A stretch of DNA of 64,000 nt from Chiloscyllium plagiosum (taxonomy: Eukaryota): positions 41,982,139-42,046,138 of the forward strand of contig NC_057719.1 of the NCBI RefSeq assembly GCF_004010195.1, written 5' to 3'. Made by a program: the position numbers and the translations under genes. Positions 1-64,000 of this stretch are shown one piece after another; the stretch's first letter is position 1; the number at the start of each line of letters is the position of its first letter. The notes below the pieces were generated by a model. It saw nothing but the letters and a program-made list of their open reading frames with translations. It was not told where the DNA came from and did no database searches.

Positions 1-339
1 TAATCAGACAAGAAGGATGTAAATCCTGTTTATATCCTTTAAATTCAAGCCTGCCAACAGAGGCTGGGTGAATCAAATCCAAAAAAACCACTTCTGCACC
101 ATAAAAAATAACTTGCAGTAAGCTTTGCAGAGATTATCTAACTCAGTTTATGCTGGTAATGGAGGTTTCAGTTGCAACAGTGCCATGAAGCAGGCTTAGT
201 AAGGAACATTCCTTTTGAAGATATTGGGCAATGCAGGACTCACTTAATAAGTTTTACTTAGAATGCTAATCCTTTAAAAATATATTGGTTTGGGCTCAAC
301 TGAGTATTGTGTTCAGTTCTGGGTGCCACATTTCATAGT

Positions 340-724
340 AGATTTAGATTTAGAATCAGTCTAAACATCAGGTCATAGACAGAGAACACAGGGGGCTAAC
401 ACCTTCAATAAGTTGTCTAGCTATCACCATTGTTAACAGCTAACCCGAGAATGCAACTTTTAAAAAAAGGGTTTTGTGATTTACACATGAAAGAAGTGAA
501 ACTATCACTGTATTCTAACTGATGAAAGGCTTAACAGACAATCAATTCTTCAATGTATAATTTCAGTTACATCACACTGCAAATTTTTGCTATAAATTCT
601 GTGTTACGATCGAGCCCTCCACAATCACCTGATGAAGGAGCGTCACTCCAAAAGCTAGTGTGCTTCCAATTAAACCTGTTGGACTATAACCTGGTGTTGT
701 GTGATTTTTAACTTTGTACACCCA
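340..724 (+). mobile_element. Penelope-like element terminal repeat (family A), with decayed hammerhead motif at 626-660
   Basis: Highly similar to 59002-59250 and 60430-60668 (caatgtataatttcagttacatcacactg...cctgatgaaggagc...aagctagtgtgcttccaattaaacctgttggactataacctggtgttgtgtgatttttaactttgtacac); those copies adjoin GIY-YIG coding remnants. Confidence 0.75.
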
Positions 725-959
725 GGCCTATGAGTATCCACAACATAGGTGATTTGCTGATATATCCAGATCCCATCATGGTGACTCTGTCTGGAGGTGC
801 TGCAAATGGTCAGTCAGCAGTGATATTGTCTGTCAATCTGGTTTCTGTTGTTAGGGTTTTATTTTCATGGAATGTAATTGCTGTTCCAGAATTTGCTGAT
901 CTTGGCACACTACAGCCAGGTTTCGCACCAGAAACTGTAGTTTCTCAATCCTAGAACCA

Positions 960-1480
960 GCTTTAGAAATCTCTTCTGTGCTCTCTTCAATCCATTCACA
1001 TATTTCCTATAATAGGTCACCCAGACCTGTGCAAAATACGAATACTCTACCTGAGGACTAAAAGATGTTTTATATAAGGTCAGTATAAACTGCTTTCTCT
1101 TGTACTCTGTGCCTTTATAAATAAAGCCAAGGATTGGCTATGTTTTATGAACTGCTGTCTCCAACTGTCTTGCCACCTTCAATGATCTATGCAAATACAT
1201 ATCTGCTCCTCTTGTTCCTACACCTCCCCCACAAGAATTATAACTCCTGTTCTATATTATTTTGCCATGTTCAGCCTACCAAAATGCATCACCTTACACT
1301 TGTCCTCCTTGAAACTCTCCTGCCACATATCCACCAACCGTCTGCATTCTTTAAAGTTCAACCCTATCCCATTCACAGTTTACAAGTTTTGCATCATCTG
1401 CAAAACTTGAAATTGTCTGTTGATCTAGATCAATAATATATAACAAGAAAAGCAATAGCCCCAACACCAACCCTTTTCCA
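960..1480 (-). mobile_element. Old CR1-type LINE fragment
   Basis: Diverged similarity to the other minus-strand CR1 RT pieces in the window (e.g. aaaatgcatcaccttacacttgtc, tttgcatcatctgcaaa = antisense of FADD region). Confidence 0.55.
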
Positions 1481-1987
1481 CTTTAAACCCTAATCCAGCA
1501 CAAAAAATAACTTCTGGCCTCTTCTTTCTGTTTCCAATCAATATGGACCATGCGGTTGTTCACCCTGCCCCATAAACATCTTGTAACTGCTCAGTAGCAT
1601 CCCTAACCTGGCACCAGCGAGGCAGCCATACTATCTTGAGGTCATACAAACAGCCACACAAAAGCCTGATTGTTATCCTAATTAATTAATTCTCTATTGC
1701 TATTACTCTTCCTTGGGATGCTTGGGAGAAGGAAGGAAGGAAGGGGAAGGAGGAAAAGGAGACGTGGGTCTGCTTCTTGTGCTGCAGCCTGGGCCTTGCC
1801 CACAGCTGTCCCAACTGCTGCTGCTGCCTGAGGCCTACCTCCACTGTTGCTGCCAGAGCCTCACCCAGGTCAAGGGAGTGTTGCTGCTGCCTGGGGCACT
1901 CCTACTGCTGGTCCCTGGAACCCCACCTGGACTTAAAAATACAGCTGTTTCCTAGGGTCTACCACCACTAACACACAGCAGCACAGC

Positions 1988-4566
1988 ATGGCGAGCCTCA
2001 AAATAGCAGGCCCCAGCCACACCTATGCTAGGGTAACCGCTGCCTTAGGCTCGGCTGTTCCCGCCTCGGCTGCAACCCTGACTCCCTTCAGGGACTTGAC
2101 TAAACGCCTGGGGGTCAAGGCCTATCCCCCTCCCTAATATGTCTATTGAGGTCTGCAGTAAGGCCATGGTTAGTGTGATCGGCCCACTGGCCATCATCGC
2201 TGCAGCCAGAATGTATGGAAGGCCGTATTTGTCCTCAGGACCGAGCAGGCGGTCCACCTAGCTGTGGAGAGGAGGCTCACTGTGGGCGGGACACATCTAC
2301 CCATCGACCCTTTGGAGGTCATGGCCCAGAGGGTTGTGATTTCCAATGTCCCGCCCTTCACTGCCAGAGAGCTCCTTCTTCCCCACCTTCAAACTCTGGG
2401 GGAAATCCAGCCAGGTGTCCGACTGCTCCTGCTCGGTCTGAAGGACCCTGCGCTCCGCCATATATACTCCTGATGTTGGAAGGTGTTCATTTGCCTGGCC
2501 TGGGAGGTGGTCACTGAGGGCTCGTTCACCCTCCTCCATGAGGGCACGGCCTACCGCATCTTCTGGACGACGGACGGAGTGCAGGGTCACCTGTGCCGTG
2601 AGGTGGGGCACATAAAGAACTGTCCCACCCAGAAGGCTACTCAGCCCACACCAACAGCTGAGGGTGGCGCTGCCACACCCACTCCCCCTCCCCCAAAGTC
2701 AACACCACAAGCCCCGGCAGCTAGGGGCTAAGCCAGAGGCTCCTAGTGTATTAGATTAGATTACTTACAGTGTGGAAACAGGCCCTTCGGCCCAACAAGT
2801 CCACACCGCCCCGCCGAAGCGCAACTCACCCATACCCCTACATTTACCCCTAACCTAACACTACGGGCAATTTAGCATGGCCAATTCACCTAACCTGCAC
2901 ATTTTTGGATTGTGGGAGGAAACCGGAGCACGCGGAGGAAACCCACGCAGACATGGGGAGAATGTGCAAACTCCACACAGTCAGTCGCCTGAGGCGGGAA
3001 TTGAACCCGGGTCTCTGGCGCTGTGAGGCAGCAGTGCTAACCACTGTGCCACCGTGCCGCCCATAGTGCCTCGGCCTCTGGCGGGGGTGGGGGTGGGGTG
3101 AGCTTCGGCAGGACAGAAGGCGCGAAAAAAGACCTAATGTGCCAAGCCTGCCCTCATGGAGATTACCCTGTCACCTTCACCCGAAACAAACTCTCAACCT
3201 ACTCCATCCCAGCACAACAATGCCTCTGTGGCCATGCCAGCGTCGCCCCGGCGTGGAAACCCTGACTCCCAACACCACAAATCTATAACTGATCTGTGCC
3301 CTGCTGTGCCTCCTGACTCCCGCCCCGTTACAGAAACCCCGGGGAATCGCTGCCTGGTCCTAGCCCTGCAACACCTAGCCCGGGGATCCCTGAGCCCAGG
3401 CCCTGTCCCACCCAGCTAGCCAGATCCCTACTGCCTTCCTTCCTGCAGCAGCTATGTCTCTGGCCCCTGGGCAGGAAACTAGGTCCCTACCCTGCCCACC
3501 ATCACCTGATAAACAAGGGGTGGGGCAGGAAGTGACACAGTTGGCCCTCCCAACCCTGGCCACGCCCCATGCCCAGTCCCAGCCAATAGTATTCCTGAAG
3601 AAGCTGGGGGAAGAACCTCGTGCCCCATGACCACCAAAGCAAGTGGGCAAGGGAAGGCCCATAGATTCCCCCCGTCTCCCTGAGGAAGAGGTGCTGGCCC
3701 TTGGAGGGGAGGGACTTCCTGGTGGTATGCTGGTGGCACTGTCCCTCCCCAGGGGGTGAGCCTATGATGTCTCCTGCCTGTCCCACATCATGGCCTAACC
3801 TGCCCGAACCCCCAGGGGCTGCAGCAGGACCTTCTGCTGCCATTGTTCCACCAGCCCCTGGGGACAACCATGAAACCAATGTGGGCCACAGTGTGGGCTG
3901 AAATATTGAAATGACCACTGGGTTGTGAGTGGTGGAGGAGAGGAAGGTGTTATCCTCACTCCTCCCTCCCAGACTGTTTTTCTGAGGGCCTTTGCCCTGG
4001 GGTAGACCCTTTTCCCTGAGGAGCTGGGTGTCCCAGTGTCAGGAGAGGAATGTGGCCCTGAGCCTCTGCCGCCCGATGACCTAACCTCTGAGCATTCTGG
4101 GAAGGAGTGCACCGAGGAAGTTACTGCCAGTGAATCTGGAGGTGGGGTAGCTGCAGGTTTGAGGCCAGTTGATGGTGCCGGACCAGCCCCCACTCTCAAG
4201 ATGGGGGAAAGGCCGGTGACCAAGAGTGAATTCCTGGAGGAGGGTTCGGGATCAGTGGTGGACACTGGGGACGACATGGACTCTGTCTCCAGCGAGGTTT
4301 TTGAGTCCCAGGTGCCCCCCACTGAGCTCCCCCTCATCCCCCTCTAGGAACGCTAGGAATTTGTCGAAGAAACTTGGAGTCGCCAGGATAGAGCCCAACT
4401 GGCACTTGAGCGCTGGAGCTCCTTTGAAAGAGTTTACTGGTCAGCCCACGCTGCTCGCCAGGCACCTGGGCTCGACGTGAACGAGCGAAAGTGAATCAGG
4501 AACTTCCTGGGTGCACTCTTGGTGGGGGTGAGGGACTTCTGTGCCCCTCCCTCGTCCTTCCAGTAA
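1988..4566 (+). pseudogene. Tx1-type ORF1 (nucleic-acid-binding, zinc knuckle), broken by stops, frameshifts and a SINE
   Basis: Peptides QRVVISNVPPF..ELLLPHLQTLGEI..LGLKDPALRHIYS and YRIFWTTDGVQGHLCREVGHIKNCP (decayed CCHC knuckle), then Pro/Ser-rich low-complexity tail typical of Tx1 ORF1. Confidence 0.75.
2749..3063 (-). mobile_element. HE1-like tRNA-derived V-SINE inserted in Tx1 ORF1
   Basis: Reverse strand reads gggcggcacggtggcacagtggttagcactgctgcc (A box)...gggttcaattccc (B box)...gtttccacactgtaagtaatctaatctaat tail; flanked by TAGTG direct repeat at 2744-2748 and 3064-3068. Confidence 0.9.
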
Positions 4567-4616
4567 ATGTCTTGAATTTTTAACTGTACTGGTGGTGGTT
4601 GCACAGTACTGCTGAC

Positions 4617-7600
4617 ATGAAGACAACTATAGCCAGCCTCAACATCAACGGCAGCAGGGAGTCACAGCGCAGATTCCAGACTTTCTCAGTCCTTCGGGAC
4701 GGGAGATATGCGGTGTGCTTCCTGCAAGAAACCCACACCACCCTGGGAGTGGCAAGGTTGGGGGAGGGGGGGCGGGGTCTACATGAGTCACCCCGCAGAT
4801 CTGGCGGGGTGGCTATCTTGTTGGCCCCGCATTTTCAGCCGGAGATCTTGGGGGTCAGGGAGCCTGTGCCAGGCTGTTTGCTTCACCTGACGGTTCGGCT
4901 GGGGGGGGTGCGGTGCTTCACTTGGTGAACGTCTACGCTCCCTTGGCCGGGCCGAGGCAAGCGAACTTCTTTGGAGAAGTGTCCGCTCATCTCGCCTCCA
5001 TCGACGAGAACCAGTGTGTCGTCCTCGGGGGAGATTTTAACTGCGTCCTCGAGGACAGGGGGACCACGGCAGTGCCTGCACTGGTTGGGCATTGGGGAGG
5101 AGGTTGGGGGACTTGGTCAAGTCCTTCGACCTGGTGGACGTCTGGCGGAATCTCCATCCCGACTCCATCGCCTTCACCTTCGTGAGGCCTGGAGTCGGAG
5201 CGTCCAGAATCGACCGCCTGTACGTTTCACGGGCGTACGCCTCCTGTTTTCCGAGGGCCTCCACGCGGCAGGTGTCGTGCACGGACCATCACCTGGTGTG
5301 GGCGGAACTCCTTCCGTTCGGCGCCAGGCTCGGCTCCGTGCACTGGCACTTTAACAACCTGCTGCTGGAGGATGAGCAGTTCCAGGACTCGTTCCGTCGT
5401 TTCTGGGCCGGTTGGAGAAGGAAGCAGGGAAGCTTCCCCTCCCGGAGGCTATGGTGGGATGTGGGCAAGGCTCACGTCCGCGTTTTCTGTCAGGAGTACG
5501 CGAGGGGTCAACAAAGAGGCAGAAATCCAGGATCGGGGTGTTGGAGAGGGAGTTGCTCGACCTGGAGTCATGCCTCGGTCAGCCCGACGCGGACCCGGCC
5601 CTGCGCGGGGCATACGAAGAGAAGAAGGCCGCGCTCCGGGATCTGCAGCTCGTCGGGGCTCGGGGCACATACGTGAGGTCGCGGATCCAGCTCCTCCAGG
5701 ACCTGGACCGTGGCTCCCCCTTCTTCTACTCGCTGGAAAAAAGGCATGGCTCCCGTCAACAGCTCCTTGTGCTGCTGGCCGAAGACGGGTCCCTCGTCTC
5801 AGACCCGGAGGGTATCGGAGCCCACGTCCGAAACTATTACATGGCTCTGTTCTCTCTGGATCTGTCCAATGAGGATAATCGCAGAGTTCTGTGGGAGGAC
5901 GTGCTGCAGCTCAGCCCGAAGGACACCAAAATGCTCGACGCTCCTGTCACCTTTAGAGGAGCTGACCGGCCCTCGAGGGGCAAGTCCGCGGGGCTGGACG
6001 GGCTGACTGTGGAGTTCTTCAGGGTGTTCTGGGACTACGCACAGGTCTTGGGGAGTGTCTAAATGTCGGAGAGCTGCCCATTTCTTGGCGCAGGGCGGAA
6101 ACGTCCTGCTGCCAAAGAAGGGGGACCTTCGTTCTTTGAAGAACTGGCGTCCGGTCTCCCTCCTCAGCACGGATTACAAAATCTTCACCAGGGTGTTGTC
6201 TTCTCGCCTGGCCTCCGTGCTGGCCCACATGATTCACCCGGACCAGTCCTACACAGTCCCGGGCTGGAGGATACACGACAACGTCCACCTGGTCCGGGAC
6301 CTGATCCATTTCTGTCGACGGGCTGGTCTGCCGAGCGCCTTCCTGTCTCTCGACCAGGAGAAGGCGTTCGACAGGGTCGATCACAAGTACCTGCTCGGGA
6401 CTCTGCGGGCATTCGGGTTCGGGACGCAGTTCGTCGCCCGGATTCAACTTTTGTACGCCGCCGCAGAGTGAATGGTTAAAGTTAACGGGTCCCTGATGGC
6501 GCCCCTTCGCTTCGGGAGAGGAGTGCGTCAAGGCTGCCCCCTGTCCGGCCAGCTGTATTCCCTGTGCGTGGACCCTTTCCTGCGCCTCTTGCGGAGGAGG
6601 TTGTCGGGGCTGACTCTGCGCGGCGTGGGTACAGGGGGTGGTCCTCTCGGCCTACGCCGACGACATGCTCCTCACTTTCACCAACCCGGCTGACCTGGGG
6701 AGGATGCGCGAGTGCCAGGCCGTGTACTCGGCAGTGTCTTCCGCCAGGATCAACTGGGCCAAATGTTCCGGACTACTGGTCGGTCCGTGGTAGGTGGACT
6801 CTCTGGAGGAGTTATAGGGGTTCAGCTGGAGTACCACCCATCTCCTCTACCTGGGGGTCTACCTCAGCCTGACTGAGGAATCCTGGCTGGTGAACCGGAG
6901 CCGGAGCTGGACGCCAAAGTCTCGGCTCGCCTAGGCCGCTGGACAGGACTGCTGCGAGTGCTATCTTGCAGGACTGCTCCGAGTGCTGGTCAAAAACCAG
7001 CTGGTGGCTGCCATGCTGTGGTACCGGCTGGTCACTTTGGTCCCTCCTCCTGGTTTTGTCGCTGACATCCAGAGAACGTTGATCGACGTCTTCTGGGATA
7101 AAAAGATGTACTGGGTCACTGCGCAGGTTCTGAGTCTCCCTATTGAGGAGGGCGGTCAGTCGCTGGTGTGCGTCCACACCCAGGTCGCGACGTTCCGCCT
7201 TCAGACCTTGAAGCGATACCTTTACGACGAGCCTCCTCCTAGGTGGTGTGCCCTGGTGACGTATTTTTTCCGCCAGGTGCGTAATCTCAACTACGACACG
7301 CAGCTCCTGTTCGTCAACCATGACAGTTTGGAGGTCGCCCTCAGGACGCTGCCTGTCTTTTACCAGGACCTGATCACTGTCTGGAACATGGTCGAATCGC
7401 GCCGCGCCTACCCTCTGGCAGGAGTAACAGCTGTCGTCAGGGAGCTGTTGCTCAGGGATCCGCACCTCCATACTCGCAGGTTCGAGTGGCTGTCGGAGGG
7501 GAGGGCTGTGGCGGCGAGGGTGACCAGGGTCGGGGACGTGCTGGGTGCCGGGGGACTGGGCTGGACACTGCCTCAAGATATAGCGAGCAGGGCAGCGGTA

Positions 7601-8445
7601 GACGGCTGGTACGTGGCCACCGCTATCCAACGCCTTAAAACGGCGGTGCTTGGACCCGACGTAGTGCACCAGTTGGGGGATGCTTAGGTGTGCGGTGGGA
7701 TCCCGTCCGCGCTCACCCCAGCCCGGACGGAATTTCACATTCGCCCCAAGGTCCCCTACTTCCCACGGGAGTCTGTGCCCCACAACCTGAGCCGCCTCTG
7801 GAATTTTAGTTTTGTCCCTTTTTTTAAGGACATGAAAAGGCAGGCCCTGTATTGACTGCTGCTGCACACCATCCACCTCTTTTCCCTCGTCCACCTCTTC
7901 TCCCTTGTCCACTGTCCGGACACGCCTTGTTGTGCCCATTTGCCACCGGGCGGTGGGTATCCCCAGTGTAGGTCTCTATATGCAGGAGTCCTCCCCCTTT
8001 CTCTTGGGGATCTGGGCAACCGCAGATTGCAGCGGTTCACGGACTCCCAGCCTAACTGCTTGCTTTGTGGCGCTGTGGAGTCCGTTGACCACGTGTGGGC
8101 ATTTGCACTGCCTTTTTGATTTCTTAAAAACCACATTCTCTGTTTTTGGTTCACTTCAGTCCCATGCTCCTGATCTTTGGGCACCCGGTACGGAAGAGGG
8201 AGGGCAAGTCTGAAGACCTCCTCGTGGGTCTGCTCCTGGCCAAACTGGCCATAAACAGGCAGTGGGCCGTGGAGGGCATCGTTAGGACCGACTACCTGTC
8301 CCTCTTCCGCGGTTACGTTAGAGCCCGGGTTTCTCTGGAGAAGGAGCACGCGGTCTCCACCAACACCCTGGTGTTGTTCAGGGAGAGGTGGGCGCCGCAG
8401 GGAGTAGAGTGCATTATTTCCCTGTCCAACTCTATTTTGATTTAA
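4617..8445 (+). pseudogene. Tx1-type ORF2: AP endonuclease + reverse transcriptase + C-terminal Cys motif (frameshifted)
   Basis: APE motifs MKTTIASLNING, FLQETH, GGDFN, SRIDRLY, TDHH; RT motifs GLDGL, PKKGDL..NWRPVSLLSTDYK, DQEKAFD, GVRQGCPLS, YADD (6653-6664); CLLCGAVESVDHV near 8060; split across many frames. Confidence 0.93.
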
Positions 8446-8685
8446 TCCCTGCCCTCCCCTTCACTGTTTGATCACACAGCATTGCCCTTTGATGTGAAGG
8501 GCACTGCTTGTCACTGGCCACTCGGGTGTTTCCTTTCTTCCTGGTGGTGGAAACCGAATAAAGATTTGTGCATTTTGTGTCTTTCACTGTGTCTCACACC
8601 TGGCACATGCACAACATGGATGCTGGGGGAAAAAATAAGCTACTGCAGTTAAGCAGTAGTGTGGGGGTAATATTTAAAAAAAAAA

Positions 8686-8818
8686 TAAACAGGAGTGTCA
8701 GAGTTTCTGGTCACACTGAGAGCTAGCTCTGAGGGAGCTGGATCAGTGCCACGGACTTTCCACGTATAAATAAAGGATAACTTGGTGGTACAATACCGCC
8801 CTCTGTGGAGTCATTTCA
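8686..8818 (+). repeat. Probable 3' part of an LTR (solo-LTR remnant)
   Basis: aataaa followed by ...ataccgccctctgtggagtcatttca ending in CA, an LTR-like end; family not identifiable here. Confidence 0.35.
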
Positions 8819-10789
8819 GGCTGCAGTCTGTTAAAAATAAGTAAAAGTCTCCAGAGGTTTGTGGAAGCTGTTTGTATTGAGCAGTGACTTTGAATTACGT
8901 GCCTGTAATGCAAGCTATAGTCCAAGGGTTTCATGATGATGGTGTTCCTCATTGAAATGGCTATCATACTAGTAAATTCAAATTTTTAAAAAATTATCCC
9001 GGTTTCTGTGTGTCGGTGTGTGAGTGGGGGTTTGTATTCAAAGAAGATTAGGCTTTTACCATAGGTACTAATTGATTACCTTATAGTATGTTTGTATCCT
9101 GCTAAACTTAATAATAAATAATTATTTTTGTTTAATTTATAAATTGTGTTCAAGATCTATTATTTGTAAAGTCTGATTAGGAAGAATTGAGCAACTCAGA
9201 GGGTCACTGAATGATTTAAGATCAGTGTTGCAAATCCAGTGATAATGACAGGATTAATTTGGCTTGCTATCCTTATTTTGTAACATCTTTTAACAGACCA
9301 TACTTTTGCTTCAACTGAGCTGAATTGCCGTATCTGAAAATTCCTTCTTTATGTTAAAGTTACTATTCCTTGGATTGCTCCTATTAATTTATTATGTTTC
9401 TCTGACTTTCCATTATTCCTGGTGCTTCTCAGTTAAATTCATCTCAAGCCGTGTCTTTAAAAATAATCCTCTTTTCTAATTTACGACAATTTAAAGACAG
9501 ATTTTCTGTCCTGTCACCGTTTTCCTTCCATTCTCCGTTCAAACTCAGAATGGGATGATTCCAAGCAGCTGAATGGTGTGCCTTTCTGACTCCCAAGTAA
9601 GTGGTGGAAACCTAGAAACTCATCTACGATTTGTAGCCTCTTCCTCCAAGTTGCTCCCTCAGAAATTTGATGGCTCTTTGAGGACACCCAGGTAAGATGA
9701 CAAGGACTATCTCTAGGTGCTCCTTTCATCTACTCCTGCATGTGAATTGTTCCAGCTCTTCAAGTAAACTGACGATCTTTTCATTGGATTTACGATGGAA
9801 AGGTTATAGTTCATCCTAATTCCTTCCTTTCTCTTTCAGCTCTTCATTCGTCTTTGGAGTTGAGTGGAGGTGGCCCCTAAGGAATTCCTCACCTCAAAGA
9901 TGTTGTTGTCTAGTTTGGATTTATCCTGATCTAGTTATTTCCTCATAAACTTTCAATTTTCTCTCCACAGCAGAGAGCTGTGATTTTTGCTCCATCAATT
10001 CCGATGAAAGTGATGTTGTGGTGTTTTTCATATTCAGTTTTGCAGTCACCACTTGAATGGTCTGTTTGCCATTCTGTGTCTCTCTGATGTGTGGCAGATT
10101 CTATGGATTATGACTAGTGTAAGGTGATAGTATAGCTGCAATTGCTGGCCCAGCAGTATCTACGTTGTAGAATATCTGCGATGTCCAAGTAGGTTGACTA
10201 TACTAGCACTCCAATGCAATTGATATTGGACATGGAATTAGTGAGCCATTGTATTCTTAAAGCTTCACTTTCATACATTTTGTCATGTCATCCCATGGCT
10301 GTGATTCTATGTTCTCTAGAATTCGCATAGACAGTATATTGCCACCTGCCTCTGTATAATCCAGAGCCAATAACAAATAGTCAACTGCTTTCAGCGGACA
10401 CATATTTGAATGCACGCCAATAATTTTGATGATTTAATGGCATTGATGTTTTCCATGACAATGACAATGTGAAATATGTGTTTGCTGGTCTTTGTCTCAT
10501 TGTGTATACCATCAGATTTTGATTTGTTCATCACTTTATGTTTATATTTCTGATGGGACACCAGAGGATTTTTGATATATCTTCGCCACCCCTTGTGCAT
10601 AGTCTGTTTGGGTTTGCGTATGTCTGTTTGGACTGAATCAGCTGTTGCTCTAGTGCACTATGGTCTGCCAATGGTCTTTCTGCTATATTCCTTATGAAGC
10701 TGATTGAAAGCTAGCAATTCCTTGGTGCACGAAGAAGGCCACACCTTCCATTTATCTTGCTATGTTTGTGTGTTCTGATGATCGTGTCA

Positions 10790-12130
10790 AAGAAGAACAG
10801 TACAGAACAGGAACGGGCACTTCAGCCCACCCAGGCTGTGCCAATGCATGAAAACCTTTTGTCTCTACATGGTCCATATCCCTCTGTTCCCTGCCTATTC
10901 ATAAAGCTGTCAAGATGTCTCATAAACATTGCTGTTGCAACTACCTCCTCTAGCAGCGCGTTCCAGGTATTTACCATTCTCTGGTTAAAAAAGCTTTCCT
11001 CTCAGATCTCTTTTAAACTTATCTCCTTTTACTTTAAACCTATGGCCCCCAGTACTTAACGTTTGCATTTTGGGAAAAATACTCCGCCTATCCATTCTAC
11101 CCATGTCTCCCATTATTTTGTAAACTTTGAAAAGGCTGCTCCTCATCCTTTGATGTTCAAGTGAAAACAAACCCAGGTTTGCCCAATCTCCCCTCATAAT
11201 TAATACCCTCCAAACCAGGCAACATCCTGGTATATCTTTCCTGTACCCTCTCCAAAGCTTCCACATCTTTCTGATAATATGGCAACCAGAATCATACATA
11301 ATATTCCAAATGTGGTCTAACTAAAATTCTATACAACTGTAATATGACAGGCCAATCTTCAGAATTTTTGCCCTAACCAATGAAGGCAAGTATGCCATAT
11401 GCCTTCTTGACCAACTTATTCACTTGTGTTGCCACTTTTAGGGAACTGTGGACCTGTATGCCCAGATCTCTCTGTACGTTAATGTTAATGTGAGTAAGGA
11501 TTCTGCTATTTACTGTAGACTACCCTCCTGCATTAGATCTTTCAAAATGCATCACCTCTGATTTGTCCAGATTAAACACCATCTGCTATTGTTCTGCCCA
11601 TGCCTCCAGTCTATCTTGGTCTTGTTGTATCCTCTGGCAATCCTCCTCACTATCTACATCTTCCCCAATTTTTGTGTCATCCGCAAACTTACAAATCATT
11701 CCACCTCATTCGCCTCCAAGTCTTTTACAAACAACAGGGGCCCCGGCACTGATTCCTGCAGAACACCACTGACCACAGTTCTCCAGTCAGAAAAACATCT
11801 TTCCATCACTACTTTTTATCTTCTATAACTAAGCCAGTTCTATATGCATCTTATCAGCTGACCGTGAACATCATGTGACTTCATCTTTTGTGTCAGCCTG
11901 CTGTGAGGGACCTTATCAAAAGCCTTGCTAAAGTCCATACAGACAATATCTTACCCCCTGCCCTCAATCATCTTTATCACTTCCTCAAAAAACTCAATTC
12001 AGTTTATGAGACATGACCTTCCCCATACAAAGCCATACTGCTTATTGCTAATAATTCCATATTTTTCCAAATATGAGTAAATCCTATCACCAGGAATCTT
12101 CACCAATTATTTCCCTACCATTGATGTAAG
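10790..12130 (-). mobile_element. CR1 (HER1-like) LINE 3' fragment
   Basis: Minus ORF 10985-11299 LGLFSLEHQRMRSSLFKVYKIM..GHRFKVKGDKFKRDLRGKLF is the CR1 ORF2 C-terminus; RT remnants further along. Confidence 0.85.
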
Positions 12131-12464
12131 GTTAAAATGCTGTGTTTGTACTTAGGACCTGTAAGCTTTGTTGATCTGCATGAAACTCTTTGTAGTTTTA
12201 TCTATCCTTCAGTGGTTCTCTGACATTGTAAGTCTTTGGTTGGCCTAGGTAATCTTCCTGGAAAGCTTCCACGTGAGTTGGTCAGTCACTAACTGTTATA
12301 CCTCACTGGAGTTATATGCTGGAAATCAAACCCTGTCATCACTAAAGTAACAACTTTACAAAAATATGTGAAATTCCCCAATTGACCTGTCTTTTAGACC
12401 TGGTTTGACAGAAAGTACAAAACTAGGTTTCTGTACTTAACCTGACATAAATTCTAACAACAGA

Positions 12465-12770
12465 TATTGGGGTGATGATAGACTAGTGGTATTATCACAG
12501 GATTGTTAATTCACAGACTCCAGATAATGTTCTGGGATCTTGGTTCAATTCAATTTTAAAAATCTGTAATTAATAGTCTGTTGGAACTATTGCTGATTGT
12601 TGGAAAAACCCATCTGGTTCACTAATGTCCTTTAGTGAAGGAAACTGCCAACTTTATGTGGTCTACCTTACATGTGACTCCAGACCCACAGCAACATGGC
12701 TGACTTTCAACTGCCTTCTGGGATGCTGGCCTAGCCAGTGATGTTCTCCACCGTGAATGAATAAAATAAA
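12465..12770 (+). mobile_element. SacSINE1-like DeuSINE
   Basis: tRNA-like head, then gaaaaacccatctggttcactaatgtcctttagtgaaggaaactgcc...catgtgactccagacccacagcaa core and gaatgaataaaa tail; repeated at 12990, 36380, 45230. Confidence 0.7.
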
Positions 12771-12989
12771 TTATGAAAATCATCGACATTTAACTCTACT
12801 AGTTAAAACTTTAACCTCCTTATAATACTTACCCTACACTCATACAGACAGATACAAACAAAAGGGTATTATCAACAGAAGGAAAAGCTGGGAAGGCAGT
12901 TCAATGGTCCCTGCCCACAGAGGTCATAGAGATAATGCTTTTAGTTTATGCTGCTCCTCAATCTTGCTTCTCCAGGGGAGTTGATGGCC

Positions 12990-13187
12990 TTGAGGTGTTA
13001 TGGCTGAGCTGTTAATCCAGTGACCCAGATAATGCTCTTGGGGACCTGGATTCCACAGATGGTGGAATTTTAATTTTATAATTATCTGGAATTCAGAATC
13101 TAATGACTACGATGAATCCATTGCCAAATGTCAGAAAAACCCAACTGGTTCACTAATGTCCATTAGGGAAGGAAATCTGCCATCCTG
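12990..13187 (+). mobile_element. SacSINE1-like DeuSINE, 3'-truncated
   Basis: gaaaaacccaactggttcactaatgtccattagggaaggaaatctgccatcc core as in 12465-12770. Confidence 0.65.
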
Positions 13188-16100
13188 TAATGATGGCCTC
13201 TACCCAAACGTTCACACCCATGAGCTGTTCAGCTACCTAGGAGCCAATCACAAAGTTGTTCGTAGGCAGAACTCCTTTGTCATTGACAATTAGTTACCAC
13301 TCCACAGATCAATCAACTACTTGTTTCCAGTTAAATCTCCATTTGTATACAGTCCACAGAGTCCAGCTTGTCTATAACTAGATATCCCCACTGAACAAGC
13401 AGCTGTTAAAACAACGCTTACAATCAGTGCCCAGTAACTTGCTTTCAAAAAGAAAATTGCTGTAGAACTTTCCATAATCCTTGGTTTTTAAAACACAATC
13501 TTTTTCCCCATTTCAGTCCACAAGTAAAAATACAGAAAAATAAAATGATACAGTCCTTGCACAACATTTGCTAGCTTCCCATTCTTGGAAATTACACATT
13601 TCCTTTTGAAGAATTGTGCCAATAGAACAATATACACCAGCACATTGAAATCTACCTCAGTGAGATTGGGACTAACAGCAAAAATCCAAATCTGCATCAC
13701 ACTGAAAATCAATTTGTGTCTAGAATGCTATTTACTAAAGTTACACCGTAAATGTAAACTTTTAAAACCAATTAATTAATTTAAATTGGTTCAAATTTCT
13801 GTCATTTTCTTACTCCAACACTAGCCACACACCAATTTTAAGGGTGATAAGGGAACATTCTTGTGTTTTGGCCTCTGCCAATAATGATGTATTGCCAGTT
13901 GCAGGGAAATATTAAACAAGTGTGGTGGCTCATTGAAGAATATCCAGTGCTATTAAAGTGGAGGAAGCCCTTAGTGTCTCAAAGTTTATACAAAATAATC
14001 GTCTTACAGCATGCTGAAATAATGAAGATTGATCTATTTCTTGACAAACTAACATTGCAAGAAAGACAACAAAGTGGCAATCTTATAGGACTAGCAAACC
14101 AGAGACTTGGGCCAAAGCTTTGGCGATGTGAGTTCAAATCCCACCCACAGTAGCTAGCAGAATAAACATTTGCTCTAGTAAATCAATATGAAATGCAAAT
14201 CCACTCTGTGAAATTACCAGATGGTTAGTTTTAAACAGTGCTGTTGCATTAATTTTTTTTAGTAATGAAAGGTGTTGCCAATACCTATTCCAGCCTACGT
14301 ATGGCAACGTAGTTAATCCTAAATGCCCTTTGAAATGATCTATGAGCGAGCTAAACAATTGGTCTGGCAGTGCAAACAAGAAAACTGAGTTAGGTTACAG
14401 TCAGATCAGCCAATATTTCAGGAGTAATAGCCCATTTTTGCTTCTATTTCCTGTATTCTTAAAAGTAAAAAAAAATCATATTAGCAAGATGACAAACTGG
14501 GCCAGACCTCCTTCGAAATATCAGTCTTTAAAAGGAATGGAACAGCTTACAGTAAGGAGAAATAACAGACTGAACTATAATCAGATGGCCGGCCATTGTA
14601 TTTATTGTCAATGGAGTCTGCACAAACCAGGATTTGCAACCATTTTAAATTTTTAATGGAATATCAACAAACTGTAATGGCAGATTTGTTTGTGTCTTTG
14701 TATGTTCCATATTTTGCATGATGATCTTCAAAACTCTGTTCAGTGAACCTTATTTGCAACATTAAATAATTTAGTTTATCCAAGGAGATTAAGAAACTAA
14801 TAAATAAGCCTGTTGTGTTAGCATGATTTGCAGCACACCAGTTGCCTTGGAGGCTTAATTTCCAGATGTTGTGTATATTAGCTGCATATATTTGGTGTAT
14901 CCTGTTATGTTAATATTCCTGGTTCTTGAACAGGTTCCCAGATGCCGTTTGCTATTCACTGTAATTGGTAAAAGTGGTTATGATTACATATTGCCTTGTA
15001 AGCAATTAAAAGCAATCAGCATAATAGGATCAACATAATTTTGTGCTACATTGCATAAAAAACTGGTTTCTATTGAAACTGCTTTTTCTACCAATTTCTT
15101 GTTTAATTCAAATACCAGGATTGTCAGCACTTTTAACTCATTGATAATATTAATTGAAGTGACACACTTATTTACATGAGGAAACTGTTTACTTCTAAAT
15201 GCTTTCTTACAATGGGCCTGGAAAATCTTGAAAAGAAGGGTGAAATTTGCTCTCAAATGTATAACACTAAGGAATCATAACACTGATGGAAACTACTTCA
15301 TGATCCATTGTGTCTGTGCTAGCTCTTTATCAGAAAATCCAAAACTAATTCCACTGCCCTGTGTGCTCTCCATAGCTCGATATTTTCCTCAACTTCAAAT
15401 ACGTTCTCAATGCCCTTCGAAAGATTTCTTAGCTACTCTCTCTGACACATCATTCCTTCTTCTAATAGCTTGCTGAATAACTAAGTTTCCCTTTGACTCC
15501 TTTCATCTCTGGCGCGTCAAGAGGGGGGAAAATATCTTTCTGTATTTACTCTGCCAAAATTTCTCATAATTCTAAAACTTTTAATATCTTCTTAGCCTTC
15601 TCTGATGTAGGGGAAATGGCCAACATCTCAGGTCTCTATTCCAAATTCCAATTTTCCATTCCTGTATCCTCCTGCTGAGATTATACTTTATGTTCTCAGT
15701 GGTTTTAATGTCCTTTCCGGGTGGGCATGGATTTGAGTTTGGGTAAAATGCTATCGCGTTAAAGTTTCAAACCTAAACCTGTCAGCCTCAGACCCATTCA
15801 CCTCTGGCTTGAGGAAAGGGGACACTGGTTGTGCACACCAACCCAGTCTCAGGTGGCAGGTCAGGCATTTAAATATTTTAGTGAGGATGTATGTCTCACA
15901 TTATTTTCTATTGATGTATAATTCTGACCTGGAGCTTGAGTAGTTAAGTGGAGGTGAGGAATTCTTGAATCAGCAATTAGATGTCTTTCCAGCATTGCTT
16001 GTGAGGCAGCAGTGCATAATCTTCATCTCTGCTCTCTCCCAGCCTAATTGAAATCCACCTACCCATGGCATGAACCATAAGAAATAGGTACAAGAAGAAG

Positions 16101-16505
16101 ATATTCCTCAGACCTGCCTTGTCATTCAACAGCATCACGATTGTTCTGACCCAAGTCTCAAATCTTCTTGGGTATTTCCTCACATCCCTCTACTGCTTAG
16201 CAATAAAAAATCTACGGATTCCCCTTTTCAGTGATCTAGCCTCACAACTTTTTGTGATAGAGAATTATAGACATTCATTGGTCTCTACAAGAAGACATTA
16301 CTTTGCAACTCAATTTTAAATAAGCAACCTTTTATTCTGTAACCATGGTTCCCTTAATTGAGATTGCCCCATTAGTGGAAAGATGTTGTCAGCGCATAAC
16401 CAGTCATTCCCCCTCAGTATCTTGTATGATTTGTTAAGATCACCACTCATTCTTCTAAACTTCCTAGTTACCCTATTTTAAAAATTCCAATCCCCAAACA
16501 ATATA

Positions 16506-17180
16506 CAGAGGAACCTCGACTATCCGAATACCAATTATCCGAAAATTGGATTATCCGAAGATCTCGAGGTCCGGGTAGAAACATTACATCAAAGACACGT
16601 TTCCAACAGTGATTATGTCTTTTATTTACAGTAATTAAACAGACACCGTCTCCAAACGACTGACCTCTCTTCCTTTCTCTCTCCCCACACTTTCCCTGGA
16701 GTTCTACAGAGGGATGTACCCTAAACCCCCTCCGTTCCCCAGATAATCTGGCCAACATTGTACTGTACAGATGTGGAACCTGTCAAAAAGCTGCAGTAAG
16801 AAGTTTGTGTGTATGTGTGCTATTTAGAGACCTACCCCACAAAGGCAGCAGTAGCAGCAGCAGTCTTATTGTTTGTTTCCAGTCCGGCTGCCCAGGAGAG
16901 GGACGGGGGTAGCGCTGGACAGGGATGGTGGGGCGGGCGGTGTTGGACAGGCGTTGGGGTTGGCTGGGGGGCGGGTTTGTCCGGGGCGGGGGGGGGGGGT
17001 GGTGGTGCAGGGGCTTGTACACGCTTGTACGCTGTGTGCTGCTATAGTCTCCTGAACGAGGAGCAGACTTTTAAAAACTCTGATCCCCAGAAGAAAGGCA
17101 TTTAATCAATTAACCGAATAATCAATTATCTGAACAAAATAGTGCCTGCCCATCATGTTCAGATAGCCAAGGTTCCCCTG
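16506..17180. mobile_element. Non-autonomous Tc1/mariner-superfamily (Tigger/pogo-like) DNA transposon
   Basis: TIRs CAGAGGAACCTCGACTATCCGAA / TTCAGATAGCCAAGGTTCCCCTG, TA on both sides (16504-16505, 17181-17182), subterminal attatccgaa repeats; GC-rich interior; interrupts an old CR1. Confidence 0.85.
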
Positions 17181-17189
17181 TACACCATT

Positions 17190-18850
17190 AATCAATTTGT
17201 TTTCTCAATTTCTTGCTGCATTTGCATACTAACATGTACTTCATGCACAAGATTGCACAGATCCCTCTGTGCTGCACTTTTTTGGAGTCTCTTTCCACTT
17301 AAATAATAGTCTGCCTTTTGTCTTTTCCTACCAAGGTGTGTTACCACAGACCTTCCTACTCTATCTGTCAAGCCTTGGCCACTCATTCAACTTAAAATAC
17401 CCCATTGCTAATTCATTATGTCCTCATCATAAAATGCCCCGCCCACCTTTTTTTTGTATCAACAACAAATTTGGATACATTACAATGCCCCTTCTCTAAC
17501 GCATGAATATTAATAACAAATAATTGAGGTCCGAGGACTGAACCTTGTGCCATTCAAAGTTTTTTCAAAGTGAAATGTACCCATTATCTCATCTCAATCT
17601 TGTGAGTGTTAACTAATTCTCAAATTATGCTGATATATTATCCTCAACAGAATGAGCTCTGATCTTGTGCAATAAACTTTGTGGCCCTTCCACAAAGACT
17701 TTTGGAAATCCAAATACACTTTCTAAATCCTCAAAATACTCTAGTAAATTTGTCAAACATGATTTTCCTTTCACAAAACCATGTTTACGATGATTGAGTC
17801 AAACTTTTCAAAATGTCCTATTAGTTCTTCCTTAATGATGAACAATAGCATTTTTCTAACAACAGCTATTAGGCTAACTGGCCAATAGTTTCCAGCCTCT
17901 TGTCTCCTTCCATTTTGAGCAGGGTATCATGTATGGATTTTCCAAACCACTGGAACCCTCCCAGAATCAGTTAAGTTCGAGGATAATACAATCAAATTCT
18001 CCCCTCAGTTTACAACCACTACCTTTAAAACTCTTAGCTGCTAGCCATTGGGCCCTGGTGATTTATCTGCCTTTAATCCCATTAGTTTGTCAAATACTTG
18101 TCTCTCATGATAGAGAGTGTTACAAGATTGTTTCTCCCATTCTCATCTTGCATACCTGTTATATTTGGCCTGGTTATATTGTCCTCTACCATGAAGACCA
18201 ATCCAGAATATTAGTTTAAATTATTTGCCATTTCCTTCTTTCCTGTTATTAATGCACCATTTGAATCCTTCATGAATCCCAGATTTACTTGAACTATTTT
18301 CTTTTGGTTTATATCCCTGTGAAAGCTCTTCTTGTTTTTTTATTAATTTTTTCTTGTCAATTCACTTCCATATTCACTTTTCTCACTCTTTATTAGTCCT
18401 TTAGTCATCTGGCAGGAGTTCCTTAAAAATTCCCAATCCTCTGGCATACTATTAATTCTCACGACTTTGCATATCTTAGGTTTTGGTTGAATATTGTCCT
18501 TTACTCCCTTTGTTAATGGTGGATGGTTTATTCTTCACTGAGTCCATTTTTGACTGGAATAAATTTTTTACTGAGCATTGTGAAATATCTGCTTCAATGT
18601 TTGATACTGTTCATCCACTGACTTTTCCCTTGGTTTATTGTTTCAGTCAGTTTTAGACAACTCTTTCTTCATATCTCCGTGATGGCCCTTATTTAAATTG
18701 ATGATTCTGGTTTGAGATTGGAGTTGCTCCCCTTTAAACTGAGTTTGAAACTGTACCAGGTTATAACCATTAACTCTGGAGAATCCTTAGCTACAAGATC
18801 TCTTATTAGTTCTACCTCATTATACATTGTCGCATTTAAATAGCTTGTGA
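17190..18850 (-). mobile_element. Old CR1 LINE fragment (continues 16100-16500 across the MITE)
   Basis: Minus ORF ..KRQKADYYLSGKRLQKSAAQRDL..LVH; antisense RT motifs (ttttggaaatccaaatacac, tttgtcaaacatgattttcctttcacaaaaccatg). Confidence 0.65.
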
Positions 18851-19460
18851 CTGACTGACTTACAGCTTTGGTCACCCTAACCTCCAATCCACAAACCTCT
18901 TCTCACCTGGTTTTTGCATTGTCCCATTAATTCCCCAGTACTCCACTCCTCTGGTCCCATGACATCCCCATCTCGACTCCCATCTGCACCTCCTATCTTT
19001 GGCTTTCAATCTCCCCTCCCACTTCCAACCAGGAAGATGAGCTATTTATTATGGGGGTGCAGGTTTGGGCTGCAGTCAGATCAGCTTACCCAGGAACTGT
19101 GCAGAGGCTGGCACAGCAGTTGCTGAGTGTGAGGCAGAATGTTTCAAAAGAATGTTTCTCAGGACTGTGGAGCTCAAATAAAACCTGAAAGCTCCTCAAG
19201 CCTTCATTTCCCCCGATCCTGCACAAATTCCCCATGACCCATCCAAGCTTCCTCATATCATCCAAACAATCCCCATGTCTATCTATGGCTCCCATGTCAA
19301 ACTGTGAAATGTCAGACACTTTAAGCCCTTTAACTTTGTGTAAATAGAAACTCTGAATTTGATAGCAGAGATTAGATTTGTGCTGTCAATCAGGCAGAGT
19401 CCAATGAGTTTCAACAGAATAATGAACGTCTGGTCTTTCAGAAAAACATCAAAATGTATC

Positions 19461-19633
19461 CAAAAACAGAAATTGCTGGAAAAGCTCAGCAGGTCTGGCA
19501 GCATCTCTGGAGAGAAATCAAGTTAATGTTTCAGGCTGAGTAATCCTTCCTCAGGACCTGAGGAAATATTAACTGATTTCTCTCCACAGATGCTCCCAGA
19601 CCTGCTGAGCTTTTCCAGCAGTTTCTGTTTTTG
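19461..19633. repeat. Head-to-head inverted pair of Penelope-like terminal repeats (palindrome) with hammerhead-like core
   Basis: caaaaacagaaattgctggaaaagctcagcaggtctggcagcatc...cctcagg-a-cctgagg...gatgctcccagacctgctgagcttttccagcagtttctgtttttg. Confidence 0.8.
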
Positions 19634-19959
19634 TTTCTGATTTAGTCTCCACATTTCTTCCAGTTTTTAATCAATGTGTGTTTTTTCTCTGATTCTCTTT
19701 CTCTCTATTACAGTCTCTCAAGCCTAGCTTAGGGCTCATAAGGAGAAGTTCATTCACAACTATGGTTCACAACATAATAAAGGAGCCATAAACTACAACT
19801 CTTGTAAAAATACAGTCTGATTGTGAAATTTGTGGAGAAGTAGACCATGGCTATGTCCACAACAGAATCCCTATAGTTGGAAAGAGTCAACCAGCCAACC
19901 AACCAAACCTCCAAAGAGCATACCACCCAGATCGCAGCCTATCCCATAACCCCAGGTTT

Positions 19960-20336
19960 AGAGTCATAGAATCATAGAGATGTATAGCATGGAAACAGAC
20001 CCTTCAGCCCAACTCATCCATACTGATAATCCTAAATAAATCTAGTCCCATTTACCAGCACTGGGCCCATATCCCTCTAAACCCTTCCTACTCATGTACC
20101 CATCCAAATGCTTTTTAAACATTGTAATTCTACCAGCCTCCACCACTTCCTCTGGTAGCCCATTCCATACACACACCACGCTCTGCATGAAAATGTTGCT
20201 CCTTAGATCCCTTTTAAATCTTTCCCCTCTTACCTTAAGCCTTTGCCTTCTAGTTTTGGACTTGCCCACTTCAGGGAAAAGACCTTGTCCACTTACCCTA
20301 TCTATGCCCCTCATGATTTTATAAACCTCTATAAGG
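19960..20336 (-). mobile_element. CR1 (HER1-like) LINE 3' end
   Basis: Minus ORF LIEVYKIMRGIDRV..FKRDLRSNIF.QSVVCVWNGLPEEVVEAG..FKKHLD; tail (ctatgatt)n. Confidence 0.9.
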
Positions 20337-20342
20337 GTTGCC

Positions 20343-20535
20343 ACACATCCCTGGACACTACAGAGAATTTAACATGACCAACCCACGCATCTTTTGATTG
20401 TGGAAGGAAACTGGAGCACCCAGTGTAAATTCACACAGACACATGCAAACTTTACACAAATGGTCAACCACAGCTGGAATTGAATCCAGGTCCCTGGCAT
20501 TGTGAGACAACAGAACTAACCACTGAGCCACTAGA
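20343..20535 (-). mobile_element. Diverged HE1/V-SINE
   Basis: ggaaactggagcaccc...gaattgaatccaggtccctggcattgtgagacaacagaactaaccactgagccac matches the 2749-3063 copy. Confidence 0.7.
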
Positions 20536-22095
20536 CTGCACATAATGTATCCTGCCAAGTTGGACATGAAATCACAACCTGGACCTGTCTGCACCATGAA
20601 AAGACTGTCCTAAGAATTAAGATCCATGGTAATCGGGGAAGTATTCCAGGAATTAGAACCCACCTATCATTTTTACAAAGTCCTTGAGTCATCCTCATTC
20701 AACAAAAATTTGGATTTGGTCTTTACAGCCTCCCCCATTTGTTTTATTCTCCAACAATCCACAATTGCTGTTAGCATCTATTCAGTATTCATCTCTCTCC
20801 CAGTCCATCAACAATCCTTCTGTCTGTTTTTCCATTATTTTTCTCTCTCTCTCTACCATTTCCATCTATTCAATTCACCCTTTCTCTCACTCCCTGTCAT
20901 CCTCATTAAATATTACTATTTCCCAGTTGTTTTCAGTTCTGATGAAGGGGCACTGGACTCAAAACATTAACTGTTTTTCTCTCCACAGATGTTCCCTGAC
21001 TTACTGATCAGTATGATCTTGTTTCAGATCTCCAGCAGCTGCAGTTCTTTGTTTTATTATGGTTATAATGTGTTCACCTCTGGAGTTTTTGTTGACACTG
21101 AATGAGGTGATTGAGTGTGAGAGTTAGTGTCCCTAGCACTCATTAACAGAAGTGGATAGATGACCCAATAAATGAAGGTGGGTATTTGAACCAGCCCAGG
21201 CTAAGCAAGTGAGGTAGCATCTAAGCAACTGAGGAAGGATCACTGGACCAGAAATATTAACTCTGATTTCTCTTCACAAATGCTGCCAGACCTGCTGAGC
21301 TTTTCCAGCAACTTCTGTTTTTTATCCTGGCTTACAATATCCATAGTTTTTTTGGTTACTATTTTCATGGAATCAGACACACGCTCGTCAGGAATGCCTG
21401 GTCAAGAGTCAGGAATCCTTTAAAAGTTAAATTCAAATGATGTTGACAACTTCATGTGTCATAACTGAGTGATGTAGGAGAAGTTAAGTATGTTTTAACA
21501 CAATTATTCATAATTAATTTAAAAGCTTTTAATGTCAGTCTGTGGAGAAAGAATCAATGTTAACAGTTTCAGTCTTCTGAAGAAAAATCATATTGAAGTC
21601 ATATTAACTAGGCCCTCTTATGGCACAGTGATAATGTCCATAGCTCGGGATCAGGAGGCACAGGTCCAGGTCCCATTTACTCCAGAGGTGTATAATGTCT
21701 GAACTGGTTGATGAGAAAATCAGGCTTAAAAACAACCATATTACTTTTTCTGCAGATGCTGCAGTTTTCACATTTCACCCCAGTACATATTGTTTCTATT
21801 TCTTTCACTAGTTTATACAGCAGCACCTTAAATATAACTCTGCTGTTCACCACGTTAAAACAGAGGTGGGCAGATGCCAGACCTCCTGTACTTTCTGTTT
21901 CAGTTCAGGTTTCCAACATCTGCAGTGCTTTGCTTTTGTTTTAGGCTTTAATATATTTAGAACAGCAACACGCTCATCCTTTGAAGCACCAAAACAGTAG
22001 CCTGTCTGTTCCATGACTTCAAAAATGAAACAGATGGTTGGGATCTTTTAAAGGCACGAAAAGTCATCAAAGGTTGCTCCCAGTGCAGCCAACGA

Positions 22096-22252
22096 CAAAG
22101 GAACCTCGATTATCCGGCACTTGATTAACTGAATTTCGGATTATCTGAACAAGGTCACAAGGTTCCGATGTGTGGCTGACCATGTTATCCGACGTTCGAT
22201 TATCAAATGAAATATTTCCCGCCCGTGTCCTTCGGATAATCGAGGTTCCTCG
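22096..22252. mobile_element. Short MITE of the same TIR family as 16506-17180
   Basis: caaaggaacctcgattatccg ... cggataatcgaggttcctcg inverted termini with internal attatc(c/t)gaa repeats. Confidence 0.8.
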
Positions 22253-23689
22253 ATTAGTTAGTACCCATTCAGCATTCATGACTCTCTGCCAGCCCATCAG
22301 CAATTCTTTTATTTGTCTTTCCATTCTTTTTCTCTCTGTGGACACAATTTCCATCCATTCAGTTCAACCCTTTCTCTTGCTCCCTGTCATCAGCATAAAT
22401 ACTATCATTTCCCATCTGTTTTCAGTTCTAATGAAGGGGCACTAGACTCAAAATGTTAACAGTTTTTTTCTCCACAGATGCTGTCAGAATTGCTGAGATT
22501 TTTCAATAAGATCTTGTTTCAAATCTCCATCGTCTGCAGTTCTTTGTTTTATTATGGTTATAACATATTCACCTCTTGAGGTATTGTTGACACAGCTGTG
22601 CAACTGAATGAAGTGATTGAGTGTGAGAGTTTCCCTAACATTCATTTACAGAACTGGACAGATGATCCAGTAGATGAAGGTGGGCCTTTGAACCCACTCA
22701 GGCTAAGCATTTATCCACCTCGGTTTTAACATGCTGAACAGCATCAATGTATTTAAGCGGTTGCTGGCTAACAAGAGAAAGAAGTAAAAGCAAATTATGT
22801 TGGGGCAAAATGAAGAAGGTTGCATGGAGCATAAATGCTACTTTGATACATTTTTGCACTGTAAAACTCTATATAATTGTCCTACATTACATTCTGTGAA
22901 GCATTACCTTTTGAATTGGGAGTGTCACTTTCTAAAGCAGCAATAACTCTGGCAGATGCTTCCCTTCCTTCATTCATCATTTTTTCCAATCAATTTTGGA
23001 TTTCCATTGACTCAAATCTTTCACTGGCACCATTTATCTTCTAAATTTTTGTGCTTCTAATTTGTTTTTATTTACTTTCTCAAGTTCATTCCCGCTATAG
23101 ATTGCAGGATTTGTGAGCATAGAACTGGTGTATTTCTGCATTATAGTGAGTCATGAAACAAGCAAATACTGAGGCTTCCAAATCAGTTGCCATTTTGTTT
23201 ACAGATGACATTTCTTTAAATCCAAAAATTCCTTCATTAAACCTCCTTTTTCATTTCCTGACATTTTGGAGTATGTTGGGATATCCCTGTGAATCATCAC
23301 ACTCTACCACAGTAATAGGAATTGTTTCTTTCCTCCTTTCTATTTTCATTTTCATTTACATCCTCATTTTGTTTTCAAGTAAACTGAAATAATATCTGGG
23401 CACTTGTTCAGTGAACTCACAGCAGCTAAAAATCTCCAGCTGATCAATCCTTTCTTGTTATTCTTTTGCTTGATCATCTGCCCCTTAAATTAGGGTTGGA
23501 GTCATGTCACCTCCTAAATGAAACAGAGGCAGCAAGATTTAAATTTTAAGAATTACAAGAGATTCAATATAGTTCAACTCCCATGTTAATAGAATTCTTT
23601 GTTGCGTTTCACCTACTGCTCCTCACTGAGTTGCATTTTCAATTTCTATAAATTAACAACTCACATTCAATTTGCATTTTTAATGTAAT

Positions 23690-24600
23690 AAAATGTTCCA
23701 ATTCAGTTCACGTGAGAGTTATCAAACAACATTTAACCATGTTCAAACAAAATCTAACCATATGCCACAACATTATTTTAGGAAAAATGACTGAAGGTTT
23801 AAACAAACCAGTAGGTTTCAACAATGCCTTGTGAGAATAGATAGAGGTGAAGAAATGGAGAGGTTTAGGGAGGGAAATTCCAGAGGTTAGGGCCTGAGTA
23901 ATTGAAGGCATGGTCACTATATGGAGTAATTAAAATTAGGGATGTGTAGGAGGCCAGCACTGGTGTCATGCAACAGACCTCAGGAATCCTGCGGGACTGG
24001 GGAAGATAGGGAGGAGGATTTCCTGGAGGGAAGCAAGGATCAAAATTGCAAAATCAAGACATTGCTGGATGAACAGCCAACATAGATCAGTGATCAGAAG
24101 GGTGATGGGTTAATAGTTTGGTCCAGGTTAGGATATGGTCAGCAGACTTTTGAGTGTATTCAGATATATGTCAGGTGAAGGCTGGGAAACAGGCTACATG
24201 GGCATTGAAATTATCAAATTCTGGGATAACAGTATAGATGAGGGTTTGAGCTATAGATGATATGAAACAAAATGGAGTACAGACAACTTAACAGAGGCGG
24301 AGATAACCATCTGCGGTGATGGTACAGATATGTAATCAGAAGCTGGATCCCAAGGTCACAGAGCACACAGAGAGTTGACACAGTCTGTTTCAACCTCAGA
24401 TTTTTGTCACAGAAAGAAATGCAGTAAGTATCAAGGGAATGGCCTTCATAGAGGGAACTGCAGCTAATGGCTTTAATCTTCCAATATTTGGTTGCATGTA
24501 TTTTCTGCACAAACAGTCCTAGAAGTCAGATAAGTGAGTGACAATTCAGGGACAATGAATGGTTCATGAGTTTGAGTCAAAATAGAGCTGGTATTATCAG
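23690..24600 (-). mobile_element. Old L2-like LINE fragment
   Basis: Antisense L2-type 3' text (ggagaggtttagggagggaaattccagaggttagggcct; gagctggtattatcagcat = YADD-like antisense). Confidence 0.5.
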
Positions 24601-24879
24601 CATGCAGGTGGAACATGCATCGGTTGACCACAAAACATCAGATTATCATAAGGAAACATCTTTTGCTCTAATGTCCTTCAGGGAAAGAAGACTAGCATTC
24701 TTATCTGACTTGCCTGTATGTAACCCCAACCATACAGCAATGTGGTGTACTCTTAATGGCCTAGAAACCTACACAGTTGTTATAAGGCTATTTGTAGTGC
24801 CCACATCTCGGGAGTGAATAAAGAAAAGTGAATGAATAAAGAATAAACACTCAGTCAAGTGCTATCCTGATGTCAAGTA

Positions 24880-25330
24880 GACAGGCAGGAGGTTGGAAGA
24901 ACACAGCAAGCCAGGTAGCATCAGGAGGTGGAGAAGTCGCTGTTTCAGGTATAACTCTTCTTCAGGACTCGGGGTGGGTTAAGGGGAGCTTCACTTAAGG
25001 GGGTGGCGGGGCATGATGGTGAAGTGGGGATAGGTGAAGACAGGCAGAGGGCACCAGCCAGTTGGTCAATGGGAAGAAGGAAGGGAAGGGAGCCAAGGGA
25101 TGGGAAGAGGATGGAAGGTATTTGAAAGTGGAGAACTCAATGTTGAGTCCTCTGGGCTGTGGGCTGCGCAGGCAGAAGATGAGGTGTTGTTCCTCCACTT
25201 TGCAGTTTGGTCTTCTCTACATCAGGGAAACCAAACGTAAACTTGGGGAACAGTTTGCCGAGCATCTCAGCCAAGCCCACAGAGGCCAACCAGACCACCC
25301 AGTCACCACCCATTTTAACTCCCCTTCAAA
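24880..25330. mobile_element. Penelope-like fragment with internal inversion and hammerhead-like motif (24936-24968, minus)
   Basis: Minus part encodes EEQHLIFCLRSPQPRGLNIEF (GIY-YIG C-terminus); plus part 25205-25330 encodes LLYIRETKRKLGEQFAEHL..PVTTHFNSPS. Confidence 0.8.
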
Positions 25331-27086
25331 ACACAAATATTTTCAAAACATTCTGACCCAGAAATCTGAAATTCTATACTCTGATAATGAATTTTAACGT
25401 TCCCAGCAGGATAATTTATAGAAAGTAATAAAGCAGGGAGGCCTAACTTAATTTATTTCACATGGTTGTCTTTGTTGAGGTTCAAATTCCAGAAATTACC
25501 TTGAAGCACAATTGTTCAAAGAGATGAATTTGCATTTTTCCTGCACAAATGAAGAACTTGCCCATGGCTCTTTGGAAGTGGCAGTAATATGTCTTTTCTC
25601 AGCTAAATGGACATCGACTGTCCCACTTCAACCGTCATTACTTCCAGCTGAATAGGAAAGGGAAACACACAGATTGTGTTATTAAGACAGAAATTAGTCA
25701 TGTTTAATGCAAAAACTTAGCAACAGTTAAAAATTGAAATTTTATTGTGGTCACAAAGATTTTGTGGCTTGATTATTTCAACAAAATAAAGACTTGAAAT
25801 TTAATTCTAGTTCTGTGAAAAGACATAAACCAAGCCATTAAATTGCCAGCATTTTTGTTTAGTCTGTTTTTTTTTGCTGTATGAATGAATTTATGTTGCT
25901 TTTACCAGCTTAGTATGCTTGTTTCTTTGTCATTCTATGGGAAACATCATTGTTAGCATCGTATTTGTATGTATCATCTTATATAAAGGACTTCATGTGC
26001 TGAAGCTAAAAGGAAATCTTTTGAAATCACATTTGACAGAAGACATTCTTCCACTATGGCTTAAGCTACATCTAATTGATCTGCAGTTACAACCACTTTG
26101 TGACAATCTACATTCAAATGGAATGCATTTACACTTTTCTTTTTTCAGTATAGCCCAAGTCTGAAACCTAAATTTTGATAATGAATGTCTAAAATTGAAC
26201 AATAAGAATTAAAGATGGGAAGCAACTCAAGTGTGGAGACACATATTGCAAAGACACCTACAAAGCTCTTTGTGGCTCAGCATGGCCCATTGATGTCCCT
26301 ACACTTCTATAAGAAGGTTTCAGCTATTTAATAGCAGATAGAAAAAATGGAATATTGGTAACGTTTTGATCAAAACTAGCTCCTTTTAGGAGGTACGTGA
26401 TAAACATGACTTTCTTAAGAAGTATTTAAGCATTTAGTTTTTTATTAATATAAATATTTTCAAATTATATCTGTGATTATTTAATGAAAAATAATTTGAC
26501 AGGGAGAAATGTACAAGCTGAATTAATTTTAAATTAGTTCAAAGGCAAAGCCAGTTTCCCTTTCTGATAGAAACTACTTTGCTACCACAATGTGTTCTGT
26601 CCAGAAATCTTATTAAGAATTAATGAATCTCAACCTGCTGCATTCAGTGTGCTGAAGGATATCAGATCATTAATGACCTAATTAGAACTAAGGTATTGAA
26701 ATCGGTACATTGCATAGTGTATATACACGAGAGGCAAGAGGCTGACTCTGATTTGCTGCAGTATTTGGTGTGAACAGCAATGGTTGTGATAACAATAATC
26801 AAATGAGAAGGAACTCTAAACTATCTTGGGCAGTTATGCGCGATCACCATGTAGTTCCTGAATTATGAATGCCAAATTGATGCTCTACTCTTCTTGGAGA
26901 AACTACATGATGTTTGAGAGATGTAGCCTGCAGATTTGAATAGAGGAAATATGTCAGTTGTTCAGAGTCCTGCTTTAATAGTTTTATGAATTAGACAGCA
27001 TGCAGAACTTTCCCTTCAATGGTTAGAATCCATGACAAAGCCATTGTGAAATGTGAAATGTGAAAACATTTTGGAATGTACAGCCT

Positions 27087-27334
27087 GGGCGGCATGGTGG
27101 CACAGCGGTTAGCACTGCTGCCTCATAGCGCCAGAGACCTGGGTTTAATTCCTGTCTCAGGCAACTGTCTGTGTGGAGTTTGCACGTTCTCCCTGTGTTT
27201 GTGTGGGTGTCCTCCGGCTAAATTGCCCATCGTGTTAGGTGTAGGGGAATGGGTCTGGATGGGTTGCTCTTCGGAGGGTCAGTGTGGACTTGTTGGGCCG
27301 TAGGGCCTGTTTCCACACTGTAAGTAATCTAATC
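27087..27334 (+). mobile_element. HE1-like V-SINE with internal deletion
   Basis: gggcggcatggtggcacagcggttagcactgctgcc...gtttccacactgtaagtaatctaatc. Confidence 0.9.
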
Positions 27335-27599
27335 TTTTCTTGTTCAATACTTACATTTATATTCTTGAACCCCAATGTATCTGCTATGACACTCAAGTAG
27401 GCTGCAGCCAACAGAATCTGATTAAGAACCTATATCGTCGACTTGATTTGCTCATCAATTCTTGTTCAATTGATGTCTTTCATTCATGGGATGCTGTCAC
27501 CTGATATTTGATTCACTCACCTTTTCCAAAAAAGGCGAATGAACTTAATATTAGCGACAGTGAAAGGATAGCAATATAACTTCAAGACAAGATAAGTTG

Positions 27600-29525
27600 T
27601 GGTTAAATCTAATGTTAGATCACATGGGATTCAGAGTGAGCTTGCCAGTTGGAGATGAAATTGGCTTAATGGCAGGAGACAGAGAGTAATGATGGGGAGG
27701 GCTGTTTTTTTTGGAATGGAGGCCTGTGACTAGCAATGTCTCACTGGTTCCGTGCTGGATCCACTTTTGTTTGTGATTTATATAAATGATTTAGATGAGA
27801 ATATTGAAGGCAAATTAAGTAAGTTTATGGATGACATCAAAATTGGTGATATAGTGGCCAATAAAGAAGGTTATCTAAGAATATAAAGAGATCTTAATCA
27901 ATTGGGTGAATAGGCTGAAGAATGGCAGATGGAGTTTGATTTGGATAAATGTGAATAAATAAGTGGTATTGCATTTTTGGAAAACAAACAAGGGCAGGAC
28001 TTATACAACTAAAAGTAGGGTCTTGGGTAGTGCCGTCAACCAGTGAGACCTCGGGTTCAATTACATAATTCTTTGAAGTTTGCATCACATATAGATAAGA
28101 TGGTTAAGAAGGCATTTAGCACACTTGCTTTCATTGCTCAGACCTTTCAACATAGGAGTTGAGACGTTATGTTGAAGTTGTACAAGACATTGGTGAGGCC
28201 TCTTCTGGAGTACCACTGATGGAGTTTAATTTAGATAAATTAGAGGTGCTGCATTTTGGTAGGGCAAGTCAGGGCAGGACTTCTACATTTACTGGTAAGG
28301 TTTGGGGTGTATTACCAAACAAAGAGACCTAGGTGTACAGCTTCATCGTTTCCTGAAAGTTGAGTTGCAGGTAGACAGGGTAGTGAAGGCAGCGTTAGGT
28401 ACACTTGCCTCTATTGGTCAGTGCATTGTGTATAGGAGTTGGGAAGTCATGTTGCGGCTGTACAGGACATTGGTGAGGCCATTTTCAGAATACTGCATTC
28501 AATTTTGGTGTGCGTGCTATAGGAAAGATGGCAAACTTGAAAGGGTTCAGAAAAGACTTACAAGGACATTGCCAGAATTGGAGGGTTTGAGCTAAAGGGT
28601 GAGGCTGAATAGGCTGGGGCTATTTTCCCTGGAGTGGCTGAGGTGTATAGAGGTTTGTAAAATCATAAGGGGCATGGATAGAATGAATAGACAAGATCTT
28701 TTTCCCCAGGGTAAAGGAATCCAAAATTAGAGGGCATTGGTTTGGGGTGAGATGGGAAAGATTTGAAATGCACTTCAGGGGCAAAATTTTCACATAGTGG
28801 GTATTGTGTGTCTGGAATGAGCTGCCAGAGGAAGTGGTGGAGGCTGGCACAATTACAATATTTAAAAGGTATCTGGTTGGGTTTATGAATAGGAAGGGTT
28901 TACAAGGATATGGATCAAATGCTAGCAAATGGGGCTAGATTAATTTAGGATATCTGGTCAGCATGCATGAGATGGGCCAAAGGGTCTGTTTCTGAGCTGT
29001 ATACCACTATGATGCTATCACTCTACTGTGTCCAGTTCTAGTCGCCCTGTTATAGGAAAGATGTTATTAAGTTGGTGAAGGCTCAGAAGAAATATTGCTG
29101 GGAATGGAACGTTTGAGTTATGGGGAGAGGCTGGATAGGCTGAAACGTTTTTCACAAGAACACAGGAGGTTGACGGGTGACCTTATAGAGGTTTATAAAA
29201 TCATGAGGGGTGCAGATAAGCTGAATGACAAGCATTTCTTCCCTAAGGTAGGGGATTTCAAGACCAGGAGGCACATTTTTAAGATGAGAGGAGAAGGATG
29301 TAACAAAGACATGGGGACATTTTTTTCAACACAGAACTTCCAGAGGAAGTAATGGATGTGGGTACAATTAAAACATTTAAAAGACATTTTGATAACTACA
29401 TGAATGAGAAATATTTGGAGGGACATGGTCCAAGTGCAGGGAGGTGGGACTAGTTTAGTTTGGGATTATGGTTGACATGGACTGTTTGGACCGACGGGTC
29501 TGTTTGCGCGCTGTATGACTCTATT
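27600..29525 (+). mobile_element. CR1 LINE with a second CR1 nested at ~28214-29023
   Basis: ORFs RLYRTLVRPFSEYCIQFW..LERVQKR and GDLIEVYKIMRG; two separate 3' tails (~29020, ~29525); the outer copy breaks at ctggagTAC (28213) and resumes at TACtgtgtccag (29024). Confidence 0.85.
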
Positions 29526-29529
29526 GGTA

Positions 29530-29900
29530 TGGAAAGTGCTGTCAAAGGAGGCATGGTGACTTGCTGCAGGAAATTTTGTAGATGTTACACACTGCTGCCA
29601 CTGCATATCCGTGGTGGAGAGGCTAAATGTTTAAGGTGGTGGATCAGATGTCAATTAAGTCGGTTGATTTTTCCTGGATGGTGTTGAATTTCTGAAGTGT
29701 TGTTGAAACCTCACCCACCCAGACAAATTAATCTTTTAGGAATCTCATCCTTGTGCCTTGTAGATGGTGGACACACTCTGGAGAGACTGGAAACCAGTTA
29801 CTCATCTCAGAATTCCCAGGTATAGGAGCCCTAACATTTATATGGCTGCTCCAGTTCAATTTCTTATGAATTGTAACCGCAGGATGTTGGTAGTGAGGCA
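29530..29900 (-). mobile_element. Old LINE fragment (same family as 42160-43170)
   Basis: Similar to 42420-42790 (gctgccactg..cggtggtg..cctggatggtgttga..tagatggtggacac). Confidence 0.55.
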
Positions 29901-30496
29901 TTCAACACTGACTGCCTCCACTCTATCTGTAGGAATGACCACAACCTCCCAGTTTTGTTCAATAAACCACCTTGCTCTCAGGCTAACATTTCTGTTCTGG
30001 GCTTGCTGCATACATTCCGACAAAGCACAGTGCACGCTCAAGGAACAATGCCTCATTTTCCTCTTCAGCACTTGATAGCCTTGAGGTCTCAACATTAAAT
30101 TCCATAACTTCAGAAACTGACTACATTATGTCCATTTTACATTCTCTCCCCCAACAAATCTCCAAAAAGACTTGGGGCTTCAGGTGCATGGATCTTAAAA
30201 ACGTCACAAACAGATGCAAAACAAAATCAATACAATGCTAACTGGAATACAAGGATAGAGAAGTTCTATTCTAGTTACATAAAAACCTACTTAGACCCAT
30301 CTTGGAATACTCTGAGCAGCTCTAGGCACCACACCTAAAGAAGGATATATTGGCCCTGAATGTAGAACGATATCAGAACTTCAGGGGTTAAGTTATGAAG
30401 ACAGATTAGACAAATTCAGCCTGTTTTCTCTAGAATTTAGAAGATAAGGGTGATCTGATCAAAGTTTTCAAGATATTAATAAGGAAATATAGGGTA

Positions 30497-30815
30497 GATT
30501 AGATTACCTACAGTGTGGAAACAGGCCCTTCGGCCTAACAAGTCCACACCGACCCTCCGGAGAGCAACCCACGCAGGCCCATTCCTCTACATTCATCCCT
30601 GACTAATGCACCTGACACTACGGGCAATTTAGCATGGCCAATTCACCTAATCTGCACATCTTTGGACTGTAGAAGGAAACCAGAGCACCGGGAGGAAATC
30701 CACGCAGACACAGGGAGATGTGCAAACTCCACACAGACAGCTGCCCAAGGCGGGAATTGAACTTGGGTCTCTGGTGCTGTGAGGCAGCAGTGCTAACTAA
30801 TGAGCCACCATGCTG
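30497..30815 (-). mobile_element. HE1-like V-SINE
   Basis: gattagattacctacagtgtggaaacaggcccttcggc...gaggcagcagtgctaac..agccaccatgc; matches 2749-3063. Confidence 0.9.
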
Positions 30816-31070
30816 CAGAGGAAGAAAGACTTTTCTCACTGGTTAGGGCTTCTAGAACTGGGGCCATAGTTTGAGAATTAGGAGCAGACTGGTACTCAGG
30901 AGAGATGTTAGGAAGCATTTTGATGCACAGAATGTGGTAGATATTTGGAAATCTTTTCCACAAATATTAGTGGATGCTGGATCAGTTGTTAATTTTAAAT
31001 ATGGGGTAGATTTTTTTTGTAAAGCCAAGATATTAAGGGATATAGGTCAAAGCCAAGTATATGGAGGAAG

Positions 31071-31960
31071 TGAGGACTGCAGATGCTGGAGATCAGAGTT
31101 GAATGTGTGGTGCTGGAAAAGCACAGCAGGTCAGGCAGCATCCGAGAAGAGGAGAATTGATGTTTCAGGCAAAAGCCCTTCATCAGGAATGTGGCTTGTG
31201 GGCCGGGGAGCTGAGAGATAAATGGGAGGGGGTGGGGCTGGGGGGAAAGGTAACAGAGTGCGATAGGTAAATGAATGTGGGGTAATGGTGATAGGTCAGA
31301 GAGGAGGGTGGAGTAGATAGGTGGGAAAGACGTTGGACAGGTACAAGTCATGAGGATGGTGCCGAGTTGGATGGTTGGAACTGGGATAAGATGGGAGGAG
31401 GGGAAATGAGAAATATGGTGAAATCCACATTGATGTCATGTGGTTGCAGGATTCCAAGATGGAAGGTGAGGTGTTCTTCCTTCAGACATCGGGTGGCAAG
31501 GGAATGGGCGATGGCGGAGGCCCAGGATCTGCATGTCCTCGGCACAGTGGGATGGGGAGTTGAAGTGTTCGGCCACGGGGTGGTGGGGTTGCTTGGTGTG
31601 GGTGTTCCGGAGATGTTCTCCGAAGCATTTACAAGTAGGCATCCTGTCTCCCCGACATAGAGGAGACTACATCGGGAGTGATGGCTACAGTACATGATGT
31701 GTGGAAGTGCAGGTAAAACTTTGATGGATGTGGAAGGCTCCTTTGGGGCCTTGGATGGAGGTGAGGGAGGAGGTGTGGGTGCAGGTTTTGCAATTCCTGC
31801 AGTGGCAGGGGAAGGTGCTGAGAGGAGAGGGTGGGTTGGTGGGGGTCATGGACCTGACAAGAGAGTCGCGGAGGGAATTGTCTTTACTTAACACAGATAG
31901 TGATGGGGAGGGAAATATATTCCTGGTGGTGGGGTCCATTTGTAGGTGGCAGAAATGGCA
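31071..31960 (-). mobile_element. Penelope-like element 3' part (GIY-YIG endonuclease remnant + terminal repeat with hammerhead motif)
   Basis: Minus ORFs TFPCHCRNCKTC..FHIHQSFTC, YCSHHSRCSLLYVGET, HPVAEHFNSPSH, EEHLTFHLGILQPH; hammerhead-like ctgatga-agggc-tttt-gcct-gaaac at 31162-31186. Confidence 0.88.
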
Positions 31961-33374
31961 TTAATCCACAGAGCAGTCACCTGATTGAATGGCAGAACAA
32001 GCTTGTGGAGTTGAATGGCCTACGCCTAATCCTATATTCCAAACCCCCACTGCCTTTTCTCGTTTGTGTCTTGTTTACTTTGCTTTTTCTTCCTCTATGA
32101 TCCTTGAATGTTCATGTCATCATCTACACCAATCCAATCTCACTTTTCTTCTCAAGATTCACTATTCATAATTTCCAGCAACTTCCTTTGACAATATTTT
32201 GAGAAACTGACTTCAACAGTGGCTTGTAGAAAAGACTTCCACATTCTGATTAAACTTAGCAAAAAGATGATTTTCTCACCTATCATTTCAGTATTTTTTT
32301 GACCGTCTTAAAAATCTCCACCACACCATTACCACCTGGTTGACGAGTGGAAACAATCCGTCACTGCATCCTAATGTAACCTTCCAGAATCATAAAGGCC
32401 TCTTTCATGTTACTTCATAACTATAATCGTTCGCAGTCCAAATGAACATAAATTGTTCACACGATAAATTGTTTTAATATTTTCACAATAGTGTAATGCC
32501 AAAAATTGCACAAAACCTTCCCAGAATAGTTCACCTGCAGTCTTTAATAATTTCTCCATTACAGAGTTGTCTCTAGGTATATCCCTGCAGATACAAAAGG
32601 AAGGAAGTCCACTTGTAAGTTTATAGGTTTTCCTTCTTGAGTTGCTACTTTTAATCTGTGCTTATTTGTGCACCAAGTTCCCTCTGCTTCTCTAACATGT
32701 ATTTCCTTTTCATGTTCTTACTTACAAAATATATGACATGACACTTTTCTATGTCAGATTAGATCTGTCATGTCTTAGCTCATCCAGCTAATTTATCCAC
32801 GTCCAATACACTTCCAATCAGGTACCATTGCTTAACTTCAATCTTAATTTGGAGGCTTTGATACATTTCAAATCCTCTACAGGTAATATTTCCTCAGCTG
32901 TGTAATGATAGGGTTTTCAATCTAAAGATTATGGATATTTTTAATATAAAAATAAAACTCTCTTTTGGAGTACAGACCAGTTGATTGATTACTTCAATCT
33001 TCAAAAAGTGAAACTGTTTCATAATTCACCAGAAGTAAAGATTCAATGAAAGAAAGGTTTAAAATGAAAAAATCACTCTTTGTGCTGCTGTTATGCATTA
33101 ATCTGTAAAAGGAACATCTGTATTTGAAAAAAATATGCTTATGTCACAAAACAAGTATAGATGCTAAGTAATTTTATTTTTCTGAAATTCTATTTATTTT
33201 TCATCATTATTAAATTATTTGTACTGACAGTAACCATTAGGGTGACCAAACAATCAGAAATAAAATAAATCTCCCATGCCAATCATTCTCATCAGCAATT
33301 TAATCTTATTTCACAGTAAGGACACTGTGAATGGATCAACAAGTCAATAAAATTCAACTAAAAATGGCTTCATC

Positions 33375-34947
33375 ACAGAAGATCACAAACTAACAACACG
33401 GATACCTGTCGTTTGTGACAAAGCTTACACGACATAATGGGTTACAAAGTGAAACAGAACAGCATAGAGGACAAAAATACATCCCTCCCTGATCTGTTTA
33501 ATGCTTTTTATGCTTGTTTCAAACAGAAGGTCAGTGAAATGGCATCACCTTCTCTGACAGTCTGGGATGCACCTGTTCCCTCAGTTACTGCTGCAGATGT
33601 CAGATCAGCCTTTTTGAGAGTGAGCCCAAGGAAAGTGACCAGCCCAGATGAAGTCCCCAGCTGTGCACTCAGATCTTGCGCGTACCAGCTGGCGGGAGTA
33701 TTTATCGACATCTTCAACCTCTCCTTATCATGATCTGAAATCCCCACCTGCTTTAAGAAGACCATCATCTTGGTGCCAAAGAATAATCATGCAGCGTGCC
33801 TCATTGACATCAGCTTTAGCCTCCCAGACTGCCTTGTTCCCTTGTAATTTGCCTACCATCACAGCAGGTCCTAGGCAGACACTATATCCCTGGCCACACA
33901 CTCATCCTTAGAATATATGGATAACAAGGATACTTATGTAAGATTCCTGCTTATTGACTACAGCTCTGCCTTCAACACTATAGTTCCAAACTAACTCATC
34001 TCCAAATTCCAAAACCTAGATCTCCGCTCCACCCTCTGCAACTGGATGCTTGATTCCCTGACCTACAGACTGCGATTAGCGAGAGTAAGCAACAACACTT
34101 CCTCCACAACAATCATCACCACCAGTGTCCCACAAGGGTGCATACTCAACCCCTTACTATACTCCCTATACACTCATGACTGTGTCCTAACTCCATCTAC
34201 AAGTTTGCTGTTGCAGGACAGATCTCAAACAATAATGGGACATAATACAGGAAAGAGATAGAGTGCTTGGTGGCATTGTGTAAAGATGGCAATCTCTGCC
34301 TCAACGTCAGCAAAATGAAAGAGCTTGTCATTGACTTCTGGAAGCAAGGTGGAGGGCATGCTCCTGTCTGCATGAAGAGTGCTGAGGTAGAAATGGTCGA
34401 GAGCATCAAGTTCCTAGGAGTGATGGTCCACCCAAGTTGATGCTTTGGTCAAGAAAGCACAAGAGCACCTCTACTTCCTCAGGAGGCTAAGGAAATTCAG
34501 TATATCAATAAAGACTCTTTCCGATTTTATAGATGCATCATAGAAAGCGTTCTATCCGGATGCATCACAGCTTGGCATGGAAACTGCCATGCCCAGGATT
34601 GTAAGAAACTACAAAGAGTTGTGTACACAGCCCAGTCCATCCAGTGACTCCATCTACACTTCCCACTGCCTTGGAAAGGCAGCCAACATCATCAAAGACC
34701 CCTCCCACCCCAATTATAATCTCTTCAACCTCTCCCATCAGGCAAAAGATACAAAACCTTAAACACACAGACCAACAGATTCAAGTACAGCTTCTTCCCC
34801 ACTGTTATCAGACCTCTGAATGGACCTCTCAAATTTTAAATTTAAATGCTGATCTCACTCTTTGTCCATCTCCTCTGCAGTCATAACATTTGCTCTGTTG
34901 TATTACGCAAATACGCTTTGTATGGTATGATCTGCTTATACTGCATG
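33375..34947 (+). mobile_element. Rex1/Babar-like LINE, 5'-truncated and degraded
   Basis: [82 protein letters not shown]-terminal RFKYSFFPTVIRPLN. Confidence 0.85.
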
Positions 34948-34949
34948 CC

Positions 34950-35410
34950 CAGCACCAACCCCTAAAGCACTCCACTAACCACAGGCCTCCAGTCCAACAA
35001 GCATCCTTCCACTATTACCCTCTGCTTCCTATGATCAAGCCAGTTGTGCATCCGATTTGCCAGCTCGCCCTGGATTCCATGGAATCTAACCTTCCATAGC
35101 AGCCTACCAGTGGAACCTTATCAGAGGCCTTACTGAAATCCATATAGCATACGTCTACCACCCTGCCCTGGTCAACCTTCCTGATCCTTTCATCAAAGGA
35201 TTCTAACAAATTTGTAGGACATCATCTCCCACACACCAAGCCATGCTGACCACTCCTAAGCAAACCCTATCTTTCCAACTGCATGTATATCTTATCCCTC
35301 AGAATCTTCTCAAGTAACTTATCCACCACAGATGTTAAGCTTACTGGTCTATAGTTCCCAGGCTTTTGAGTAATGACACAACATTCGTTACCGTCCAGTC
35401 TTCTGGGACC
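34950..35410 (-). mobile_element. CR1 RT fragment
   Basis: Minus ORF VDQGRVVDVCYMDFSKASDKVP (CR1 RT DFSKAFDKVP motif). Confidence 0.85.
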
Positions 35411-36379
35411 TCGCACAGAGTGTTTCACTATCCTTCTCACATTTCACAATACTTCCAAATTTTGTGCATTCTACAAATTTTGAACTTATAGCCTGTGTAC
35501 CCAAGTATTAGTTATTAACATAAATCCAAAAAAGCAGTGATGCTGATACTAACCTCTGCAGAGCCCCACTGCACACTTGCCTCAGTCAACAAAACATTCA
35601 CCATTACTTTGTATTCCTTATCACTCAATAAGCTTTCAATTCATGCAAATATTATCCCTTTTATTTCACATGTTTCAACTTTGCTGGCAAAAGCATACTA
35701 TGTGGCATCTTACCATGGAATGCCACATACACCACATCGACTGCATGACTCATTAACCTGTGTTGTGCATAACTTAATCATGTCAATTAAATATGATATA
35801 CCCCTAATAAATCTGTGCAGGTTTTACTCAATTAGTCTTCATTTCTCCAAGTGATGAACTTATTCTTCACAACAGCCTCAGTCACTGGACCCAAAACATT
35901 CACTTTGCTTACTCTCCACGGATGCTGCCAGACCTGTTGAGTTTCACCAGCAATTTATGTTTTTGCTGCATGATGTGCTACCTGTATTCAAAATAGCAGG
36001 TCTGGGTTAATCATATTTTGTGGTGTTCAGATCTCATCAATTGTTTTGGTCATGATTTTCTGTAATCATGTCAGTTTAACACTAGACTTATGTGATTTAC
36101 ATATCTATGTATGCAAATTGTATTCTTTATAACAAGTTCACCAATTCTGGGAAAAGTGAATTACAATATTTCTATCCAAAATTAACCAAAACGTCAGCTC
36201 TAAGTCAGGGTTACTTCAAAGTGGAGGTCATGTGTGGTTCGGAGCCTAGATTTCCAGGTCATGAGTTCTGAGACAGTCATGGTCAGCTATGAATTCCCAA
36301 TCTCATAGATCCTCTTTCACACTGCCTCTTTTTGCAGCTCTTCTCCCACTTTCTCACAACTCTACCTCCATCTCATGTC

Positions 36380-36535
36380 CTTCAGGGAGGGAAACTGCCA
36401 TCTTTCCTGGTCTGGCCTACATGTTTCAGAGATTCTAGACTCTCAGCAATGTAGTTGAACCTTAACTACCCTCTGGGCAATTAGGGGTGGGCAATAATTG
36501 CTAATATAGCCATTGATTCCCTCATGAATCAATTA
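36380..36535 (+). mobile_element. SacSINE1-like DeuSINE 3' half
   Basis: tgtccttcagggagggaaactgccatctttcctggtctggcctacatg...gggcaattaggggtgggcaataa. Confidence 0.65.
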
Positions 36536-36954
36536 AAAAAAAAGTCTCATTGTTCTCATGAAGGGGTTGTGACAGTCCCCAAGCCTCTAAAGGGAGTAAC
36601 AATGGAACACAGTTAGAAAGTACTGCACACAGTGCAGTGAAGCTAAACACTGTTTCCCTGTTCCCATTGGAATTTCCCATCTGAAATCAGCAGCAAAAAG
36701 CTTGGGTTAAAAAATATTCTTTATCCTGCAGTCCTGTACCACTGCAAATTCCCAAATCACAGATGTGATAGAGAAATGTTGAGCAGATAGAGAGGGAAGG
36801 GAGAAAGGCAATTGTCACCTTACCTAGTTGTCTCTTTGACATTAGCATTGACAAAGAATTCAGGATGAATTTTGCAATTGCCCAACCTCTCATTCCTGGA
36901 TGTTGTGCAATTCAGGGAAGTCAGAATACAGAAAGGGGAGGAAATGACCATCAA

Positions 36955-37615
36955 ATATAAAAATGGAAAATACTGGAAATACTCAGCTGTTCTGGCAACA
37001 CCTGTGAAGAGAGAAACAATGATAAAGTTTCAGGTCTGTGACCTATCAGCAGCACTGGAAAAAGGTGGAGACATCATGGGTTTTAAGCAAGGCCCCTTGA
37101 GACAGATAAAATGGGAAGCAACAAAGGGATAAGAAATCTTCTGTTCAGTCCATAAACAGAACATTGCATTGCTGAATGCCTGTGATTTTAATTCCCTGCC
37201 TCACTTTCACTCTGATCTCTGCCCTCAACCACCTAAACTCAATTAAGCTCAATCCACACTCAAGGAAACACATCAAATCTTTCGATTCAGCAGTTTACAG
37301 CTTTTCAGACTCAGCACTAAGCGCAGTAATTTGACACACCTCTTCCCCCATTTCTTTCAGATGGCAGTTGGTAGTGATTTTCACTTCCTGTGGACACACC
37401 TGCTCCTTATTCAATTAACATCATCTTTTTGCCTTGGACTACCGTTGTATTACACATTTAACCTCACTTGTCTCTCATGCTTACTTAAAACTCGCTTAGT
37501 TAAAACCTGTTACATCTCTGGCTTGTTCAATGCTGACAAAAGATGTTAACTTTCTCTGATGCTGCCACACCTGCTGAGCATATCTAGCATTTTGTGACTT
37601 TATTTCAGGTTTCAT
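36955..37615. mobile_element. Old Penelope-like element with inverted termini
   Basis: 36960-37090 is the reverse complement of 37490-37615 (gatgctgccacacctgctgagcatatctagcatttt); decayed GIY-YIG C-terminal text between them. Confidence 0.55.
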
Positions 37616-38639
37616 GAAATATTTTGTTTTTACATTAAAATTAACTTTTGAACGGGAAAATCCACACGTAGCGAAATAAAGCATATATATATAATGATGA
37701 CCTTTCAGTCGACAATAGTTGGTTTGACTATTGAAACAATTCTGATTGGAAATGTTTTCATGAATAAGCTTTTGTTTTTGGTTGATCTGGAGCTCACTGC
37801 TATTCTTTTGTATGTTCACAAAAAAAGTCATGTTCCATGCAGAGAGTATCAGGGCATTTGATATCATTGTGTAAAAAATGTACTGAAGAAGCAAATCTTC
37901 AGTTATCACTTAAAAGTAGTTTACCAATGCTTCCCATTAATTCATCTTAGTCTGTACATGGTCCAGTTTCAGACGTCAAGTCATTTAAATTGTAACATTC
38001 GTTATCTAGTGCCAGGCATGAGCTGCCTGAGGAGACCTATTTTTTCAGATTACCAGAGTGAAGTGAGGATTGGTGTTCATTCTTCCAAGTAACTACAGTC
38101 CTCACCTGCAAATCATCGGAAACAGGAATGGAATCAGACTTCCAGCGATCAGACATGTCTTGCTAACTAATATAATTATCTTTGAACATTAACAAAACTC
38201 TGGGACTTGTCTTGATCACCTCTGCTAGACATTGTGCTTGACCACAAAGTGCTGATTTATTTATGTTTGCTTTATGTTGATTTCTGAAATTAATGTAAAG
38301 GATTTATATTGTGAGCCATTTCACTTTTTTGGATTTCATATAGCAAACTTTAAACCCTTGGATTCTTATGGCTTTATTCTATTCATAAGGATTTGGAATT
38401 TCCAAACTTAAACTACTTTAAACAACAAGTTACTGGCTCTTAACTGGATGTCATTCAAATTTGGGATATGGTCTGGGATTGTAACAAAATGAGAAAAACT
38501 TCCATGATTTGATTGTTAAAAGATAAATTACAATTCTTGTGGAGACACTGTAAACCTAATTAACCACACTTATCAAATTAGAATTTGCCAACATGATTCT
38601 ACTTTCTGGAAGTGTGTACTTAAGGATTTCAATTGTTAG

Positions 38640-40030
38640 CGCCACCATAAGGCATAGAAGCAGATCTAGGCCAAACAGCCCAACAGGGCTGCTCTGTCAT
38701 TCAATCGCAGCTGATCTGTTATTCAACCCTATTCTCCTGCCTTCTCCCTGGAACCATTGATCCCCTTACCAATCAACAACCTATCTACCTCTGTCTTAAA
38801 GAGGCTCAATGACTTGCCCTCCACAGCCCTTTGTGGTGATGCATTCCACAGATTCACCACCCTCTGGCTGAAGAAATTCTTTCTCATCTCTATTCTAAAG
38901 GGTAGCCTCTTCATCTGAGGCTGTGCCCTCAGGTTCTAGTCTCTCCTCATGGAAACATCTTCTCCCCATCCACTCTAACCAGGCCTCTCACTATTCTGTA
39001 AGTTTCAAATTCCCCTTTATCCTTCTAAATCCGTTGAGTACAGAACCAGTGTCCTCAACTGTATCCCATATGACAAGTCCTTCATCCCTGGGATCATTTT
39101 ATAAAACTGCTCTGGACCACCTCCAATGCCATCCTTCCTAAGATACAGGACCAAAACTGCTCACAATATTCCAAATGCAGTCTGATCAGAGTCCGCTACA
39201 GCATAAGCTCATACTTCTATTCTTGTATTGTAGCCTTCTTGAAATGAATGCTAACATTGCATTTGCCTTTCTAACTGTCAACTGACCTGCATGTTAACCT
39301 TAAGAGAATCCTGAACTAGGATTCCCAATTCCCTTTGTGCTTCAGATTTCCAAAACCTTTCTCCATTTAAAAAATAGTCTACACTTCTATTCTTTTTATC
39401 AAAGAGCACATAGATTCTATCTCCGACTGCTCTACTCACTCTCCAACCTTGCCCAAGTCCTTCTGTAAATCCAGCTTTCTCAGCACTACCTGCCCCTCCA
39501 ACTATCTTTGTGTCATCTGCAAACTTAGTAAAGAAGCCTTCAGTTCCTTACTCCAGATTGTTAGTTTAAACATTAATAGTTGTGGTCACAACACGGATCC
39601 TGGTGGAACTCCAATAGTCACTGGTCGCCATCTGGAAAAGACTCCTTCATCCTTACTATTGGCCTTCTGCCAATCAGCCAATTCTCTATCCATGCCAGTA
39701 CCTTGTCCCTAACAGCATGGGCTGTTATCTTGTCAAAGGCCTCCTGAAAATCCAAATAGACCATATCCACTGGCTCTCCATTAGCTAACTTGCTCATTAC
39801 TTCCTCAAAGAATTCTAAGAGGTTTGTCAGGTATGACCTCCCCATGACAAAGCCATGCTGAGTCAACCCTGCACTGAGTATTCCACAATCTGATACTTAG
39901 TAAAGGGCTCTAAAATCTTATCATGATCAGGGTCAGGCTAACTGGCCTATAGTTTTCTACCTCCCTCCCTTCTAATGGCTAATGCAACTCCCAAGGGGTG
40001 TTGCATTAGCCATTTTCCAGTCCTCTTGGA
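38640..40030 (-). mobile_element. CR1 LINE 3' fragment
   Basis: Minus ORFs FRIEMRKNFFSQRVVNLWNASPQRAVE and QHGFVMGRSYLTNLLEFFEEV..VDMVYLDFQEAFDK. Confidence 0.9.
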
Positions 40031-41046
40031 CCAATGTCGGGTTCAATTACTCTCTAACATAACCTGCCCTTTTTTAAATAGCAATTTCTTAGATCAGGGC
40101 TAACTACCAGATGAATAAGAATTCACCCAATGATTACCATTACTTTTAACTAGAACTAAAAATTGGGTGATATACGCACTGTCAGCGAGTTAAGGTATTT
40201 AGTATCCAGTAATCTAATTGTAATTTAAAAATACAATTGTATGGGGTATTTAAAATACAGTAGTTGCAAGTACACTATAAAAGTAAAATAGACAAAAAGA
40301 AGGATAATTTATTTGTACATTAATGACTGAGCTCTAAGTCACCATCACCTTTCAACCCCACCACTCCCTTTGACTAGTCACAATGCTTGTCCGATGTCCA
40401 ATAATGGACCAGCAAAGATTTCCTCCAGCTCAATATTGGGAACACCTCTTTACAAGCTCTGTTCCATGGCACTGAGTCCATCTTTCTCCCTGATCCACAT
40501 TTGAGGCTGAATCAAACCATTTGCAAAATTGCTATTATGTTTGACCCCAAGATGAACCTTTTTCTCCTCATTCACTACATCATCAAGGACATCCATTTTG
40601 AACTCTACAGTGCCGCCCCTCTCCATCCCTGACTTAACCTTCATCTCTGTTGCTCTTTTTGCTACATTTAACTCATTCCAATGCACTTCTTGGAGGCATT
40701 TACACCCTTTATGAGAGTTCACCTAAAACTCGAATGTATATCTCTAATTTGAAATACAACTGCTGAACTTTATAGGTTGGTTATATTTTTGCTAGAATGG
40801 AATAGTTTGGAGAGGTAATTGTGGCATCCAGCAAAATCCGCCCAGATACAAACTTATGTGACCCATTAGTCATGGAATAAGGACTCCAATGGAAATTTAT
40901 TGAATGTAAGGTGCCAGTTTTAGCTTTTGGGCACAAAAGAAAAGACAACAGCTCTTGCAGCTTACAGATTTCTAGATTGTAAGAGGTAGCCAGACTGAAT
41001 TTCTTCTGAAGAATACCCACTACTGGCAAAACAAAATAACTGTCTA

Positions 41047-41230
41047 GATTAGAGTGGTGCTGGAAAAGCGCAGCAGGTCAGGCAGCATCCGAGGAGGAGG
41101 AAAAGCGATGTTTCAGGCAAAAGCCCTTTATCAGGAATAGAGGCAGGGAGCCTCCAGGGTGGAGAGATAAATGGGAGTGGGGGTGAACTGGGGTGTGGGG
41201 GGGGGGAGGGGAAATGAGGAAACTGGTGAG
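41047..41230 (-). mobile_element. Penelope-like terminal repeat fragment (family B) with mutated hammerhead
   Basis: Same as 31090-31240 and 47400-47490; core reads ctgataa-agggc-tttt-gcct-gaaac on minus strand. Confidence 0.8.
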
Positions 41231-42159
41231 CCAAAACAAAATAATTGTTTGTGAGTGAAACATCAAGTGGAGGTCTTATGCAGATGCAAGCCATGTTCAA
41301 GTAAATGAGGGTGGGGGTCGGGGAGCTATATTCTTCAACTGTAAAATAAGTGCATCTTCTCCTTCTAGGTACAAAGTATGACATGATGACATTGAATTGA
41401 TAATATAATTTCGCCATGTCAGTCTTCAATATTATGAATCATTTGGATACAAAAGCTTGCCATTTCAAATCAAAATGAACAAGCTATTAAGTAAATTTTT
41501 TGTTGCCCTCTCTATTCCTCAGACACCAGATGAGAGAATGTTTGGGAGTGCTTTATGGCCAAGTAGGATAAGACAGCACAAGGTTGGAAGAAGAGGCCTG
41601 CTACCAGGACCCCATATTCCCTCTAATTTTTCTTTCTTCTGCATGGACCTCGGAGGTCCATGTGTGACAGTGACATCTGAAACTGGATGTCAATGTGTTG
41701 GAATACTGGGACTGTGGACAGCCATAGCAGATTAGCCTGCTGAAGAAGGTATCCCTGTTTCTATGCCTTTTTACATTTTCTTTGGATTTGTAAAAAAACT
41801 TTTTGGAGACTTCAATAAGAAATATGGAAAGAGTGAGAAAGCAGGGGGCCTCTAAATTCACAGCTGTGAGAGAATCTTCCTACATATGGCCAGGGTTTTT
41901 TTGCTGTTTGATGCCCAAGCCTAGACTCCTGGTTGGCCTCTGAACTCCCTTTCAATGTATTAATTGGCTGCTTTCCTGCTACCAGTCACTGATTGTCAAA
42001 TCAAGTGTTGCATGGTCAATGTGAGACCATGGAGTCAGGTAGTGAATGGAACTCTCACTTTTGCCTCTCTCAGCCTTCCAGGAACATAAAATCTAGCACA
42101 AAATCTCTCAAGCATTAGAGCCCAGAAAATCACCAGGGCAACTCTGTGCTTAGGATTTT

Positions 42160-43170
42160 CCTTTATTCATTCATAGAATGGGGGTGTTGCTGGCAAGGCA
42201 GACACTTATTGCTCATTCTGAATTGTCACAGAAAAAGATGGCAACAAGCTGCCTTGTTGAACTGTTGGGTTGTAGGAACACCCATAAATGCTGTTAGGGA
42301 GGGTATTCCAGGATTTGTGGTAAATGCTGAACTTGCAGGTGATGATGATGCTCCCATGAATCCGTTGCTGTTGTCGCTCTGCGTGGAAAAGTATGGGAGT
42401 TTGGACGATTCTGTCAAGGTGTCTTGCAGAGGTGTTGTTGCTCATTAAGTCGATAAAACACACTCCTGCTGCTAAGCATCGGTGGTGAGGGAGTGGCTGT
42501 TTGTGAATGTGGTGTCAACCAAGTGGACTGCTTTGTTCTAGATGATAGCAAGGTTCCTATGTGCTGTTGGAGCTGAACTCATCCAGGCAAGTAGGAAATG
42601 TTCCATCACAAACTTGACCCCTGTGCTTCTTCTTAGATGGTGTACAGATACTGGGGAAACAAGAGGTGAGTTACTTATTGCAGGATTCCCAGCCTCTGAC
42701 CTACTCTGGTAGTCACAGTATTCATACTGGTCAGGCACATCCAGTTTCTGGTCAATGCTAACCCCCAGAATGTTGATATTGAGGGACACAGCTGTGATGA
42801 TGCCATGGTTCAATTCTGTCTTGTTGGAGATGGTCATGGCCATGGAATTAAAGAGACACAAATGATATTTGTTATTATCAGCCTAAAAGTAGATATTACC
42901 CAGGTCTTGCCATATGGACATGGACTACTTCAGTATCTGAGGACTACTGAATGATGCTGAACATTGAGTAAAATATTTGAGGAGCCATGATGATACTGAA
43001 TATTGGACAATCTTCAGGGATCTTCTGCCCTTCTGTTGAAGCAGTCAAAGATGACTTGGCATATGATTCTACCCTGAGGTACTCAAACTGAGGTGATTGA
43101 CTTCCAAGAACCACACCCATCTTTCTTTGTACCATGTATGACTCCAATCATCTAAAGGCTTCCTTGGTAG
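42160..43170 (-). mobile_element. Old LINE (CR1/L2 group) 3' fragment whose tail resembles that of the SacSINE1-like SINEs
   Basis: Minus peptide LNINILGVSIDQKL; 3' end ..aaatcctggaataccctccctaacagc..ttcaacaaggcagc..gaatgaataaa; plus-strand copy at 48770-49130. Confidence 0.65.
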
Positions 43171-45229
43171 GATCTCATGATGGAACAATCAGTTAAATGT
43201 TGCCTTGATAACAAGCCTGGAAGCTGTTGTGTGTAGCAATATCACTTCAGAGACCAAGACTGCTGGCTGAGAAGCAACTGCAATATTATAAACAGATGAT
43301 GGATTCTTCTGGGTCTGGAGGCAGAAGGCCTGGATGCAAGAAGTGAACATAACTGGGGAGAACTCTCCCATCACGCACAAATTAAATCCTGGACAGGAAA
43401 GCCCTAACTCCACCTTCCTGCCCTGCAATGAATTGAGGCCTTAAGAGGCCACTCAGCTGCTTAACTGAATGCTTCAGGGCCTCATTCTGTTTAAGCTACA
43501 ATTATTTCAGCTCCAAGCACAATAAAAAAAAGTCAATCTACGTAACTGATTAACCAGCGCTACCAGCTAGCAGGCGTATGTGAGTGCAAATATGTGGTCA
43601 CTCAGCCTGCATTAATCTGTGCACAATCAGCAGACTGGACCTGGTTGGGATACAGCCACAGAGAACCACTCTCCTGCCTCCTTTTAGTCAGATGCTGTTG
43701 ACTGCTGGTACTGGCTCATTGCAGGTCCTCATTCCAGTACACAACCCACTAATCAGCTGTCAGATTCCCATCTTCATCAACTGAAGGGCGTCTCCCACTC
43801 CACCCCACAAAATCCCTGTTTACAGACTGAGTCTAAAAACACAAAAATCCCAGCCAAAATCCACAAAGTTAGGTAAGCTTTTTCAATACAAACATGAGCT
43901 CTTTTTTAAAAAAAATTGTGTATAACAACATGTTAATAGTGAAAAATGTTCACTCAAATGAAATCAGATTTTATCAAATGCCCATGAGAATATGTCATTG
44001 GTAAAATTGCAAATTCAAAAGCACAATAATTTACAATGATAATTTTTCAAGATGTTTGCTGTGTTATATGCTTTGAACTTCCTTCCTTATGAAGGTTTGA
44101 TACAAACAAAGAGGAAAAGTGACAATTCTGCTCAAATGGAACAAGAACTTCACAACAATGTCATCCGACTTTATGCAAATAGATTATCCACCTGGATTTT
44201 AGTTCAAGGAGCTAAAACATTGCACTGATGTTAAAGTAAATATTATAACTTTAGTCTAATTATATAAAATGTATGAATATGACACGTAAGTAGACAAAGC
44301 ATTAACAGTACATATCATGTGACTGATCCAACTTCCCGCACATGAGTCATTGCGTGTGTCTCTCTCTCTCTCTCTCAGTAAACCAATAAAAACAATTTGT
44401 GTTAATTAATGGCAGCAGTGGACAGTTAATGGCCTTGTTTCACTCACTAATTTTTAAAAAAAGGCAAAGTGCTTTTTTAATTAAAAGGCTACTTGGCTCT
44501 GTTATAAATCATCTTCATTTTACTATGTGTCTGAATTCTCTTATCAACAAATAATGTCTTCCAGCACATAGCACTACAAAAGGACATTGAAGACAAATGT
44601 GAGATCACGCAGTCAGTTCAAAGGTCTTTGGTAACAAAGTACAAGCACATGACCACACCACATAACATTTCAATTATCAGGTATTTATAGTCTTGAAGAG
44701 ACAATCTAGAAGCTTAGGTGCTGAAGCAATGCATTAATAGACAACGATAATGGGACTGATAGCAACACAGATAGATATATTGATCCTCCTATTGTAGAGC
44801 ACAGAGCTGAGGTCTTCAGTATGCTTAACGAGCTTAGTACAACCCAATGTGTCTTGACAATATGAGATGCTATGCACAAGCTCACTTTATACAGTGAAAA
44901 AGTTATTAAAACATAACAGAACTCCAAAATGGAAAGCAATAATTTGGAAAAGGAGCTAAAGATTAAGTCCTGTGTTGTGTTGTTTTATACAAGGTAGCCC
45001 TTGGTCATAATGGGGAAAAAAGTATGTAGTTAGTAACTGAACTCTGATAGGCTAATGATTGGAAGGCAAATTTGTGATACATATATTTCCAGTTAACTCA
45101 TAATATTCAAGGTTAAAGTGCAGTTGTTTTTCACTGAGCATGCCAATCTATAGAGAGTACAATTTCAGGTTTCCTGGATCTGAATTTGTCTCAATTATTT
45201 CCAAATATGGCCCATGGTGTTTTGGAAAA

Positions 45230-45545
45230 CATTGTACTGGTAATGTCACTACACTAGGGTTCCCAGGCCCAGGGACATGGGTTCAAATCCCAGCATGGCA
45301 GCTGGTACAATCTGAATTCAATTAATAAATCTGGCATGTGAAGGTCTGTGCCCAGTAACAGTGACCATGAAATTATCAACAATTGTCATTAAAAAATCTA
45401 CCTGGTTTGCTCATGTCCCTTCAGCAAGGAAACCTGATCTGGCACTAGATGACTTCAGGCCTACAGCAAGGGCAAATTAGGGACATGTAACTGGGAACAA
45501 ATGCTAGCCTTCCCAGAAACAACCACATCGCATGAAAGAATAAGG
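45230..45545 (+). mobile_element. SacSINE1-like DeuSINE
   Basis: gggttcaaatcccagcatggcagctggt..gaattcaattaataaatctgg..tgtcccttcagcaaggaaacctg..catgaaagaataa. Confidence 0.65.
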
Positions 45546-46635
45546 AAAATAAAAAGTTTCACTTTACACAATCATTTGAAACTATTATAGTATTATTTCA
45601 TAAAATCATCTAATGTTTCAAAACTGAACTTTCCATTTTTTAAACTTATGATATAGTTAGCATAACCCACATTTGTCCTTGGCACGAAATGGATATGTTG
45701 CTTTGATTAAACACCTCAGTTTGGATGGCTAATCAATACAGGAAACGAGAGTATTGAATTCTGTATCTATAGAATTAACTATTGACTTCTGATTTTTATT
45801 TTGGTTTATTTTCAACTTAACACATTCCAGATTCTACTCCTTCAAAATTTGATGATTAGCCTTAGATGACAATAAAACGAACTATTCACAGGAGATCTTT
45901 GTTGAATGCAATGAAGCAGGAATACAAGATGTACAATTATGTACTTGTACATGATGGGAATGAATAAGAAACTACTGCAGTGAAACTTACCTTGAGCAAT
46001 AGCACATTCACAGCCCATTTTACTTAATAGAAAAGAAAATAAGTGGATGTATAATCAGTTGCTAACTTTATTATCCAATTTTTGCAACTGTCCAATACCA
46101 ATTTGAACCCTAATGACTAAGGCCTAACCCTATTGGAAATTGTAAATTTGTTATAATTTTTTTTCGTGCAGAGTGCATCAATCATTTGAACTGATAATTG
46201 CTGAGTATGATTCACGCCAAACAAGTCTCAGATAAACTAAGAGAGAGTCTGCCTATTTCCACCTGATATTTAGAGACATTACCATGACTGATTTCCACAC
46301 TATCAATACTCAATAGTCCTTATTGGCTTGAAGAATGACTAAACCAGCTAAATAAATCTCATAACTTTTACAACAAGTCAGATGCTTGAAATTATGTGGT
46401 AAATGGTTCATTGTCTTGCTTCAAAAAATGTATCCACCATTTACAAAGCAAAAGTCAGGAGTATGTTGGAAAATGGTTGTGGAAGGGCCTCTTTCCTTTA
46501 CGCTACACTCAAACTGGTGTCTGGGGTTCAACGATTATTGTGGTGGTCTCTTTCCAGCAGGCTCTGAAACTTCAAAGACCCGAAATGTTGCACTGGGGCA
46601 ACTCAGCTGGAGAGAGAGAGTGCTGAACCAAACTC

Positions 46636-47500
46636 ACCACATTTCCGCCACCTACAAACAGACACCAGACATATATTTCCCTCCCCACTCTATTCACTTT
46701 CTGTAAAGACCGTTCCCTCTGCGACTACCTCCTCAGGTCCACTCCCCCCAACAATCCACCCTCCCGTCCTGGCACCTTCCCCTGCCATTGCAGGAATTGC
46801 AAAACCTGTGCCCACACCTCCTCCCTCACCTCCATCCAAGGCCCTAAAGGACCCTTCCATATCCATCACAGTTTCACCTCTCCTTCCATACATGTTATTT
46901 ACTGTATCCGTTGCTCCCGATGTGATCTCCTCTACATTGAGGAGGCAAGACGCCCACTCGCAAACTGCTTTAGAGAACATCTCTGGGCCCCCCCACACCA
47001 ACCAACCCCACTGCACCGTGAACAAACATTTCAACTTCCCCTCCCACTCTGCCGAGGACATACAGGTCCTGGGCCACCTCCAACACCACTCCCTCACCAC
47101 CCGACGCCTGGAGGAAGAACGCCTCATCTTCCGCCTCGGGACCCTCCGACCCCACAGCATCAATGTGGATTTCACCAGTTTCCTCATTTCCCCTCCCTCC
47201 CACCTTACCCCAGTTCCAACCTTCCAGCTCAGCACCATCCTCATAACCTGTCCCACTTGTCCACCATTCTTCCCACTTATCCACTCCATCCTCCTCTCCG
47301 ACCTATCACCTTCACCCCCCCCATCCACCTATTGCACATTCAATTACCTTCCACCCAGCCCCACCCCCTTCCAATTTTTCTATCCATCTGAGAGGTTCCC
47401 AGCCTTATTCCTGATGAAGGGTTTTTGCCCGAAACATCAATTTTCCTGCTCCTCTGATGCTGCCTGACCTGCTGTGCTTTTCCAGCATCACACTGTTGAC
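46636..47500 (+). mobile_element. Penelope-like element 3' part (GIY-YIG remnant + hammerhead-bearing terminal repeat)
   Basis: Frames give GTFPCHCRNCKTC, HVIYCIRCSRCDLLYIEE (GIY-YIG signature), HFNFPSHS..RRLEEERLIFRLGTLRPHSINVDF; ctgatga-agggt-tttt-gccc-gaaac at 47411-47435. Confidence 0.9.
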
Positions 47501-48769
47501 TCAGTGCTTATAGCCTGACCAGCGAGTCGGAACTTATCTCCACACAGTAATTGCGAGCACCACCATTGCCTGGGTGACACTCTCTCTTGTTGGTGGGACA
47601 ACTGCTACCTGATACCTACCCACTCAGGCAGTACCCCCAAGAGAGAGAAAGAGAGATCAAACTGCTTATCCTGGCCAGCAATCCCCCTTGAGTGGGCGGT
47701 TTAAATCGCCTGGATCACCCTGCGGTCCTTGACACTGGAATTTTAGTGTGGGATCTGCTGTGTACCCAGAAGGAGGACAGACGGACTCAAATATGAATTC
47801 AAAATTACCAGTGAACTTTATTACAGAAAATATTCAACTTGCCCAATCCATACAATACTTTGATGAGACTTATACTCTATACTATGATCTAAAATATAAG
47901 AAAACTGGAGCAGACACAATGTAAATCTTTAACCTTACACAATTTACAGGGTACTTATACTTTAAGAATTATACAACCACCCTCCCCCACACCCCATGCC
48001 TAACCAACTACTCAAAAGTACGATATGTCCCAGCCCTATAAAGAGTTCTCATGGTCTCAGAGGTACTTGTTGCTTGTCCAGTGGGGCTCCCTCTCTGTTT
48101 TGGGTGTATTTGCGGACTTCCGAAGTTCGAGGTCACAGACAAGGTCGATTGTCTACAGCCCCAAAGGGTTGGTGTCCAGAGACGCAGCGAGCTCAGAGCA
48201 GGTGAGTGATAAAGTAAAAGAGCCCCGGTAGCTGGCCCTGCTGTCCCTTTACCCTTGCGATTCCAAAGGGCCGGCTGGCTCCGCCCCTCAGGTAACTCCA
48301 TTTCACAAAGCATCTCCAGTGATTGCTGGAGCCGGTTTAATCTCATCATTCGTGGAAACAAAAGGGTCGATACCGTCCCAAATTTACTTCACTGAAATCT
48401 TGATGACTTCATGAAGTCTCCCAAAGTATTTTCAGATTAGAGTAAATTGTTATCCCATTAACTAGATCGGCTCCATTGTTCATAGTTTTGGAATTCATTA
48501 CTATTTCTCTGCCTGTCCCTTAATATTTGTCTGGAGAGTGCCATTTTGTTGGTCGAGTTCTCTCATACCTCTGAGGATCTCTGACCCCAGAAGAAGATGT
48601 GTCCTTATTCTGGCAGGCCTGCTGGGAAATGCTGCCTGCACAGATGCCAGGTTTACCAGTTTTTCACAAAAGACCATTTTCTTTCAGTCTTTCCTTTTAA
48701 AACTGAGAATTGCCCTGAAACTGCTACACTGCCCTCATGCAGAGCCAGGTACAGAACTGTTCAAGAATT

Positions 48770-49130
48770 CAGCAAAAGCTACCATGGTTCCAATGTACCA
48801 AATGATCCATTACAATAACACTCCAAAGACTCTTCAATGTTATCTTACAAACCCACAACCTCCACCGTCTCAAAGGACAAGGGCAGCAAATTATTTGGGA
48901 CAACTATCACTATAGCTCCCTCTCTAAGCCACACAACATCCTGACTTGTACATATACCATCATTCCTTCATTGTTACTGGATCAACATCCTGAAACTCCC
49001 CATCAAATAGCATAGTAACAGCATCTATTTCCCACAGACTGGAGCAGTTTGGAAAGAAGACCTGCCACCATCATCTTTTCAAGGACAAGCAGCAATGGAC
49101 AATTAATAACCACCTTGTTAATGATGTCCC
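48770..49130 (+). mobile_element. Old LINE 3' end (family of 42160-43170)
   Basis: aaggacaagggcagca...catcctgacttg...cattccttcattgttactggatcaacatcctgaaactccc...ggacaattaataa. Confidence 0.6.
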
Positions 49131-49637
49131 TTTCAATCATACCATCAATCAGAGAATTAGACCCCTATTTTGCATCGGTCAAGCCATGTAGTAATGGGTG
49201 TCATTGCACCGTAGATATTGGTATGGGCTGGTGTCTTTCGAGTTCAAAGTGTTTTAATGTCACAAGCCACTGGATCTCACTTTGCTATATATTCTCTCAG
49301 TGAGGCAAGAGCTCTGTGCATTCAGGTTTGCATATATGTCCACAGGTTTATTCATGAACTAAGACATCATTTGTAAAGAATGTCATTTCTTTACTGACAT
49401 CAAACTACTTACAAGATCAATTTGGAAAGGTACGTAGATTATCTGGTATTTTTAAGACATGGCCTACACTTTGTTGGAAGCAAAGTTAAGGAGTGTGAGT
49501 CATAGATGGCTTTACATATCCTGGCATCAGCGCTTTAAAAGTCAGCTCATCTCACGATGCCACACAACAGCATTGCAACAGCACAAAAGCAGCAAATTAT
49601 AAGATCAGTATATGATACTAGACAACCAGATAAGGAG

Positions 49638-50530
49638 TTTTTTTAATTTCAAAAATATACTTTATTTGTAAAATATTTTGATGATCTGTACAATTGGTCA
49701 TGCCATACATCCGTAAACATTCTATTTCTTGATTTATAGAGACAGAGTAATTATTTATATACACAGGTCTGTACGATTACATATTTAGCTGAGGCGTCAG
49801 CAGAGCCCAAATGACTGCGTGGGCCCCCTATTCTTCGTTAGGCAGGCAGACTTTACACAGTGGTCTTTCCCCACCGCGCCTTGGCGGCAGCTGCCCCAAG
49901 CTTCAGCGCGTCCCTCAACACGTAGTCCTGGACTGACACGTAGTGCCAGTCCGCAATACTCAGTCGGGGTCAACTCCTTCAGCTGGAAGATCAACAGGTT
50001 TCAGACCACCCAGAGAGCGTCCTTCACTGAGTTGATGATCCTCCAGGCACAGTTGATGTTCGTCTCGATGTGCGTCCCGGGGAACAGACCATAGAGCACG
50101 GAGTCCCGCGTCACGGCGCTGCTCGGGACGAACCTCGACAAACACCACTGCATTCCTCTCCAGACTTCCTCTGCATAGGCATATTCCAGAAGGAGGTGTA
50201 TGACAGTCTCGTCCCTTCTGCAGCCGCTTCGAGGGCAGCGTGCGGTGCGGGAGAGAGTCCGGGCATCCATAAAGGATCTCACAGGCAGAGTCCTTCTCAC
50301 CACCAGCCAAGCCATGTCTTGGTGCTTGTTGGAAAGTTCTGGCGATGAGGCATTCTGCCAAATGGCTTTGACAGCCTGCTCAGGGAACCACTCAATAGGA
50401 TCCGCCCTCTCCTTTTCCCGAAGGGTCTCAAGGACACTATGTGCTGACCACTTCCTGATGGACTTGTGGTCAAAGGTGTTTTTCTTCATAAACTTCTCCA
50501 CGAAGGACAGGTGATACGGAACGGTCCGGA
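49638..50530 (-). mobile_element. 5'-truncated Tx1/L1-like LINE of a second family (C-terminal zinc-binding region + 3'UTR + polyA)
   Basis: Minus ORF 50001-50543 IWQNASSPELSNKHQDMAWLVVRRTLPVR..CPRSGC..ETVIHLLLE..WRIINSVKDALW; aataaa and T-run at 49638-49668 on plus. Confidence 0.88.
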
Positions 50531-51512
50531 TGCAACTCATCAACAGATTACCACACAGTTAAATCCTGATCCAAAACTGCCTGAGCAATGTGATATATAC
50601 CACTTACGCACAAAACATTCCATGTTAAAGTTGAGTTTGCCCTATTAGATAACTTCAAAAAAAATGTTAAAACATCAAAAACTGAGAAGTTGTCATGGAC
50701 TCAATGTGTGAATTTTCATATGGTGTACTGCACAGTTATTATACCTGGTAAACATGACACTTACTCATGGGCTTCCAAGTCCAGTTCATTTGCGTACCCA
50801 CTGGATTCATCACGGATACAAATTACATGTTAGAATACATAATAAAAAGGAAAGAACAATGCTCAGCTTACTCACTTTACTGTCAGAGAGCTTCATCAAT
50901 CATTTTAATCACACAACTCAAAAATATGTCTACAAAAGAACCATCTGTGCCATGAATCTTGTTCCATGCCTCACATCTCCCTGAACAGCAATTACTTGCA
51001 CACTTAACTTGAAAATTCTGTCTTCCTTTTCTTTTAAGGATGATGTCACTATTTCTTCATGTTCTACTCTCCCATGGTATTTGGCACATGTTGCTCAATG
51101 GCCAGCACCCCTCACATTGATGCAACCTTTTCCACAGGACAAAATGACACACAGTGCCCTCATGAGATATTCCCACCTTTAAAGCTTTCATATCCTAAAG
51201 GCAGAAATCATAAATTCACGGGAAGACACTGGGCATGGGAGGTCACCAATATGTTTCAATATCCAGACAATGAGTGAATGATTATGGCCTGGCATCCACG
51301 TTAAACACCTAGAGAAAGAACAGTCCATTCCTTTCACACATATTGTTACCTTTTACCTTTTCTTTCTACTTACCTCTTCCTTAATTGGTCCACCAATGCA
51401 AACTTTAGTCAGAAAACACTATACTCAAATTTTCAAACACAGTGCTTCTGGTTTAACACAGAATTTAAGCTAGAAAGTCAGGAATATCTCCAAAATCTGA
51501 GGCAACAGGAGC

Positions 51513-51836
51513 AGCATTGTGGCTCAGTGGTTAGCACTGCTGCCTCACAGCACCAGGGACCTGGGTTCAATTCCAGCCTTGGGTGGCCGCCTGTGTGGAG
51601 TTTGCACATTCTCCCTGTGTCTGCGTGGGTTTTCTCCGGGTACTCTGATTTCCTCCCACAATCCAAAACTGTGCAAGCTAGGTGAATTGGCCATGCTAGA
51701 TTGCCCATAATGTTAGGTGTATTAGTCAGGGGTATATATGGGGAATGGGTCTGGGTGGGTTGCTCTTCGGAGGGTCGGTGTGGACTTGTTGGGCCGAAGG
51801 ACCTGTTTCCGTACTGTAGAGTATCTATCTATCTAA
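51513..51836 (+). mobile_element. HE1-like V-SINE, full length
   Basis: gtggctcagtggttagcactgctgcctcacagc..gggttcaattcc..gggccgaaggacctgtttccgtactgta..(tcta)n. Confidence 0.9.
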
Positions 51837-52409
51837 CACATCATGGTATATTTAACTCTCAGAACATTCCTGCACAAAAATTACAATGAATTGGGACAAA
51901 TTTAACTCAATTATCTACAATAACTTTTTTTTAAATTAACATTTTTTTTTAAATTAACCAATTCAGAGACATTATTACACACCTCTGGAGCAGATGGGAC
52001 TTGAACCCGAGGCCCCCTGGCTTAGAGGTGTGGGAGACTACCACAATGCCAGAAGACCCATATATAACAAATAAAATTCAATTTCAAGCCACATAGGCAC
52101 TAGAAAAGTCAGGGTACTGAAGCAAGCTGCAAAGAATATTTTATTAGGAGAAAATTAGAGGAACAGTTGAAGGTACTGATGTGATGAAAATGGAAACATG
52201 CAAGAGTCCAAGTTGGAAGTAAGCAGAGGTCTTTGACAATTGTAGGACTGGAAGAGATTTCAGAGTTAGGGAGGAGTAACCACATTGAAATCTGAAAATA
52301 AGGATAGGAATTTTAAAATTGAGACATTTGGATATGATTTCTTTGTTGTATTTCATATTGGTGTGACTGGTACATTTTTAGTTTGACAGGCCTAAATTGA
52401 TTTACTAGA

Positions 52410-52865
52410 TTTACCAGGATGCTGCCAGGGCTGGACAGTCCCAGTTATGAAGAGAGATTAACACACTGAGGTTGTTTTCCTTAGAGCAGAGGAGATTGAG
52501 AGGAGACATGATTGAAATATGTCAAATGATGAGGAGCACAGTTAGGACAACAGAAGAAACTTTTCCCCCTGGATGGAGAGATCAAAGACCAGAAGCAGGG
52601 ATTTAAGGTGAGGGTCAGAAGGTTTAGAGAAAATGTGAGGAAAAACTTTTTCACCTGGATTCTGGATCTCACTGCCTGTAAGGGTGGGAGAGACAGAAAC
52701 CTCCTAACATTTAAGAAGTGTTTGGATGTGCACTTAAAATGCAAAGGTACACAAGGCTAGAAAGTGGGATTAGAATCAAAATTAGATGATTGTTTTTGAC
52801 TGCCACAGTCACAATGGGCCGAAGGGCTATTTTTGTTGCTGTAAAGATCTGTGATTCTATGACTT
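52410..52865 (+). mobile_element. CR1 LINE 3' end
   Basis: tttaccaggatgctgccagggctgga..ttagagcagaggagattgagaggagacatgattgaa..gggccgaaggg..(tctatgac) tail. Confidence 0.8.
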
Positions 52866-53878
52866 GTCTCTATGATTAGATTCCACAATAATTATTATAA
52901 AGTGAATGACTCTATTTGAGTAATTCTGTCCAGAGTTGCTGCTTTATTTTTTTTACGAGAGAGCCTTGGCTGTGAAGCATAATTTACAATTCAATTATAT
53001 CTGCAGGGAATAGTAGTGCACTTCAGGTTTCATTCGAAATGGCTTGCCTGAGATGATCTTGTTTTGAGATTTAAATTTAAACCATGTAAGACGTCTGGCC
53101 ATTTAGATGGTATTGAAATAGCAATATTATACTTAATGTTACACATTGTGTTGACCTGAAGGTAGTCACTGTATTAAAACAGTTACCGATTTCCTTGTGT
53201 TTCATCGTGAGCTAATCTTAAATCCATGTCATTGGTATCAATTCCTGCAAGATACACTCTGCTCCCTTGTATACTCAAAATCTCATTACTCCCATGGCTT
53301 TCTGACTCAAGCAAGTACCTTATCAGCAGCTTAGCTGTATTAAGTCATTCTTCATTGAAAAGAAAATTTGCTGTTTTTTCTCAGTTGTTAAATAAAAATA
53401 TAATCAGAAACTGTATTTTTCTGAAGGCCACATTCATTATAATGAAAATTCAAAAACCTGTTCAAAAATGATCAAAAATCCACTCACAGTTTGAGGGCCT
53501 GGCAGAATTTGAAAGGTCAGAAAGGCTCATCTCAAGCTAGTTATAGTCAAATATATCTGGCAATGGAAAATACATTTTTGTGGCATAACCTACTTTTTCG
53601 GGAAGTTAACAGATGCTCTTTGCATTTGAAGTTGTTCAAAGAGTTCATTGTCCTTGTTGTAGTGTCATGTAAGATGCTGTGGAGAATTTCAGAACCACAA
53701 ATTTGCTATGTGACTCCATTGACTGGGCTAGCTGGATAAATGAAGCATTACTTTTATATACAATGATCAATTGATTCAAATAGATTTAGTCAGTCAAAAA
53801 CATGGGAACAAAAATTATGACAACTAAAGCCAAAATTCATTGCTAGCTCTACAAGTTGAACCCTAAACTAATAACACT

Positions 53879-54755
53879 CAGGTAGTTCTCCTATAATGCC
53901 TTAGTTGCGTTCCAGTGAAACTTTGCTTAATAGAAAATTGCTTAGTAGAAATAAGTGGGCCTATGGGAAAAGTGGGAAAAGTGGGGTTAGGAGCAAAAAA
54001 TATCACTCATGATTGCTCAAAAACCACCCAAAAGTCTAACACAAAGTCTAGCACAGCCTGAATGAAGGCATATGTCATTTTTATCAACAAAACAAAAATA
54101 AATTTAACACAGTGAATTGTTAATGCAGGGACAAAGGGTCATCATGGTGCATAAGGTAGACTCCCTCATTTCTGTTAAGCGAGATACAACACATGTTCCC
54201 TCCTTACGCTCAAACCCTTTTATAATATCGATTTTCTCTTCGAGTGTTACAGCTTTTCTTGTGCATTCATGACCCACAATTTTATCTCCAGGATGCTTCT
54301 TGCTAACATTCTTGTCACTATGCCATTCCATGTTTTCAAGAAAAGGGATAATCTAGGAATAGTGTCCCTTTCACAGGATCAATGTATCTCTCAATGATGC
54401 TTTCAATACAGTGCGTCTCACAGAAAGCTGCTCCCTCTATAGTACCTCTCACAGAGAGCGGCTCTGTAGACAGCTGACTTGATGAAGGGCTTTTGCCCGA
54501 AACGTCGATTTTGCCTGTCCTCGGATGCTGCCTGAATTGCTGTGCTCTTCCAGCACCACTGATCCAGAATTCAGCACATGTGTAGAACGGCACGGACATC
54601 GGCGCATGCACAGAACAAAGGGCGCTAAACAATCTGCGCTGGCATTGCACTATTGCGAACAGAGGTAAGCATTCTCGAAAATACTATTCCTTAATTCCTC
54701 AGCAACGTTATAAGCAAATTGCGCTGCCGGAATGCGCATTATCTGAGAACTGTCT
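53879..54755 (-). mobile_element. Internally deleted Tigger/pogo-like DNA transposon with N-terminal CENP-B/psq HTH remnant
   Basis: Inverted ends caggtagttctcctataa / ttatctgagaactgtct; minus ORF 54104-54331 RKAVTLEEKIDIIKGFERKEG..VVSRLTEMRESTLCTM matches the pogo-family N-terminal HTH pattern. Confidence 0.75.
54479..54570 (+). mobile_element. Short Penelope-like terminal repeat (family B) inserted in the Tigger element
   Basis: tgatgaagggcttttgcccgaaacgtcgattttgcctgtcctcggatgctgcctgaattgctgtgctcttccagcacc. Confidence 0.8.
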
Positions 54756-57514
54756 TTTTCACACATGCAAATCTCAAGAAGTGTGGCTGAAATACTTTTG
54801 TTTTCAGGTCCAAAATGATCAGAAGACATGCCAGATTAGTAAATTTGATCTATATCCAATCTGCATGCCCATAATTTAGGGATCTAATGCCTATTATAGA
54901 ATGCCTTGGAAAAAATAGCAAATAGTGAGCAAGGTCAGGATTAAGCTTTAAAGATAAACTGTATGCAAATGTTTAAATGTAAGATCAATAAGTTGTTCCT
55001 GTTACATGCATACAAATCAAAAAGTTGAATAATCAATCTTTAGTTCTCCTGATTTAAAAAAAATATAAGAATCTTCTAACAAAATACCTGTTTTCCTAGC
55101 CTGAAGGGTGAATCCATCAGTTCTATCAATATTTTAAGGAAATGCCATTCCATCAACACCAGTCCCCTGAGTACATGCTGGGCTTCTGTAATGCACCTAA
55201 AGCAATTTAATAAATCTCAGTCAATGTTGATAATGAATTTGAATTTTAGATGATGAACGTGTAAATTCACAGCATGTTCTGTGAGGGTAGAATTTTATTA
55301 CACTGTTAATCAGCTGTCAAAAGAATCTGTCTGATGATTCAGACAGAAAACTCCATAACTGTTTTGAGTATTCAATGTTGGTGACACATTGTGAATACAT
55401 AACATTCACCCTGTTGCCTTTTGGATTCACTTTAAATTATTAGAGAGATCAAAGGTTAAATAAATAAATTACCGAACCGTCTAATTAGATTTCTTGATTA
55501 ATCTAACAAGTGCAGAATTATTTCATTTGACTTAGATGGAATAGATAACTCTTTCAATCAAATAGATCCTTTAAAATTAATGAGATCTGTTTAGTTTCTC
55601 CAATATAATGGACATCTTCTTCGACTTTTTCTGGTTGGGTGAATGGAAGGGAACAAACCAAGTTTACCAGTTGACCACCACTCTATCAGAAATTTGAAGA
55701 ACAGTATATTTTTTTCAAGGGAAGCTATGTTATCATCAACTAATTATTTCCTGGGATCATGTTCTTGTCCTTAGACAATTGAAGGCACAAAGGATTTTTT
55801 TCTCTGCGTGTAACATATTTAATATTTATTTCCTTTGTGCTCTCCGAATTTTGTGCTGGGGCTAGGAAACCTAAAAGGGATAATATTGTGCAGAGTCTAA
55901 ATGAAATAAGGCATTTTATGGCTATTATGGGAGGATGCTAACTCCTGGCCTTGATAGCCATACGACCTGCTGTATGTATCTTGTAGAAGAGGAGTGAAAG
56001 TAAGCCATCTGCATTACATTTAAATAGGTATTGCTGTTTTATGTAAATCACAATCGATCAGGAATTCCTGAAAACCCACTTAGTGCAATTTTAATTGTTC
56101 GAGTTGTTTTATTCACTTTTTAAATTAGCACTCAAGTAGGAATGATAGCTTTAAACGGTATCAGGGCAACTCAAAAATAATCTTCTCAGTTGTCTTGTTA
56201 ACAGAGAGAACTCCAAAGTACTTGTAGTCATCGCTAATTTATAATTCCTTCATGTGTTTTTTAAAGGAGGACTGCTGCAGCCAAAACATAACTTTGGATG
56301 TGACTTCAGTCACTGTCTTGTAGAGTTCTGTGTGGACACATAGAATGTCACACCTGCACAGAGTCAGAGACACATAAACAGACAAATGAAAAAGTCTACC
56401 ACTGATTATGAAGCAGGGGAAAGAAAGGCTATCTTAAGTGCTTATCAGTTAGCGCAGGAGGCATACTATGAAAAATTCTGTATCCTCAGGAAATATGCTA
56501 TCTTGACATACCTGGCATTTGAAAGGCTTAGGAGTTTACTTTTGACCAGTGGGTATCGGGATGCAAAATAAAAACCCACTTGCAAAACCTTTGTGAAATA
56601 ATTTTCCTTGAATTCAAATACTTCACCCCTTTCCCAATAAGAATGCCCCCTTCGAGGAACATTCCATGATGGGACAAATAGGCAGCCACACAGGCTGAGG
56701 ATTATGAACTCATCCATTGTTTCCAAAGAAGCAACCCTCCCTTAGTCAACCGAACCAACTCGGAAGGAAGGATATAGGGAGTGGGATCAGAAACTGAGCA
56801 CCCACAGGAGAGAGAGAAAAACACTGGGTGCCTTCATTCAAACAGAAAGGTTGGAGCTGAGATGAAAATTGAGGTCAAGACCTGCTTTTTAAAATAAAAA
56901 TTGATAAACAGAAGGTGCTATAATTCCAGTTGTGTGCTGATCAAGTGAGATCACAGACTGAAATCTGGCTTGATAGATTTCCTTTTCGTTTTAATGATCT
57001 GGTTTAATGATTTGGTTTTAATCATTAGTTTTGGTCACCTTTTACTGTAGCATTAGTGTTCAATGTTGCAGACTTGACTTTGACAAGAAAACAAAAAAGT
57101 TTACGATGCAAAAAAAATGAAAATAGTTTAGAATAAACCAAACTACATATATTTAACATGGATTTAAATTATTTGAAATGCAATTAATACCAAAGGCTTG
57201 CCTTTACAGAAGTCACACCCAAGGGAATGTTGTCCTTATCACATGCATAGGGTTCAATTTAATTGTACCTTCAACTCCCAAGACTCTGATATCTCCCTGG
57301 AGCCTTCACACACCCGAGCTTAAATGTTCTCATCTTAAAATAAACACTTCATGGTTTTAAGCAAACATTTCTGGTATGGAACATTCACTAAACTTCTTTA
57401 ACTTATTTAACCTTTAATTCGAAAGTATTCGATCCTTTTCTCAGGATCAACTGCCGTACACATCCAGATTCAGTCAAAAACCATGCAGAACTGACAAACT
57501 GAAACAATGAAACT

Positions 57515-58080
57515 AGACCATAAGATATAGGAGCAAACCTTGGCCATTCAGCCCATCGAGTCGGCTCCACCAATCATGGCTGATATATTTCTCAATTCCA
57601 TTATCCCAAATTCTCCCCATAATCCTTGATCCCCTACTCAATCAATAACCTATCTATCTTTACCTTAAATGTATCAATGACGCCCTCCATTGCCCCCTAT
57701 GACAAAGAGTTTCACAGATTAACCACCCTCTAGTTAAAGAAATACTTCCTTATCTCAATTCTAAAGTCTCGTCCCTTTTTTTCTGAGGTTGTGCCCTTGG
57801 GTCCAAGTCTCTCCTATTAGTGGAAACATCTTCTCCACATCTTCTCAGTATTCTGTAAGTTTCAATGAGATCCCATCTTATCCTTCTAGACTCCAGACCC
57901 TGACCTCTCAACCACTTCTCATGTAACAAGTTCCCCAAGATCATTCTTGTAAGCCTCCTCTGGACATCCTCCAACACCAGCACATCCATCCTTTCATACG
58001 GAGCCCACTGCTTCCTTTCATACTGCTCACAGGTTGTCTGCTTAGAGGCTTATGCAGCCTCAACAGTACATCTTGACTCT
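57515..58080 (-). mobile_element. CR1 LINE 3' end
   Basis: Minus ORF DVLVLEDVQRRLTRMILG..RRIRWDLIETYRIL; ccataagatataggagc tail. Confidence 0.8.
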
Positions 58081-58776
58081 TGTAAAGATCCATGCTTTGT
58101 GTGTTTCCCCTAATCAAAAGGAAAAACCCAATACTGAGATTCTAAACCAGAACCGAATGCACTGCTGCTTACTTTGTTTGTCAGTAAAACTCCTCCAATA
58201 AAAAACTAAAACATCACTCGGTAATCTCTCCAGATTTCTCTCTCCGGGTTTCTCTCAAACCATGATTTAAAAGAAATCACCATGGCTATAGAAATATTTA
58301 CAAGCTAATCAATAAACCCCTTCAGACACAGAGAAAACCCATTTGCCATGGTGACAAAAGTAACTATTAATATACCAATGTCTGGGAGCAATGGGTTTGC
58401 GCAGAAATATTAATTCAGAATAATGTTTTACATCATTTGCCAACTGCAATTCCCGTAGGAACTTTGCAGAACTCCAGGAAATAGCAAACAGTAGTACAAT
58501 GGATGTAATAATCATGAGAAACCAATCAGTACTAAACTGAAAAGCACCGGGTGCCCTTGTTGATGTTAGATGCATCTTCAGCTTTACGTTTTTAACAAAG
58601 AGCTTTCACTGACATATTGAATTCCAAAGCAGCATCCAATTTATTTTTAAAAAATCTTCCACATTACAATCCTTCCAGGAAGGTAACAGAGACTTGATAA
58701 TCTCAATGTGATATTATTATATCTGTGATATTATACTGACTGACTTAGAATATTAGGTAGAGCTGTAAAACAACTT

Positions 58777-59217
58777 AAAGTTAAAAATCACACAATACCA
58801 GGTTATAGTCCAACAGGTTTAATTGGAAGCACACTAGCTTTTGGAGCACTGCTCCATCATCAAGTAGTAGTGGAGGACACAATTGTAAGGCACAGAATTT
58901 GTAGCAAAAGTTTACAGTGTGATGTAACTGAAATTATACATTGAAAAATACCTTGATTGTCCGTTGAGTCTTTCACCTGTTCGAATACCATGATAGTTTC
59001 ACATGGTATTCGAACAGGTGAAAGACTCAACAAACAATCAAGGTATTTTTCAATGTATAATTTCAGTTACATCACACTGTAAACTTTTACTACAAATTCT
59101 GTGCCTTACAATTGTGTCCTCCACTACCACCTGATGAAGAAGCGACGCTCCGAAAGCTATTGTGCTTCCAATTAAACCTGTTGGACTATAACCTGGTATT
59201 GTGTGATTTTTAACTTT
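58777..59217. repeat. Near-perfect palindrome of two Penelope-like (family A) terminal repeats
   Basis: Arms 58777-58992 and 59002-59217 (~216 bp) are reverse complements around a 9-nt spacer atagtttca. Confidence 0.95.
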
Positions 59218-59392
59218 GTACACCCCAGTCCAGCACCGGCATCTCCAAATCATAAATTAAAGAAAAATCAACATATCAACAACCCTTTGTATAAAAGCTA
59301 TATATCATATTTTGGAGGTGCCAATGTTGGACTGGGGTACAAAGTTAAAGATCATGCAACACCACGTTATAGTCCAACAGGTTTATTTGGAA

Positions 59393-59428
59393 GCACTAGC
59401 TTTCGGAGCACTGCTCCATCATCAGGTA
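59393..59428 (-). ncRNA. Minimal type I hammerhead ribozyme motif (intact core)
   Basis: Minus strand: uac-CUGAUGA-u-GGAGC-agu-GCUCC-GAAA-GCUA-gug; helix I uac/gug. Confidence 0.65.
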
Positions 59429-60171
59429 GTTGTGAAGTATAAGATTGTAAGACACAGAATTTATAGCAAAAGTTTACAGTGTGATGCAACTGAAATTATA
59501 TATTGAAAAAGACCTGGATTGTTTGTTAAGTCTCTCATCTTTTAGAATGGCCATGTTGGTTTCAGTTCTTTCATATGTAAATCGCAAACTTATATGTGTG
59601 TGTATGTGTGACTGTGTGTGTAGAGGGGAGGAGTTGGTATGAGTGATGTGAGAGTATGTGTGTATATGTGTGAATGTGAGTGTAAAAGGGTATAAGTCTG
59701 TACCCATGTACCCCATGGGTACTAAGCTTGGCTATCAGCCTCTGCTCGGCCACTTTGTGTCGTTGCCTGTCCCGAAGACCGCCTTGGAGGATGGTCACCT
59801 GAAGGTCGGAGGTCAAATGTCCTGGACTGCTGAAGTGTTCTCCAACTGGAAGTGTTCCCTTCCATGGGGATGGCCTCAACCGGGCCCTTGGGTTCATGTC
59901 ACATACAGGTGACCCCACTGCACTACTCACTCACTCACTCTCTCTCACACACATGCACACACACCCCTTTACGCTCACACACATACACACACTTTCTCAC
60001 AGACACACATACCCCCACCCCCACACACACATGCACGTACACACACACACATTCTAAGTTTGTGGAGTGAATTTGTACTTGCAGATTTACATTCTATTTT
60101 GCTCAAAAACTGCATGAATCAATGTAAGATTCTGTAAATCCCTTTGTTAGAAATAGAATCAGTCTAAACAT

Positions 60172-60320
60172 TGTCCCATAGTGTTAGGTGCATTAGTCAG
60201 GGGTAAGTTAGAGTAGGGGAATGAGTCTGGGTGGGTTACTCTTTGGAGGGTCAGTGTGGACCTGTTGGGCTGAAGGGCCTGTTTCTGTACTGTAGCTAAT
60301 CTAATCTAATCTAATCTAAT
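60172..60320 (+). mobile_element. HE1-like SINE 3' fragment
   Basis: cccatagtgttaggtgcattagtcagggg..gggctgaagggcctgtttctgtactgta..(ctaat)n. Confidence 0.85.
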
Positions 60321-60577
60321 TGAGGCGTAGACAGCCTCCACGGGGCACCTCACACTTTCAATGCATTATCTGAACCGATATGGCACTTATTGTTAAAGTC
60401 CACTTGAGAATGTAACTTTAAAAAGAAGTTCTGATATGAAATAACTGAAACCAACATGGTCATTCTGAAAATGAGAGATTTAACAAACAATCCAGGTCTT
60501 TTTCAATATATAATTTCAGTTGCATTGCACTGTAAACTTTTGCTGTAAATTCTGTGTCTTACGATCTTATACTCCAC

Positions 60578-60618
60578 AATCACCTGATGAAGGAGCAGCG
60601 CTCCGAAAGCTAGTGCTT
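60578..60618 (+). ncRNA. Minimal type I hammerhead ribozyme motif (intact core)
   Basis: aau-CAC-CUGAUGA-a-GGAGC-agc-GCUCC-GAAA-GCUA-GUG: helix I CAC/GUG, perfect 5-bp helix II, palindromic AGCU helix III, predicted cleavage after CUA. Confidence 0.7.
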
Positions 60619-62127
60619 CCAAATAAACCTGTTCGACTATAACCTGGTGTGTGATTTTTAGCTTTGTATACTTCATATGTTTTACTCAGTCACAATAATG
60701 TGTGTAATTTTTTTCCAGGAAGTATCAGAGGTTTTCCAACTTATGTTTTTAGGAATCTCTGACCCCTTGTATTTTTTTTCGCAGGAGAATGTAAGCCTAA
60801 TATTCTTATCTATGGCTCAGAAATAAGTAATTATGCTCAAAGTGCAATAACTCTCAGGTTTAGTGCAACCATGGCTATGGTTTTCAAAATGCTTTGCAAA
60901 CAGCCTTGGAAGTGAGGAAGAGGGGAGTAGCAGTCCAGACATTATCACAAGAAGAATTGATTTTCCCAGGGTGGACAGGCAAGTCTGTGGGACTGGCAAG
61001 AGGATGTGAAGACAAGGTACTAAAGCACTTAAAGTATCATTGATCAGGACTATCATTTACTCTTTCCAACTTTGCACAAAACACACATGAACCACAATGG
61101 GGTCAAAACACAGATTTTTCAGGGCCACAGTTCAGGGCTGAATTCAACAGCCATCAGCTGAAACAGCTTGCCTTCAGAGGAAAGCTAAAGCGGTGATGCT
61201 GTACCATGTTGCTGTGAGGGGAGGAGTTGCCAGCACTTTGGAGTTAAGCATCTCTCATGATTTCTACTCACTGACATGTAGCTGCACTTAAAGCAGACTG
61301 AAGAGGGGGCTCGGGGGAGGGGCTGGATTTCAATGGCGTAGCTGATGTAAGTACGTGTGACAGTGGCCGTCAAAACTGTCAGTGTCCATCAACCTTGGGC
61401 ATTGTCCAATCAGGACTCGGGTCCTCCAGCTATGGCCACAGAAATCAGGATTTCATGGTCACCATCAGGGGGCAACCACAGGTGGGGAAGTGGGAGATGC
61501 AGCTCAACATAAGCTCCAGCATGGCCCCAGCTTGTAGCAGAGGTTGTGCCGGCAGGGAATGAGCTACCTCTGTCTCAGTTTGAAGACTTTATTTTAACCA
61601 AGTATGAGAAAACACAAATTATCCAAAGATAAGTCTTTCTATCTATGAAAAGCAGAGGCTCCATATGTATGTGCAAGGTTCCCAAATTATTCTTGCAATT
61701 CACTGATGATCCTTACTTTGAGCTACTGTTTTCACTCTGTTTTCCAGCTTTCTTATCATCATCTCCGGTATGATTCGGCTGCTTTAACCTTAAAAGCACA
61801 TTTTCTTAACTGGACAGAGTGTTCTATTCAGGAATACAAGTGCCGCCCCAACTACCCAAACTTAAGGAACTTGCCCGAATGAAAAACAAAATTGTTAATA
61901 GTTGTTTCCCTGGTGATGTTCTACATGCCTAGATCAAATTCTGTTTGAAATTCTTCATGGAGAAGCCAGCTCACTTCACGACACAAGAACTACAGCAGTG
62001 ACCAATTTGCTCAGACTTCCCTAACTGATATCCACATGTCATTGTGTTTCCTGGCATTTACCTAGGGGTGTCATTCCCTCCTTCTCAAATTTTAACTTAG
62101 CATTCTGCTAGCTAGTTTGGGTGACTA

Positions 62128-62630
62128 GAGTCATAGGGTCATACAATACAGAAACAGACCCTTTGGCTCAACTTGTCCATGCAGCCAGGTTTCCTAAACT
62201 GAACTAGTCCCATTTGCCTCCATTTGGCCCATATCTCTAAGTCTTTCCAATCCATGTACCTGTCCAAACATCTTTTAAAGGTTGGAATTGTACTCACCTC
62301 TACTACTTCTGTTAGCAGTTCATTCCATATATGCACCACCCTCTGTGTGAAAACGTTGCCCCTCAGGTCCCTTTTGAACCTTTCCCCTCTCACCTTAAAC
62401 CTATACCCTCTAGCTTTGGACTCCCTGCCCTAGAGAAAAGACCTTGACTATTCACTTTACCTATGCCCCTCATGATTTTATATACCTCTAAGGTCACACC
62501 ACAGCCTCTGTCGCTCCCGGGAAAAACATCCCAGCCTATCCAACCTCTCCTTATAACTCATCCAGTCTCAGTAACATCCTTGTAAATCTTTTTTGCATCC
62601 TTTCCATTTTAATAATATCCTTCCTATAGC
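62128..62630 (-). mobile_element. CR1 (HER1-like) LINE 3' end
   Basis: Minus ORF RGERFKRDLRGNVFTQRVVHIWNELL.EVVE..FKRCLDRYM. Confidence 0.9.
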
Positions 62631-64000
62631 TTGAGTCTGATCAAACAATAAGGCAGCATGTGAATGGAAGAAGTCAAATAAAACATTTTTCATCATTTGG
62701 GAAGAGATTTACAAAGGAACTCCTTTTGTGGCGTAAATCAATTGTCTCATGAGTATCATTTGATTTACTTGAGTTGCTCAGAAATAATTTGTCTACTGAT
62801 ATTCAAATTAAAAGAATTTCAGTGATTTATTATTTAATACACTGATAAATTTGCAAAAGTTGTAGCTTGATTATATGGCTGTCAGGGTGAATAAATTATC
62901 TTTAAAGATGGTGAAATTTTACAGTTTAAGTACATACAATCCACAGGATTTGCCATTCAGATCTGATGTACTAACTGTGATACCAGCTTGCCTTTGTGCT
63001 ATTGCTGATAGATATTCAGATATATCTCCCAAAAATTTCTCCATTACTTTACTCATGCTTTCATTTAATCCGATCCACAAAATAAATGCTGAACTTTTAA
63101 AAAGTGTGAGAAATTGAATGTGTAATAATAATCCAAGACATGGATATACCGTGTCCATAACTATTGAAGTAATTTCTTTAAACATGAAGGTATCACTAAC
63201 ACTCCCATAAAACTATACAATAGAAGTACTTCACCTATTCAATCACAGTGAATTAGTGATACAGATAAAATTATGTGGGATTAAGCAGTTTATTTTCTGA
63301 CCAACTGTGAAAAACGTTATCTTTGTTATGTTAATGGTAATTATTCCATAATCCTGCCTACTCGTTGTGAAGCAAAACATTGATGTGAAGCTTCAGCTTC
63401 TTGAATTTCATAGTAGCTGGTGTCATAAACTGAAGGTATTTAAGCAGCTTGAACCCCTTCGTCATCTGACAATGCTTTAATAATCCATGTTTGATGCTAT
63501 CTTGTTAAGCGACACAGAGGGATGTAGAAGTGTATCGAATGTAACTTGCAAAAGAATAACGCGGAATGTTATCAAGCAGCCTCTTGTTGTATTAAGGTGC
63601 TGTCGTTCATGATATCTTTGGGATTAACCACATTTAAATGTATCACAAATATGCAAAGAATACTGGAAGAATTTCAGAAAGCACCAAGAATGATCAGACT
63701 ACAAACATTTTAATAAATCTACCAAAATGCAAAGATGCTCAGAGGGACAGAAATCCAGATTGATGGTTTAGAGTTAGTTTCTTTGTTTACTCAAAAAGGC
63801 ATCAGTTTACTATAAAGGACAAGTTTTCACTGAACCTGGACATGGTCAATGCAAAAGAACCTTTTTAAAAATAACTTAAGTTTTTGTCTGAGTTATTGTA
63901 TATTATTGTAATAGAGATAATTAGTGGGACAATACTTTAAAATATACTTTTGCTCCACAACTGCAATCCTTTAATACAGATAGAAAGCTGTGATCATGGT

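Follow-up and report, generated by a model that had tools for sequence, protein, structure and literature searches.

Metazoan Penelope-like elements carry minimal hammerhead ribozymes with a CUGANGA core, an extra base past A9, a G10.1-C11.1 pair, a short helix I and a palindromic 15.2-16.2 segment without loop 3, mostly found as solitary truncated copies and as pairs on opposite strands (PMC4209133). Tested monomers of such motifs were inactive and dimers weak (PMC4209133), and the hammerhead of the Anolis PAc Poseidon element cuts only with the element's protein (PMC11167929). In that element the motif lies shortly upstream of two tail-defining element ends, reverse transcription begins at the two tail ends, and the ORF begins in stem II (PMC11167929). 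A reverse transcriptase (RT)-linker-endonuclease order with a CX2-5CxxC linker marks the Neptune and Nematis clades, and an inverted, 5'-truncated copy with a one-sided tail is a described form of Penelope-like insertion (PMC8557442). The Clec2 3'-UTR hammerhead of mammals cuts just upstream of a polyadenylation signal and removes the poly(A) end (PMC6765202). Non-LTR retrozymes, which have a type I hammerhead and a link to Penelope-like elements, consist of head-to-tail tandem units and include one positive cartilaginous fish (PMC7229834; bioRxiv 10.64898/2026.07.22.740005).

The motif at 60581-60615 of the window (the whole 64,000-nucleotide stretch of DNA that was analysed) agrees point by point with the minimal hammerheads of PMC4209133. 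The first-pass annotation had read an intact core, a 5-bp helix II, a 3-bp helix I and an AGCU palindrome on the + strand, and all of these letters are present exactly as claimed (Table 1). The core is complete (C3 U4 G5 A6 N7 G8 A9, G12 A13 A14 A15.1, U16.1, H17), helix II consists of 5 bp with G10.1-C11.1, and one extra base follows A9. The palindrome AGCU (15.2-16.2) replaces helix III and is unchanged in all five window copies, and helix I, for which 3 bp are possible, closes the motif as in type I hammerheads. The predicted cut position and the extra base A9.1, both named in the same annotation, agree with our descriptor and with PMC4209133, whose Fig. S3 has a G-C palindrome in the turtle row and an A at 17 in the Xenopus row, as here. 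In contrast, no shark occurs among the 56 rows of that figure or in the searched part of its supplement. Our search found no literature on shark Penelope-like hammerheads either, and the one matching review uses the word "shark" only for a shape.

A strict descriptor (core, helix II of at least 3 bp, palindromic 15.2-16.2, NUH and helix I of at least 3 bp) found two sites in the 64-kb window, 60581-60615 (+) and a sister at 59425 (-), and none in any of 200 block-wise dinucleotide shuffles of the window. A looser hammerhead pattern matched three times against 0.02 expected matches. A chance origin of the motif is rejected on these figures, and the descriptor search that had been proposed as a check thus bears out the annotation. 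The accompanying proposal of an Rfam search gave no such result: at E<=10 the whole window yields 14 matches and 60540-60660 two, and none of them belongs to a hammerhead family. Because minimal motifs lack helix III, this miss counts only against membership of the Rfam families. The folding energy by itself is unremarkable (z = -0.77), and an exact-pattern search for further copies yielded none in viral contigs and none in metagenome contigs. The microRNA-like Rfam matches, every one of them under the gathering score, were rejected as candidates, because they result from 58777-59217, a 441-bp near-perfect palindrome of two repeat arms (216-bp arms, 94% complementary, 9-nt spacer).

Table 1. 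Positions of the features discussed in the text, as coordinates of the window.
Feature	Position	Strand	Remarks
Minimal type I hammerhead, copy D	60581..60615	+	predicted cut after A60612
Helix I, copy D	60581-83 with 60613-15	+	CAC and GUG
Core, copy D	60584-90	+	CUGAUGA
Extra base, copy D	60591	+	A
Helix II, copy D	60592-96 with 60600-04	+	GGAGC-AGC-GCUCC, 60592-604
GAAA, copy D	60605-08	+	
GC UA, copy D	60609-12	+	
Palindrome AGCU, copy D	60608-11	+	
Poly(A) signal hexamer	60622..60627	+	begins 10 nt past cut site in copy D
Switch of family reads to poly(A)	60639..60642	+	362 reads behind 60639, 583 behind 60642 (X21)
G/U-rich stretch	60643..60662	+	G or T at 15-17 of 20 positions and 1-2 A in 5/5 copies
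Arm D	59863..60670	+	inverted, 5'-truncated; last ORF codons (P0002), CA-rich stretch, pseudo-LTR
Arm C	59311..59864	-	5'-truncated element with internal deletions, tail present
GIY-YIG endonuclease C-terminal piece, Penelope-like ORF (P0001, 50 aa)	59715..59864	-	opens arm C
Copy C motif	59394..59428	-	passes strict descriptor; U as extra base, helix I with one U-G pair
Candidate 6-bp target-site duplication TCATAT	59305..59310 and 60673-60678	+ (first site)	short, AT-rich, could be chance
Separate head-to-head insertion, same family	58777..59250		arm A on - (tail-less), arm B on + (tail)
Copy A	58777-59001	-	motif damaged: C3U and G12A
Copy B	59002-59250	+	motif damaged: mismatches in helix II and helix I
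Copy E, fifth pseudo-LTR copy	344..728	+	G12A, helix II closing pair broken
Later insertion into arm D, different short repeat	60170..60320	+	ends (CTAAT)5
Other hammerhead-core repeats	20939, 47411, 54479	+	
Other hammerhead-core repeats	31186, 19554	-	
Pieces related to other hammerhead-core repeats	21229-21322, 22257-22709, 35882-35965, 41051-41229		
GC-rich LINE-like element	~3500-8460		Exo_endo_phos (E 0.001, below cut-off), RVT_1 (E 3e-18), several frames
LINE-like remnant related to the preceding element	~49960-50560	-	

The motif, a minimal hammerhead, belongs to the pseudo-LTR of a very abundant shark Penelope element of Neptune-like type. Its placement in the pseudo-LTR is seen from the ORF end upstream on both arms and the tail downstream. 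An origin from a shark Penelope-like repeat had been proposed from the letters alone, and the protein matches uphold it. P0001 matches 13 proteins among 21 candidates with 61-82% identity, and all eight named ones are from sharks, namely six from Chiloscyllium punctatum (76-82%) and one each from Heptranchias perlo (65%) and Mustelus asterias (61%). P0013, the longest true element match, contains RVT_1 (E 5e-9) as well as a C-X4-CxxC linker and an endonuclease region at its C-terminus, and P0012, which aligns to the C-terminal region of P0013, matches GIY-YIG (E 2e-5). The order of RT and C-terminal GIY-YIG is thus that of these relatives, whereas the locus itself has only a C-terminal piece. 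Likewise, the linker is present in P0013, P0004, P0011 and P0015 and absent from the truncated locus. In a survey of 35 animal genomes Neptune was among the groups found and Nematis was not (bioRxiv 10.64898/2026.07.22.740005). The linker and domain order of the relatives, together with this survey, are the reason for the label Neptune-like, a provisional call, as Nematis shares the linker. The locus differs from the Neptune clade of PMC8557442 in that only the last ~65 codons of the ORF are covered, broken and divided between two arms. It differs from the Anolis PAc element in its clade and in showing no identifiable ORF start, and resembles it in the position of the hammerhead shortly upstream of two element ends. 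Four Chiloscyllium punctatum predicted proteins with ankyrin or GPCR domains (P0003 and P0007-P0009) contain the same endonuclease end, which may represent either annotation artefacts or exonised copies.

Copies A/B and C/D constitute two head-to-head insertions with ~55 nt between them, and arms B and C exceed A and D by ~30 bases at the 3' end, arm D being devoid of the terminal tail of ~30 nt. The inverted, tail-less arm matches the insertion form described in PMC8557442, and C/D is an old head-to-head insertion. Over the pseudo-LTR, arms C and D share 218 identities, with 17 mismatches and 4 gap positions. That introns account for the deletions in arm C was rejected, as the joins show short shared letters and, by eye, no GT-AG. 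A short palindromic duplication lies at 59700-59730, where the ORF piece of arm C breaks off. The short repeat at 60170-60320, which we take to be SINE-like, has four more pieces in the window. Retrozymes are tandem units, whereas the window copies are dispersed or head-to-head and have ORF remnants; a retrozyme reading was rejected, with no hammerhead tandem array among the eight rows listed. Regarding a host gene, one of 53 selected candidates (23 of 40 exons and 30 ORFs) gave a Pfam row, which is below the cut-off. The unique flank 60685-61242 was also found in a second organism (X12), with 20 differing letters in a 595-letter piece, a divergence near that accumulated per arm of the insertion. 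That the second organism shares the insertion is suggested by a contig covering 60648-61242, which enters the repeat by ~21 letters where 31 are needed for a bridge.

While this kind of hammerhead has been known since 2014 and a single intact motif matters little, being one of very many decayed copies, the poly(A) signal behind its cut site is less ordinary and was not found described in the papers searched. All five copies contain a hexamer 10-12 nt past the cut, AATAAA in C and D and ATTAAA in A, B and E. These are the two strongest forms of the poly(A) hexamer. RNA was represented by X21, a single-cell poly(A) RNA run of one sample with the same species label, of which ~2/100 were sampled; such libraries show mainly 3' ends. 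Among the loose ends listed, 945 of 3245 family reads (reads, not distinct molecules) carry poly(A), switching to it 12-15 nt past the hexamer. The G/U-rich stretch behind this switch fits a downstream element, judging by its letters, and holds no A-run for internal priming. Most first mates at 60565-60604 belong to the - strand (1547, with 247 on the +), and together with the A-runs this places the RNA on the sense strand of the hammerhead. Identity to copy D is at least 99% in 7 of the 3245 reads, 95-99% in 376, 90-95% in 1473 and below 90% in 1389. RNA from sister copies thus appears, in this one sample, to use the poly(A) signal behind the hammerhead. Since the hammerhead directly precedes a used signal, cleavage would take the poly(A) end off the RNA. 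Depth is equal on either side of the cut site (1547 and 1615), and therefore the poly(A) RNAs are uncut; as the 3' product of a cut, ~29 nt with poly(A) added, would probably be lost, depth is no test of cleavage. The flank 60685-61500 received no reads in X21, which is weak evidence because a poly(A) single-cell library can show neither intronic nor cut RNA.

The closest known case, Clec2, is alike in the position of its cut just upstream of the polyadenylation signal, although that hammerhead is split, full-size and domesticated in a host gene with demonstrated activity, whereas the present one is a predicted minimal motif in a retroelement (PMC6765202). No published account of a hexamer behind a hammerhead was found in our search, which covered openly readable papers and the main texts of preprints; the main text of PMC4209133 does not mention a poly(A) signal, and PMC11167929 does not report polyadenylation. 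In Fig. S3 of PMC4209133, 11 of the 56 motifs have AAUAAA or AUUAAA in the 15 letters past the cut, counted by eye, and none in the 15 letters before the core. Row-wise letter shuffling gives 2.7 expected cases (P ~1e-5), a post hoc figure, as the idea preceded the count, from rows that are not independent. The 11 rows comprise a cnidarian, a rotifer, a fly, a wasp virus, a tick, a nematode, a limpet, a tunicate, a hemichordate, a frog and a turtle. The arrangement is not general even in the window, since the five other hammerhead-core repeats listed there have no hexamer within 150 nt. The geometry of the element RNA would be fixed if a poly(A) site in use lay between the cut and the RT start sites, and shark transcripts could receive their 3' ends from the abundant copies.

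The Penelope family carrying the motif is very abundant. At 85% likeness, 40400 and 43005 contigs from two DNA runs align to the stretch (figures that are not a copy number), and the unique flank sits at single-copy depth in the same runs. Many contigs cease to match just before the motif: 234 before 60581 and 359 before 60582 in X1, and 131, 224 and 338 before 60575, 60581 and 60582 in X12. Behind 60650 there are 1023 (X1) and 1045 (X12) contig ends. Depth rises 15-fold (X1) and 6-fold (X12) across the front edge, beyond which the ending contigs continue with long, poorly agreeing, AT-rich letters. The letters preceding 60582 in these contigs share a common ending, and subfamilies that differ upstream could account for part of the clustering. 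None of the six contig ends listed per run falls on the cut site, 60613. Both runs also contain several strand-switch joints that connect 60580-60584 to 60613-60620 (1-4 contigs each), inversion points at both motif edges in both organisms.

The R region of a retroviral LTR is the comparison for a block present at both RNA ends. It is conceivable, though we would sooner doubt than defend it, that a block of ~60 nt made up of hammerhead and poly(A) signal and repeated at both RNA ends acts like such a region. Transcription would begin at the leading edge of one pseudo-LTR's hammerhead, the RNA would be polyadenylated ~28 nt past the cut site in the next pseudo-LTR, and each unit RNA would hold two hammerheads able to pair in cis. 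Since the RT start sites (arm end and tail end) are located past the poly(A) site, such an RNA would contain them only near its 5' end. Copying to the 5' end would yield many short inserts beginning at the hammerhead; longer copies would need either a strand jump via the repeated block or a double-cleavage circle. The poly(A) site before the element ends (in one sample), the contigs stopping at 60575-60582 and the hexamers in the rows of Fig. S3 (PMC4209133) are the observed parts of this scheme. None of the five window copies begins at the front edge of the motif.

With regard to copy D, we consider it highly probable that the motif is a fossil passenger of a shark Neptune-like element, inert at this place, and that in the active family it was slow and helped by protein. 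It would have arrived at the locus as part of a Neptune-like Penelope element whose active family used it. Its present place is the second arm, inverted and without a tail, of a head-to-head insertion that is truncated at the 5' side. In the living element, by analogy with the tested relatives, it would most likely cut slowly after CUA as an AGCU-joined dimer, and probably only with protein help; the literature searched gave no relative cleavage rate for CUA and GUC. The state of the copies is in line with decay. Strictly intact motifs remain in two of five (C and D). The arms differ at 14 of 181 sites in C/D and at 11 of 181 in A/B, which corresponds to a chance of 0.32-0.41 of keeping the 29 needed sites if the arms of each insertion were alike at insertion, and two intact motifs in five are therefore as neutral decay predicts. 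These rates suggest that copy D retained all its letters by chance. With 15/175 departures in the motif against 41/499 upstream, the latter including subfamily differences, the motif is conserved no better than its upstream part, and G12 was lost at a CpG in two copies. The poly(A) block was kept better than the motif (7/225 against 15/175 departures in five copies), and five copies have little power to reveal selection. Covariation among the copies, which the first-pass annotation had named as a check, did not appear: none of the five helix II pairs is changed on both sides, and 2 of 25 cells are unpaired, in only five decayed copies.

Copy D had also been proposed to cleave itself, alone or in trans with sister copies. 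This could be true if + strand RNA began between arms C and D and the motif were helped by protein or paired with a sister, and such RNA would escape burial by the antisense arm, which is a point against our preferred reading. All core letters and both helices are present, no majority family difference falls within 60581-60633 among the 40 differences listed of 132, the family is expressed (X21), and transcription starts in the pseudo-LTR are described for Penelope and Chlamys-3 (PMC8557442). Nevertheless, the predictions speak against it, and we regard it as improbable. Helix II has a predicted pair probability of 0.96-0.99 in the 41-mer and 0.56-0.81 with flanks, whereas helix I reaches 0.22 in the 41-mer and at most 0.015 with longer flanks; at 37 C the predicted fraction of molecules in which both helices form and the core is free is 3e-2 for the 41-mer and falls to 2e-3 to 3e-4 once flanks are included. 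The cut site is also covered by a competing 4-bp hairpin, whose probability is 0.55-0.96 in RNAs that stop at the poly(A) site. An AGCU:AGCU duplex contributes -2.5 kcal/mol, which is little for joining separate molecules, and free co-folding of two motifs pairs the helix II arms instead. The dimer was scored by these two measures only, its true fold being pseudoknotted, and the models take no account of proteins, tertiary contacts or co-transcriptional effects. On the same strand the nearest sister, B, lies 1453 nt upstream, damaged and locked in a 216-bp hairpin, and the antisense twin of this copy is located ~1.2 kb upstream. Owing to the head-to-head layout, the antisense arm is transcribed first in either direction, and in modelled read-through RNA containing both arms 32 of 35 motif bases (+) and 34 of 35 (-) are paired to the opposite arm. 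The motif would thus neither fold nor cut in such RNA, and given this burial cleavage at the locus is unlikely. The X21 reads show no start or end pile-up among the positions listed, in a library unable to hold cut pieces. Copy D is, by these models, probably inactive in place.

That the whole family is non-catalytic, the motif being kept for protein binding, as a promoter or for 3'-end processing with the hammerhead shape as a leftover, would fit the equal depth of poly(A) reads across the cut site and the better-kept poly(A) block. The literature also reports that ribozyme mutants of the Anolis element leave in vitro insertion unchanged and that no RNA-seq ends occur at its cut site (PMC11167929), and that Naiad elements spread without canonical hammerheads (PMC8557442). 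We nonetheless hold this to be unlikely: in vitro cleavage is documented for related motifs, either in dimers or in the presence of protein (PMC4209133, PMC11167929), poly(A) libraries select uncut RNA, and other Penelope-type repeats of the window share the core despite a different helix II and palindrome. A somewhat stronger, still minority, case can be made that a few host genes ending in a copy, or genomic A-runs in some copies, are the source of the poly(A) reads, and not element RNA. X21 is a single sample, of which a second run (X22) gave no matching reads, a result that speaks neither way; its 945 reads come from the loose ends listed with the number of distinct molecules not given, and no full-length element is among the sequences analysed. 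Against this stand the several identity classes of the reads, their 153-237 start places at nearby variant sites, the strong-form hexamer in all five copies, the lack of an A-run past the poly(A) site, and the recurrence of the hexamer past hammerheads of distant animals in Fig. S3 (PMC4209133).

Apart from the family of copies A-E, the window contains at least two other hammerhead-core repeat families, mostly decayed at CpG, whose helix II differs and whose palindrome is of the ACGU type. At 46627-47391 an ORF remnant that includes a C-X-C-X2-CxxC linker shows 32% identity to P0013 over 66 aa, and it is therefore read as part of a second Penelope-like family.
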